In this document: piece after piece, positions 1 through 64,000 of the stretch | Layout: every line of letters starts with the position of its first letter | How positions within the stretch are numbered: position 1 is the first letter of the stretch | Source of the DNA: Mytilus californianus | Lineage: Eukaryota | DNA length: 64,000 nt | Direction of reading: 5' to 3' | Assembly: GCF_021869535.1 (NCBI RefSeq) | Contig: NW_026262734.1 | Coordinates: forward strand, 23,746,001 to 23,810,000 | Notes under the pieces: generated by a model | What the model was told of the DNA's origin: nothing | The model's input: only the letters and a program-made list of their open reading frames with translations | Database searches by the model: none | Position numbers and translations under genes: made by a program

Positions 1-59
1 TAACTATGCATACTACTTGCTTTAAAACATTGTTTTATAATAACATAAACTTATCTTAC

Positions 60-3000
60 CCGTTCGTTGTACTTGATTGATATTACATCTCCTTTAGTTA
101 AACAGGCAAAACTTCTCAACATGTTTCCTAATCTGTTGCTCAGTCAAGGATTTAATCAGAGAACTAATTGTCAAATTTTACTTGACCTCTAGATGGTATT
201 TATGGTTTTGTTAATCTATATTGCAATTTCCTATTATTCAATACATAATAACTTTTGTACCAAATTATGAATACATTTTATTGTAAAATATATCATGAAA
301 TGATATGAAAATCTCAAATACTGTTGGTATCAGTATGAAAGTTCTTGATAAATATATATTCATATGGTCATTTCCATTTTTGGAAAATAAGTTGGCTAAT
401 AGTTATTGGTACAGTTGCAATAAATCTTATATTTTGCTGCCATCAATCAATGAACAGAATGTTGCAAATTTCTAATTCTTTCCCGACTGTTTAAGCTACA
501 CCAGTAAACACAACATTCAACCATCTATTCTATAACAGAAAAAGGCTGAATAAAATATTAACTGAATGAGGCAAAATATAGACAGACTTCAAGTATGTAA
601 TACAGTCATTAGAGGGGAAGGGCTGAGCACACGTACAACTGGTTTGAACCCACCACATGTGTGCTTGTACCCCATCTGGCAATCTGGACAATACATGTTG
701 TTCATTGTTGTTTGTGTTTATCTTTAAGTGTGTTTTTCTGAATAGTCAGTTGTTGGTGATTGCTGGGATCTGTTGTGCTGTCCTAATGTTTTGGTAATTC
801 TCTTATGTATTACAGTGAAACCTGTCTTAATGCAACCTCCTCGGTTTTTGCAGATGTTCTGCTAAATCAGATTGACAAAATATAAAAATTTGATATGATT
901 GAACATATTGATTTTGATTTTGATTTTGCCATTTGATTAGGGACTTTCCGTTTTGAATTTTCCTCTGAGTTCAGTATTTTTGTGATTTAACGTTTTAGAC
1001 AGGTTTTCGGTTTATGCAAAAATCGGTTTAGACAGGTTTGACTGAATCATTTTATCTCACTCAAAAAATACCATTGAAAGAACATTATCTGATTACAGGT
1101 TATCATTTGCCACTCAATTCAAGGTAATATTTCATAAGTGTTTTCTTGTCCATATGATTGACGGATGTTTTATCAAAACCATTGGTGTGACATGTGAACA
1201 GAATATGCCTACCCTTACTGAGTACCTGATATCACCCCCAGAATTGGTGAGATTCCTGCTGCTCAGTCTTTTGTTTTCTATGTAGTGTTTAGTTGACCGT
1301 GATCTGTTTAATCACCCTCATTTTCATATGAGTCAATAGAATATATGTCAATCAATGTACTAATTGATGCATTATAGGAAGTCAATGTTAAAGGTGTTCT
1401 GATTGTTCAAGATGTCATTTGCAAGGATGCCGAGTGTAGGCAATGCAATTAACAAGGACTGAAGATGAAATTATAATTATGCTAAAGAGTGAATGAGCAA
1501 GAATACAGTCCAGTTATTATGATCTTTAATCAGATATTAGAGTTTCAATGGTATTTTTAAGTGTGGTGTGATTATTTGACTATACTTATTTATTTGTGTT
1601 TTTTGTGTTTAATGCAACTTTCAACTACTTTGGTTACATCATGGCAGCCAGTTTTTATTGGTGTAGTAACCCCATACCTTTTGCAAGAAAACTGTAAACA
1701 CAGCCAATCCCAGAGCATGGTTCGAACTCATAACTTAGGAGTTGACAGGTTTATGTTCACTGTAAATAAATTATTTAAACCACTTGGCAACTGTACAGCC
1801 CAACCCACCTCCAACCCGACTATACGTGTTACTCTATAAAAACTGCATATCTAATATTACCATTATTAAGTAGTAACATTTTACAAATATGTTTTGTAAA
1901 GAATACACAGCTTCGGGATATCTAATATCTAAGAAGTCAACAGACTGTGGCTGGAACTTTGTAAATGTGGCTACTTTCAAAGAAACATTCTCTACTTCCA
2001 CAAGATCACCTTCATTTAGTAACAGGTTCCTCATCATCTGAAAATAATTTAAAAATGGTTCAATAGATAAAACATTTTTCCCTATGAATGGACATTGGTT
2101 ATTCATCCAACACATTAAACAAATCTTTCTGAAGTTGGCTTCAATTACTAATTTACTACCATGTGTGTAACCCTATCATTAAACTGATAGATCCTTCCTT
2201 TGTCACGTACAAATTCCTAATACACCCTAATGTGTTTACCTGTTGATACATTGATCCAATAAGGTAAAATATTCTTCGTTCTTCTATCACTTACTTCCAA
2301 TACACCACGATGTGTATACATATTATGTATCCAGTGAGGTATTTAAATACAAACTCTCTAATACAATGTATGCGCCTGTTTGTATACTTACCCAATTAGG
2401 TATATAAATCCTTCCTTCATTAGCTACAAATTCTAATACACCACAATGTGTGTGTCTGGCTTGTTGATTGTTCCTCAGTTTAAACTGCATGGGGTATTGT
2501 ATACGTGAACGTGCTGTAAAATCACATTTTTCATTTTAGTTAGTGAATTATTTTGGTATGCATACACAGTATTAAACTGGGTGGTAAAAAGAGGAACATT
2601 AATTTGAAGTGTTGAAGTTCCTTTTATAAATCTCTCTAATTTGGAGTTTCAGCTTCAAAAATTCTTTTGAGTTAAGTATATGTGTTACTAGAGTACTTTC
2701 CATATGTAATTAGTGGTTTGCTTTTACAGTAGCCAGCATGTAGTGATACTTACTTAGTTGATCTAATGCAGAGGGAGGCATAATTACTGAAATGAAAAAC
2801 ACATTGAATTATGAGTAAACAGGTGAGATTTAAAATATATATATAATGTTCTCATTCAAACTTACGTCATGAAGCTTTCACATTGTCTTTATTATGTCTC
2901 TTTTTATTTCCATTTTGAATTCAGATTGTTGATGTAAGGTTTTGGCTGTTTCTGTAGAATTTATTCAAAACTACTTTGGTGCATATTTAGGGTATGATTT

Positions 3001-5347
3001 GATTTTTTATTAATAACTATATTTGAGAGATTTAGACCTTGTACTAGTGTTGTTAATTGTTCAATGTTAAAAATAGAATAAGGATCTGTTGTTTTTTTTG
3101 GGGTTAATTTGTGCTTTTATATATACACTCTAAATCTCCTTTAATTCATTCCAATTTAATACATCAAGACTTAATGAATAAGAAACATAAATCCATTGTC
3201 ATATACTACTTTTCTGGAATCATATGAAATGTTTGAGATAAATGTTTGAGATAACTGTTTGAGCAATGAAAATAACAACTGCTTATCAATATTTCTGGTT
3301 GTCCTCCAAATTTGTCCTTTAATATGGTTCGGAAACACAGTTATCATCCTTTGATTGTTTGTTGTTGTCTACAAATACAGTCTCTAGTGTGGACAGTGTA
3401 TAACTTGCAAATATTTTTCATACACCTTCCAAAAATTAATTTCTTTGTATTTTAAACCTTTATACTTTATACATCAAATAGTAAGTAGAGGGATGAAATT
3501 ACATGTAATAAAATGGGGGTCATGAATTTTAAGGTAAAATAGTGATTTAGTCATGTTGGTCCAGTTAAAAAAGTTTAAAATTATAGTAGGTCTGAAGCTG
3601 TCAAATTGAATTGTTGTCCATATTTTGAGTTAGAGCTGACGAAAATTTCTATAATTTGTCCAAAAAGTAGTACACTACACTGTAAAAATCTTTTTGAGAT
3701 AAAACAGGTCCTATTTTTTTTAATTTGTGTTTATTGTCTAAACAAATGCGCTACAAAATAAATGTGTTCTTGGGTCAAAATAACAATAGGAATGATGGTT
3801 ACCAAAGCTTTTTAATCTTACTTTCTCCACCTCTCTCAACATCTTCTCTGTTATCTAACATGGTCACAGAATAACATCTGTATGTCTGTTTAAATCTACA
3901 AAGACCTCCGCCCAATTCAGGCCCAAAAATGTTACCTCCAAATCTACCAAACTAGAAAATACAAAATTATTGCTACTAAATCTGTTCTACATTCTATAGA
4001 TTATGAAATTTATGAGATTTTTTAACATTATCATCCTTGATAATATCATCAACTATAAGTTATGTATTATTGTCATATTAATTAGATGTTAATCATTGTT
4101 TTTTTTTATATTTTGCTGTGGTTTCTTTTTCTATTAGCCACATTCTTATTCAGGTTTTCTCTGGATTTGATGGATAACTTGCTCTATCTATCATGTCTGT
4201 CTACATTGTATCTGACATCATCTGAAATTTTATATAATAAAAATCTTTTGTACAATCAGTTTGACAAAATGTTGGCATGTTTCTCTTGTTTTCCTATTTC
4301 AACGTGTTTAAAGATTTTTCTATATATATTGATAGTCAGGATGACTAGATACTGTCCTAGTACATATATTATCATGATTATCCAGTTGTCAGTAATGGTT
4401 TTATACAAGGGATGTCAACTCTGTGAAGAGTTAGTTATGAAGTACTTCTCGATTTTACCAAACTATATTTTTTTTACAATATAAGAACACAATTATACAC
4501 ATTTAATGCTGTGTGGGCTCTACATTATTACCTAGTATTATAAACCATAATTAGCAGCTCATTTATAATTGTACTTATTAAGTAAAAACAATTCATCTAA
4601 TCTAATTCATAATTTGGTAAGTACATATATGAATATAAATTATTACCCTTACTACACAGTCAAACTGGTCAAGCAAAATTAACATTTTGTAATCTTAAAG
4701 AAACCACATTTACATATTCATGATATTGAGGAATCATTGGTGTTTTCTGAAAGAAAATTAACTGGAAAGAAAGATACAATGTTTCAACAGGAAACCAATA
4801 AGTCGAGTATCATTTCGGTATTCGAAAGTCAGAACTAACGAGCGATACTAGAGTACTCGAGTACATGTTTACATCCCTAGTTTATACAAACAGGGTGAAT
4901 TGTACCAATATCTCAAAAGGTCTGTCAATGTAAACATCTTGTTAAAAAAGATTTCACCGATAAACATTGCATGAAAATAATTTCCTTACTTTTTGATGTT
5001 AATTGCTCAAACTTTTACATTACAACTCATTATATGACTCTTAATTAATAAATAAATCATTAAAACAGAATTGTTTCACCTCAGTGAACTGATCACAAAT
5101 TTAACATATACTGATGACTACGACACAAGAAATAGTATGCCTAAACGGCTCTTACAAAAAATGTTTCTCTTATTTTCTGAAATTTTGGTGGTTTAATACA
5201 ATAGGCAATGTTATTGAGCAATAAATGTATATTATTAATTATTAGTGCGCAGTTTGTATCAATTTAGATTTGTACATAAATTTATAAAACAATTGTCATT
5301 TCTGAACTATCAACTTTAAGTATATGATAATATTTTATAATTACCAT
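60..5347 (-). CDS. Diverged UFD1 paralog, exons 1-6 only in window (partial; could be a pseudogene)
   Basis: Exons 5345-5347 (ATG), 3822-3951, 2754-2786, 2392-2513, 1907-2037, 60-132. Same sizes and phases as UFD1, no stop or frameshift, intact GT-AG sites; introns are colinear with 26370-35793. Confidence 0.88.
813..1044. mobile_element. Tc1/pogo-like MITE (paralog copy)
   Basis: TA-CAGTGAAACCTGTCT...AGACAGGTTTGACTG; same intron position as 27233-27409. Confidence 0.75.
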
Positions 5348-5533
5348 TTCTGTATTATTTGTTTCCTTTGGATTTATCAGTGTAATTTTCTATATTCAAC
5401 AAAATGACTCGGTTCAACTTAAATCGAAAGTAAATAACCAGTGCGAATTATTACCGGGTTTAAATGGCCATACGCTTCAAGTTACAATGGGGTTAATCTG
5501 TTAAAGTCTTCTCATTGGTAAATATTAGATGAA

Positions 5534-5977
5534 TAAAGGGAAAACGGTACTATTTATTCTGCCATAGGCGACAATACTAACATTTTCTAAATTTACCACT
5601 TTTTATAATAAAAACCTGGATAAAACAGTTATGTGTGGTGTTAGTACTTTATTATTCTGTTTTAAAAATTGAAGCCAAATAGTATCATGACCAACTTCCA
5701 ACGGAGCTTGTTTATGTTATCCATGCCCACCGTCATTTTACACCAAATTTATGAAATTTTGGAAGTCTTTTCCAATAATTCTCAAGAAAATATTTCAATA
5801 GGTTTCAAAATTTATATTGTAAATAAACACACTGCGGTTATTCATAGATAAATAAAAAAATATATTGTACCCTTACATTCGATCACAGCGCTCCTAAGTT
5901 GACTTCCTTCACCTGCCTTGGGTATACAAAAGGCCAACCTAATGCTGGGAAAATGTAATAGTTCCGTTTTCTCTATA
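5534..5977. mobile_element. About 444-bp MITE, copy 1
   Basis: Ends AGGGAAAACGGTACTATT...AATAGTTCCGTTTTCTCTATA; near-identical to 7177-7620. Confidence 0.85.
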
Positions 5978-7176
5978 CTGTGACATAAAGATATAAAGAA
6001 TTTTTATGACACCAATAATGCAATACTGGGTTATTGTGAAAACCTTGGCTATAATAAATACTTGTATGTCCCCATTACTTAAAGGACTATTGATCATTTT
6101 ATGTCCTCACCCCTACATGCTGGTTTACCTCTTTCTCTACTTCTTTAAGATAAGGCTTAACAAACAACCTGTATCCAATCATATCTTATATTATTTAAAA
6201 AGAATAACAAACAGTTCCATTTAAACAGAAAAAAAATGACAGTTCCATTCAATTTGTATTAATTTTATCCAAAATTTACATCATAAGCACAAATTCAAGA
6301 TTTTTCATACTAATCTCCATTCCATGCTTTAGTATATGCCATATTGTAGTTCAAAATTTCAGAGCTTGTTATAAAATCTATTATTCTGTCTTGAGATGAT
6401 AAAAACAAAGATATTAGACACTTAAAACATTAAATATGCAAAATACTCAGCTGTAAAGTTGCCTATGTTGCCTGTATTAATCTATGAAAAAGCTGAATTA
6501 TGTCCCTTGGGAGTATTAATTTCCAACAAAGGTCCTTTCAAACAGTAGAAAATGAAAAATTATATATGCCTGTTATAATCAAAGTTAGAAACTACAAAAT
6601 GAAGCACTATTGAAATATTTGCTGCATGAATTGCCAAGAATGTGAACAATTCTTTACACAGGAGAGTATAAAGTCTATCTAAATTTAGCCTGAAGTGGGC
6701 CTCTATTTTTCTTAGATGGACAATTTTAACACTAAAAATGCTTCTAGTATGACCAAATATTGTCTTACTACATAAACAGTACAAACTTAACCAGACAATT
6801 TCCTATTTTAATAAATTATGTCTAGAGAAATACCCAAGTGATACATTTAGGGATTTACACAACAAAAAAAGCAAATATTTCAGTTAAAAATATTTGTCGC
6901 GACTCGAATTCTGGTGTTTCCAATTAAATTAATCATTTTGAAAGGTGAAAACAAATACAAAAGAACTATAGTTTGGTGCATTTTATACAATATAGTTAAT
7001 ATTGAAATCCTAGAATAAAGTTTTATATCAGTACCCATCAATTTGACTTATTATAATGACTCAGCACTTTTCTCAACACAGTATTGTTCTCAGTAAAAAA
7101 TTTCTATTCTTTGTGATAAAAATCAAATGCACTAATCAAAAGCTTGATTGATTTTGATTTCCCTTGCTATCTTCGG

Positions 7177-7620
7177 TATAGGGAAGCGGTACTATTTATT
7201 CTGCCATAGGCGACAATACTAACATTTTCTAAATTTACCACTTTTTATAATAAAAACCTGTATAAAACAGTAATGTGTGGTGTTAGTACTTTATCATTCT
7301 GTTTCAAAAATTGAAGCCAAATAGTATCATGACCAACTTCCAACGGAGCTTGTTTATGTTATCCATGCCCACCGTCATTTTACACCAAATTTATTAAATT
7401 TTGGAAGTCTTTTCCGAAAAATTCTCTAGAAAATATTTCAAGAGGTTTCAAAATTTATATTGTAAATATACACACTGCGGTTATTCATAGACAAATAAAA
7501 AAATATATTGTACCCTTACATCCAATCACAGCGCTCCTAAGTTGACTTCCTTCACCTGCCTTGGGTACACAAAAGGCCAACCTAATGCTGGGAAAATGTA
7601 ATAGTACCGTTTTCCCTATA
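7177..7620. mobile_element. About 444-bp MITE, copy 2
   Basis: TATAGGGAAGCGGTACTATT...AATAGTACCGTTTTCCCTATA inverted ends. Confidence 0.85.
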
Positions 7621-8712
7621 AGGCTTTCTTAACGTCTAAAAGCAACAGTGGTCAACAGTCTAATCATCTCCGATCAGGACAGTCATCGGATAGTACGTCC
7701 ACGACTGGCACTTACAATTAAATATTATATGAATGATCTGTGATTAACTCTTTTTAATAAAGAAATTAACGATTTGCTCCCATAAAAAACTTAATTATCG
7801 TAGTTATAGGTCGAGTAATCTCGCCTACCATCCTCTTAAACGATTTCTGTTTGAAAAACAGAAAATTTATATCATTCTCTTTTTCCTACTTCACCTGAAT
7901 GAATAATGATAATAAGAAAGAATAATGTTTGTATATTTAATTAGGACAAGCTTGTATAGATTTGGGGCTCAAGCCCTAAAAATATATTCACAAGATATTC
8001 ATGTAAAGCAACATCAGATGAAGTAAAATAAGAAATCCGATGCAAATTCAGGTATATTTCTATAAACACCTTTTTAGCTCTATCTGAATATTTTTGGGCA
8101 AATGACCACCAAAACATAATATGTTTTTCGGTTGATAGGAGTTACACCACCATGTCGTTATCTGTTCTCTGTTTTGGAGCATATACACGTGTCCCAAAAC
8201 TTGTTCCAGTTGTTAAAGGTGATAAAATGTCGTCAGGTGTTAAACGAACATTTCTTCATATCTGCTCTGTATTTTGAACAATGGCATAACATCCTACACG
8301 TATATAACTTTTTTTCGTTATAACTAAGAGATTGAATTTAAAGTTTGGCACATCAACCTGCTTCTCGTAAGGAAACTCAAATTAAAAAAAAAACGTCTTT
8401 AAGTGAGTAGAACGGACTAAAAATTATGTATGTTAAGGTTAGAATTAAGAGAAATTAATTTTACAAAAACGATAAGATATGTTGTTGAAATATTTTACTA
8501 TTTATTATCCATTTTAAGATAAGGTTCTATCGAATTTTGTACTTAAATGTTCGTTTCTTCCTCTGTCCATTCCCATAAAATGGTTAATTCTAGGACCAAG
8601 GTCCGTTTGCTTAGTGAAGTTTTACGAAATTGTTAAATTTTTGCTGAATATTTATAGAATTTTGTTGATATATTTTGCTGAACTTTTCTAGTCAAGCTGT
8701 ATACAGATATAT

Positions 8713-8830
8713 AGATTCTACACTATCAAGTGTAATACGATATTTATCCACTCTAGACAGTTAAATATCTAAAATTAAACTGTCGAGAGTGGATAAATAT
8801 CGTTTTACACGAGATTTGGTGGTGGAATCT
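8713..8830. repeat. Long imperfect palindrome
   Basis: GTGTAATACGATATTTATCCACTCTAGACAGTT / AACTGTCGAGAGTGGATAAATATCGTTTTACAC. Confidence 0.85.
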
Positions 8831-11800
8831 GTTTCTCTAATAATTTATAGATGATATACAGACAATTTTAATCCTTCTTTTCGATTGGTTTGCAAAAAGA
8901 TGTGTTCTTTCTATGTGACGTTATCAGGCAAGGTCGCCTTTTTTCATGACTTCACCATGCGAAATTCAGAAGAAAGCAAGAAAGTTTGACGTCATAATCG
9001 AATTTTGACCAATGAAGAACTGAGATCAAACGGACCATACGTTGTTAGATAAAAATAATCAACGGGTCAGGAAAAGCATAAATCGGGTCAGAATTAGAAA
9101 AACGGAAATATTTCAATGACCTATATAGTATACAGCCATTAAAAACTGTTTTGGCATTTAGCGGTATAGCAACATTTGTAACCATGCATTACAATGAATT
9201 GTCCAAGAAAAATACTTTAAAATAAAAAAAAATCGAATACATATATTATTTTAATCTTTTTATCTAAAATTAGTATGATAGAGAACATGCAGTAAACTCC
9301 CTCCAACTACCTCGACAACTATAACTGGTATACATTGATCATCGTACGTCATTTAGAATAATTGTGCACTACAAAATATTGACAGTTTTATATATAGCTA
9401 CCTACGAATAGTTCAGTGGTAGAGCTTTTCTAGAAAAAGGTAAAAAAACAAAAATACCGAACTCCGAGGAAAATTATAAACGGAAAGTCCCTAAGCAAAT
9501 GTCAAAATCAAAAGCTCAAACACACCAAACGAATGGATAACAACTGTCATATTCCTGACTTGGTACATGCATTTTCTTATGCAGAAAATGGTGGATTAAA
9601 CCTGGTTTTATAGCTAGCTAAACCTCTCACTTGTATGACAGTCGTAAAAAATTCAATTATATTGACAACGATGTGTGAACAAAACAAAAAGACATAATAA
9701 GTAAAAATGTCAAAAATAGGGGTACGGCAGTCTACATTGTTTTATAATCTTAATCACTATAAAAACAAACAAATATGTCAACAAAGAAAAACATAGAACA
9801 GTTTAGAATATTCCTGTTACAGATTATTATGTCAGTTTTGAAGTAAGTGTGAACCGATCCAAAATGTAATTGTCCAATGTATTGCATTGACTTAATAACA
9901 TGGTTTTGCTGTTCATTCTAAATAATGTATTTACCCAGATTGTTTAATTATTTACAATTTGTGTGGATTACTATAAAGATATGGTTGTACCCAATGTTAT
10001 TATTTGTACGGGATACGTTCTTAATACATATATTTTTTGTCAACAAGTATTATAAAAAAATATCGGTGATTCAAATTATGAAGAATGTTATTTGAGTACT
10101 GAATAAAATGAAAATTAAGATTTAATAACCCTTACAAAATATGATGTGTAAGCCATATTTAAATATTCTTAAGTTATACTCACTTTAAATTGTTGTACCT
10201 ACCACATGTGTCACATACTCTATTTACAAAGTTTTTAAAATATTTTTGTGGATTGACTATTCATTTCATAACTAATTTGTACCTTTTCTCTGATGCAGCA
10301 TATCCATAGTAAATGATAAAATGTCCAGTTGAGATACGATGACCCAATTTTAAAATTGTAAAATTCGGAATTTTGCAACAAAAACATCAGTTCAGCGATA
10401 CAGGCCTAATTTATATGTATGATTATGTGTTTTGTGTCAACCCCTATAACAAATTAAGTTTTCAAAAATAACACTTCCGCCCGCCCTGAGCAAGCAAATA
10501 TTATTTTTGTAATAAATGTACCCCCGTCGACCACAAGGTACACATATTATCACACTCGATGCAGTAGTAGAATCTTTATGTATACTCTAACTATGCATGG
10601 AATAATGTTCCTGTCAACCCTTCACATCAATTCACAGTAAACATTATGTTATTGTAAAATCTTACTGTCCTTGTTCAGAAGTGTTTGGCCTATTACGATA
10701 CCCAATTGCAGAATGTATTCATATCTACAAACTAATCAACTGATAAAACAGCTTAGCGAATTGCTAGAGTAAATGTGTGTTAGTGTGGAGTGAGTGCATG
10801 GAAATAAAAATGATGCTTACCATCTAAGTCCAGTTAATTAATATCTGTGTCATGGAATTGAAATAAATTAATCACCTTCTGGATAAGCACTGTAATAATG
10901 TCACTCCTCTTATTGTTTAGCGCAAAGAACAGACCTCTTCGTATCTAGATGGAGGGGTTACTCAATATCATGTACAGTCTAGAATCAAGGACATAACATG
11001 ATCCGGCTTGTCAAAAATTGCATCATTGAGGTTTACATCTTTTAACAACTTAGCCATATAGAAGTTTCAAAAATGGACTTATTACTCATTTTTAAGCGGC
11101 ACATTAGACCAAAAAGTGTTTCCTATCTTAAATATCATTTTCACATAATAAGCAGGTTAAATCATACTTTTTAATGAATTTGAAGTTGATAGGTAGCAAT
11201 CATGTCTGCATTTTATGCTTGCCCTTGGAATTGAGGACTGTTCCAATTTTGCTCTTTGTCATACGTGTGGATTGTTGAACATTAATTGATTAATGTTAAA
11301 GTTCCTTGTCTAGATTTGGCTTTACTGTATACCCTTTTTGGTTTGATCAGCTCTTCAAAAAAGAGGCAAAGGGTACCAAAGAGATATCCAACATTTTGTT
11401 TAACGTTTGTATTAATTTTCGGATCTTCAAATATTTTTGGCATAGGGCAACACTGAAGAATAAATAAAGGAACAAATCAGCAAAATGAGAAGCACAATAA
11501 GTTCCAATAGGAATGCAAAATGTTTGTTGAAAGGATGTAAGTAATTAGCCAATGTAATCAAAACTCCGGTGTCATTACTGTACGATATAGATGTACTCGC
11601 GGGGGAAAGGGGAGTGACCCATTATGCAATACCGGTACGTTCGAACCTGTGATAGAGGTAAACTGGCTTTTTGCATCAAAGTCCATTTTAAAATACTTTC
11701 TACAATTAATTAAACAGTAATGTTTGTGTAAATAAGCTTAAGGACATACACCATTGAATAGTCAATATAAAATTCATCAATTGCACAAGTGCAACACGTT

Positions 11801-14402
11801 AACTGTTGTCCTTGACACAGATAGAAATGGAATGAGTTTGATGGGTATGAAGTTAATTGCGGGCAATACGGCTTCTACCACCAATTAAAACTTACCATCA
11901 GGAAATAGCCAGCAGTGCTCAAGGTAGCATTAAAACACCAATCAATCAAATTACCTTAAAATTAAGTACAATGTGTTATGATTATTTGGAAACCACTTGA
12001 CTAAATCTACTAAATGAAAATACAATAAAAATTCAGGTCAAGTCCCAGTTTGATGGCTTTCTTTTCAGAATTATGCCTTTCGTTACCATAAAAATTGATA
12101 TTTCTTTGGTTTAAGGGCGGTACCTCTTAACCAAATCTTTTGAAATTTGAACACAATGTCTTAGATCATAAAAGTACTGATTAAGTTCAGTATAATGATT
12201 TTGACAATTAAATTATTCACCTTACTTACCTTAAAACTAATATTTGTTTTTGGTGTCAATGTGTTAATAAAAGTATTTTTTTATGCCCCCGTCGCAGCGA
12301 AGGGGGCATTTAGTGTTACCCTTATACACAATGTTCATTATCACAAAACACAGGTCAAAATTGAATTTGTGTGGCGACACTTTTACCATTCTAGATTCAT
12401 GTCCCTTTATTAGTTTATATGCAAGCGAGTGCATCATATGTGTCCCATGGACACACTCTCCAAATATTCATATGTTAAGGTAGTGTGGGAGGCTTCCCCA
12501 ATCTTGGATTGTTAATCAGAAAACAATAGGTATAGAATTTTAATCAAGTAAGCAATCTTCAATGCAGTAATGCAATTTACTTATAAGAATTTTCGTTTTA
12601 ATGAACAATTGTATGTGCTTTTATCTTATAATTACTAAAAATTTTACAAAAGTGGAATATTTTTTATTGATTTCAAATTGTGTTACCCTATTGTTTCAGA
12701 AATTGTATAATCTATGAAGGAATCTACAGGATTGTTTTCTATTTCATGTTTGATCTGATTAATATATACAAAATGTGTCATTTTTTACAACCCATACCTT
12801 GAAAATAGCTCGTTAACCTATCATGTTTATAATATTTTTTGAAAAAGTCGAAAACAAACTGCCAATGCCATGGCAAAAATGATAAACGACTGAAAAGACA
12901 AACAATAGTACAAAAAGCACAACACTGAGCAACACAAACACCACTAAAAACCAGGGGAGGTCTCATGTGCTCAGAAATGGTAAGCAGATCCATCATGTTG
13001 CTCATGTAAGTACCAAATCAGTGATAAGTCTAATTGAACATTCTATATTTTCACAAAGTATGAAAAAAAACTATCAGTTTATCGTTTCAAATCCCATAGC
13101 GCCTTAAAACCGAGTTATGAAATATGAAATGCAGGTCAGGTTCAATTCGAATTTTCATTTCTCATTTCTTATTTTCAGACCAGGGTTATATGGGTTCCTA
13201 GAACACCAAATTCTAATATCAGATGACCTAAAATTGTTATTCAATTTGACTTAATATTTAGTATTTTTTTCATTAATAATGTTCTTAAAAATTGATTGAA
13301 ATGGAATCATCTTTTATGACAATTGTTTTTGTGAAGCAGTTTGAGGAAATCTGGCTAAATACTTTCTTCTGTATAATGTTAGTGCAGTGTTTGTTGTCCA
13401 TAAATGTACACAACAACACACTCAATGGACAGTAACCAAACGTCAGTTGTAAATATAGCTCACAAATTCATACAGCCCTTCCCCATGTTTTATGAATATT
13501 GAAAAATCTGTGTATTGTTAGTCTATGAGAAACTGAAAACTCATGATATTGCCATCATGTAAGTAATAAAAAGATGCTGTTAAAGTTAAACTAAAATGTA
13601 GCCAGTGACTTCAGATGAATTGCATTCACAATATGCATTTTCCAATTTGATATGGAAAAGTCTCTGTGTTGTTAAGGGGAACCAAAAGTAAATCATTTGA
13701 ATCAATAATTATACATGGAATGCACAATGCAATATTGTAGGATGATTTGCACATGTTTTATTGAAATCTACATGTGCTTTAGGAGAAATTGTAGATAAAG
13801 ATGCTTTCCACTTTTTGAAAATATGCCAAAGTCCCATGGAAACCCCAAATAACACTTGACAACTCGGTTTAAGGAGAAGATGCAGACAAACCTGCCTTTT
13901 TGTACACAGCAATGTCTATGTTTTACTATGGGAATCATAATGAGTAGTTCAAAACAAAACATAAAATAGGTGATCAATATCACTAGATACATGATATTAA
14001 GATTCTCCATAAGTTATGATATATAAACAAGTATGCAAATCTGTACCAAACGGATTGATCATCTAGAACATACGCTATATCACTGTCACATGTGAAGATA
14101 TTCATGAGTTACTTCTGGGCATGAAGATATGTTATTACAAACACACTAGAGACTGTACATAAAATTTTAATCTTGTATTTTTTAACATATTGCAAATTGA
14201 CACAAGCAGATTATTTCTGCTAATATATTCCTATTGTCTTTAATCCTCTTATTAGGTCTATATGTACATGTGTCACGGTATATTCCAAGACAGATATGTC
14301 AAAGAAGTACAATAGTTCTTTCTAACGAAAAATAAATAAATAAACGTCCACTGCACATCTTTGGCCAGTTCTGCATTCCAAAGTCAGATTAAAATAAACC
14401 TT

Positions 14403-14471
14403 TCATTTCCTTTCTTTCTTCCTTAACATTTGACCTGAACCTGAAAAGGCTTCAAAATCTTTTTCCTCCTC
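14403..14471 (-). CDS. UFD1: UFD1 exon 12 ([22 protein letters not shown])
   Basis: CAG acceptor, second SHP-box-like AFSG motif, TGA at 14403-14405. Confidence 0.93.
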   Translation of the reverse strand, partial: EEEKDFEAFSGSGQMLRKKERK

Positions 14472-17400
14472 CTGCAGAAAAGAAAAGTTACAAAAATGAA
14501 CTGGATGGCTTAGATCAAATGCATACAAGTACCATTAAAACGTTTAATCCCGCTGCAAATGTTTGCACCTGTCCTAAGTCAGGAATCTGATTACAGTAGT
14601 TGTCGTCTGTTTATGTAGTTCATACATGTTTCTCGTTTCTCGTTTTTATATAGATTAGACTGTTGGTTTTTCCATTTGAATGGTTTTACACTAGTAATTT
14701 TTTGGGGCCCTTTATATTTTGCTGTTCGGTGTGAGCCAATGATCCGTGTTGAAGGCTGTACCTTGACCTATAATGGTATACTTTTATAAATTGTAACTTG
14801 GATGGAGAGTTGTCTCATTGGCACTCATACCACATCTTCCTATATCTAGGTATATATATTTAATGAAATATAAATACAATAAGTTGTGTAATTTAGTAAC
14901 TGTTTTTAGTATATTGTTTTTTCATAAATCAAGCTGTTGCTTTTCTCATGTGAACTTTTCACATTTTGTCATGATTGGGCCTCTTATATCTTACCATACA
15001 GAATAGGTTTTGCTTATTATATAGTCTTGTAGAAGGCTGTACAGTGACCTATAGTTGCTTACATTTAAGGCAATTGGTCTCCCGATGATAACTACCTCAT
15101 AGGCAATCATACCACATCTTATTTTTAAAGTAATTATAATATATACACAAAGCATTAGGCTTTAGAGGTAAATGGAGTACTAACATAAAGTGAAACTGAT
15201 GCATATACCATCCAATGATATAAAAAAGAATTAATAGAAAATATTTAAAGGTAACTGATTAAAATTCATCCAATGGCCATTTTTTTAAATCTTACATCAC
15301 CAGTACTAAACCTATACAATTTATGAAATTTCAAATATATGCACAAATAAAACAGTTATACACTTAACTTATAGTTTCAAGCCATTTTTAAAAGAAACTT
15401 TGAAATTGCATGTACCATAAATACTTTAACAGTAACCATTAAAGTATAATCATAGCCTTTATTCCTATAATGGTATATGAATAAAAAATATGTGAGGTTA
15501 TGGTATATGAATGAAAAATATGTGAGGAAAATAAATGTGTCAATGAGAATTTGAACCAACAACCAAGATGATGTTAAAAGTGAATCACTTTACCTCATTA
15601 TTATCTGTGATATTCCTTCGAGTTCTGATAAATGTTATGGTACCTTTCTTATGTTTATAATTTGGGACTCCTCTGAAATTCAAATAAAATTGATGTAAAT
15701 GCAAAAACCTTATTATTTTAAGTTCAGCAAGTATCTATAGCTTTCTGATATTGATAATCTTTTAAATTTTGGGGTTTATTCTGTATATTCCAACATTTTT
15801 GAATTTCATGAAATATTAAGGAAATTATGTTTGGGTTACTAGAATACCTGTATGTAAAGGCATTAGAATTGTGAATCTTGTAAACATGATGCTAGATCAT
15901 GTTGTAACATATTTTACATTAAACGAAGGTAAATCTAGGTCAAACATGCGGAAATTAAAGAGTAGGAATATATATTATTACAAAATTTCATAAATTTAAA
16001 GCATACTTGGTAATTGACACACACTTTATGCACAACATAAATTAAATAGCGCAATATATAATAACAGAATATTTACATAAACAGGAAATAATTTCAGATG
16101 AAAATATTTAAAGAGAAGAAAATTGGATATGAAATGAAAATGATCAATATTTATACAGCACATATGGTCATTGGAACACATCAAAAAGTTCAGAGAGTTC
16201 TTAAATTACACAGCCGAAATTAAGCAACTCATGCAAGCATACTTCCATATGACACTGGATTGATGAGCCTTTATGAAGTGTTTCTTGTGTGACCTGGGCA
16301 GATAACCTTATACAAATTGTTGTTGTGCGACACAGGCTGATAGGCCTTTAACAGGGCCTCTAGCAATCCCTATTGAGTCCCACTTCTGGTCGTATATGTT
16401 TATTTAAGAAATAATTCATGGCAGCTATAGATTTGTTTTCATTTAACCATGGGTTGGGCATTTATATTCGCTTTTTTTATCCCGAGCGACATCGAGGGCT
16501 AAAATACGAATATAAATGCCCAATCCATGGTTAAATGAAAACAAATCAACGGCTGCCATGAATTATTTCGATTCTAATAGGACAAATTTGGTAATTTTGT
16601 TAACCGTGAAAAGCCTATACACACGATACTGTTTTGGCTGTTCTGTTTTACACCCATATGATAATATTAGTAATATTATATTATTCAATAATAAATTTTT
16701 AAAAAATCACATTTTTAACCTAAATATGTTCTTTAAATGTAATTTTTAAGCTTTAAAACGCCCGGTGTTTACATTTGAAGCCAGAAGCATACATATGACG
16801 TCACCTTGTTTAGTTGCCATACAAAGACGATAACATCATTTCGCAGAATTTTTGTTTTATGGAATTTTAGACCATAAATAAATTGAAATGGACTGATTTG
16901 TTTATTTTGCTTTAGAATAGAGATAATTATATTGTATCTGAATCTTGGCCTACGTAAACTGTGGGTTTTGATGTCGCAAATTGAGAATACCTGGTAGTAT
17001 AAATAAGTTGGGCGAAACACAGAACAGCCAGTTTTGTGTATTTATGCGCCTGCGCTTAAAGTAGATATACTGTGATTATACTGGTTGACAATATATAGGT
17101 TGTCATATTAGAATTATAAACAATTTTTTCAAGTATTTGGACCGTGTATATTATTAGATTTTTTATAAAAAAAATATTTTAATATGAGATAAACTTGATA
17201 ATGATGTCACACTGTGGATTCATTATTGTTCGTAGGATATCAATTTTTCATGGATTTCATGGGAATAGGTTAACCACAAATTCAAATGTTTAACAAAGTA
17301 AAAATTTTCTACTGGCGCTTGTATGCTGAATTTGGCAAAACCACGATATAAAATATCCATGAAATAATAAAGAAAAGAGAAAAATGATCTAAAAAATTTA

Positions 17401-20400
17401 AGAATAAAGAAATGAAGAAACCCCCCATCCAGACCATCATTAATACATGGCATTTTTCATTTCATCCAGGCTAACATCCCTTGACCAATATCAGACAGCC
17501 TGCTAAGGCAGATATATAAAAGGCCTTCTATCAATCTGCATTAAATACTTTGATTTCAAAAACATCAGGTTTTACTAACCTTTTATGTGGAACTGAGTTT
17601 TTAGCTTCTGGGGCAGCATCCAGACCTTTCTTTTTTCCATCTAACCTATTACCAGAACCACTAAATGCCTGCAATTAAATATTGAACAAAGAGTTTTATA
17701 AAGCCATGTAAGAGGTAAATTATAAAGTTGGAGGAGGCTGGAAATTAATCCATATTCAATTTTAATGAATCCATATTTATATGTATAGAATAATACAGAA
17801 TACATAAGTTTTTAATTCCAAATGTTTTCAATACAAGGATTACATATTATACATATATGAGTCATATATTGCTTTGACTCTTGAAGATTTTCAATGAAAT
17901 ATGTATAATGATGATAATGAATATTTTAAGAACAGAGTTCCAATGTCACTTGCGTTGCAAATATTTTATCTATCCAAGGTACAAGGGCAATAACTTATGT
18001 TTTTTTTTAAACTTTTTATTAATATCTTAAGAGAAATAAAGGCTTCAGAGCAAATGCAGTGTGATTTCCATTATAATTTATATTTCCAAGGGGCATAACT
18101 CTTTAAAAATATTTGATCAGAACTTATTTACGAAAGTGTCAAAGACATTGCTGATACAAACCTATGATATAAGTTTCGTAAAATTCTGGCAAGAATTGAA
18201 CACATGAGAGCGATAACATTGTAATTTTCCATATAATCAATTTTTTCAAGGGCATAACTATTTTAAAAATAATTGATCGGCACTGATTTTTGAACTCTTC
18301 AAGTACATTGATGATATAAACCTAAAATATAAATTTCATAAAAATCTGGCAAGAATTGTACACATTAGAGCACTCATAAGGCAATTTTCCATAAAATTAA
18401 TATTCCCAAGGGGCATTACTCTTTTAAAAATTATTGATCGACACTGAGTTTCAAATACGTCCAAGACATTGATTATATAAACCTATGATTTAAGTTTCAT
18501 AAAATTCTGGCAAGAATTGTACATATGAGAGGGCTAACAATGCAAATCTCCATATAATTAATGTTTCCAAGGGGCACAACTCTTTTAAAAATAATTGATC
18601 CGCACTGATTTTCAAACTCGTCCAAGACATTGCTGATATAAACCTATGCTACAAGTTTCATAAAAATCTGGCAAGAATTGAACACATGAAAGTGCTTACG
18701 ATGCAATTTTCCATAAAATTTATGTTTCCAAGGGGCATAACTCTTTTATAAATTATTGATCAGCAATGATTCTCAAATTGGCCAAGACATTGCTGAATTA
18801 AACCTATAATATAAGTTTCATAAAAATCTGGCAAGAATTGTACAGGTGAGAGCGCTAACAAGACTGGACGGACGTACAGATGCCCGGTATTTCCATGTAC
18901 GGGGGACAAAAATTTACTTCTTAAAACTTTAAGAAAGAAAGACAAAAAAGGTTTTGAAAACCTAAGAAAATAACTATGTTATATTTTAAACATACTGCAA
19001 AAAGTCTTTTTATTCATATAATTCAACTAAATAATTACACTCTATATTTTCATCTCATTTATTTGGTACCTACTGTAAATGTCTTATCCAGATATTCAGA
19101 CATGTCTAATGGATTCTGAAAAAAACAGAGAAAAAATATTTACTGAAATATATATAAATTTCTCAATCAAGAAATGTCATTATTAGTGTACCGTAATGAA
19201 ATCTGATCATATTTCATACAAGATCGTTATTTCAGCTGGAAACATACTACCCAAAAAAACTGATTGATTTAAAGCAGCAACTGTTTAATCCCAAGTGACA
19301 CCTATTATATGCTAGCTAGTTTCATTTGGTTCAAATTTTTACATTCTAAAAGAGGACATATCTCCTTAACCTAGCATATTATTCTGACTGTGTTGATAGT
19401 CTTTCATTTTAAACCTGAATGGTGCTTGTGTAATGGAGAAGCAGCAAATACAGATTTAATAGTCTTTGGTTTGACTTCCACCAATCAGGAGAATGAACTC
19501 CACGTATAAATCAGGTTTGCAATCTTGTATGCTGGCTTAATTTTTGCATACTATTAAGTGACAAATAATTATCATCTGCTCCCTTAATTTTTTTCTGTAA
19601 AATAAAAATATGTAAATAAATTTCATATATGAAAATATTTGTTTGCATAATACATAAAAGTGCAACATATTTATATATTATCAATGATTTTTCAAGTGAG
19701 GGTGTTTCTCTGCTATAATCTCATAGGGCGAAAGCCTTGTGATGAGATGTAGTCCAGAAATATCATCAAGTTGAGAAGACCAATTGTAACTTGTATATTG
19801 CTGTTTACCTAGGAAACGTAAATGATCTAGGCAAATGACGTCATGCATTTTCATGTGGTTTCTACATGACTTTTCAGAACTTCTTTGTACACAATTTCAA
19901 CCATATTTTTTTTGTTCATCAGGAGGCCAATTTTTATGTAAACAACTGTTACAATAGCAAGAGATTAAACCTCCTCACAGGAGACTTTTATATACTGACT
20001 TTGACTAAAGTTTCCTAATGTTTGAGCATAATATTACCATAGTATTGCTATAAGATATAATAACATGCAGTCTGTAACTGGATTTTTATCAGCATTCAAT
20101 ATCATGAGAAAACAACAAAATCAGGTACATGCACATTAAAAAACTCTTTGATCTAGTAAGCTAGAATAATAAGCATAAATGCCATGTGTGTAAATCAGTA
20201 TTCAAAAGTATGAAAATCTGACAATGTTATATGGCAAAATTTAGTAAAATACTCTCCAGAATTCATCTTTTTAAACACGTCTATAATATCAACATGACCA
20301 ACATGACCAAACTATCTAAAACTTACAAGAAAAAAAAAAAAAAAGCAAATTTGAATCTAAAAAAATATTGTTGGTCACATTTTTATTTTATAATGCAAAA

Positions 20401-23400
20401 TAATTATTTCTCATGATAAAATATTCAAAGGTAAATTCTTTATTCAATAAAGGAATTAATTATAAAAGCTTGACTGTGATCTTACCACCCATAACATGTG
20501 TTTGAATTTGAGACAAGTCACTATTTACCACCAAGAATAAGTATGATATAAACAAATATTTCAATATATTAAAGTTATAACTTACAATAAAATGTAATAT
20601 ATCTATCACAAACAAAGCTGTGTAAACTGATATCAATGTTTATTTCAGCACTAAATATAACATCAATGAAGAAAGTGTCTAACAAGCTGATGTTATGATT
20701 TAATGAAAATTTACTTTTAGGAATCTAATGATTTAGTGAATGTTGTATGTAAATAAAATGTATTGTTTCAATGATCAGGCCACTCTGAAGATATGGTTTG
20801 TATATTGCTGCCAACATCTTGAAATGAGGCAGCAAATTCATTTGTTTTTCAATCAGCAAAAAAAATAAAAATATACTGCTAATGTGCAGAGCGAATATTT
20901 TAGGATAACATTTGCAAATAAATGTGTATTGTTTTACTTGGTTAGTTGGAAATAGTAAACAAACGATGTTCATTTCAAGCCTTAACTTCTCAGAAAAAAA
21001 GTTAATGTTTATACTAAAACATTCTGAGCACAATGTGAAACTCAGATCAAAAGGTTGTTTGCAATTTATGATTGATATTTCATAACAAAATCTTTATTTT
21101 ATTATGTTGAAATTATCAGAAAACCCATACCTTTATCAGAAAATGTGCAGTTCACATTCCCCCTTTTATTCATTTGAAAATGAATAAATGGAAAAGGGGG
21201 TATACATTAATGAGACAGCAGTGTAAAGATACAAAACAACCAAAAGACCATGGAGCTTCATGTTTTAATTCAAAAACATGAAAAAAATAAATATCTTTCT
21301 ATGCAGGAATTCCCGCAAGTCTCAAAACATTGTAACAGAATCTTTATTTAACATACTATTCTTCCTAGAATAAAATGTCTCACTGAAGATTCCGAAAACC
21401 TACTAAACCTTTAACAGAATGCTTAATAGAGTTACTATCCACTGGCTAATGAGTGGCAATATTTCAAGCAGGGTGAATTGGTAATTAAATTATATAAGTT
21501 TTAACCTCAACGCATGTCTTTTTCAGGCAATTAACTATGAGTCAGTATGACAGCATAAGTTTGTATATGAAGTCTTAAAAAAAACAATGAAATCACAATC
21601 ACACTAAGCTACAGGTGAAAATATGATTACAAATTTTCTTTACCTGCAAGGCATGGTGCTGAAATTAACATTAAAAAATCTAATGAAAACTTTATTCACA
21701 ACTTTAAGCCTCAGAATACAAATGTTGAAAAATACATTTTGAACTTTTAATTTTTCAAATAAAAAGTTTTTTGATCTGTCTGGTTTTTTTTAATCAATTT
21801 AATCAATTCCAGAAAAAATATATTTGACTAAATATTTAATTATTTCACTACTAAAGTTTATTCAATAGTTATCTCCCCGTTGTAAAGATTAAATATTGTA
21901 TTCTTAAAATTTTTTACTAAATGTAAAGGAACAAAATAGGCTTAATGTGGGTATATAATATAACTACAAAATTTGGTTAAAGAGAGAAAAATAAAGTATT
22001 TGTTCAGAATAGTTTTCACATTTTCAGCTAAATTGTAAATTGTAATGTGTTTTCAAAAGCTCTGGACACTCCAGCTTCCTCTACCAATAAAAAACTTACT
22101 GCCACGAAATAGCACAATAGTGCTGAAAGTGGCATTAAACACCAATCAATTACTCAATCAATCAAAAGCTTTATTAATTATATGTGTGCTTTTTCAAGGT
22201 TTATCATTGATCGACTAAGTTTTGGTTATAAAGAAGGATTCGTGACTCTCTTTATGCTGTTATTAAATGACGTGCAATAAAAATGATCAAACAAAATCAA
22301 ATTTGTAATTAATATAAAGGGCAAATCCAGCACTTTTGCTCGGTGTCATACCAAAAGAGACAGTTGTCAGTATAAACTGAAGAAAAATCTTAATGTTTTT
22401 TATATCAATGATTGAAAAGCATATGTTTTCATATTAAAATGTCATTTTCATTTGCAAGTTAAGGAAAATCCTTTGTTTTAAACAAATTAAATCAGTGACT
22501 GAATTTTTCCACAACATTTTACAATATTACATAATGTAAGTTATCTTTCCCTGAATTTTACCAACAGAAAAGAAATAAGTATATAATAAGTCTTAATACC
22601 ATGTATTTTGTTTTTATTATAATGGGTCTTTCATTGTCTTTTTCTTACACTGTGATATTTTGGAAATAAAAAAGAGATTGTTTTGCCCAAATAAAGTGGA
22701 AAAAAATTATGTATGGAGGGGGGGGGGAGGGAATATGTAACTTCATACACCTTTGTTAAGTCTAGACAGACAGGAGTTATTTGTGCCATGTATGTAAACT
22801 GAAAATCGAAAACCTTTAATTCCTCTTAGTCTGATTAAAATCCAGATCATGTGCCCATGCTTTGCTTAAATGTATCTGACAACACATTGTCCTACTTTCT
22901 GATCTGATAAATTCTAAATCAACCAATGAACTTTCTGATTCAAAAGTTTTGAAAGTGTGTATCATTACAACAATACCTGAGGATCCAGAAAAGTACTTTA
23001 AAAAGTAGAATGGAGTGTTTTCAGATCAGTGTAAGCAAAGCTTGGGAACAGGATCTGTATTCTAATCAGATTGTAATTCTACTGCTATTCAAATAAATGC
23101 TTTTATAAAGTAAAATTGATAGTAAATTTATAGATTTTCTTCATATTTGAAACTTTTGAAAAGCTGTGGGTCATATCATAACCCATGAAAACACAAACAT
23201 TCTAAATTTATCAGGCACAGGATATCATTCTCATAATAAATAACTAGTTTTCTGTCAGCGAGGGTCATGATGGCCTGGATAAAAAAAAAGTCCATTATAT
23301 ATATAAAATATTCTTCATTTATATCAGATCCCATGTTAACCCCTCGACATATATTAGACACTCAAACACTGCTGTCAGGCTAATATGGGCATTGGAGATT

Positions 23401-26400
23401 GAAATGCAATTTGCCTATAAAAAGCATTTGATAATATCTATGTCATACATACATCCATATCTACATCCTCATCATGTTTTTTCTCTGGTCTTTTTGGTTC
23501 TTGATAACCAACTGGAGGTGCAAAATCAACCTGAAAAGACATTGGTACAACAAATCTATGATGAAATAAACACCAATGGTTAAGTTTTTTTTTATAGATA
23601 TATATATTATTTTACCGTGTTATTTGAACAGTATTCATCTTCGATTTTCTTGTTCCTATTGAGCAATTAACCAATATACTGTATTCCAAATTGTGCTATC
23701 TTGATGGTTGTATGTTTTTTGTACATTGAAATCTAGCCTATTGTCAGTTGATTTGGTCTTGTATTTCCCCTATGAACTTCAACACGGCGAACAATTTATG
23801 CATAAATACATGGGAAATAAAAATTACGAATGATGCATGAAATAACCCTTCACCATGCTGCTTGACTCTGACAACTATTGAAATTTCTACAGCACATTTT
23901 ATTTCTGCCATTTTTCAATTTCAAAGCAAGATTATTGTATTATTGTATTGTTTAAAACAAGATTAACAATGACATACAGTCTTCTTAAAAGTAAATGATT
24001 GATGCATAACAAACCATCAAAAGTTAAGTCAACTTTTATTTTGCAATGTGCTATCATCAAAATATCTTATCCCCCATTTTGAACAGTCTAGGATTAGGTC
24101 AATTTTTTGGCACATTGAAACAAAATCTTTGCTAAATACTATTTACTATTGCTACAAACACCATCAAGCAATCTGAAAAAGGGGTTAAAATTGTGTAATT
24201 TACTTCTTAATTATGTTAGCTGGCAGGTATTGCAGTTAGACTACAATCCACTGCTTAAGACCAATGGACTAAGAAATAATTTTCTACATGACATTGGATT
24301 GACCTTAACATTGAACTGATTTTTTTTTTGTATTGTTGAGTTGCCGTCTGATTCTTGTATACCCCACATTTCTTTCTATTTATATTGACAATGTTTTATG
24401 TTGTAGCCAATCAAATTGGTTGTGAAGACCAGTAACCATTAATTAAAAGATATACAAAAATTGATGCCCTCGAAATCAATATATTTTTAACCTATCTGGG
24501 TTTTATAATGTAGTTGATTAGGTTTACTTACATTCATATCACATTCTATTATAGATATAGCATCATCAGGTTTTGTTTCTAGTACACATAGTTCATACTC
24601 CTGGAATAAAACAGAACTTTAATCATGTGTTAATATAACTAGAGGCTCTAAAGAGCCTGTGTCACTCACCTTGGTCTATGTGCATATTCAACAAAGGACA
24701 CTCTCCAACATTGTAGACGAGAAAAGAATTCATGACAAAAACCTCTGTGTTGTTGATCTTGTATTGCTGATTAATTATTCTGATTAGTTTCTCTCTACCT
24801 TCTTTAGTTTTTGCTCAAAACACAAAACAGGGTAAAAAAAAATCCTCATTTAAGGGCAATCATTCCAATTAAGAGTGATAGCTATATATAGTCTATAACT
24901 ATATTGGCAAAATTTGACTTGTTAGTAGATCTAGCTTGCTGATAATTTTTGTGATTTAAAATGTCTATTTATCTATTATAATTTTTATCATATCAGGCAA
25001 AACGCCAAAAAAATGGTAAAAATCGTCATTTAAGGGCAATAACTCCAATAAGGAGTCGTTGGACGATTTCCTCCATAACTGTCTTAATTGTAGATCTTGT
25101 CTTGCTGGTCATTTTTGCTTATTTAAGTTTCTATCTATCTATTTTAATTTTCAAGATATAAGGCAAAATCACAAAAAAATGGGTAAAAATTGTCATCAAA
25201 GGGCAATAACTCTAAAAAGGAGTCGATTTCGATCATGTTGACTTATTTGTAGAACTTGTCTTGCTGATCATTTCTGCAATTTAAAGTTTCTCTCTACAGA
25301 TCTATTATAGTTGTCAAGATAATAGGCAAAAATGAAAAAATATGGTAAAATTTGTCATTTAAGGGCAATAACTCCTATGAAAAGTCGTCTGACAGTTTTG
25401 ACTTATATCCACAATTGGTAGAGCTCATCATTCTGTACATTAGTGCCCATGTCAGATTTTCTCTATTTATAACGGTTTTCAAAATACATTGTAATAGACA
25501 AAACTTGCATTTTACCCCTACATTTTATTTTTAGCCATGTCGGCCATCGGGGTCATCGGACACACCTTTTTTAACTAAATACACCAATGATGATTGTGGC
25601 CAAGTTTGGTTAAATTTCGCCCAGTAGTTTCAGAGGAGGAGATTTTTGTAAAAGTTAACAGACGACGACGGAGGACGGACTCCAAGTGATGAGAATAGTA
25701 TTAAACAAATTCTGAATTTTCCAAGAATCATTCTATTTTATGTTCACCATACTTTTCCTCTCACAAAGTGTATGTCAGCTATTTTAAGATTATTGAAACC
25801 AGATGGACAAATCATCCCATACCACCTATACATACAATTGTGTATTTTTTTGTAATACCTACTTTCACTTTTCAACTTGTGATTATCACTTCCCAATTTT
25901 GTTGTCCTGATAAAAGTGCCTGAGGCATTGAAAACTGTTGGTATCATTACATTTTTGCAACATAACTAAAGGTTGTTGCTATAAGAGGTTTTACATTTTA
26001 TGGGTTTTATAATAACAATCCTGTATACTTAAATTGAAGATGTACCAGCCATTTATTCACTCTTGTCGATGTTTTATTTTTAATTAGTGTAATACTTAAT
26101 ATATGAGCAATGACATTTTTTAAATCTCTGCAATGTTTTTACTATGATTGTTGGTTTATACCAGTATGTTTATTATGGCACCCCATTACATTTACTGTAT
26201 GTGCAAAGATGATATCTTGTAGAAGACAAATGCGCAAGAGATATTCACATACAACCAATATCAAAAACTAAACCTTGAGCAGAGGTAAAAATTCAGAAAT
26301 TTGAAATAAAGTATGCAAAATATGTACCCTTCTGGACCAGCATAAGCTTTTTACACTTAACCAAATGATTAATAATTATAGTTGATCCTTGCTTTAAAAA

Positions 26401-29400
26401 GTTGTTTCATAAAAACACAAATTTTGACTTACCCTTTCATTGTACTTGATGGATATTACATCTCCTTTTGTTAAACAGGCAAAACTTCTCAACATGTTCT
26501 CCAATCTGTTGCACAGTCAAGGACTTAATCAGAAAATATAAGTGATTAATTTTACTTGACCTCTAGATGGGTTTTTTCTTATGGTTTTATTAATCTATAT
26601 TCCAAATTTCCTTTTATTCATTAAAGAATAACCTGTGTACCAAAATTATAAATAAAGTTTATTGAAAAAGATAGCATCAAATAATGGGAATATCTAATAT
26701 AGTGTTGGTGTCAGTATGAAAGTGCTTGTTGGAAATGTATTCATATTATCATTTCCATTTTTGGAAAAAAAGTAGGCTAATAATTATTTTTACAGTTGCA
26801 ATAAATCTTATATTTTGCTGCCATCAATCTATGAATAGGATGTTGCAAATTTCTAATTCTTTACTGACTGCTTAAGCTTCACCAGTAAACACAATTTTCA
26901 ACCATCTATTCTATAACAAATTCTTTGGCAAATGCTGAATAAAATATGTTACAGTTATGTCATAACTACAGCAATCAATTAGGTTACTGAATAAGGCAAA
27001 CATTAAACTAACTTTAAGTATGGGATACAGACATCAGAGGGGAAGGTCTGAGCACATGTTAAACTGGTTTAAACCCGTCACATGTTGTGTCTACACCCCA
27101 TATGGCAATCTGAACAATATGTGTTGTTCATTGATGTTTTTCTCTTCATTTTAAGCGTATTTTTCTGAATATTCAGTTGTTGGAGTGGTCTGTTGTACTA
27201 ACCTAATGTTTTGGTAATTTTATTATGTATTACAGTAAAACCTGTCTAAACTGGACCTCTTTGAGACTTAAAATTTTGTTCGGTTTTAGCAGATGTTCAG
27301 TTTAAACAGGTACATAACACATAAAATTTGATATGACTGGACTTAAGAGCATGTATGGTTTAGACAGGTTTTGGGTTTATGCAAGATTCGGTTTAGACAG
27401 GTTTCATTGTATCATTTTATATCATTCGATAAATACCATTGAAAGTGCATTATCTGATTACAGGTTATCATTTGTCACTCAGTGTAGGGTAAGATCAGAT
27501 AATATTTTTCTTCCCTATATGATTGACATGTTTTATCAACACCAAGGGTGCCAAATGTGGAACATGATATGCCTACCCTCACTGAGTACCTGATATCAGC
27601 CCCAGTATTGGTGGAGTCCCTGCAGCTCAGTCTTTAGTTTTTTAGGTAGTGTTTTGTGGACTGTGGTTTATCTTTTTATCAACCTAATTCTCACATGAGT
27701 CAATAAAATACATGTCAATCAATGAACCAATTGATGCATTATAGGAAGGTCAATGTTAAAGATGTTCTGATTGGTCAAGATGTCATTTATAAGGATGTAA
27801 GGATGCTTAGTGTGTGCAATGTGATTTACAAGGAATGAAGATGAAAATATAACTATGCAAAGAATGAGTGAGCAAGAGTACAATCTAGTTATGATGATCT
27901 TTAATCAGAGTTTCAATAGTATTTTTAAGTGTGGTGTGATTATTTTACTATACTTATTTATTTGTTTTTTTGTGTTTTATGTCACTTTCAACTACTTTAG
28001 CTATATCATGGCAGTTTTGATTCGTGTAGGAAGCAAGAGTGCCCACCAGTAACCACCGACCTTCTGCAGGAAAACTGGCAACCCTTATCAATTTAGAATG
28101 GAGTCAAACACAGCCAATCCCAGAGCATGGTTTGAACTCACAACCTCAGAGTTGACAGGTTTATGGTCACTGTAAATGAATCATTTAGACCACTTGGCAA
28201 CTATGTACCCAGACTATACTTGTTACTCTATAAAAACCTACTAAATTGATTATACCTGCAAATTTATTATAACCATTATCAAGCAGTAACATTTGACAAA
28301 TAATTTTTGTAAAGGATACACAGCTTTAGGATTTGTAATATCTAAGAAGTCAACAGACTGTGGCTGGAACTTTGTAAATGTGGCTACTTTCAATGAAACA
28401 TTCTCTACTTCCACAAGGTCACCTTCATTTAATAACAGGTTCCTCATCATCTGAAAATGTTTTAAAAAGGGTTAAATATATAAAACATTTCTCTCTATGA
28501 ATGGACATTGGTTATTCATCCAAAAAATTAAACATATTCTTTTGAAGTTGGCTTCAAACTACTAATTCACTACCATGTGTATACCCATATCATTAAACTA
28601 ATAAATTCTTCCTTCATTTTCCCTTGTCAGTTACAAATTCCTAATACACAGTAAAGTGTGTACCTGTTGATACATTGACTCAATAAGGTAAAATATTCTT
28701 CTTTCTACAACAAACTTCCAATACACAAAAATGTATGTACATAACATGTAAACAGTGAGGTATCTAAAAACAAACTCTCAGTCTATGAGCCTGTTTGAAT
28801 ACTTACCCAGTAAGGTATATAAATTCTTCCTTCATCAGCTACAAATTCCAATACACCACAATGTGTGTGTCTGGCTTGTTGATTGTTCGTCAGTTTAAAC
28901 AGCATAGGGTACTGTATATGTAAACGTGCTGCAAAATCACATTTTTCATTTTATCAAGTGAATTATTTTGGCATACAGATATGAAAACTGGGTGGAACAA
29001 CATGCATTAAAACTTTTATGAATCTCCTTAATTTAGAGTTTGAACTTTGAAATTTCTTTTTTCAGTAAATGTGTTATTTTCTTTATTTAATTGCTTGTTT
29101 AGTTTTACAGTAGTTAATATGTCGTGATACTTACTTAGTTGATCTAATGCAGAGGGAGGCATAATAACTGAAAATGAAAAACACATTGAATTAGGGGTAA
29201 ACAGGTGAGATTTAAAATATATACAATGTAACGTTCTCATCCAAGCTTAAGATCCCTATTGTTCATTTTCCTTTTTTGGACGGTGATGTTCCTTTGGCAC
29301 CATCTTACGGAGTTTATACATCACAACTCATTCACTATGCCTGTGTCTCTTGCGACATTTTGGATTTCAATGAAAGTAATCTATGAATTACTGGTAAATT

Positions 29401-32400
29401 ATGTATTAATGGTAAATTATAAAGTCAGGGATTTCGTTACCACAAATTACTTAAAACTTTTAGTAAATTATTTCAAACTGGATAGCACATCCTCATTTTT
29501 ACGGAGATGTTGTTTTACCAAGCCCAGAAATTTAGAAACGATCCGGGTAAACTTATCGATCCTTCAAATAAACTTATCCTAAAAGGTTACCAATTCAACA
29601 CTGAAATTAGATCTTTGAATATTACTTTTATTGGTATTAATATTGTTTTTGTTATCAGCAAATTAAAATCAAACTAAATATTATTGTTATATACAAATAT
29701 GCACATTTTGGTTGTTGTTTGTTGCTGTGTTATATATTTGTTTTTCGTTCTTTATTTTGTACATACATTATGCCGTCTTCATGTTTGAATTTTACATTTG
29801 TCATTTCTGGGCCTTTTATAGCTGACTACGCGGTATGGGCTTTGCTCATTGTTGAAGGCTGTACGGTAACCTATAGTTGTTAATTTCTGAATCATTCGGT
29901 CTCTTTTGGAGTTGTCTTATTAGCAATCATACCACATCTTCTTTTTATATTAAGCCAGCAATTTCCAACATAATTAATATTTACAAGGGGCATTACTCTT
30001 TTAAAAATATTAGATAGGCACTGATTTTTTAATTGTTCAAGACATTGCTGATATAACTATGATATAAATTCGATAAAAATCTGGCAAAAATTGTACATGT
30101 GATAGAGCTTACAAGACTGGACAGACAGACGGATGGACGCACAGTATACAATTTCTATGTCCCTTCAACGCCAAAAATAGAATAAGGATCTCTAGATCTA
30201 AGACGTTTATTTTGGTTCATTCGTGCTTTAGCTAGGTCTCTGTGTCACTATCATATACACTAAATCTCCTTTAATTCATTCTAATTTGATACATTGAGGC
30301 TTATTGAAAAAATTTAGGAGCATAAATTCATTGTCATGTACTACTGTTCTAGAATCATACGAGATTTTGACATAAATGTTTGAGCAATGAAAAATCACAA
30401 CTTCTCTTCAGTATTTCTAGTTGCCCTCCAATTTTTTTTATCAGAATATGGTCTGAGGACACGGTTATCATCCTTTGATATTTGTTGTCTACAAAAGAGG
30501 GACGAAAGATACCAGAGGGACAGTCAAACTCATAGATCGAAAACAAACTTGGCTGTACCTGTAGAAAACTTATTAAAAATGGTATTTCACATCCTAAATT
30601 TTACGGTAATATTGTACTTAAAGCGCGGAAATCACTATGTGATCGGTGTAAACTCATCGAACCTTTAAACAAACTTATTAGTAAGGGTTATCGTACCAAT
30701 GTTGTAATTAGATCTCTGAATATAGTTTACATTGGCACTAATAACGATTTTGTCATTAGCAAATTAAAACATAACTAAATTTGTATTTTCTTTTCAAACG
30801 GGATGTATAGAGACACACACACGTTCATTTTTATCTATAAAGAAGTCACTCCTAACTATCCTACTACCTGTTGATACATTTATTTTTGGCATTGCACAAG
30901 TCATGTCTTCTTTGACTGTTCATGACGTTAAAATACTAAATCCCTGGGATGTGTTTTAGTTGATTTCAGTCTCTGATGCATGATTTTTTATTATTAATTG
31001 TTTTGGCTTTTAACTAGCTGTCAGTAACTGCGAGTACTCTCAAATCGTACTTTCTTTTTAATTTGACCTGTTGATAATATTTGTAATGATCTTGTCTATA
31101 TACCAGCTTTGATTATTTGGTATTACTACAAATTTTCACTTCTTCGTACTATGAACATCAATATTATTTCATTTCTCCTTTAATACTGTTCTTGCACCTG
31201 TACAGGAAGTTTTATCTAGCACTTATTGTATAGTTTTATTGTTGATATTCACCCCATATGTACCAAGTGTTAGATTAGTTTTATTGATATTAAAGAAATT
31301 TCTTGGTATTCCAAAACGGAAGATTTTATACACACAGAAGAAGAAGTAAACTTAACAACAAAATTATTTTCATTTACCTGTGTATAATATGACGCAGGTT
31401 TTTTCAAAAGTGATTATTTTCTTATTTTCTTTACTTTGTTTAAACCTGTTTATTTACTTTTGACCTTAATTATTTATCCCTTTATATTTTTATTAACTAT
31501 GTATTTGCATTCAGGTGTCACAGATCAAATTTATTCGTTCATTGTGTGTTAATTTACGTTTTTTGATTGAGTTAAGCCTTCCAATTGATATTTTATAGTG
31601 TGTCTTTCTATGTTGTGATGTTATACTATTGTTTCAGAAAAGGGAGAAGGTTTGGTACCATTAAAATGTTTAATCCCGCTGCAAATGTTTGCACCTGTCC
31701 TAAGTCAGGAATCTGATATACAGTAGTTGTCGTCTGTTTATGTAGTTCATACGTGTTTTATATAGATTAGACCGTTGGTTTTCCCGTTTGAATGGTTTTA
31801 CACTGGTAATTTTTGGGGCCCTTTATAGCTTGCTGTTCGGTGTGAGCCAATGCTCCGTGTTGAAGGCAGTACCTTGACCGATAATGGTTTACTTTTATAA
31901 ATTGTTACTTGGATGGAGAGTTGTCTCATTGGCTCTCATACCACATCTTCCTATATCTATTGACAACGCCATGGCCAAAAATAAAAAGACAAACAGACAA
32001 ATAATAGTACAGATGACACAACAAAGAAAACTAAAGACTTAGCAACACGAACCTCACCAAAAACTGGGGGTGATCTCAGGTGCTCCGGAAGGGTAAGCAG
32101 ATCCTGCTGAATATAGCCTTAGTGAGGACAGTGTATAACTTGAAATTTTTTTCCATACACCTTCCAAATTTATTTGTTTTTATTTTATTATTAAAATATT
32201 AAGATAAGAAGGGGAATGAAATTACATTTAAAAGATGTGGGTCATGAATTTTAAGGTAAATAAATGGGGAATGTGTCCATGGGACACAGATGATGCCCCC
32301 GCTTGCATGTAACTTTATAAAGGAACATAACTCAAGAACTGTAAAAGTGACACTACCCAAATTTGTACTTGACCTGAGTTTTGTGGTAATAAGCATTGCT

Positions 32401-35400
32401 TATAAGTTTCATAACATTTAGATGGGGCAAAATTCAGATAGAGAACGGAAACGAATATTTCAGCAATTTTCCATTTGCAAAGGGGCATAACTCTAGAACG
32501 GTAAAAGTGATGCCACCAAAATTCAATCTTGATCTGTGTTTTGTAATAATAAGCATTGTTTATAAGTTTCATAACATTTGGTTGAGGCAACTTAAGTTAG
32601 AGAATGGAAACCAATTTTGGGACGTTCGGATGGACTTACGTACAGACGGACAAGGGGGCATAAAAAGTTATTTGGTCATGTTGGTCATGTTGAAAAAGGT
32701 AAAAATTACAATACAGTGTATGTCAGAAGCTTCCAAACCGAACTACAGATCCCCTTAACATAAAATTGTCCATATTTTGAGTTAAGGCTGTTAAATTTTC
32801 TATAATTTTCATATAATTTGTCCCAAAAGTAGTACACTACACTGAAGAAATTTTTTTGAGATGGAGCAGGTGTGATTTTTGTAATTTGTGTTTATTATCT
32901 AAAAGAAATGAACTGCAAAATAACTGTGTTCTCTGGCCAGACCAAATAACAAAAGGAAAAAAGTTTTGCTTATTGAATATTTTTTATTATCAAAAAATGA
33001 AAATCTTGTCACTCATAAAAAGGGAGATAATCTGTAAGCATAATTATGTTTTTTAATCTTACTTTTTCCACCTCTCTCAACATCTTCTCTGTTATCTAAC
33101 ATTGTCACAGAATAACATCTGTATGTCTGTTTAAATCCACCAAGACCTCCACCCAGTTCAGGCCCAAATATGTTACCTCCAAATCTACCAAACTAGAAAA
33201 TAAAAAAATTATAAGAATTGTCTGTTGATAATGTACATGTAAATTTATGAGAACTTTATAACATTATCATACATTATAATATCACCATCTATCATACATG
33301 TATATGTATTATTGTCAAATTAATGAAAAGTAATTACCATATTACTCATGGTCTTGATTTTTTTACATTTTGCTGTGGTTTCATTTTCTGTTAGCCAAAT
33401 TTTGATTCAGTTTCTCTCTGGATTTGATTGATATTTTTACATGCATTTCACTCTATCTGTCATGTCTGTCTACATACACCAATCTAGAGTTTTTTTTTAT
33501 GAATGCAGCCCTCAAAGTAGGTTCAAAGACCAGGTTGCCTCTTGGCCACCAGATGTAAAATTTCATTGGCCAATTCAAAATTTTAGTGGAAAAGAAATAA
33601 TTTTCAGGTCGCATAAGAAATTTGTTATGAAAGTCTAGTCAGTAGAGCTAATAAAGACTAGTAAAAAAAGCATATCAATAATTTTTCTATTATATAGAAT
33701 AGTAGACATACATGACATAAAATAAGGTAGTCTTAGTTCAAAGCAAATATTGCTTTTAGTTAACCCTTGTATATCTTTTGTTCTGATCTTTTTTACTATA
33801 CTAGTTAAATCAACATTGATTAAAGAAACACAATGACCATGATGACCAAACCATGACTAAGTTAACAAAAAAGTAAATATTCATTGAGGTTTGATAATAA
33901 ATTTTAATAATGGAACAAGGCAACCACAGTGAGAATTCTAATTTGATTCTTGTTCATCCAATTCCTCAAAATCATCTGTAGTTGGCCAGCTTGAATAAGC
34001 CAATTTAAGCACTTTTCCCTCCTTTGAGAACCATACATCAGTGTCTTTATGTGGCTCATATTCATCAATATCTAGCCCTTCCCCACTAATCCTGATCAAA
34101 TGTTCAAGAGTTCCAATTGGCCAGCTAAATCAGGAAGGCCCTGGCAAAATTTGCAGCTCATTTTATTTTCAGATTCATTATAGATCAACCAGGAGAACTC
34201 TTTTAGCCAGCTGTTTTGGAATTTTCTTATAAATTTTCCAGTACCACTTGAAGTTGTTGCCGCAATTTACGCTTAATCGTAACATTAGAAGATGTACTTC
34301 GCTCTTCAGAAGCTGGAGTTTCTATAGAGGGACTCTCCGCCCCTTCTTTTTGTTTCTTAGCTAGTGAAACATCATTGTTTTGGGTAGTTGTTTTGAAAAA
34401 TCCGGGCAGCAACATCTGTTTGGCTGCCATGATGTATTGGCCCCGAAAACACTTCATCAGACGCTTGAATTCCCAGTTAAGTTAAGCACTTTAAAGACCC
34501 CGTTAAGATTAAAAATGCTTGAAATCATATTCAAGATTTAGCATACATTCAAGCGCTCGTATGACTGTGAATAAAACTTAATAAAATACGACTGGAGGCA
34601 GGTTGATTATCCTGAATTTTACGGTCGCCAGGTCCAAATAGTAGCAGTTGCCTAATGGCAACCAACAATGAAATTAAGGTCACCTGGAGGCTTTATAGGT
34701 CGCCCAGACGACTGTTTTAATACGCTTATTTGAGGGCTGGAATGAGTTTCACCGGTTGACCTGGGGTCAATCGGCATAAACGATGTCATCATACAATCAG
34801 TTCTTACTGTGACATAATAACAAGAATTGTGACATCTGGAAATTCAGGAAAGTGCACGAATCTGAAAGTCTTCTATTGTATCTGACATCATATCAAATTT
34901 TCTGTAACATTAAAAATTCTTTTGTATAGTTAGATTGACAAAATGTTGGAATCAATGTGTCTACTTTTTTCCTATTTTAATATGATTAAAGGTTTTTCTA
35001 CAATACAGTGTATATTGATAATCAGGAAGTGAAGACATATGAAACAACAGTTAAATTTTGTAACCATAAAGAAAAACTCATGTACAACAATGTACAAAGG
35101 CATGATGATTACAAAATCACTGATGCGGTCTCAAAGAAAATCAGATTAATAGAAAGAAAGGGAAAATGTTTTAACAGGAAACAAATAAGTTGACTATCAA
35201 TATTGTATTCGATAGTAAGAACTATCTAACGATACTTGAGTACTCGAGTACTTGTTGACATCCCATTATGGAGGCTAATTTCATCTGTCAAAAAAGATTT
35301 CAGTGATAAAAATTACCGTACTCTTGATGTGAATTGCTAAGACTTTGTAATGACAACTATATGACTCTTAACTAGTAAATAAAGTGTCACACCTGTGTGA

Positions 35401-35686
35401 ACTGATCACAAACTTAAATATGTATGCCAACAACACAAGGAACAGTATACCTAAATCTCTTGCAGCTTCTGACACCATTTTATCAGAGATTTTGTAGGGT
35501 TTAATTACAGATGTTAAGTAAGATGTGCATATAGATTATTAGTGCTTAGAGTAAAACCACAGCACTTGACAATAATTTTAAATAAATCACTGGTTTAAAT
35601 TATTTAGATTTATACTTAAATACATGAATCAACTGTCATTTCTGAACTGTCAACTTATGTATTTAATTTGATGTTTTAATTACCAT
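14403..35686 (-). CDS. UFD1: Ubiquitin fusion degradation protein 1 (p97/VCP cofactor), complete 12-exon gene, 918 nt CDS, 305 aa
   Basis: Exons in transcription order: 35684-35686 (ATG only), 33063-33192, 29135-29167, 28807-28928, 28320-28450, 26433-26505, 24532-24600, 23453-23530, 19074-19115, 17580-17668, 15594-15672, 14403-14471 (TGA). All introns are GT-AG with consistent phases. Hallmark motifs: [76 protein letters not shown]. Confidence 0.97.
14535..14850. repeat. Dispersed repeat (second copy at about 31660-31960; fragments at about 15030, 29800, 46120, 53000)
   Basis: TTTAATCCCGCTGCAAATGTTTGCACCTGTCCTAAGTCAGG...CTCATACCACATCTTCCTATATCTA shared almost exactly between copies. Confidence 0.9.
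15594..15672 (-). CDS. UFD1: UFD1 exon 11 ([27 protein letters not shown])
   Basis: AG/GT flanks, matches the GIPNY...ITFIR motif. Confidence 0.92.
16408..16569. repeat. Long palindrome with arms of about 63 bp
   Basis: GAAATAATTCATGGCAGC...GGGCATTTATATTCG / CGAATATAAATGCCC...GCTGCCATGAATTATTTC. Confidence 0.92.
17580..17668 (-). CDS. UFD1: UFD1 exon 10 ([29 protein letters not shown])
   Basis: 89 nt, AG/GT flanks, SHP-box motif. Confidence 0.95.
17931..18911 (+). mobile_element. pearl/Helentron-like non-autonomous element with about 160-bp internal tandem repeats (about 5)
   Basis: AAGGG(G)CATAACT motif recurs about every 160 bp (18089-18740), followed by a GACGGACG microsatellite. Confidence 0.75.
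19074..19115 (-). CDS. UFD1: UFD1 exon 9 ([14 protein letters not shown])
   Basis: 42 nt, strong polypyrimidine-CAG acceptor and GTAGGT donor, phase 0/0; poorly conserved linker. Confidence 0.75.
23453..23530 (-). CDS. UFD1: UFD1 exon 8 ([26 protein letters not shown])
   Basis: VDFxPPxGYxEP motif, GTATGT donor; an alternative in-frame donor lies 12 nt earlier. Confidence 0.9.
24532..24600 (-). CDS. UFD1: UFD1 exon 7 ([23 protein letters not shown])
   Basis: 69 nt, AG/GTAAGT flanks, conserved ETKP...IIECDM. Confidence 0.96.
24637..25698 (+). mobile_element. pearl/Helentron-like non-autonomous element
   Basis: Starts AACTAGAGGCTCTAAAGAGCCTGTGTCACTCACC (hairpin), internal AAGGGCAATAACTC repeats, GACGACG microsatellite; same family as 45001-46044. 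Confidence 0.8.
26433..26505 (-). CDS. UFD1: UFD1 exon 6 ([25 protein letters not shown])
   Basis: 73 nt, AG/GTAAGT flanks. Confidence 0.96.
27233..27409. mobile_element. Tc1/pogo-like MITE
   Basis: TIR CAGTAAAACCTGTCTAAAC / GTTTAGACAGGTTTCATTG, flanked by TA. Confidence 0.8.
28100..28203 (-). mobile_element. tRNA-derived SINE head (paralogous copy at about 1705-1790)
   Basis: Minus strand AGTTGCCAAGTGGTCTAA...GAGTTCAAACC, with Pol III A/B boxes but no acceptor stem. Confidence 0.55.
28320..28450 (-). CDS. UFD1: UFD1 exon 5 ([10 protein letters not shown]...DITNPKA)
   Basis: 131 nt, lies inside track ORF 28250-28450. Confidence 0.97.
28807..28928 (-). CDS. UFD1: UFD1 exon 4 ([14 protein letters not shown]...[19 protein letters not shown])
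   Basis: 122 nt, AG/GTAAGT flanks. Confidence 0.97.
29135..29167 (-). CDS. UFD1: UFD1 exon 3 ([10 protein letters not shown])
   Basis: 33 nt, AG/GTAAGT flanks. Confidence 0.96.
32262..32666 (+). mobile_element. pearl/Helentron-like short element present only in the UFD1 copy
   Basis: TGTGTCCATGGGACACA hairpin, GGAC microsatellite, ends GGGGGCATAAAAA; the empty site is seen at about 3540 in the paralog. Confidence 0.8.
33063..33192 (-). CDS. UFD1: UFD1 exon 2 ([10 protein letters not shown]...[21 protein letters not shown])
   Basis: 130 nt, TAG acceptor, GTAAGA donor. Confidence 0.95.
33506..34739. mobile_element. Non-autonomous TIR element with 5-bp TSD (hAT5-like)
   Basis: TIR CAGCCCTCAAA / TTTGAGGGCTG; GAATG on both sides. 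Confidence 0.85.
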
Positions 35687-36019
35687 TTCTGTATTGTTTT
35701 GTTTCCTGTGGATTTAACCGTGTAATATTCTATATTAAACAAAATGACTCAGTAGGAACTAAATCGAAAGTAAATAACCAGTGTGAATTATATTGTCATT
35801 AATCCTGAGTTTTTTCTCGTCTTTAAAAACGCAAAATTGATTCAGCTTTTGTGGCTAAGAATAGACTTTTCTTAACTATGTTATGATTGGCCAATTTGTA
35901 CTTTCGGTTTGAAAATTCTACCAACGAAAGATATTGTTTCAAATGACAACAATTTGCCTTACTTCCGGTGTAAACCCCCGCCACAATCTAAAATGTGAAA
36001 AATTACTTTACTGTTGAAA
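35687..36019. promoter_or_regulatory. Shared bidirectional promoter and 5'UTR region of UFD1 and CDC45
   Basis: 333 bp between divergent ATGs. Contains ATTGGCCAAT (back-to-back CCAAT, 35886-35895), TTTGAA (CHR-like, 35908-35913), ACTTCCGG (ETS/GABP-like, 35961-35968) and CCCGCC (about 35977-35982). Confidence 0.8.
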
Positions 36020-36070
36020 ATGTTTATAAAAGACCTAAGAAAGGGTTTTTATGACGAGATCTTACATCAG
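36020..36070 (+). CDS. CDC45: CDC45 exon 1 (MFIKDLRKGFYDEILHQ)
   Basis: 51 nt, GTAGAC donor. Confidence 0.93.
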
Positions 36071-39000
36071 GTAGACAAGACACTAAATATTAAAACTCAA
36101 TCATTCAAATTTAAATCGTTTTCTGTTGAAATACCTAGTAATGGCTGTCAAATCAGAAAAAAAATATTGCCCCCCCCCCCCCCCCCACGACAATATTTCA
36201 TGACTTTGTATTAGTAAATTTTGTCCCCTTCAATGAAATAATGTCGAGTTGGAATAATTTCCATGTGGAATTTTGTCCATATGCAATCAATATTTCATAG
36301 ATTATCCTCGATGATTGGAAGTTCGTTACCCTAACTTGAAACGGAAGAAAAAAATCACAACCTTGGAGCAAATATTATCAACTGTAGATGTAAATATTCT
36401 TTACTTATTTGTAAACAGTCTGATACATTTAATTGATGAATAGCTTCAAAAACATGGTCAATCTTTCTATGTTTCATGTTGTGACCCGATTCCGTAAAAT
36501 AAGTAGACTGACTTGTAAGTTCGTGACCTTTGGCGGTGGCTTTTGCGCATGTGCAACAATATATAGGTCAGGCCTATTGTATTATGTATTTGAACATTAC
36601 AGAATTAATTTGAGATCAAATAACAAATGAATATCTCGAGAGAGAAAAAAAAGAGAAATTGTGACATACTAACTTTTTATTCTCCCTACAAAGATTATTC
36701 TAATTTTTACAAGTGACTTTCAATGGTCAATTGGAAAGTCAAGAATTAAACACGTTAAAGATAACTATAATGATGTCACAATGTCATTAATGCATCAAAT
36801 TATTTTTTCATGCAATTTGCATTCAATGGCATAGGATTAAATTACTTTTACGAGCCAATATTCGGCAGGTTTTGTTTTCATCAAAATATATCAAATCATT
36901 TTCTGATCTTAAAAAATCCGCTCACATACAGACTTTAAAAAATAATACTCTTGGCCTTAAAAAAGGGAATAAGAGGCCGAATAACCTAAAAATAGATGAT
37001 GACTCATTGTTGAGATGTCAATAACATTGCTGAAAGGATTTTCCCAAGAATTCAAGGAAATTCTAGGAGAGGAATAAAACAGTAGTAGTGAAAATAGACG
37101 TTTAAACAAATAATATGCTAGAACATACACAACTTCTCTTTTTCAAGCCGATATTAGTGAAAATGCATTGAAAAATATTCGGTTAAGTTTTTTGAAGTAG
37201 CATGTTGCGGATGATAAATACTTTTGCATGACGTCACGAATAAAGTGGAAATCCCCAAATGTCACGAACTTGCAAGCATAACGAACTTGCAATCATCGAC
37301 AATAATACTATTGTAATATTAATAAACTGTTATCACAGATATATGTCTCGCTTTTTTGTAATTTTGATTATGCAAATGTTGAAATTAAAATGGTAATACT
37401 TAACAATTTAGGCTAATATTCAAAGTCAATGAACCATGACTGAGGTACTTCTTCTTTCAGTTTCCGCACTCCATCATAATATTGATGACTGTGCGACATG
37501 GCTAAACCATCTCCTGCAAAGGAGATGCGCCAATGCTAATACAACTGCATACCAAATATCATTGACTTATTATAAGTTGTTCCCTTTAAACAAACATAAA
37601 CACAAACATTAACTTGTAAACTATGTAATAGTTTCAAAGTCAATGAACCATAATTAGGGGTGGAGCTATCCCACAATGGTGGTAAGTCGTGCACTTAAGG
37701 ATATTTTTTATTTTATTTTTCTGTAGACTTAGCTTTATTTTTTTATTACTGTGTGTTGTCAAGCTTGGTTACAGTCTTCATGCTTAACCACAAGTCCTAC
37801 GGCATTGGCTTGTAAAATTGCTTTCAGGCTTGTAAAATTCTTCTCTATGGTCAGAATATCGATCTCTATATTGAACCAAAAATTTTTTTATGAAAAATAT
37901 ATGTATATTGTTTTTTTATTAACCTACTCTATATTCCTGAACAAAAATATGGCATGATTTTTGTTTATTTCCCAAAGTTTTTCTTTCAATTTGGATGGGG
38001 TTTTTTTTCGCGGGAAAATCGCGTAAGACGTAAGGTGCTTGCCATTTTGAAATTCTTAAAAAATACGATTTGCTTGGCCTGTTTGGTCTGCCATTAAGAT
38101 TGATGACGCTTAATGGAATGTAAACAAAGCAATGGAGGCCAGAAGAGGGATTTTCTGAAGCTCTGGAATGTGTTTAGGCATTCGGAAGTCAGGTTTGAAA
38201 CGGCCATTAGAAAATTGGCATTTTTGTACAATACTTTAGAATAACAATGAAAACATATCTTTAGAAATTTTTTTTTATCTAGAAGAGCAAAGAACAAATT
38301 CCGAACAAACCAACATGATGACCGATTATAGACTACGGTAGGATATATAATCTCCATGGAAACGATACAACAGTCAGAGCTCAGACATAAAAAGTCTTAA
38401 ATCTGCTTTTGACTCATAGAGGTCTAAATTTGAAGGTTTCAAGAATTGTCTCCCTTTAATTTAAGACAAATTATGACTTCAATAAGTCAATTAGTGTTAA
38501 GCAAGAAATATTTGACCTGAATTAAAGAGTTGCAAATATTGACTCCTACAAGTCAATTAGTTACCAAAATTGGCCAACTTCAAGACCCATGCATATCTAT
38601 AAAAAGGTGATGCATCTACATGAAATTATGACAACATTGAAAGACAATGCTTTGTCTTCTAAGGAAAAATATGCATGAGAGTCTAAAAAATTTGAGATAA
38701 TGTTTATTTACTTTACAATGCAACCATCTGTAATCACACAAAATGAGGAAAATAATCTATGTTAAGTAAAAATGTGCAATTAGATAATTAAATATAGATA
38801 GCTCAGGTCATTGTGAACTCTCACACAGGTTTATGATCTCATAGGTGGTGCACTTTGGCCACTAATCAAAATTAAGTCTTTTCACAAACATAAATTGACC
38901 TAAACAAGTCTGTCATTTTCTGACTTAAATAAGTCTGAAAATGAAAGTACATTTTTATAATAAATACATTTTTGGACTTATGTAAGTCAAAAATAAAAAT

Positions 39001-42000
39001 TGACTTGTTTATGTCTTAGCTCTGACTGTACAAATGCCAATAAATTTGCATACCAAATATCATTAACTTAACAGCAGTTCATCTTAAACTGATCTTATCA
39101 CAAACTATTACATGTAAACATAAGCAAAAGTTTCAAAGTCAATAGGCAATGACTGAGGGGATGGGGCCAAATATTCTCCATTGAAATGAGATGTGCTAAT
39201 GCTTATACAACTGAAAACCAATTAACATTGGCCTACCACTAATGGTTCCCCTTGAACTGACCTAATCACAAACTAATACATGTTAACTAAGCAAAATTTT
39301 CATAGTCAATAGACCATGACTAAGGGGGCTGAGCCAGGTAATCTCCATGGAAATGAGATATGCCAAAGCTTATACAACTGCATACCAAATATCATTGACC
39401 TACCACTAATGGTTCCTCATAAACTCACCTAATCACAAACTAATACATGTAAACTAAGCAAAAGTTACAAAGTCAATAGACCATGACTGAGGGGGCAGGG
39501 CCAAATAATATCCATGGAAATGAGATGTGCCAATGCTAATACAACTGTATACCAAATATCATTGACCTACCACTAATGGTTCCCCATAAACTGACCTAAT
39601 CACAAACTAATACATGTAAAATAAGCAAAAGTTTGAAAGTATATGATTGACCTACAACTTGTGGTTCACCACAAACTAGACCTAATCACAAACTTATACA
39701 TTGTTGACGCCGCCGCCGCAGTAAACAGCATACCTATGTCTCGCTTTTTGACTCCGTCATGCGAGACAAAAATCGTTTTCTGATGAAATACCTTACATGT
39801 AATGGCTGTCAATTCAGAAAAAAAACTGAATGTCCTATCAAATATTGCCCCCCCCCCCTCCTTGACATATGCAGACAATATTTCATAGATTAATACTAGT
39901 ATAATACTAATAGTATGAAATTGTGTCTTGTTAAAGAGATGTTATCAAAGGTTATATATTATTTTATACTGAGACAATATTTCATAGATGGATTGTCATG
40001 ATATTTGGTCTCATGAAGGGGAGGTTATTAACATTTAATATTTTGGATAATGATATCATTAAAGTGTTTTATTTGATTGATAATAACAAACAAACCTGCA
40101 TAACTAATTTATGCAGCAATTTATGGTAATACACATACCTTTTATGAAAAATATTTTTTTTTAAATTCAAGAAACGCTCACAATTTCATGGCAGAGGATT
40201 TCTCAGGGAAGACATACATTCAATTAGATTCAGAAATATTTTCATGGACAGTATTTCACAATGAAATTTAAATATTGTCATGGACAGAATTTCACAGTCA
40301 AATATTGAATGGACATTATTTCAAAGTGAAATACTGTCCAGAAGGAGGTGACAAATTTTCATGGACAAGGACCCTATTTCATAATGAATATTGTCCTGGA
40401 CAGTATTTCACTGTAAAATAGTGTACATGGACAGTATTTCATGGGGGACATTTTTTTTTATTATACTTCATGTTAAAATGCCATATTTTGATAGGCTAAT
40501 ACGAGGGTGTTAATTTACTCTATTACCATTCATGCAGACGCTTGATCAAGTGTGCGCTTTATTAAATACGACTCTATCCTATGGCAAATACTCTATTTTC
40601 CTTCACGGAGACGCTTGATCAAGTGTGCGCTTTATTAAATACGACTCTATCCTATGGCAAATACTCTATTACCCTTCACGGAGACGCTTGATCAAGTGTG
40701 CGCTTTATTAAATACGGATGGTTGTTATGTACAAGACGTCATAGTTTATTACTTTGAATTTGAAATTTAATCGACAGTAATGCAGGGCTCGACAATAACG
40801 CTTGTCCGATTGTCCGGTACCAGAGGAAAAAAAGGTCGGACAAGTAAAAGCTAGATCAAGGTTGTCCGACGGGACAAGTAAAATCATTTTGTAGAAAATA
40901 AATTAAATCCAACTTTGATGAACAAAGCATTGAGTAATAAGCAAAAAACAAGAAAAGATAAAAACAAATATTAATTTGACATGTTTACCATGTTTACTTG
41001 CAATCGATAATTTAAAACTGGTTCTTTGACAGATACTTTATAACAGATAAAACACGTAATATTCTCGGAAACCAGTCTTAGATGAAATCAAGAATGCGCT
41101 TTGTAGATAAGGTAACAAGACAGTTCGGCACCGGCACGGAAACCAATCCTTCCATGTTTAATAGACAGTATGGCACCGTAGGAGACATTTCAGGACCAAG
41201 CCAACCAGTACCTCATTTCCCTACCCTTTTCTGTTGCTTATAATAAATATGATAAATTTTATTTAACAAAAATATTTTTTAAAATAAAAAATGAAGAAAT
41301 TATTGACCATAAAATTCACAGAATCGTATTTGATCATATGTAGACAAAACAATACTTGATTGCGTTTGAATAAACATTTTAATATATTAATAAAATGCTT
41401 CGCTGGGGCGCAGCTTGATACGACCGCAGAGGTCGAACCCTGAACAGTTGGGGCAAGTATGGACACAACATTCAAGCTTGATACAGCTCTAAATTTGGAT
41501 TGTTATTAAATATTTGACACAGCATAGGTTTCTGACACAGAAAGAATGTGGTCTAAGAATTTGAATTTTTTTTAATTTACCTATTATGGTCCAATGTCCA
41601 AAATCAAAATACATGGTTAGATTCAGCATATCAAAGAACCCCATATATTCAATTTTTGTTAAAATCAAACAAAAAGTTTAATTTTGGACCCCAACTTGGA
41701 CAAACTTGAAAACTGGGCCCATAATCAAAAATCTAAACACATGTTAAGATTCAGCATATCAAAGAACCCCAAGAATTCAATTTTTGCTAAAATCAAACTA
41801 AGTTTAATTTTGGACCCTTTGGACCTTAATGTAGACCAATTTAAAAAACGGGACTTAAAATTAAAAATCTAAATACACGGTTAGATTTGGAATATCAAAG
41901 AACCCCAATAATTCAATTTTTGATGAAATCAAACAAAGTTTAATTTTGGACCCTTTTGACCTCAATATGAACCAATTTGATAGCAGGGCCCACAAATAAA

Positions 42001-45000
42001 AAATCTAAATTCATGGTTAGATTCAGCATATCAAAGAACCCCATATATTCAATTTTTGTTGAAATCAAACAAAGTTTAATTTTGGACCCCAACTTGGACC
42101 AACTTGAAAACTGGGCCCATAATCAAAAATCTAAACACATGTTTAGATTCAGCATATCAAAGAACCCCAAGAATTCAATTTTTGTTAAAATCAAACTAAG
42201 TTTAATTTTGGACCCTTTGGACCTCAATGAAGACCAATTTAAAAAACGAGACCCAAATTAAAAATCTAAAAACACGGTTAGATTTGGCAATAATTCAATT
42301 TCTGATGAAATCAAACAAAGTTTAATTTTGGACCCTTTTGACCTCAATATGAACCAATATGAAAGCGGGGCCTACAAATAAAAAATCTAAATGGTTAGAT
42401 TCAACATATCAATGAACCTCATATATTCAATTTTTGTTGAAATCAAACAAAGTTTAATTTTGGACCCCAATTTGGACCAACTTGAAAACTGGGCCCATAA
42501 TCAAAAATCTAAATACTTGTTTAGATTCAGCATATCAAAGAACCCCATATATTCAATTTTTGTTGAAATCAAACAAAGTTTAAATACTGGACCCTATCTT
42601 GGACCAACTTGAAAACTGGGCCCATAATCAAAAATCTAAACACATGTTTAGATTCAGCATATCAAAGAACCCCAAGAATTCAATTTTTGTTAAAATCAAA
42701 CTAAGTTTAATTTTGGACCCTTTGGACCTTAATGTAGACCAATTTAAAAAACAGGACCCAAAATTAAAAATCTAAATACACGGTTAGATTCGGAATATCA
42801 AAGAACCCCAATAATTCAATTTTAGATGAAATCAAACAAAGTTTAATTTTGGACCCTTTTGACCTCAATATGAACCAATTTGATAACGGGGTCCACAAAT
42901 AAATAAATCTAAATACATGGTTAGATTCAGCATATCAAAGAACCCCATATATTCAATTTTTGTTGAAATCAAACAAAGTTTAATTTTGGACCCCAATTTG
43001 GACCAACTTGAAAACTGGGCCAAAAATCAAAAATCTAAATACATGTTTAGATTCAGCATATCAAAGAACCTCATATATTCAATTTTTGCTAAAATCAAAC
43101 AAAGTTTAATTTTGGACCCTTTGGACCTTCATATGGATTTTTTTGTAAAAAAAAAAGATGCAACATTTGCAGATATTTTTACTGGTCTTCCTTTATAAAT
43201 ATGCTTTACACATAATTTAAAGGCAGTGTAAGGGAAGTAACCAAAACGTTGTATTTGGATTACCTCCCTTACACTGTTTTAAATTATCTCTATTGTTCAT
43301 TAACCATTACTTTATACATAATTTAAAAGCAGTGTAAGGGAGATAATTTCAATGATGTATTTGATTTACCTCCCTTACACTGCTTTAAATTATGTTTTGT
43401 ACTAAAGTATTTGTCCATTAACCAGGACAACCTTGTTTTTCCCCCTTTTTTGCCCCTAATTCCTAAACGGTTTGAGCCATAACCCCCCAAAGCAAATCCT
43501 AACCATCCCTTTGTGGTATGGAAACTTGTAGTATAATTTCAGAGAGATCCATACACCGTTCCACAGTTATTGTCTGGAAACTTTGAAAATGCTTATTTTT
43601 GGGCCCTTTTTGGCCCCTAATTCCTTAACTGTTGGTACCATAACCCCCAAAATCAATCCTAACCTTCCTTTTGTGGTATTTAACCTTATGGTCAAATTTC
43701 AAAAAGATCCATTCACTTAAACTAAAGTTACAGTGCGAAAACCAATGTGTCTTCGGACGACGACGCCGGACGACGACGCCGGACGAAGACGCCGCCGGAC
43801 GACGACGACGCCAACATCATACCAATATACGACCACAAAATTTTTTTGCGGTCGTATAAAAACAAAGCTGTTTGTTGTAAGGCATTAATCATAATAATCA
43901 ATATTTTACCAACATGAAAGACCAGGATACAAACCAAATGAGTGTAGACAAACAGGCCTACCAGACTGTGCCTCATGTGTAGAGTCTGATGAGACTTTGG
44001 CATTGATGAAAACTAGAACCTAAATCCTGTGACATGACTTGATTCAGTTGTTCTCGACTCATATTTTTGAAATAGATATCAAGAGATATAAATCAAATTC
44101 TATTCTTATGTTCATTGAATCAACTTAAAATGCAAAAAAGGTTAATACAAGGATTTGTATAGTGTTCTCACTATACAAATCCTTGGTTAATATTAAGTTT
44201 TTTTTTTTGGACAAGTTACAATTTCATTTGGACAAGTAAGTTTTGATGTGTACTTGTCATATTGGGCAAGTTGAAAAAAAAGTTATTGTAGAGGCCTGTA
44301 ATGACATTCAGTATAATAAATTAAATAACACATATCTGAGAGGGTGATAGAGCAGATTGTTACCCCTCGAAAAGACATTGTCAACCTTGGCTTCGCCTCA
44401 GTTGACAATGTTTTCTTGGGGTAACAATCTGCTCTATCACCCTCTCAGCTATGTGTTATTTATATAATGTTACATAACCTCCTACAGAATAATGCACTAA
44501 ATTATGAATAATACACCTTACCAAGCAGGTGTTATAGTTCCACTTAAAAATATATGTAAATGCATATATACTAAAAACATTGCCAGTGGACAAGTGGAAA
44601 TATAACAAAATAACTATTAGTTTTTAAATTTCATGAAAGAAATTAACAGATATCTGATAAAATAACCTTATGCTCCTAAAATCTGTTTGAATTGACTGCT
44701 TTGTATTTGTTATTTACAAAAGTAACGACTAAGTAGTATTTAAAAGAAACTCCTTTTCAGCATAACTTCCTCTGAGTTTTTGTTAGAAACTTTTCTGCTT
44801 TGTATTGATCTGATGAGTTAAGTCTTTTTCAAATGATTTTTATAGTTGTGTTGTACTGTTACACCACTATCCCAGGTTAGGGGAGGGTTGGGGCCTTCAA
44901 ACATGGTTAACCTCGTCACATTCTATATGTGCCTTCCCAAGTCAGGAGCCTGTAGGTCAGTTGTTGTTTTTGGACCAAGTCTGTCATATTTGTTTGTTTT

Positions 45001-48000
45001 TTTAGCTCACCTGGCCCGAAGGGCCAAGTGAGCTTTTCTCATCTCTTGGCGTCCGTCGTCGTCGTCGTCCGTCATCGTTAGCTTTTTACAAAAATCTTCT
45101 CCTCTGAAACCGCTGGTCCAAATTAAACCAAACTTGGCCACAATCATCATTAGGGTATCTAGTTTTAAAAAATGTGGCCGATGACGCTGCCAACCAACCA
45201 AGATGGCCGCCATGGCTAAAAACAGAACATAGGGGTAAAATGTAGATTTTGGCTTATATCTCTGAAACCAAAGCATTTAGAGTAGATCTGACATGGGTAA
45301 AACTGATTATCAGGTCAAGATCTATCTCCCCTGAAATTTTCAGACAAATCTGACAACCTGTTGTTGGGTTGCTGCCCCTGAATTGGTAATATAAGGAAAT
45401 TTTGCAGTTTTTGGTTATTATCTTGAATATTATTATAGATAGAGATAAACTGTAAACAGTAATAATGCTCAGCAAAGTAAGATCTACAAATAAGTTGTCA
45501 TGACCAAAATTGTCAGTCGACCCCTTTAGGAGTTATTGCCCTTAATAGTCAATTTTTAACAATTTTTTGTAAATTTTTGTAATCTTTTACAAAAATCTTC
45601 TTCTCTGAAACTACTGAGACAAATTTAACCATACTTGGCCATAATCATTATTAGGGTATCTAGTTTAAAAAATTTGTCGGATGACCCCGCCTTCCAACCA
45701 TCATGGCCGACTTGGTTAAAAATAGAACATAGGGGTAAAATGCTGTTTTTGGTTTATATCTCTGAAACTAAAGCATTTAGAGCAAATCTGACAGGTGGCA
45801 AAAATGTTCATCAGATTTAGGTCTATCTGCCCTGAAATTTTCAGACGAATCCGACAACCCGTTGTTGGGTTGCTGCCCCTGAGTTAGTAATTTTACAAAA
45901 ATTTTGCAGTTTTTTGTTATCTTAGATATCATTATAATATCTAATATCTAATACTATTAATTATGATTTTAACCTTATTTTACATGATTTCCAAAGCATG
46001 AGTAAATACAGGTGAGCGACACAGGCTCTTGAGAGCCTCTAGTTTTGTAAATTGCATTGTTATAAATACATGAAATAAGGCAGTAATTTTTTTCAATTGA
46101 ATTGTTTCATATTTTTCATGTCAAGGCCTTTTATAGCCCACTATTCAGTATGGGTTTTTCTCATTGTTGAAGGCCGTAAGGTTGCCTATAATTGCTTACA
46201 TTTACTTCTTTTGAAATTTGGTGGATAGTTGTCTCATTGGCAATCATACCACTTCTCCTTATTTTTATATTGTTGTGGTAATTATGAAAGTTACTTGTTG
46301 AGGTAACAACCCTGACCAGCTGCCAACCACTTTTTTGTCAATCCTGCATCATATTGCATGTGACATTAATGGACACTACTATTAGTGTCAAGAATATATT
46401 TTCCTTATTGAATTATAAGTAGAACTTAACTAGTTTCGAAAACATATATAATGTTTATTGTTTTATTTACAGAGAGTGCTTGTTTTAGTTGCCTTTGATG
46501 TTGATGCTTTATGTGCCTGTAAAATACTTCAGGTAGGATATCATTTAATACACAGTTATTGTTTGTTTGTAAAATACTTCAGGTAGGTTATCATTTAATA
46601 CACAGTTATTGTTTGTTTGTAAAATACATCAGGTAGGATATCATTTAATACACAGTTATTGTTTGTTTGTAAAATACTTCAGGTAGGATATCATTTAATA
46701 CACAGTTATTGTTTGTTTGTAAAATACTTCAGGTAGGATATCATTTAATACATAGTTATTGTTTGTTTGTAAAATACTTCAGGTAGGATATCATTTAATA
46801 CTCAGTTATTGTTTGTTTCATTGTGTATACTGTGTACTGTAATGCCACTTTTCATACATTCATACAATTAGGTAGTGTCCATTCTATCTGGGAAAAGCTA
46901 AGAACCTAGAGCAAACCACTGACTTGCAAGAAGCTGAAAAATCAAATTAATTACGACTGCAGTTTTATAAAACATAAAAACCGATAACAGGAAAAGCGTA
47001 AAATAAATGACATTACAACAGAACACACTATGTAGCAGCAATGAGTTCTCTGAGAAAACAGATGTACAAACAACAATGAAAAACATATATATACTCAGTC
47101 AATAATAATTGTTCTATGATGTACATGTCTGTCCCTTTTTAGATGCTTGATTGTTTAATATAAATATGTTATTTATTGAATTTGATTCAAACACACCTAG
47201 ATTCAGTACATTCAGTCCGATTTTGTTAATCCAGGTAGTAAAAGGCGGATGTTGTCTGTGCATTGTATAGATGTAAGTCAGCTACATAGACCACTCAGCC
47301 CATCAAGGCAATATATAAAATTCATACTTAAGGATGTTAACTACTGTACCTGTACAAGTAATCCTACTTCAACAGTCTTTGGTTACAGTGTTCAAATAGT
47401 TAATAAGTGCCCATATTGGTAAAATACTAATGACAATTTGGGACCAATCAAGTCTGTCAATTTTGCAGAAGTAAAAGTCAAATGATATGAAAAACATACT
47501 TCATAAAACCTTTAAAAAAATACATGTATTTATGCTAATCAAACTGATCCTAATTCTTAGTGCCTACCAGAATGATTTTTTAGCATTATTAAAGTCAAGA
47601 CAGTTTCCCTTGTTGAATCATATGCATGCTCAAAATGTTTTGAAAAATAGAACTATTTGCTTACCTACTGAACATAATTTTTTTATCAGCATGTTAGTAG
47701 AAACACTTGTATTATTGTGTTTTTGCCCAAACAAAGATTATGTTAACATACTACTTTGAATGGCTGTCTTTTTGTCAAAGATCTAAACAATATTATTTTT
47801 ATTTTTCATTGGCTTTCTTTTTCAGTATTTATTCCAGTGTGATCAAATCCTTTATACAATTGTCCCTGTCACAGGAAAAGAAGAATTAGAGAAAGCTTAT
47901 GTAGAAAATTCAGAAGGGGTAGGTTTTGTATACATTGCATACTCAGTATACAGTTACCGCCTCAGTGGTCTTGTGGTAGCTTGTTCAGCTTGAGTGGAGG

Positions 48001-51000
48001 GCATTGTGTGTTCGAACCCAGGCCTGGTAAAACCAAAGACTTTAGAATTGGTATTTGCTGTTTCATAGCTAAGCACACAGCATTTAGGAGTAAAGTCTAA
48101 AGTATGGTTGATACAAGAAGTTATTAACCCTGCTAACTACTAATTAGTCCATCTTAAATACCTCAATTCTAATATGATGTTCTTCAAACACTTTGAGTAC
48201 ACACCTGTGGTAAAATACGAATATATTGTATGTCAGTTGATCAGCAACATCATGATATGGTTGGGCTGTTCCAATCATGCCACTAAGTTGTATGCTTTTT
48301 ATGAATGAGATATCTTAGGTCGATCGGTGTAAATGACGTCGTTAAATGGTTTACTCTAGCTGTGACTTTAGACCATAAGGACTGTACGGGAATATGCACA
48401 AGTGTAAAAGTCGTCAAAACATGGAAACATAAACAAACGATGATAATTTGTTTAAAGCCTTTTCTGAAAAAGAAGTAAAATGTATCCAATTTGTTCAGTA
48501 ATTAAGTATAAAGCTATTATACAAATGAAAGTTACATATTTATTGTGGTTTACACAAATATTTGTTGGAAGCAGTACACATCCATTGATGTTATGTACCT
48601 TATACTTGCAGGTTAAACATGTGATATTTATAAATTGTGGAGCATCAGTAGATGTTGTTGAGACTTTACAGCCTGAAGAAAGTGTCAGATTTTATATATG
48701 TGATAGGTAAGATATAGGGTCTACTTTTAATATAAGAGAGACTTTACAGCCTGAAGAAAGTGTCAGATTTTATATATGTGATAGGTAAGATATAGGGTCT
48801 ACTTTTAATATAAGAGAGACTTTACAGCCTGAAGAAAGTGTCAGATTTTATATATGTGATAGGTAAGATATAGGGTCTACTTTTAATATAAGAGAGACTT
48901 TACAGCCTGAAGAAAGTGTCAGATTTTATATATGTGATAGGTAAGAAATGGGGTCTACTTTTAATATAGGAGAATTTGAAATCTGGAAAATAAGGTGTGG
49001 CATTTGGAAACAATCTTGACATGGTTTCCAATGAGACAACTAATCACCAGAAAACAAAGGACAATCCTGTAATGTTTACATGGTTAAGTGTTCCATGACA
49101 ATCCTGTAATGTTTACATGGTTAAGTGTTCCATGACAATCCTGTAATGTTTACATGGTTAAGTGTTCCATGACAATCCTGTAATGTTTACATGGTTAAGT
49201 GTTCCATGACAATCCTGTAATGTTTACATGGTTAAGTGTTCCATGACAATCCTGTAATGTTTACATGGTTAAGTGTTCCATGACAATCCTGTAATGTTTA
49301 CATGGTTAAGTGTTCCATGACAATCCTGTAATGTTTACATGGTTAAGTGTTCCATGACAATCCTGTAATGTTTACATGGTTAAGTGTTCCATGACAATCC
49401 TGTAATGTTTATATGGTTAAGTGTCCCATGACAATCCTGTAATGTTTACATGGTTAAGTGTCCCATGACAATCCTGTAATGTTTACATGGTTAAGTGTTC
49501 CATGACAATCCTGTAATGTTTACATGGTTAAGTGTCCCATGACAATCCTGTAATGTTTACATGGTTAAGTGTTCCATGACAATCCTGTAATGTTTACATG
49601 GTTAAGTGTTCCATGACAATCTTGTAATGTTTACATGGTTAAGTGTTCCATGTGAAGGTAGATCTAGAAAAGGAGCTTTAAACTAGTGGTGAAAAGATTT
49701 ACTTAGTTCGATTTTCATTCATATTACGGTTTGGTTCCCGTCTGGATTGATTCTGAGTGTTATCATTTTCCATTGGCCAATCAAAACTTGAGTTACAAAT
49801 TGTTTCAAATATCATATCCATGTCTCTATGAAAATGGCTGGCTGGATTATCATTGGTTAAATAAATATTTAAAATCTTTATGTATTTTAGCTACACTTAA
49901 GGAACAGCATGTTTACTAAACACAAAAAAAAAACATTTGCTATTAGACTACATGTATTAATTCCAGTTTGGGTATAAAATTATGTATGGGATTGTCACCC
50001 TTGTATCGTGATATGTATAGTATCATTAGGTAGGTGTATCGTCATAGCCCTACTTGAAACACAACACATTTATATATTTTTTTTATTTTTAAGCAAAACT
50101 GTTAATATATTAAATTTTAGCCACAGAGCAGTAGATTTACTGTTACACAGTGTATTTAATGCAGTACCAGTAAAGCTGTTTAGGTATTCTATTTTAGCCA
50201 CAGACCAGTAAAAATGTATTTAATGCAGTACAGGTCAATCTTTTGATATTTTATATTTTAGTCACAGGCCAGTAGATTTACACAATGTATTTAATGCAGT
50301 ACCAGTCAAGCTTTTAATATTTTAGGTTTTAGCCACAGACCAGTAGATGTACACAATGTATTTTAATGCAGTACCAGTCAAGCTGTTTATGTATTATATT
50401 TAAGCCACAGACCAGTAGATGTACACAATGTATTTAATGCAGTACCAGTCAAGCTGTGTATGTATTATATTTAAGCCACAGACCAGTAGATGTACACAAT
50501 GTATTTAATGCAGTACAAGTCAATCTTTTAATATTTTATGTTTTTGCCACAGACCCATAGATGTACACAATATATTTAATGCAGTACAAGTCAAGCTGTT
50601 TATGTATTATATTTAAGCCACAGACCAGTAGATGTACACAATGTGTTTAATGTAGTACAAGTCAATCTTTTAATATTTTATATTTTAGCAACGTTAACTG
50701 ACCAGTAGATGTACACAATATATTTAATGCAGTACAAGTCAATCTGTTTATGTATTATGTTTTAGCCACAGACCAGTAGATGTACACAATGTGTTTAATG
50801 TAGTACAAGTCAATCTTTTAATATTTTATATTTTAGCCACATACCAGTTGATGTACACAATATATTTAATGCAGTACAAGTCAAGCAGTTAATGTATTAT
50901 ATTTTAGTCACAGGCCAGTAGATGTACACAATATATTTAATGCAGTACAAGTCAAGCTGTTAATGTATTATATTTTAGTCACAGACCAGTAGATGTACAC

Positions 51001-54000
51001 AATATATTTAATGCAGTACAAGTCAAGCTGTTAATGTATTATATTTTAGCCACAGACCAGTAGAAGTACACAATGTATTTAATGCAGTACAAGTCAAGCA
51101 GTTAATGTATTATGTTTTAGCCACAGGCCAGTAGATGTACACAATGTATTTAATGCAGTACAAGTTAAACTGTTAATGTATTATATTTAAGCCACAGGCC
51201 AGTATATTGTACACAATGTATTTAATGCAGTACTTTTCAAACTGTTAATGTATTATATTTTAGTCACAGGCCAGTAGATGTACACAATGTATTTAATGCA
51301 GTACAAGTCAAGCTTTTGATGAAGGAAGAAGAATTTGATGAGTTACCAGAGTATGATTCCTTATTCAGAGATGATGATGTAAGAATGTTATCAGTGTTTT
51401 TCCTGCCTTTATTTTGGGTCCGAATATCGGCCCTGTTCCCAATTAGAAAAACCCTATTTTATTCCCAAATGAACACTGAAAATTCCCAATTCAATCAAGT
51501 TGTAGCGGAAAGGTTATTGATTATTTTATCGTTCGTATGATTTGGTTCAACAATATAGGTTGTCGTACTGTTCCCGAAGAAAAACAAGTCGATAGACAGA
51601 TGATAATATTTCGGGAACCGGTTTAACTTAGTTCTGCATAGTTTATCTGAAAACCTGAAAAACGTGAATAACCATGATCTAAATTTTCATAGGAACCAAC
51701 TTTAATTCTATGAAAGTTTGCTAGTACGGTCAATTTTTTTTCTTTAAATAATATTATTGAATGTATGATTATTATTATTTTCGATTAAAAAAACATAGAG
51801 CATTTTTCTAAATTTCATTTTTGTCTCCATAAATGCGCTTAATTGTCTTTGTTAATTTTTTGGTCTTAGGTTTATTTATAAATTTTGTAAACATGCCAAA
51901 GCGTGCGGCGAAATGCTTTTTTCGCTGGTCAATACGTTATTTTCTTCTGTTAGTTGTGATGATAATATCAATTAAAACAGGCAATCTAGCCAAAGAAATA
52001 CTTGAAACGGCATTAATTAAATACCATGGAAAGTATGGCAGTCCACTCACACTCGGGAATTCACGGGAATAGAAACGAATCTTAAATTATCTCCTACTAT
52101 TAAAAGTGGTTAAATCAGTTGCAATAATTTGAATGTGAATTGTCCTACTAGTCTGTGTATCACGATTTGATTCTTCTTTTGTTGCCATCATAAACAGTAT
52201 TGGATAGTACATGTACTTTCCTGCTTTAGTATATACTTTTTACTTATGTTAATGTTATAAACTGTAATGGCCTGTTCATGTTCAAAATGGTCCATTAAAA
52301 TTTATATGAGGAGCCCTTGGCCCATAGAGACAAAATCTTTCCAGATCACTGCATACAGACTCTTAATGGAGATGATTAAAAATAAAATAAATAGTTTTGT
52401 TTCTACATTTTATTAGCAAACCAGTTAATTCATCATGCAAAACATCGGGAAATGCCCCAGATCACATTATTTAGCTTCATTTATTTTAAAATTGGGCGGG
52501 GGGCATGCCATCAGACACCTGTAGCATTGGTCGTACCTTTGGAACTTGACAGGAGAGTAGAGCTGGAAGACTTTAAAAAAAAAAAAAAAATTTAAATAGC
52601 CCTCTGGGCTAGTAAAGGAATTTAGTGAGTGTCAAACCCTGAAGTTATATATTTACATGCATCAAGAAAAAAAATGATATGTTCAAATTTGAACATGATA
52701 GAAAATTGGAATTCTAATAAATAACCTCATTGAACTTTGATGAAAACAATGATTTATTTTTTCCCAGTTCACACGTTATACGACACATTTTTCCCAATTG
52801 CCTAGGGCCCAGGCCCCATTTGAATAAAGGTAGGAACATCACTGGTTATAAATAGGTCAAGTAATTTATCCAAACAGATTTATGAGATATCTTATATAAC
52901 AACATAACTTAAGTTTATATCAGTATTGTTGAGTTTTTTTTATTTACTAGTAAAATGATTTTGGGACTTGTAATTTTCCTCATTTGAATTGTTTCAAATT
53001 TTGTCATGTCTGGGCTTTTATGGCTAACTATACAGTATGGGTTTTTGCTCATTGTTGAAAACTGTTCAGTGATCTTTAATTGCTGAAGTCCATGTCGTTT
53101 GAACTCTGGTGTATATTTATCTCATTGGAGTGAAATATACCTTGAGTTTCAACAACTGAGTTTTAATGCTCAATAAACTAATGGAGTAAAATACACTTTG
53201 AGTTTTAACAACTGAGTTTTAATGCTCAATAAACTTATGGAGTAAATAATACACCTTGAATTTCAATAACTCCCGGTGCTCAATAATTTTATGGAGTAAA
53301 ATACACCTTGAGTTTCAATCTATCTTAATGCTCAATAATTTTAAATGGAAAAACACATCTTGAGTTTCAATAACTCTTAGTGCTCATACTAATCAAAGTT
53401 TTGTCTGATATGAGTTGTAGGGAAAACTGGTTATTTATGCTTTCTGTGAGACTTTTTTTATTTACAGTCAGATGATGATTCAGGAAATGATAGTGATAGT
53501 TCAGAAAGGTCAGGAAAACGAAAAAGATTCGATGATGAAGCTATTGAAAAAAGACGAGATAAAAGAATCTGGAATGAGAATAGGTATTTGATATCGAATA
53601 AAACTTATAAGAATTTAAAAAACAATGACAGCCAAAACATGCAAACATGTTTCAAAATTAAATGCTTTAATTTACCTATAAGTGAAAAAGATAATAAAAA
53701 AAGTTCTGGTCCACCCAGGGAACTCCCCATAGAAAAACGAGAAAGTTGCATTTGAACCATCAAACAAACATACAATTTTATACAGTTTCATTGTGTGACC
53801 TATTTATGCTGAATTGCTGCTGACTAAGGCAAATGTTTTTGTTTCTTACAGACAGAAGATATTATTTGAATATAATCAGTTCTCTACATATGGCACTGCT
53901 GTAAGTACATTATTCCTCTAGCATTCAGTAAGTCATTTAATTTACTGAAAATTTTTAAAGTGATTACTTCATATAAGCCCAAAAAAAAGTATGTGGGTTT

Positions 54001-56278
54001 ACAGTATCTGGACCAATCCTTATTTTTGAGAGCAGACCCTAACTTTTTTTTGCATTTAAAATTCAGCAAATTATATTTCTCTGGTATTGTTCTCAACAGC
54101 AGTGTTCTTTTTGTTCAACCACTACTTTAATGTCAAATCATCAACAAGTATTGTGTAAAACTAAGTGAAAATATATCTGTCTGACAAAAACCAGATCCAA
54201 TTTCGGAACTGAATAAGGCCATTTCTGGGTTTGCCAATCAGATTTTGATAAAAGTTTAGCTGACCTACTGACCAGTTTTTTTAGGCGGGTGACGATAAAT
54301 GCACACAATAATTTTTTTTGTCCAATCATGGATCATTGGGGTCATTTGCAAAAAACTCAAAAGGTACCAGATAAACAAATGTGTGATAGAGATCATCAGT
54401 TTCACAGTATGGGTCTATTTTGTGTTGGCATGCTCATATATTTTGTAGTCTTTGAGATTGTACACATGATGAAAAATTGTTGAAACCCAGTTAAAAACAG
54501 CACACAAACAATGAGGCTTAGTGTGAACTCTTACAGATAAAATGTCAAAGATATTACTTTAGTCAGCCAAAATTTTCCTTCAATTAATTTTTTTTTTGTT
54601 TTACTTCCTTTATCATTAAATTTGTCTTTATTTATTACAGGCATCTCTAATAATGTTTGAGTTGGCGTGGAAAATGTCAAAAGATACAAATGATTTAGTA
54701 TGGTAAGATTTTTGATTAAATTTTATAAAAAAGTTCTTTACAGTCTGAGCTTTTTATAGCAATAGTGTTTAATGAATGGTATATTGGAGTTCATTTCTTA
54801 ATCATTGCATGACTTTAATATGGAAATTCAGAAAATAATAGGTTATTAAGACCATGTAAAATGTCTTATTAGCTTTTCAATATATGTTTTGCTTTTTGAA
54901 AAAGAAATGCAGTTCTTATTCTTTTCCACACAAAATCATATATATCTTATATAAAGAAAAGTTAAAACAAACCAGCAAGAATAGTTTCAACTTCACTGTT
55001 TGATAATTGCAATGTTCCATGATCAGAAATTATTCTCCGATTTGTTTCTTTACAGGTTGGCTGTTGTAGGAGTAACAGATCAATATATACATTTTAAAAC
55101 CCCCAGGGATAAATATATTGATGATGCAATGGCTCTAGAGTCACATGTTGCTAGACATAATCACAGGTTAATCTTTATAATATATGTACTCTAGATTGAC
55201 AATGTATGAGACAGACTAGAAGTTATAAAAAGTATCAGACAGACAGACAGACAATACTTCTGTATAGGAAAAAGCAAGTAGAAATACCTAGGATTTTATT
55301 GAGTTCAAATAACACTACACTTTGTAACATGTATCAAGATTTTTGATAGTGTCAGATTACATCACTGATAGGATTATGCACTTTGAATTGAGCATTTAAA
55401 TATTCTGGTTGCACTATTTACATGGATCTGGATTTTTTTCTTCAAAAGTGTGAGTTTTTACACTACCTAATTTTGTGGTTTCAAGTCATTTGCATCATAT
55501 TTCACCTTGTGAGTGCCCAAAATACCTGTATAAATTGGACCATAACAACTCGGCCTGTCACAAAACAGAGACGGTCCTATAATGCAAAACTTTTTCTGTC
55601 AGAACAGTTGTAGAGAATTTATATTTTGATGTTTGTACCAATAAAATCCATGGAGATGAAGAAAAGGAGATTTGGGGGTATACATCCATGAAATAGTAAA
55701 CCAAGGACAAAAATAACCAAAAGACATCTTCAGCGCAACTTCCAGTCTCAAACAATAGATTGGTGTCTGTACAATATGTAAAGCTCCAAATTGTCTGAAG
55801 CCTATAAAAGTGGTGAAAAAATTAAACTGAAACTATTAAAAATCTGCTATGCACTCCTAAAGTGTGTATTGCACATATAATTATATTTACCGGTACGCAG
55901 TAATTCAAATCATCTGGCAATTCAATACTGTAATTTTTTTTATTTTTACTAAATCTATCCTGTCTCATTATTCGCAATAATGAAAATATTGCAAAAATTT
56001 CTGAATTTACAATATTTAGATTTGTAATGTTCTGTACCTTAATTACGATATCAACTGATATTCTTAATAAATTTCTTTCTTTTCAGAGGAGATGATGAAG
56101 ATAATATCATATCTATAAACTGTTTAAAAATAGTGTTTGATGAAGAATTACAATTAACATTATACAGACATTGGTCATTGTTTGACAGTATATGTCATTC
56201 TGTCAACTTGGCTTGTAAATTCAAAGTTTGGACATTAAAGGGACAGAAAAGATTACATGAATTTTTAGCAGAAATGGG
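36020..56278 (+). CDS. CDC45: Cell division control protein 45 (CMG helicase subunit), exons 1-10, about 315 aa; remaining exons not found in window
   Basis: Exons 36020-36070, 46473-46532, 47826-47918, 48612-48706, 51264-51378, 53468-53583, 53852-53900, 54641-54702, 55056-55166, 56087-56278; GT-AG, phases consistent. Motifs: VAFDVDALCACKIL, FINCGAS, ICDSHRP (DHH-like), MFELAW, VGVTDQ, LYRHWSLFDS, GQKRLHEFLAEMG. Confidence 0.97.
37337..39772 (+). mobile_element. Helentron-like element with about 167-bp internal repeats, interrupted by insertions
   Basis: Sub-TIRs TGTCTCGC (37344) / GCGAGACA (39761), 3' hairpin, GCC microsatellite, repeats at about 39135, 39302, 39470. Confidence 0.7.
38371..39028. 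mobile_element. MITE with 5-bp TSD (hAT5-like)
   Basis: 21-bp TIR CAGTCAGAGCTCAGACATAAA (1 mismatch); TACAA on both sides; many subterminal TAAGTC/GACTTA. Confidence 0.88.
40517..40716. repeat. 73-bp tandem repeat, about 2.7 copies
   Basis: GACGCTTGATCAAGTGTGCGCTTTATTAAATACG at 40537, 40610, 40683. Confidence 0.93.
41389..43863 (+). mobile_element. Helentron-like element with internal satellite array
   Basis: Sub-TIRs TACGACCGCA / TGCGGTCGTA, terminal hairpin, GACGACG microsatellite at about 43755-43812. Confidence 0.8.
41616..43132 (+). repeat. Satellite of 125-137 bp units, 12 units, A-B-C higher-order structure
   Basis: Unit starts at 41616, 41743, 41880, 42016, 42141, 42277, 42394, 42519, 42646, 42783, 42920, 43045. 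Confidence 0.93.
44322..44462. repeat. Long palindrome with arms of about 64 bp
   Basis: TAAATAACACAT...GACATTGTCAAC, loop CTTGGCTTCGCCTCA, GTTGACAATG...ATGTGTTATTTA. Confidence 0.92.
45001..46044 (-). mobile_element. pearl/Helentron-like non-autonomous element (reverse orientation)
   Basis: Hairpin AGCTCACCTGGCCCGAAGGGCCAAGTGAGCT, GTC microsatellite, two internal repeats, ends GGTGAGCGACACAGGCTCTTGAGAGCCTCTAGTT. Confidence 0.85.
46473..46532 (+). CDS. CDC45: CDC45 exon 2 (RVLVLVAFDVDALCACKILQ)
   Basis: 60 nt, AG/GTAGGA flanks. Confidence 0.97.
46519..46818 (+). repeat. 50-bp x6 tandem repeat spanning the CDC45 exon 2 donor
   Basis: Unit GTAAAATACTTCAG|GTAGGATATCATTTAATACACAGTTATTGTTTGTTT. 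Confidence 0.97.
47826..47918 (+). CDS. CDC45: CDC45 exon 3 (YLFQCDQILYTIVPVTGKEELEKAYVENSEG)
   Basis: 93 nt, AG/GTAGGT flanks. Confidence 0.96.
47956..48095 (+). mobile_element. tRNA-derived SINE (Meta-domain-like core)
   Basis: A-box-like TGGT..GTGG, B-box GTTCGAACC, then ACCAAAGACT...GGTATTTGCTG...GCTAAGCAC; reverse core at about 19433-19488. Confidence 0.65.
48612..48706 (+). CDS. CDC45: CDC45 exon 4 (VKHVIFINCGASVDVVETLQPEESVRFYICD)
   Basis: 95 nt, AG/GTAAGA flanks. Confidence 0.96.
48660..48971 (+). repeat. 78-bp x4 tandem repeat spanning the CDC45 exon 4 donor
   Basis: Units at 48660, 48738, 48816, 48894, each containing ...TGTGATAG|GTAAGA. Confidence 0.97.
49060..49651. repeat. 37-bp x16 minisatellite
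   Basis: GACAATCCTGTAATGTTTACATGGTTAAGTGTTCCAT, near-identical copies. Confidence 0.98.
50107..51318 (+). repeat. About 71-bp x17 tandem repeat spanning the CDC45 exon 5 acceptor
   Basis: Unit GTATTATATTTTAG|CCACAGACCAGTAGATGTACACAATGTATTTAATGCAGTACAAGTCAAGCTGTTAAT. Confidence 0.96.
51264..51378 (+). CDS. CDC45: CDC45 exon 5 (S/HRPVDVHNVFNAVQVKLLMKEEEFDELPEYDSLFRDDD)
   Basis: 115 nt; its 5' part is the last unit of the 71-bp array. Confidence 0.93.
51392..52844. mobile_element. TIR element with 5-bp TSD (hAT5-like)
   Basis: TIR CAGTGTTTTTCCTGCC / GGTAGGAACATCACTG (13/16); GTTAT on both sides; subterminal TTCCC repeats. Confidence 0.75.
53126..53386. repeat. About 55-bp x5 degenerate tandem repeat
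   Basis: ATGGAGTAAAATACACCTTGAGTTTCAA...ATGCTCAATAA units. Confidence 0.85.
53468..53583 (+). CDS. CDC45: CDC45 exon 6 (SDDDSGNDSDSSERSGKRKRF...KRIWNEN)
   Basis: 116 nt, acidic loop followed by an NLS-like KRKR. Confidence 0.94.
53852..53900 (+). CDS. CDC45: CDC45 exon 7 (R/QKILFEYNQFSTYGTA)
   Basis: 49 nt, AG/GTAAGT flanks. Confidence 0.94.
54641..54702 (+). CDS. CDC45: CDC45 exon 8 (ASLIMFELAWKMSKDTNDLV/W)
   Basis: 62 nt, AG/GTAAGA flanks. Confidence 0.95.
55056..55166 (+). CDS. CDC45: CDC45 exon 9 (LAVVGVTDQYIHFK...HVARHNH/R)
   Basis: 111 nt, AG/GT flanks. Confidence 0.95.
56087..56278 (+). CDS. CDC45: CDC45 exon 10 (GDDEDNIISINCL...KRLHEFLAEM/G)
   Basis: 192 nt, AG/GTGAGT flanks. Confidence 0.96.
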
Positions 56279-57086
56279 GTGAGTGTTATTTCCTGTGAAA
56301 ATTATTATCAATCCTGAATATTAAACCTGATCAGTGTCAGAATCTCCATAATATTCAAATCCATGAAAAAATCCACAATTTTTATGCCCTACACATTTTG
56401 GCCATCATGACCAACATTTTGTAATAAAAGATTGAGAACTATGGCTATGTTTTTATGTCAAGATTTATATTTCAGGAAGAGCTGATATTCTTTTAAAAAC
56501 AAAATTAGCATGTCCACATTTCTATTAATGGGGAGATAATCCATTTTATAATCTTTCTCCTTAGAACTGCAGTGCTGAATAAATTATAGGTCTGTACATC
56601 AAGTAACAATCATATGAATAGATATGGGTTTTAAAATCTAAAAATAAGTCACAATGAATGGATGAATTGGATAAGTGCTATTCCAGAAAAAAATGTATGG
56701 GGGTGTTGGACGGCAGTTGATCTTTTTTTGCATGGGTGATGGGGGGAGGAGGAATTAAAATTGTGTGGGTAGTTGTTCTCTTACACAACTTAATTAGATG
56801 GGTGGTTGTACCTAAAGAGAAGAAAATATCTTTTTCAGTTGATAGAACCTTCAAATATCGATGGAAAACGTGTTTTAATCGGCGATTTTGTTTACTTTTT
56901 GCGCATATTAAATCCTTTGGTTAATGCCCGAGCGTTTCGAATGGAACTGTATATGCATATCGGTGTTCCTAAAAGGGAGAGAGTTACAAAGTGTCAGAGT
57001 AGTAACTGGTTCCCGGATTTCTTTTTTAACTGTTTTCCCTAATGTGACATGTTCAGTTACCGGATTGTTTACCGCATGGAAACAGC

Positions 57087-57168
57087 ATGGCTGGACAGTG
57101 GGATGTTATCGCTGTTTGTTCCTGGCTCCAATCCAATGGATTGGGGAAATTTGCGGACTTTTTTACAG
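57087..57168 (+). CDS. SAM-VTD gene exon 1 (N-terminal half of SAM)
   Basis: ATG at 57087, WxxxxVxxWL motif, phase-1 GTAATA donor. Confidence 0.8.
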
Positions 57169-60100
57169 GTAATATTTGTTCATTAAAGGAGATGGTGTTG
57201 TGAAAATTTATCCACAACTCGAAGACTGGCTCCAGAAAAGCAAAGTTTACCATGTTATTAACGAAATAAATGCAAAAAACAAAAAGTCAGTATGTTTTAC
57301 TGACAATCGAAATTAAACAGATAAATGAGTGTATATTCGAAAGGAAGTTACAGAGTCCCAATACAAACAATAAAATGATTTTAATTAGGGTTATTAAAAA
57401 AAAAATTTCATACGAGAAAAGGCTGTTTTGTTGGCATCTTGATTCTTGATTGATTTTTATTTTATCATTATATATATATAATAAAAACACAGAAATGACA
57501 AAAATAAACATAATATAACCACAAGAGTATTTTTTTATCAGTATTGTGTGAAATATGCTCCAGAACTTGATTAGTACAGTGAAATGTTTTGTCAGAAGGT
57601 AATATAATTATTTGTTTGCCTTTGGCATAGTTTGATTGTTATTATTCTGAGTATACATGAGGGTCGTAATGGGGGTACCTTCATGACCAATAACGGTAAA
57701 AATTCTTAACAAATGACGTTAACGGTAATTTTTGGTACATGACGATAAAATGTACACTTTCTTTTAAACGATAAAAAAAATCAACTGATTTTGACGAATC
57801 ACGTTAAATTTTTTCCAAAAATAACGGTAACGATAATTATTTGAGACCTCTGACGAATCACGATAAGGATATTTTGACAAATCACGGTAAAATTTTAACC
57901 AATATGACGCTAACGGTAGCCAAAAATGACTGTTTGACGCCTGACGGTAAATGGCATTCCTACCCTCATACATGGGTAAATTAATTATAACCAAAAAATT
58001 ACTTTTATGTACACATGTAGTAAAATAGATAAGTCACAGTAGTTTTTCAAAGTTGCAAGCAGATTCTATTGAACTTTGTAGGAAATCAATGTCGGATATA
58101 AATTGCCAGTATTATTTGTAAGTAGTAGAACTTATGAACCTACACATGCTTTTGGTGGATGGATATTTTATCATACTTAATAACTTATAGCTAGCTTGCT
58201 GTGTAAAAGCACTATATAATCAATAATTTTAATGCACATTTACTTGTTTTCATGCTGTTTATTCATTTCACTTTTTCTGTTATTTTCAACATATATTTAT
58301 AAACAAATTGCCTAATGTGATAAAGATATTTGATGCAGTTTACATGTACATGAAATTATCACAAATTAATTCTACCACAAAATTTTTAGATGTTGATGGA
58401 ATTTGTATACGGTAATCATTTTTAACTTTCATACCCTGCTATATATCCATATATCTATCACATATATTATTCTTGTGCTTCTGTAATCATTCTACAGGCA
58501 TGGATTTAGAGGTTGGCATATGTCTTGCCCTTTCCCCACTAAAAATGAGAGGATTTTTTTTAACACAGTAAACATTTAAGCATTGTTACCCTAGACAATG
58601 AATGAAAAAAATGCACCTACTAAAACCAAAGTCCTGGATCTGTGTCTGCTTTAATTTGTATTTCTCAAAGTTTCCTTTGATTGTTATTCTTTTAAAGGTG
58701 ATTATTGATAACAAATTATGAAAGGTATTTCACACCAAAACCAGCACTTTAATATAAAAAAGTACTTCAATAGATAATTAACATACCGGGTAGATACTAT
58801 TTACTAATATTCAATCTTAACTCTTTGTCAGGTAAGTGATTCAGTTCTAGTAGAGGTTAGCCTAGAACTGAATAAATGCTTTTAAGACTAACCTCAGACT
58901 TTTCGAGATAGAATGAATAGTTACAAACAAAATGTATATATAGTGGTCACATAATACCTAAGAAATGGAATCAGATATAAAACTTTTGTCAGAAACTACA
59001 GAGACAATTTGAATAAAACTAGAGGAGTGGTCCATGATTGTCATTTACTACAATTGTAACTCTCAATTTTTTAAATGACTGTTTTATACTCTGATTGGCT
59101 GTCCGACACTTTTTGTATGTCGTGGTCACTTTTGCCATCTGTAGACATTTGGTTTTTATTAGCCTAAATTATTGTATATCATTGTCCGTCCATCCGTCAT
59201 CACCACTTCGAACAAAAACCCAAAACAACTTTCACCTATTTTCATGTTTCAATAAATCATCATATCCTATCCCAGCACCCCAACTCCATAGATCACTACG
59301 TGTTTGGAACATCTACTTAGACCAATCAGAATAAACTTTTTTTATTTAGGAGTATTTTGAGGGGCATAAAGAAGGGAGGGGTTTACTAAAGAACCCTATG
59401 GGATTTTATTTTTTTTAATTTTCAAATAACTATAAACGTGAAAACCGTAGGTAATAGATGCACTCGGTCTTCAGTAATGATCACTAGACAATAAAACAAA
59501 TCAAATAAAATGAAGGGTAAGTCCCTGGGGGTCACCACCACCCCCTTCAATTTGAGAATGTGCTTTTATCTTGCAAAAGGTCCAGATTCCCACCCCTAAA
59601 CCATATATATTCTTGTATGGGACAATAAAACAAATCAAATGAAATATAGAGGGAGTTCCCAGTGTCGCCCCCACCCCCGTCCTGTTTGAGAATGTGTAAA
59701 CGGTTTAGATCCCCACCCCTAAACCATATATATTCTTGTATGGGACATTAAAACAAATCAAATGAAATATAGAGGGAGTCTTCGGGGTCACCCCCATCCC
59801 CATCCTGTTTGAGAACGTGTAAACGGTTTAGATCCCCACCCCTAAACCATATATATTCTTGTATGGGACAATAAAACAAATCAAATGAAATATAGGGGTA
59901 GTCTCTTGGGATCACCCCCACCCCCTTCTGTTTGAGAACTTGAAAATGATCGAGATCCACACCCCTAAACCATATATATTCTCGTATGGGACAATAACAC
60001 AAATCAAATGAAATATATGGGGAGTCCCCAGGGGTCATCCCCACCCCTCCTGTTTGAGAAAACAAAACATGTTAGAAAACACAATCATTTCAAATTTTCA

Positions 60101-63100
60101 TTGACATCAAATCCTTTATAAGCAAGTGAGATGTGACAGCTAAAATGGAAAAAAATTATAGGGGTAGTACCAAGGGTTTTATAATTACAAGGCTTTGATT
60201 GGGAGACTTTGTAACAGCATCCTGTTACTATTATGTATTTTTTTAAATGAAATTTCATAGAAATGTGCCTTGTATGGTAAATATTCAACTTTGTCATTTG
60301 CTATTCATGTTAAGTTGGATTGAATGATAGTTAGGAGGGGGTTTAATGTATAATCACAGTAAGTATTTGTTTTACAAGACCATTTTTTTTTTATAATTTC
60401 AGAAGAAGAAATAGATGGTAATGCTTTATTGGGCCTAAACGAAGATGAGGTGTTACAGATTTTCCCAAAAATGGGACCAAGGGCAAAATTTAGGACCCTC
60501 CTTCATCAGTTAAAGGTATGAACATAACGCCAGATCCTTTTATATTTAACATGTTTTATTATTATCAAAGGACATCTATGTTTTTATGCCCCACCTACGA
60601 TAGTAGAGGGCCATTATGTTTTCTGGTCTGTGCATCCATTCGTTTGTCTGTTCGTTCGTCCGTCTGTCCCGTGTCAGGCAAAAGTTTTTGGTCAAGATAG
60701 TTTTTGATGAAGTTGAAGTCCAATCAACTTGAAACTCAGTACACATGTTCCCTATGATATGATCTTTCTAATTTTAATGCCAAATTAGAGTTTTGACCCC
60801 AATTTCACGGTCCACTGAACATAGAAAATGATAGTGTGAGTGGGGCATCCATGTACTTTGGACACATTCTTGTTTACATATGTGAATGTTTGGCATGATT
60901 TTGGTTTCCTTTTCTTATTTCAAATCATGTCGTGCTTTTCTTTGACAGATCAATATTTATGAAATGCATTTATCATCGGAACATATGTTGATAGATATAT
61001 GCAACATACTTCACTGAAGCTGTACTGTGACATATAATTGCTTATATTTATTACATTTGGTCTTGTTTTCTGCCATTAACCACCAAAACTGTCATCTGTA
61101 GATCCATCCTAATATCCCTTTTTTACTTGTTTTTTATGTTGAACATGTTCTTGTCTGATTTTATCCCCATCAGTGATCACACGATGTTGAAGAACCATCA
61201 ATCAATCAATTTAAAAGATAAACAATTTTTATTATGTTACAGGAAGGTGACATGAAGGAAAAAAAGCCTGAGAAGCCTGAAGAAGTCACCAAAGCATCTG
61301 TAACACTTGAGGCTGTAACTTTTGAAATACAACCAGAAAATATGGAACATGTAGAAATAAATGATCTTGAGACCAAACAACAAGATGTTAAGGTTGAACC
61401 ACAGATTGTCAACAGAAAACAGGCTATCCCAAAAGCACAGATAACAGCAAAGTTAGCACCTGGTACTCAGATGACACTTAATCATTTTCTGAAGGGAAAA
61501 ATGGATCCTAAATGTGACAGGTGTGTAACTATACCCATTGCAAATGAAGTTATAGGGGTATACAGTTTTGACCTAATGGTAACAACTTTTTGTCATTACT
61601 TTTCCTCTGTCCTCTGTTGTAATAGAAAATAAAGGGATATGGAGTAAATGTACATGGGACAAAATTGCACAAAATACATAGAGAAAATACAAATTATCAA
61701 TCAACAGGGCTTTTATTCCTGTTCTTCATCTTGACAGTCGATGTAGAGTCTTCAACAATGAACGAATCATTCATAGCCTACAACAAGGTCAAGACGGCCC
61801 CTAGCATCTTTCTACATCCATTTAATTGTTTATTTAATAGGTGAGCTTTGCAGGTTTAGATGAGTATTAGGTTTTACTGTCAACAAATATGGGCACCACG
61901 CTTTAAAAAAAACATTTAAATAGAGAAAACGCAAAGTGGCAATTTATTCAGATGTTCTGTAGCTCAAAAAACAAAAAGGAATAACCCTGTCTGTCTCTCC
62001 GTCTGTCTTACTAAGTTTAACATTGCAATATGTGGCAACAGGTGTCCTAAGTGGAAAAAGGGGGGTATCTGTTACTCTGCACACATTCTGTCTTTATTTC
62101 AATTTAGTATGATGCTTGTATTTATATACAAATGAAATAATGTTGTTTTTTTTTTCAGATATGGTGAATTGAGGCGTATTGGTTTTAAAGTTTTCGAACA
62201 AGAGTTCCTAGATTTGCAAACACCTATGAAGCGTGCATGGTATGAGTTTTGGAACAAAAAGGCTTTGGACTTCGCACATAAAAATACCAAAAGATCTTAT
62301 ATGGAAGGTTTGATAAAAAAAGCCTGGTCATATGAAGGTGGTAGACAGATTGCACTATGCAAATTTGGGAAGGAAATCGGTAAAGCTCAAAAATTAGAAA
62401 ATGATCCATTCAGTTGCTATGAGCAAGCAGCAGAACAGAAACAAAATGAAATACAGAAATTGGAGACAGAAAAGACAGAAAAAGAGCAGGAACTTTGTAG
62501 TCGAATATACAAAGGAACCATTTCTATGAATGATAAAGTTTCATTACGAAAGCATATAAAATTGATAACAGTTGATGCTGAGAAAGCTGAGAAAGATTAT
62601 TCAAAAATACTAACAAACTGGACAGCTCATGCTTATAAAGTTGAGAGACGGGGGGGAAGAAGAAAAAGAAACCTGGTAGGAAAAGGAAAGCAGAAATACA
62701 GGAGATAAAATATCTGACTGCAAAGGAGTTAAGGTCTAAGAAAAGTAAAGTTGATAACCAGTCAGCAGGCAACCAAGATAAAAGTATGGAGTCAAATGAT
62801 ATGTTTGTAGAAGACGCAGCTGAGATCACAAGTGACAACCATGATGAAGGTATGGAGTCAAATGATGTTATGTTTGTAGACGACCCAGCTGAGATAACAA
62901 AGGACAACCATGATGAAGGTATGGAGTCAAATGATGAAATGTTTGTAGAAGACCCAGCTGAGATCACAAGTGACAACCATGATGAAGGTATGGAGTCAAA
63001 TGATGTAATGTTTGTAGACGACCCAGCTGAGATAACAAAGGACAACCATGATGAAGGTATGGAGTCAAATGATGTAATGTTTGTAGACGACCCAGCTGAG

Positions 63101-63858
63101 ATCACAAGGGATAACAACAATGAAGGTATGGAGAAAAAGAATCAGGAAAAACAGAAGAAAAATCCAATGACAAAGAAAAACATGACCCTATTTATACCAC
63201 AGACATATGATACGTACCTTGGAATAAAGTTGTTATTTCCAGGAATCAGTCAGAACACAGTTGGGCTTCCCCATGGTCTATCACGAGGTTCAAATGCTTG
63301 CACTGGTTTCTGCCTAAAATTGGCTGAACATTTTTTTAATGAAAAATTTTCTCTTCACATTAAACCCGCACTTTCCGAGTATAGAAGTAGCCTGCATGAA
63401 ATAGTATCAAGGTATGAGGACAGAAACATTCAGATGATGGACACAAAATCAGCTATGACATATTTTGGATATCAGAATTCGATGAAAATTATATCAGACA
63501 CATATTGGCACCGACAACTTGGTGTAGGTGCATCTGATGACCATTAGAAATATGCAGTGCAGAATACAACAGATCGATAAACTCACAAGAAAGAGAAGCC
63601 CTTTGTATCACTGTGTCAGACAAAACATTCATCATTTTAAATAATGAGGAAGGAGATCAAGTCCTTTTTGACTCCCATGTGCATTACACTGATGATAACA
63701 TGACTCTAGAAGATACTTTAAACAGAAAAGATCTACATGGTCTGATTGCTGCAAGTGACAAAACCTCAAACATGCTTATGTATGTATTTGCTCATGTTGT
63801 AAATGAACTAAGATGTTCCACTGATACCGGATGTATGTATCACTGTCAAAAAAACTAA
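57087..63858 (+). CDS. SAM-domain protein with C-terminal tegument-like (C76/VTD) deubiquitinase-like domain; 4 exons, last exon with two frame breaks (assembly error or pseudogene)
   Basis: Exons 57087-57168, 60403-60515, 61243-61520, 62159-63858; GT-AG, junction phases 1, 0, 2. Exons 1+2 give MAGQWDVIAVCSWLQSNGLGKFADFFTEEEIDGNALLGLNEDEVLQIFPKMGPRAKFRTLLHQLK (SAM pattern). Adding one base at the G7 run (62650-62656) and one C near 63541 gives a single 724-aa frame. Confidence 0.75.
57659..57967. mobile_element. 309-bp MITE with 6-bp TSD
   Basis: Ends GAGGGTCGTAATGG / GGCATTCCTACCCTC; ATACAT on both sides; internal TAACGGTAA repeats. Confidence 0.75.
59487..60060. repeat. 123-bp tandem repeat, about 4.6 copies
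   Basis: GACAATAAAACAAATCAAAT at 59487, 59621, 59744, 59867, 59990. Confidence 0.93.
60403..60515 (+). CDS. SAM-VTD gene exon 2 (C-terminal half of SAM)
   Basis: EEIDGNALLGL...MGPRAKF motif, T-rich CAG acceptor, GTATGA donor. Confidence 0.85.
60581..60874 (-). mobile_element. pearl/Helentron-like short element
   Basis: TTTTTATGCCCC... microsatellite ...GGGGCATCCATGTACTTTGGACACATTCTTGTT; related to about 12276-12461 and 32262-32666. Confidence 0.75.
61243..61520 (+). CDS. SAM-VTD gene exon 3 (charged linker)
   Basis: 278 nt inside track ORF 61234-61632, AG/GTGTGT flanks. Confidence 0.75.
62159..63858 (+). CDS. SAM-VTD gene terminal exon (track ORFs 62169-62708, 62786-63547 and 63613-63858 joined by two -1 shifts)
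   Basis: Strong T-tract CAG acceptor; the downstream frames are open back to 62645 and 63541, overlapping the upstream frames. Confidence 0.7.
62786..63127 (+). repeat. Coding tandem repeat, 69 bp (23 aa) x5
   Basis: MESNDVMFVDDPAEITKDNHDEG units; the first unit is 22 aa. Confidence 0.97.
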
Positions 63859-64000
63859 AATATGCTCCTTGTTTACCTATGCGGGAAAATTCAATAAATG
63901 TCTCATGTAAAGAAAATACAACAAATTTAAATATTTATAAAAGAAGATTAAAGAATGATAATTTTCAGCGTGATGGCCGGAGATCAGCAGCAATAAAAAA

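Follow-up and report, generated by a model that had tools for sequence, protein, structure and literature searches.

We report that a gene in the right-hand part of a 64,000-nucleotide stretch of the Mytilus californianus genome (the window) is most likely ORF1 of an autonomous-type, cut-and-paste DNA transposon, bounded by terminal inverted repeats (TIRs) and common to mussels, oysters and clams. The reading that we consider probable is of a bivalve TIR transposon with one spliced gene, whose ORF1 would encode a protein running from a SAM domain to a VTD/C76-like protease and would lead, by a -1 slip of the ribosome, into a DDE-type ORF2 related to the Zator/ISAzo13 group, the copy in the window being a defective one. 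The initial annotation had described a 724-aa protein at this locus and, whilst the features that it listed are present, its model covers only the first of the two reading frames of the transposon. The true unit of the gene begins approximately 410 bp 5'- of the ATG, at position 56675, and past 63858 the coding sequence goes on in the -1 frame up to the end of the window. On this reading, positions 56675-64000 hold roughly the left-hand two thirds of a single copy, the element being approximately 11.2 kb long in Mytilus. The coordinates of the features discussed here are collected in Table 1.

Table 1. Features of the transposon copy in the window, in window coordinates.
Feature	Position	Strand	Remarks
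Candidate 5' target-site duplication, TAA	56672-56674	+	window has the 5' side only
5' terminal inverted repeat, 29 nt, GTGCTATTCCAG...GGGGG	56675-56703	+	start of homology of the mussel copies
Element-internal 5' region before the ATG	56704-57086	+	presumed promoter and 5' UTR, from position only
Exon 1	57087-57168	+	27 codons + 1 nt; N-terminal half of SAM domain
123-bp tandem repeat, 3.9 copies	59584-60060		within intron 1; TRF
Exon 2	60403-60515	+	113 nt; C-terminal half of SAM domain
Exon 3	61243-61520	+	low-complexity linker; conserved GTQxTLxxFL motif at its end
Exon 4	62159-63858	+	ORF1 stop at 63856-63858
Conserved 'middle' domain, coiled-coil-like stretch	62159-62650	+	first part of exon 4; family-wide
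Frame break 1	~62650-62661	+	net +2 nt in G/A-rich run relative to intact reference copy
Basic stretch KKKKKPGRKRK, NLS-like or AT-hook-like	62657-62689	+	family form EKKKPGRKRK
Acidic repeats, five of 23 aa each (69-bp tandem repeat, 5.3 copies)	62770-63133	+	TRF
VTD/peptidase C76-like cysteine protease domain	63185-63855	+	AlphaFold model, Foldseek, motifs
Protease motif residues	Gln 63251-63253; Cys 63299-63301; Asp 63670-63672; His 63676-63678	+	alignment
Frame break 2	~63531-63541	+	+3 insertion plus -1 in C run relative to reference copy
ORF2 start, transposase candidate, -1 frame	63825-64000	+	runs off window; homology to ORF2 of reference copy L002
Slippery heptamer A_AAA_AAC, in phase	63849-63855	+	canonical -1 type; ORF1 stop directly 3'

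The four exons translate as had been proposed, and the same four are found in the M. californianus reference copy, L002, where they have GT-AG borders and form an uninterrupted ORF of 699 aa, beginning with an exon 1 that is identical to that of the window. The 123-bp repeat of intron 1 also recurs in L002 and in a third mussel copy, L011, as ladders of BLAST matches. Junctions 60515/61243 and 61520/62159 occur exactly in the RefSeq proteins XP_052064209-212 of M. californianus LOC127704263 (P0007, P0002, P0008). The proposed junction 57168/60403 is missing from these proteins, which begin at a Met inside exon 2, but is supported because the peptides of the two exons match complementary halves of the SAM profile and because their counterparts elsewhere match in size and phase: exon 1 of the oyster has 82 nt, as in the mussel, with phase 1 and a GT donor, and exon 2 of both oyster and Mya has 113 nt, the same phase as in the mussel and an IDG...L...GPRA motif. 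Mussel and oyster RefSeq models alike start inside exon 2 and leave out both exon 1 and ORF2.

The proposal of a SAM domain split over exons 1 and 2 is supported by Pfam matches to its two halves. When each peptide was scanned separately, that of exon 1 matched positions 2-24 of SAM_1 (E 6e-4, 20.5 bits) and that of exon 2 positions 27-64 (12.8 bits), complementary parts of the profile that each fall, taken alone, below the 23-bit cut-off. The peptide of oyster exon 1 matches the N-terminal half of SAM in SAM_1/2/3, and the halves are kept as coding sequence in relatives, both of them in oyster exons 1 and 2 and the second in Mya exon 2. A Pfam-detectable SAM domain is present in none of the ten longest of 86 matches to the family. 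The SAM exons came to light only when the elements of mussel, oyster and Mya were read and so, as had been suspected, the combination of SAM and VTD is an architecture undescribed in annotation.

Exon 4 opens with the middle domain, which is approximately 45% identical between mussel and oyster, occurs throughout the family and found no match in Pfam or PDB sequence searches. The basic stretch that follows is present as initially annotated, and the five acidic repeats noted behind it are confirmed as copies of a 69-bp tandem repeat, the number of which varies from copy to copy (4 units in L002 and approximately 19 in L011, with 2-4 among the RefSeq 'isoforms'). Comparison with the reference copy established that the two frame breaks previously noted are real in the window sequence; the second interrupts the protease domain after the Cys and before the Asp-x-His motif. 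With two frame-breaking indels in exon 4, the window copy as assembled could make neither an intact protease nor a fusion to ORF2; judged by its sequence, it is defective unless both breaks are errors of assembly.

The ends of the element were defined by comparing a handful of copies, four of them complete. Homology between the window copy, L002 (chromosome JAKFGE010000006) and L011 (chromosome JAKFGE010000011), which are 96-98.5% identical, starts sharply at the same base, 56675, and L002 and L011 share their final base too, the flanks being unrelated. The TIR of L011 is a perfect inverted repeat of 30 nt, and those of L002 (50 nt) and the oyster (36 nt) match at 90% and 94%, respectively; elements from mussel, oyster and Mya have the same terminal 12-mer, and at position 2 of the 5' TIR the window copy has T and the other copies G. 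One match to the TIR is found in the window, where none is expected by chance. Two M. californianus chromosomes, Crassostrea virginica and Mya arenaria yielded complete copies of 10.6-12.1 kb with near-identical termini, and all four are flanked by 3-bp direct repeats: TTA/TTA for L002, L011 and Mya and TAA/TAA for the oyster. TIRs with target-site duplications accompany several copies at unrelated loci, one of which, that of L011, is inside a condensin gene.

A different origin had been proposed in the initial annotation, namely capture of a rolling-circle VTD domain by a host gene, possibly a dispensable one related to immunity. It is true that the RefSeq annotation of mussel and oyster treats the locus as a normal gene with multiple exons and several variants of its transcript, that the exon structure is conserved among oyster, mussel and Mya and that Helentrons and domesticated genes alike are known to carry VTD domains (PMC9741609). 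However, the whole gene, introns included, is enclosed by TIRs with 3-bp duplications, its near-identical copies occupy unrelated loci on different chromosomes, some of them inside other genes, and several (the window copy, L011 and L009) have decayed. The frame downstream is a DDE-type candidate, in which a Pfam search found no Rep or helicase. Conservation of the exons travels with that of the TIR termini, and therefore it is the element that is conserved and not a host locus. We consider it very improbable that this is a host gene, whether assembled by Helitron-type capture or domesticated from a transposon. A Helitron or Helentron as the element itself was also considered; the TIRs and target-site duplications and an ORF2 without any Pfam match, Rep/helicase included, speak against it.

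The C-terminal domain of ORF1 is, on the evidence of its predicted structure, of the C76/VTD-type fold with VTD-like motifs, as the earlier description of a papain-like domain had it. The AlphaFold (AF2) model of the intact reference domain has a pLDDT of 94.4, and in a Foldseek search of the PDB ranks 1-6 are taken by 8ADD (E 2.6e-6), 8ADC, 8ADB and 2J7Q, with a probability of 1.0 and TM of 0.5-0.6, and followed by AvrPphB (1UKF). Matches to the model in the viral structure library BFVD are mostly large tegument proteins of herpesviruses. The family alignment shows a conserved GS[SN]AC motif, conservation of at least 90% at D164 and H166 and a Gln approximately 15 residues before the Cys; the VTD signature is a catalytic Cys with a 'flipped' Asp-x-His motif and an upstream Gln (PMC9741609). 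The best structural matches, the Helentron VTD deubiquitinases (zebrafish DrT1-VTD2, 8ADD) and the bacterial Wc-VTD1 (8ADB/8ADC), share this active-site signature with the mussel domain, and the Helentron VTDs are likewise accessory proteases encoded by transposons (PMC9741609). They differ in showing no detectable sequence-level similarity to it: Pfam, herpes tegument N-terminal family included, gave no match to the domain, and a profile of the family matched no PDB sequence at E up to 10. They differ also in context, since the Helentron host is a rolling-circle Rep/helicase element and the bivalve host a TIR/DDE-type transposon, whose ORF1 joins the domain to SAM, the middle domain and the acidic repeats. 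The USP domain of the herpesvirus large tegument proteins (peptidase C76; MCMV M48, 2J7Q; HSV-1 UL36) belongs to the same fold class at a sequence identity of 8-14%, but is N-terminal in a giant protein of the virion, whereas the bivalve domain is C-terminal in ORF1 and has no viral context.

Fold and motifs together suggest that the domain may act as a deubiquitinase. A VTD-fold protease could instead release the transposase from an ORF1-ORF2 fusion or, like YopT and AvrPphB, act on another substrate, and its position exactly at the ORF1/ORF2 junction, reminiscent of the Gag-Pro-Pol proteases, the appearance of AvrPphB after the VTD and M48 structures in the Foldseek ranking and the failure of the Pfam and PDB profile searches to link it to characterised VTDs would all fit such a role. 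We nevertheless think this unlikely, because ranks 1-6 of the structural search are all occupied by VTD/C76-class deubiquitinases and the domain keeps the flipped Asp-x-His arrangement that YopT-type enzymes lack, whereas the characterised VTD proteins all cleave ubiquitin (PMC9741609).

ORF2 lies directly 3' of ORF1 and is intact in the mussel (919 aa, L002) and in the oyster (925 aa, L006); the window contains 56 codons of it, which share 98% identity with the beginning of the L002 frame. In four lineages (Mytilus, Crassostrea, L007 and L008) it stands in the -1 frame with an overlap of 13-67 nt, and ORF1 has an in-phase canonical heptamer within its last three codons in L002, L007, L008 and the oyster, where it reads U_UUA_AAC; in Mya, A_AAA_AAC lies two codons before the ORF1 stop. 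It seems, from this arrangement, that ORF2 is reached by a programmed -1 ribosomal frameshift. We have weighed this against the view that the two frames are separate cistrons, with ORF2 expressed by reinitiation, from an internal promoter or through a splice that escaped recognition, or that a shared inactivating mutation put the -1 offset into an originally single ORF such as that of P0037/L004. Both frames are indeed joined as a single ORF in P0037/L004 and in L009, the mussel ORF2 has an in-frame ATG available (L002:13291) and, in ORFs as rich in AT as these, in-phase heptamers are no rarity, with a background of 0.72% per codon. A stimulatory stem-loop or pseudoknot would be expected 5-9 nt 3' of the heptamer, but no RNA structure stood out there from shuffled controls: single-sequence z-scores range from -0.2 to +1.4 and the alignment gives no consensus pairs, pseudoknots being outside the prediction. 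Against this, the same -1 relation and very short overlap are kept in lineages that differ by 55-75% in protein, each with its in-phase heptamer and the oyster with one of different sequence, and the ORF1 of most family members ends in ...KN. ORF2 is, moreover, intact and conserved after the shift and, in the oyster, L007 and L008, its homology reaches 5'- of its first AUG; that 900 codons are open in several lineages argues against a shared inactivating mutation. We regard the absence of a programmed frameshift as decidedly unlikely.

The proposed frameshift has its counterparts in the OrfA-OrfAB of bacterial IS3 and IS1, in the Gag/Gag-Pol of retroelements and in Kluyveromyces Kat1, where the catalytic protein is produced by a -1 shift on X_XXY_YYZ at the end of the upstream frame; Kat1 is a hAT transposase that has been domesticated and whose synthesis requires a programmed -1 frameshift (mentioned in PMC4316626). 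The present case differs in being a predicted shift in a spliced gene of a metazoan TIR transposon, with no stimulatory structure found.

The protein encoded by ORF2, which is 38-59% identical across the family, is a predicted DDE-type transposase candidate with an RNase H-like core. Its model (pLDDT 69) has the topology beta1-beta2-beta3-alpha-beta4-alpha-beta5-alpha, with the invariant residues D428 on beta1, D552 after beta4 and E596 on the next helix, a placement of the DDE/D triad on the predicted fold that agrees with the criterion in PMC5718144. The best Foldseek matches are the Mos1 transposase and other RNase H-like folds, though weak (best E 0.012, low TM). No Pfam family, transposase (Harbinger included) or other, matched any of 14 ORF2 homologues at E up to 10, and Pfam has no model of Zator (PMC5751038). 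The NCBIfam profile ISAzo13 matched two of the 14 (E 0.03-0.08, 12-13 bits), far below threshold and over profile positions 50-92 only, outside the catalytic core.

Most likely, the ORF2 family is a divergent member or a relative of the Zator/ISAzo13 group. Zator pairs with ISAzo13, both giving 3-bp duplications (PMC10045372, PMC5718144), and Zator has been reported from bivalves (PMC10045372, PMC5751038, PMC10294476). The bivalve element has in common with them its TIRs, a predicted RNase H-like DDE transposase without a Pfam family and duplications of 3 bp, TTA or TAA in four of four complete elements, but the similarity of its ORF2 lies far below any threshold. To our knowledge, an ORF1 with SAM and VTD protease, introns or a frameshift has not been described for Zator. 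Membership of the PIF/Harbinger-ISL2EU-Spy (PHIS) group, or of a wholly new DDE superfamily, is an alternative that we hold to be possible but doubtful. TTA/TAA is the classical Harbinger target, PIF/Harbinger elements likewise have TIRs and need two protein products, the ends of the present element begin GGGC, 3 bp is within the PHIS range of 0-4 bp (PMC10045372) and the ISAzo13 signal is very weak. The bivalve element nonetheless lacks any match to the Harbinger DDE family and any visible Myb-like second protein, ORF1 having no Myb-like Pfam match, whilst ISAzo13 is the only transposase family to surface and the top structural match is a mariner transposase, and the mariner group has been reported to stand near Zator (PMC4455052).

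In the life of the element that we propose, exons 1-4 of the one spliced gene would be joined to give ORF1, with the order SAM, linker, middle domain, basic NLS/AT-hook-like stretch, variable acidic repeats and VTD/C76-like protease. A fraction of the ribosomes would slip by -1 on A_AAA_AAC at the last codons of ORF1 and read on into the approximately 900 aa of ORF2 with their RNase H-like DDE catalytic core, the outcome being much ORF1 protein and little ORF1-ORF2 fusion, as with Gag/Gag-Pol and bacterial IS3 OrfA/OrfAB. The fusion would bind the 29-nt terminal repeats and insert at TWA, producing the 3-bp duplications, and the SAM domain may aid oligomerisation of ORF1 protein and fusion. 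The protease may strip ubiquitin or NEDD8, shielding the transposition machinery, as has been proposed for Helitron VTDs.

More broadly, and with rather less than even confidence, we suggest that a metazoan family of cut-and-paste transposons, occurring in three or more bivalve orders and seemingly intact in M. californianus, may make its DDE transposase only as a -1 fusion to a SAM/VTD-type deubiquitinase protein and represent a deep, undescribed branch of Zator/ISAzo13 or a new superfamily. If this is true, a class II element would combine a Gag/Gag-Pol-like dosage device with a countermeasure against the ubiquitin system.

The exons, the two halves of the SAM domain, the basic stretch, the acidic repeats and the two frame breaks can all be read in the sequence as the initial annotation described them (table), and its account of the domains stands; its reading of the locus as a new host gene does not, for the gene lies inside a terminal inverted repeat (TIR) element flanked by 3-bp target duplications. 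Similarity between the window, the M. californianus reference copy (L002, gene LOC127704263) and a second M. californianus copy on another chromosome (L011) starts at one common base in all three and, in L002 and L011, ends at one common base, and the flanks of the three copies are unrelated. The ends of the element are inverted repeats; those of L011 are complementary without a mismatch over the 30-nt arm AGGGCTATTCCAGAAAAAAATGTATGGGGG. In the Crassostrea virginica locus (L003) a 36-nt inverted repeat of near-identical sequence has its arms 10.6 kb apart, and in Mya arenaria (L005) the terminal 12-mer shared with mussel and oyster lies at both ends of a 12.1-kb unit. When the element is taken as GGGC...GCCC, only a 3-bp duplication fits the two flanks of each of the four complete elements, and the 2-bp TA of Tc1/mariner and the 4-bp TTAA of piggyBac/Kolobok therefore fail. 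Together, the TIRs and the 3-bp duplications around the gene place the whole of it within a TIR element, which measures 11,249 bp in L002. Positions 1-56671 of the window have no similarity of at least 150 bp to the flanks of L002, or of at least 200 bp to those of L011, and the window copy thus seemingly occupies a third insertion site. The rest of the window showed no ORF of at least 110 aa whose meaning was obvious.

Features of the element in the window and in related loci
Feature	Locus	Position	Detail
Left TIR arm	window	56675-56703	one substitution; left flank TAA
Exon 1	window	57087-57168	N-terminal SAM half; Pfam SAM_1 positions 2-24, E 6e-4
Intron 1 tandem repeat	window	59584-60060	123 bp, 3.9 copies, 88% matches
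Exon 2	window	60403-60515	other SAM half; Pfam SAM_1 positions 27-64
Exon 3	window	61243-61520	linker
Exon 4	window	62159-63858	in order: middle domain, basic stretch, acidic repeats, protease-motif domain; two frame breaks
Frame break 1	window	~62650-62661	net +2 nt against L002
Frame break 2	window	~63531-63541	+3 and -1 nt against L002
ORF2, first 56 codons alone	window	63831-63998	
Mussel ORF1 end	window	63849-63855	A_AAA_AAC TAA
Oyster ORF1 end			U_UUA_AAC TAA
L007 ORF1 end			A_AAA_AAC UUG UAA
L008 ORF1 end			A_AAA_AAC UGA
Mya ORF1 end			A_AAA_AAC UAC UAG
ORF2	L002	13291-16050	intact, 919 aa
Flanks	L002		TTA/TTA
Copy within condensin-like gene	L011	4631-16447	flanks TTA/TTA
Oyster exon 1	L003	7952-8033	82 nt
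Oyster ORF2 in-frame stop	L003	14230-14232	
Flanks	oyster		TAA/TAA
Mya element	L005	4364-16504	flanks TTA/TTA
Fused ORF (P0037)	L004	353-5431	1692 aa

Window positions 56663-64000 are 98.5% identical to L002, with exon 1 unchanged. Borders of the four exons are GT-AG in L002, where together they encode an uninterrupted protein of 699 aa, comprising 50 SAM residues followed by the RefSeq protein. The RefSeq proteins of LOC127704263 ('uncharacterized protein', X1-X3), which were reached from the C-terminal pieces via the oyster-like protein P0001, match the window model exactly at the junctions of exons 2/3 and 3/4, and they start at a methionine internal to exon 2, so that exon 1 is absent from them. 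Within exon 4, a conserved middle domain is followed by the basic stretch KKKKKPGRKRK, five acidic repeats of 23 aa encoded by a 69-bp tandem repeat (5.3 copies), and a C-terminal domain bearing the motifs GSNAC and FDSHVHY. Both frame breaks fall within homopolymer-rich sequence and may reflect true decay or errors of assembly. The tandem repeat of intron 1 is present in both reference copies, L002 and L011, where it appears as offset BLAST ladders.

The exon 1/exon 2 junction that RefSeq lacks has comparative support from oyster and Mya exons. Once the TIR had defined the left boundary of the oyster element, an exon 1 was located there which equals that of the mussel in length and phase, has a GT donor and carries the N-terminal pattern of a SAM domain, with weak SAM_1/2/3 matches; a candidate from the first tblastn search (L003:106-120) was dismissed on reading as a chance GQWDV match. 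Exon 2 is 113 nt long in oyster and in Mya, in the same phase as in the mussel. By the same comparisons, the SAM domain has long been part of the element's protein. The Mya element combines its shared terminal 12-mer and TTA duplications with SAM exon 2, a slippery heptamer and ORF2; the middle and protease domains are not detectable in the 3.2 kb between these parts.

Variation in the acidic repeat bears upon the existing annotation of these copies. The three isoforms of LOC127704263 differ solely in the copy number of the 69-bp repeat, which is 2, 3 or 4. L011, named 'argonaute-2-like' in RefSeq and sharing 96-97% identity with both the window and L002, lies antisense in the span of a condensin Cnd1-like gene, presumably in an intron; it has about 19 repeat units, its protease contains a frame change, and about 320 bp are deleted where ORF2 begins. 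The 'isoforms' and the 'argonaute-2-like' model look like annotation artefacts of the variable repeat. A Pfam search of all exon pieces and 25 family members returned the SAM halves only; matches to Thymopoietin and HlyE were rejected as noise from the repeats or coiled coil, and the repeats likewise cause a spurious Thymopoietin match in the 'argonaute-2-like' paralogue.

The protease family is small, with 86 representatives at E <= 1e-3 in 1.84 billion proteins, and has no match in Pfam or, by sequence, in the PDB. In an alignment of 24 members, a Gln and GS[SN]AC are conserved, a Trp is invariant and Asp-x-His-x-His is nearly so; the Asp-x-His arrangement is the hallmark given for the VTD class (PMC9741609). 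Modelled with confidence by AlphaFold (pLDDT 94.4, pTM 0.91), the intact reference domain has as its top PDB matches the three VTD deubiquitinase structures and MCMV M48, followed by the YopT-like AvrPphB, and, in a viral structure library, mostly large tegument proteins of herpesviruses. The assignment of the domain to the C76/VTD type in the initial annotation is thus supported by predicted fold and by motifs, though not by sequence profiles.

Downstream of the protease lies a second reading frame, ORF2, of 925 aa in the oyster, where it is intact in a second contig (L006, 98.9% identical to L003 and from another sample). The relative P0037 runs about 1000 residues past the protease, and this extension matches the DNA immediately 3' of the annotated stop in mussel and oyster alike. 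In Mytilus, Crassostrea and two further lineages (L007, L008), ORF2 is in the -1 frame relative to ORF1, overlapping it by 13-67 nt, and each overlap has an in-phase canonical X_XXY_YYZ heptamer, either at the ORF1 stop or at most two codons from it; most ORF1 proteins of the family end in ...KN. In-phase heptamers occur at 0.72% of codons in these ORFs, which makes one in every short overlap unlikely by chance, although the lineages are not independent. ORF2 similarity reaches upstream of the first ORF2 AUG in the oyster, L007 and L008, and P0037 and L009, a decayed mussel paralogue, have a fusion of both frames at the exact place of the putative frameshift. Against frameshifting, RNA folding downstream of the heptamer gave no structure signal. 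On this sequence evidence we consider programmed -1 frameshifting at the end of ORF1 likely, if unproven. The paralogue (L009/L010), which is 70-73% identical to L002, is an older mussel-like copy fused at an A-run and with its ORF2 otherwise split into many short ORFs. P0037 occupies a 7.8-kb contig (GCA_029980085.1) on which a TatD DNase gene follows after 380 nt.

ORF2 homologues from M. coruscus, M. edulis, Mya arenaria and further contigs are all uncharacterised and have no Pfam domain, and PDB sequence searches with ORF1 and ORF2 profiles gave no match. Their alignment has three invariant residues, D428, D552 and E596, which the model (pLDDT 69 overall, the core being better) places on beta1, at the end of beta4 and on the next helix of a predicted RNase H-like unit, beta1-beta2-beta3-alpha-beta4-alpha-beta5-alpha; such placement is the published criterion for a DDE transposase (PMC5718144). 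Foldseek matches to the model are weak, with the Mos1 mariner transposase first and other RNase H-like folds after it. The sole transposase family to surface is ISAzo13, in the N-terminal region of 2 of 14 members (E 0.03-0.08). The conserved ORF2 motifs GSGR...P.L...HPRL and SK..SVER resemble ISAzo13 signatures, which provides a lead. Zator, the eukaryotic partner of ISAzo13, shares its 3-bp duplications (PMC10045372); Pfam lacks a Zator model (PMC5751038), and there are reports of Zator from bivalves (PMC10294476). A tblastn search of plasmids with the ORF2 core for ISAzo13 transposases gave one chance match, and a supplement search found no curated bivalve Zator elements. We place the element as Zator-like at roughly even odds, a PHIS relative or a new superfamily being a less probable but realistic alternative; no Harbinger-type transposase was detected among the ORF2 homologues.

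The element has TIRs, target duplications, a spliced ORF1, an in-phase heptamer and a -1 ORF2, to which modelling adds a predicted VTD fold for the protease and a predicted DDE fold for ORF2. Transcription would start within the 410 bp from the left TIR to the ATG; the majority of ribosomes would end after the protease, and a minority would slip to yield an ORF1-ORF2 fusion. The basic stretch could bring the two products into the nucleus or onto DNA and the SAM domain could assemble them, with the putative protease stripping the machinery or host factors of ubiquitin or NEDD8 and the putative DDE core cutting at the TIRs and inserting at TWA. The window copy as assembled is incapable of this.

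An apparent orphan 'immune-like' gene thus becomes a transposon gene, a finding that helps the annotation of bivalve genomes, since RefSeq names the mussel copies 'uncharacterized protein' and 'argonaute-2-like'. If the models are correct, the element joins two known kinds, the TIR transposon with an accessory protease and the VTD deubiquitinase, and a SAM domain, a VTD domain and a probable frameshift in one element are an unusual combination. The VTD deubiquitinase family, represented so far in herpesviruses and rolling-circle elements, would then include a member from a TIR/DDE transposon, strengthening the idea that mobile elements have repeatedly recruited ubiquitin-removing enzymes. Furthermore, programmed -1 frameshifting can be put to the test here in a DNA transposon of animals, for which the lineages with differing heptamers and those with fused frames serve as natural controls, and both reading frames of L002 appear intact, which makes this reference copy a candidate active element.

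What the first reader, a model, noticed from the sequence alone, without database searches (positions are those of the whole stretch)
63190..63858. Cys...Asp-Ser-His catalytic layout of herpesvirus tegument / VTD deubiquitinases
The frame reads FPGISQNTVGLPHGLSRGSNACTGFCLKLA (Cys codon 63299-63301; the upstream Gln is a candidate oxyanion residue). It later reads ALCITVSDKTFIIL...QVLFDSHVH...HGLIAAS (Asp 63670, His 63676). This follows the C76 pattern: Gln...Cys helix, then hydrophobic strands ending in FD(P/S)H followed by a GA/GL strand. Herpes UL36/BPLF1/M48 use an Asp-x-His dyad of this order. The fold assignment is by motif only.
Basis: partly seen in the sequence, partly recalled or inferred. 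Interest (0 to 1): 0.8.

Follow-up and report, generated by a model that had tools for sequence, protein, structure and literature searches.

The report
Transposon deubiquitinase frameshift-linked to its transposase
A mussel cut-and-paste transposon carries a protease domain predicted to fold like herpesvirus deubiquitinases (broken in this copy, intact in a sister copy), and a conserved slippery site likely lets ribosomes shift frame and fuse it to the transposase, a control known mainly from viruses, retroelements and bacterial insertion sequences.

Summary
A 98.5%-identical sister copy is intact. Its predicted fold (pLDDT 96.5) best matches solved VTD deubiquitinases (8ADD Z 15.2; herpes M48 Z 13.0), and Gln, Cys, Asp and His are near-invariant in 37 homologs.

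It is not herpesviral. It ends the spliced ORF1 (SAM...VTD) of an 11.3-kb Zator-like DNA transposon (TIRs, 3-bp duplications, DD43E transposase, MITEs).

ORF1 ends in A_AAA_AAC-stop with the transposase in the -1 frame, here and in a 33%-identical relative; in each it is the only in-frame copy of that heptamer in the frame scanned. 15 of 26 homologs with a complete domain end finish in Lys-Asn or Lys-Asn-x. Three relatives fuse both ORFs in frame. A programmed -1 frameshift giving a deubiquitinase-transposase fusion is likely (about 0.65).

Against it: no stimulatory RNA structure, AATAAA and ATGs lie near the junction, and no RNA reads cover it. Enzyme activity is untested. My searches found no report of VTDs in Zator-like elements, nor of -1 frameshifting in a mobile animal DNA transposon.

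The parts
56672..56674 (+). Left target-site duplication TAA (repeated after the right TIR, beyond the window)
   Evidence: TTA/TTA at the C132 and C13 copies
56675..56718 (+). Left terminal inverted repeat (about 44 bp) of an 11.3-kb DNA transposon whose right end lies at G000:C154:23813991
57087..57168 (+). ORF1 exon 1 (predicted): ATG and first half of a SAM domain
   Evidence: GT donor and frame fit; SAM_1 E 6e-4, profile 2-24, below cut-off
60403..60515 (+). ORF1 exon 2: second half of the SAM domain
   Evidence: SAM_1 profile 27-64, E 0.16; RefSeq model starts inside it
61243..61520 (+). ORF1 exon 3, low-complexity linker
   Evidence: AG/GT ends; matches RefSeq protein P0005
62159..63858 (+). 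ORF1 exon 4: helical and basic region, acidic repeat, VTD domain; broken in this copy near 62658 and 63541
62770..63133 (+). 69-bp tandem repeat (23-aa acidic unit), 5.3 copies here, one fewer in C132, many more in C13
63182..63855 (+). VTD-type cysteine protease domain (224 aa in the intact copy), split over two frames here
63251..63253 (+). Gln24, invariant, candidate oxyanion residue (role inferred)
   Evidence: 20 of 20 rows; aligned to Gln of 8ADB
63299..63301 (+). Cys40, predicted nucleophile at the start of helix 40-52
63670..63678 (+). Asp163-Ser-His165, the VTD Asp-x-His motif
63849..63855 (+). A_AAA_AAC heptamer in the ORF1 frame, directly before the stop; candidate -1 slippery site
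63856..63858 (+). ORF1 stop (TAA here and in C132, TGA in C13)
63825..64000 (+). Start of ORF2 in the -1 frame: Zator-like DD43E transposase, 921 open codons in C132; continues beyond the window and is broken there in this copy

Best explanation
This is a frame-broken copy of a predicted VTD-type deubiquitinase domain at the end of ORF1 of an 11.3-kb Zator-like cut-and-paste transposon, and in intact copies a -1 ribosomal frameshift at A_AAA_AAC likely fuses ORF1 to the transposase. Shown: TIRs, 3-bp duplications, three near-identical full copies, MITEs, an intact sister copy, conserved Gln/Cys/Asp-x-His, the heptamer directly before the stop, and the transposase in the -1 frame. Predicted: the VTD fold and exon 1. 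Inferred: most ribosomes stop and make a SAM...VTD protein of about 700 aa; a minority slip back one base and make a fusion of about 1,600 aa that carries the DD43E core. This would keep transposase scarce, as in bacterial IS3-type elements, while the protease is plentiful. Also inferred: the protease removes ubiquitin (most likely K48-type chains, as Helitron and herpes VTDs do) to protect element proteins from degradation. My odds by step: VTD fold 0.97, TIR DDE transposon 0.98 (Zator 0.85), cleaves ubiquitin or NEDD8 0.8, -1 frameshift 0.65-0.7.
For: Fold; Atlas top clusters carry PF04843 in 17% and 11% of members, score 0.96 and 0.95. Element: three copies 96-98.5% alike over 11.3 kb; TIRs and TAA/TTA/TTA duplications; 54 exact TIR matches, 0 for the control; 3-bp TNA duplication in 11 of 11 MITEs fetched; D150, D274, E318 invariant in 18 rows, spaced DD43E in 17 of 18. 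Junction: A_AAA_AAC-stop in all three copies and in L039, whose domain family is 33-34% identical; in L039 the -1 frame opens two codons before the stop, its first ATG comes 41 codons later and it stays open for 958 codons. The heptamer occurs in frame once in 541 codons (C132 exon 4) and once in 575 (L039), both times terminal. The decayed C165 copy has ACA AAT AAC TAG, one base from the heptamer, and by my reading of the and 76 output its transposase N-terminal motif lies in the -1 frame. 15 of 26 homologs with a complete domain end finish in KN or KN+1 (15 of the 21 that stop within 15 residues), against 0 of 18 transposases. They are spread over the whole tree, and the residue before KN is always one that an A-ending codon can encode (15 of 15; about 0.01 by composition). 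Natural in-frame fusions exist: P0012/L040, L041 and P0049, whose junction reads CMYRITSKKKHLDSPCLP against the -1 frame LKDAPCLP here. No GT-AG pair of intron-like quality joins the frames. A_AAA_AAC and U_UUA_AAC are named among the most shift-prone heptamers for mammalian ribosomes (PMC5009743).
Against: No stimulatory structure: the six downstream stretches fold no better than shuffles (z -0.17 to +1.79). AATAAA lies 37 and 136 nt after the heptamer in C132 and overlaps the stop in L039, so ORF1-only transcripts are possible. The mussel -1 frame has an ATG 8 codons after the site and another just before it. No raw RNA read covers the domain or the junction. DNA was seen for only two intact lineages and one decayed copy; the other KN-enders are protein only, share ancestry, and P0003/P0006 are one family, so the binomial value overstates the case. 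6 of 21 short-tailed homologs do not end in KN, nor does the dropped fragment P0066. Pfam names no member. AvrPphB, a non-DUB protease, scores Z 11.6, close behind the VTDs. The acidic pair that binds ubiquitin's tail in DrT1-VTD2 was not identified as a column conserved at 70% or more.
Confidence: 0.65

Rival explanations
1. Two separate proteins: ORF1 ends at its stop (perhaps polyadenylated just after it) and the transposase is made from its own transcript or by re-initiation at a nearby start; terminal Lys-Asn is a protein motif.
For: AATAAA near the stop in both lineages; ATGs flank the site in the mussel family; no 3' stimulator; RefSeq models ORF1 alone.
Against: In L039 the first ATG lies 41 codons in, after the conserved RD..R motif. 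Host-like homologs with free C-termini lack KN. A protein motif does not explain AAA-AAC codons after an A in both lineages, nor the -1 phase. AATAAA is common in such AT-rich DNA.
Confidence: 0.2
2. The fusion is made by RNA polymerase slippage on the run of 7-8 A, adding one base, not by the ribosome.
For: A-runs of 7 (mussel) and 8 (L039); P0049/P0100 read in frame through a lysine run; IS elements use this route (PMC5009743).
Against: The oyster family ends in Ser-Leu-Asn, which would fit U_UUA_AAC and not an A-run, but its DNA was not seen. The conserved terminal Asn is expected for tRNA slippage, not for an A-run.
Confidence: 0.07
3. Splicing joins ORF1 to ORF2.
For: ORF1 is spliced upstream; a 6/8 donor-like site lies 23 nt before the ORF1 end in the mussel family.
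Against: No frame-joining pair with donor 6/8 or better and 10/17 pyrimidines or more in C132 or L039 (a crude score); the linker DxPCLP is kept as protein in P0049. The only joint listed there, 791-1116, has TA..CA ends and also stands in a presumed DNA run, but RNA depth was very low.
Confidence: 0.05
4. The domain has the VTD fold but is not a deubiquitinase; it cuts the element's own polyprotein or another substrate, as YopT/AvrPphB-type proteases do. This rival concerns the substrate, not the frameshift.
For: Identity to solved VTDs is only 7-18% and AvrPphB scores Z 11.6; no Pfam match; ubiquitin-tail contacts not identified.
Against: Asp-x-His order is VTD-like, not YopT-like (PMC9741609); the paper states that all characterised VTDs cleave ubiquitin; related transposases in this genome carry an OTU domain upstream instead.
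Confidence: 0.15
5. The domain is a relic of an integrated herpes-like virus.
For: Fold match to M48.
Against: It sits between TIRs with 3-bp duplications, in a spliced ORF beside a DDE transposase; the long ORFs of the three 40-94 kb neighbourhoods are those of the element; no relative of the transposase among 111 candidate stretches in viral contigs.
Confidence: 0.01

Closest known systems
VTD deubiquitinases: Helitron DrT1-VTD2 (8ADD), Waddlia Wc-VTD1 (8ADB/8ADC), herpes M48 (2J7Q); PMC9741609
   Same: Predicted alpha-beta-alpha papain-like fold, upstream Gln, Cys on a helix start, Asp-x-His; carried by a transposon.
   Different: 7-18% identity, no PF04843 match; host is a TIR/DDE element, not a Helitron or virus; lies at the end of a SAM-bearing spliced ORF. 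The paper's main text never mentions Zator, DDE or frameshift, though it notes cnidarian VTDs fused to unnamed transposon-associated domains.
Zator DNA transposons (related to bacterial TP36/ISAzo13)
   Same: TIRs of 30-45 bp and 3-bp TAA/TTA duplications, as for amphioxus Zator-1 (PMC12905397); DDE core without a Pfam match, as reported for Zator (PMC5751038); Atlas lead to ISAzo13 at 0.83, the prokaryotic partner of Zator (PMC5718144).
   Different: 11.3 kb, with an upstream multi-exon ORF1 holding SAM and VTD domains, and the transposase in the -1 frame. No reference Zator transposase was on hand for direct alignment.
Bacterial IS3-family OrfA/OrfAB frameshift (PMC5009743)
   Same: Upstream ORF overlaps a -1 frame catalytic ORF; the fusion is the transposase; low shifting limits transposition.
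   Different: Eukaryotic, spliced; the upstream product is a predicted protease rather than only a DNA-binding regulator; no 3' structure found.
Kluyveromyces KAT1; ciliate Tec2 and TBE elements
   Same: Eukaryotic DNA-transposon-derived genes expressed through a programmed frameshift (KAT1 is -1; PMC4763223, PMC4316626; Tec2 by reference title in PMC5405496; TBE in PMC5009743).
   Different: KAT1 is a domesticated yeast hAT gene with an internal shift; Tec2 and TBE are ciliate cases. Here the element is a multi-copy animal transposon and the site is kept across deep lineages at an ORF junction.

Membership tests
VTD deubiquitinases | Cys ... Asp-x-His catalytic order, conserved | tested here: met
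   Cys 20/21, Asp 30/32, His 33/33 rows; in register with 8ADB. One frame in the C132 copy, two frames in the window.
VTD deubiquitinases | VTD / M48 fold | tested here: met
   Model pLDDT 96.5; Foldseek ranks 1-6 are VTD or M48 chains, TMq 0.48-0.57; Z 15.2, rmsd 3.6, 184 aligned to 8ADD.
VTD deubiquitinases | Sequence match to known members | tested here: inconclusive
   Family profile hits 8ADB at E 1.9e-5; single sequence hits nothing; PF04843 matches 0 of 37 rows at E 0.1.
VTD deubiquitinases | Triad residues within catalytic distance | not testable with these tools
VTD deubiquitinases | Ubiquitin-binding acidic pair and hairpin loop | tested here: inconclusive
   No matching acidic pair among columns conserved at 70% or more; the region is poorly conserved in known VTDs too.
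VTD deubiquitinases | Cleaves ubiquitin or NEDD8 conjugates | not testable with these tools
   Needs a bench assay.
Zator transposons | TIRs with 3-bp TAA/TTA-type duplication | tested here: met
   3 of 3 full copies; 11 of 11 MITEs TNA (TAA 6, TTA 2, TCA 2, TGA 1).
Zator transposons | DDE catalytic triad | tested here: met
   D150, D274, E318 invariant in 18 rows, DD43E in 17; roles inferred, fold not confirmed (model pLDDT 34).
Zator transposons | Clusters with Zator / TP36 / ISAzo13 transposases | tested here: inconclusive
   Atlas lead to PF07592 at 0.83 and 0.80 only; no Pfam, PDB or plasmid match; the VDGGPDE motif as a Zator mark is recalled, from no call.
Programmed -1 ribosomal frameshift cassette | In-frame X_XXY_YYZ heptamer in the overlap, downstream ORF in -1 frame | tested here: met
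   Three mussel copies and L039.
Programmed -1 ribosomal frameshift cassette | Conserved across diverged relatives | tested here: met
   DNA in two intact lineages; KN end in 15 of 26 proteins across the tree; the rest protein only.
Programmed -1 ribosomal frameshift cassette | 3' stimulatory hairpin or pseudoknot (usual in viral cases, not universal) | tested here: inconclusive
   0 of 6 stretches fold better than shuffles; the method does not model pseudoknots or protein stimulators.
Programmed -1 ribosomal frameshift cassette | Trans-frame product detected | not testable with these tools
   Needs a reporter, ribosome profiling or proteomics.
Integrated herpesvirus | Other viral genes around the tegument domain | tested here: not met
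   Neighbourhood is a TIR element with a DDE transposase.

The most novel reading that the evidence does not exclude
A widespread lineage of animal cut-and-paste transposons uses a virus-style -1 ribosomal frameshift, kept over deep divergence and without an obvious RNA stimulator, to make two products from one spliced mRNA: a free deubiquitinase and a scarce deubiquitinase-transposase fusion. Some branches have fixed the fusion in frame, sister elements use OTU in place of VTD, and cnidarian-type host genes derive from the same domain.
Probability: 0.6. Interest if true: 0.85.

Novelty: new variant of a known kind. Interest (0 to 1): 0.74.

Why it matters
It extends the VTD deubiquitinase family to a divergent subfamily that Pfam misses and to a second class of DNA transposon. 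This fits the proposal that VTDs spread through more than one transposon class, and that mobile elements swap VTD and OTU enzymes for one job. If the frameshift is real, it adds a conserved recoding cassette in animal DNA transposons, where a frameshifted transposase is normally scored as dead; such elements would be missed as autonomous. An intact natural copy and a seven-base site make both claims directly testable.

Tried and rejected
Pfam scans of the domain pieces and of 37 aligned rows: nothing over a cut-off. Single-sequence PDB search: 0 hits. Transposase model without an alignment: pLDDT 34, not used. Transposase against PDB (profile) and plasmids: nothing meaningful. Viral contigs: 0 relatives among 111 candidate stretches; the domain alignment was too diverged to scan with. 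Sequencing runs: no holder on record as RNA was listed. Laying four runs gave sparse first-mate-minus reads in ORF2 from the one raw RNA run (6% read) and none over the domain or junction, so expression and junction form stay open. Eighteen further own-genome transposase neighbourhoods held no new intact junction; one (L084) has a domain fragment next to a deleted transposase. Rows left out of alignment A2: 4 of 39 hits (P0066, P0074, P0076 short or chimeric; P0081 a chance match). Earlier findings of the scan: none shown. Bao et al. 2009 and Yuan and Wessler 2011 could not be read. Herpesvirus origin rejected on the element's anatomy.

Full report
Observation. A DNA search of the own genome gave five matches, three of them full length at 98-100%. 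The C132 copy carries the domain in one 557-codon frame and is the RefSeq gene LOC127704263 of Mytilus californianus. The window copy differs from it by 31 substitutions in 4,432 bases and five indel events, three of which break a frame (near 62658, 63541 and extended 64497). The C13 copy has other breaks. All protein work used the intact natural copy (P0003).

The domain. A search of 1.84 billion representatives gave 39 hits; 35 of them, the query and one diverged own-genome copy were aligned (A2, 37 rows; four hits left out, see Tried and rejected). Gln24, Cys40, Asp163 and His165 are kept in 20/20, 20/21, 30/32 and 33/33 covering rows. The profile hits Wc-VTD1 (8ADB) at E 1.9e-5 with Gln, Cys and Asp-x-His in register; the only other hit is E 0.06. 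The AlphaFold2 model has mean pLDDT 96.5. Foldseek ranks 8ADD, 8ADC, 8ADB and M48 first; the wide structural search gives Z 15.2 (8ADD), 13.0 (M48), 12.7 (8ADB), then 11.6 for AvrPphB. The Atlas's two best clusters carry PF04843 in 17% and 11% of members, although the recognition value was under its threshold. Against: no Pfam family passes for any of the 37 rows, and ubiquitin-contact residues were not identified. The Asp-x-His order defines VTDs against YopT-type proteases (PMC9741609). I therefore file it as a divergent VTD, with activity inferred.

The element. The three copies align over 11.3 kb, from window 56675 to G000:C154:23813991. They end in inverted repeats of about 44 bp flanked by TAA/TAA, TTA/TTA and TTA/TTA. 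The 29-base TIR occurs 54 times exactly (control 0); 11 of 11 short TIR pairs fetched are 181-201 bp MITEs with a 3-bp TNA duplication. ORF1 has four predicted exons with GT-AG introns; exons 1 and 2 match the two halves of SAM_1, each below cut-off. ORF2 is open for 921 codons in C132. Across 18 relatives it has invariant D150, D274 and E318, spaced DD43E in 17. Amphioxus Zator-1 has 33-bp TIRs and TAA/TTA duplications (PMC12905397); Zator is paired with ISAzo13 (PMC5718144), and the Atlas gives ISAzo13 as a weak lead. PIF/Harbinger elements also make TWA duplications (recalled), and no reference Zator protein was aligned, so I say Zator-like. Named relatives occur in Mytilus coruscus, M. edulis, Crassostrea virginica and Mya arenaria.

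The junction. ORF1 ends CAA AAA AAC stop, that is A_AAA_AAC, with ORF2 in the -1 frame, in all three copies. One metagenome scan confirmed 4 loci among 313 candidate stretches. L039 has the same layout: AAA AAA AAC TGA, the -1 frame opening two codons before the stop, 958 open codons, first ATG 41 codons in. L040 and L041 fuse domain and transposase in one frame; L042 is a fragment. In C132 exon 4 and in L039 the terminal heptamer is the only in-frame one in 541 and 575 codons. A decayed second family on C165 ends ACA AAT AAC TAG. At protein level 15 of 26 homologs with a complete domain end finish in KN or KN plus one residue, at 6-14 residues past a fixed column, so the motif follows the stop and not the fold; 0 of 18 transposases end so. 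On a 28-row tree built without the last six residues, KN-enders fall in many clades with tip lengths near one change per site; the two long fusions form one supported pair, P0049 is a separate fusion close to the mussel family, and three host-like proteins form a clade without KN. The residue before KN is never one of the eight amino acids that cannot end in A (15 of 15). The oyster family ends Ser-Leu-Asn, which would fit U_UUA_AAC (DNA not seen). A_AAA_AAC and U_UUA_AAC are listed among the most shift-prone heptamers for mammalian ribosomes, and IS elements fuse an upstream ORF to a -1 catalytic ORF to keep transposase low (PMC5009743).

Against the frameshift. None of six downstream stretches folds better than shuffles. 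AATAAA lies close after or over the stop in both lineages. The mussel -1 frame has ATGs on both sides of the site. The one raw RNA run gave no reads over the junction. Only two intact lineages were seen as DNA, and shared ancestry inflates any count. A crude splice-site scan found no frame-joining intron.

Mechanism. Inferred: one spliced mRNA yields mostly a SAM...VTD protein of about 700 aa and, by occasional -1 slippage, a fusion of about 1,600 aa that holds the transposase core. The protease would remove ubiquitin from element proteins, the role that PMC9741609 proposes but did not test for Helitron VTDs. More distant transposases in this genome carry an OTU domain upstream: L070 passes the Pfam cut-off (32.1 bits against 23.3) and L072 is below it. 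This mirrors the VTD/OTU exchange described for Helitrons and herpesviruses.

Literature seen. PMC9741609: outline, sections 6, 8 and 13, and term passages; its supplements were not read and may list such elements. Term passages only: 10.1101/2021.09.26.461848 (86), PMC5751038, PMC5405496, PMC4316626, PMC6431247, PMC7386202, PMC5009743 (first 300,000 of 449,034 characters held), PMC4763223, PMC12239620, PMC5718144, PMC8533490, PMC11071193, PMC12905397. Bao 2009 and Yuan and Wessler 2011 were not held. Searches listed no paper on VTDs in Zator-like elements or on -1 frameshifting in a mobile animal DNA transposon; subscription journals and Repbase were not searched. Precedents found: KAT1 (-1, domesticated, yeast), and Tec2 and TBE in ciliates.

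Verdict. The window copy is broken, but it marks a recently mobile Zator-like transposon family with a divergent VTD and a likely conserved -1 frameshift into the transposase. New variant of known kinds; interest 0.74.

Noticed in passing
L070:4200-4661 (+) and L072:6376-6693 (-): More distant transposases of the same DD43E type carry an OTU domain upstream instead of VTD (Pfam OTU 32.1 bits, over cut-off, and 17.2 bits, under).
   Followed up: partly
Proteins P0061, P0068, P0069, P0105: A clade of long, host-like proteins with the same domain and intact Cys/Asp-x-His; P0105 is a Hydractinia protein that looks membrane-spanning. Possibly domesticated copies.
   Followed up: partly
G000:C13:65815008-65826824: The C13 copy has a much longer 69-bp repeat, a deletion of about 320 bp in ORF2 and 1-base breaks; NCBI names its product 'argonaute-2-like', apparently a misnomer.
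   Followed up: partly
G000, many contigs; L113-L123: A family of 181-201 bp MITEs shares the element's TIRs; many further single exact TIR matches were not examined.
   Followed up: partly
L033:3270-3443; L071:6268-8619: The transposases end in a SAP/HeH-like helical motif (SAP over cut-off in L071, weak in this family).
   Followed up: no
window 59584-60060 and 60581-60876: Intron 2 region of the element holds a 123-bp tandem array and an interspersed repeat found elsewhere in the genome; both are shared by the three copies.
   Followed up: no
window 41600-43137, 46518-46818, 48660-51321: Several tandem arrays (periods 136/263, 50, 78, 37, 71 bp) outside the element.
   Followed up: no
L023/L025 (C92), L026 (C128), L084 (C165), L004 (C94), L005 (C24): Decayed fragments of further VTD-bearing families in this genome; one has Phe in place of the catalytic Cys.
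   Followed up: partly
P0003 Trp109 and His167: A Trp invariant in 32 of 32 rows and a second His (30 of 33) two residues after the catalytic His mark this subfamily; roles unknown.
   Followed up: no
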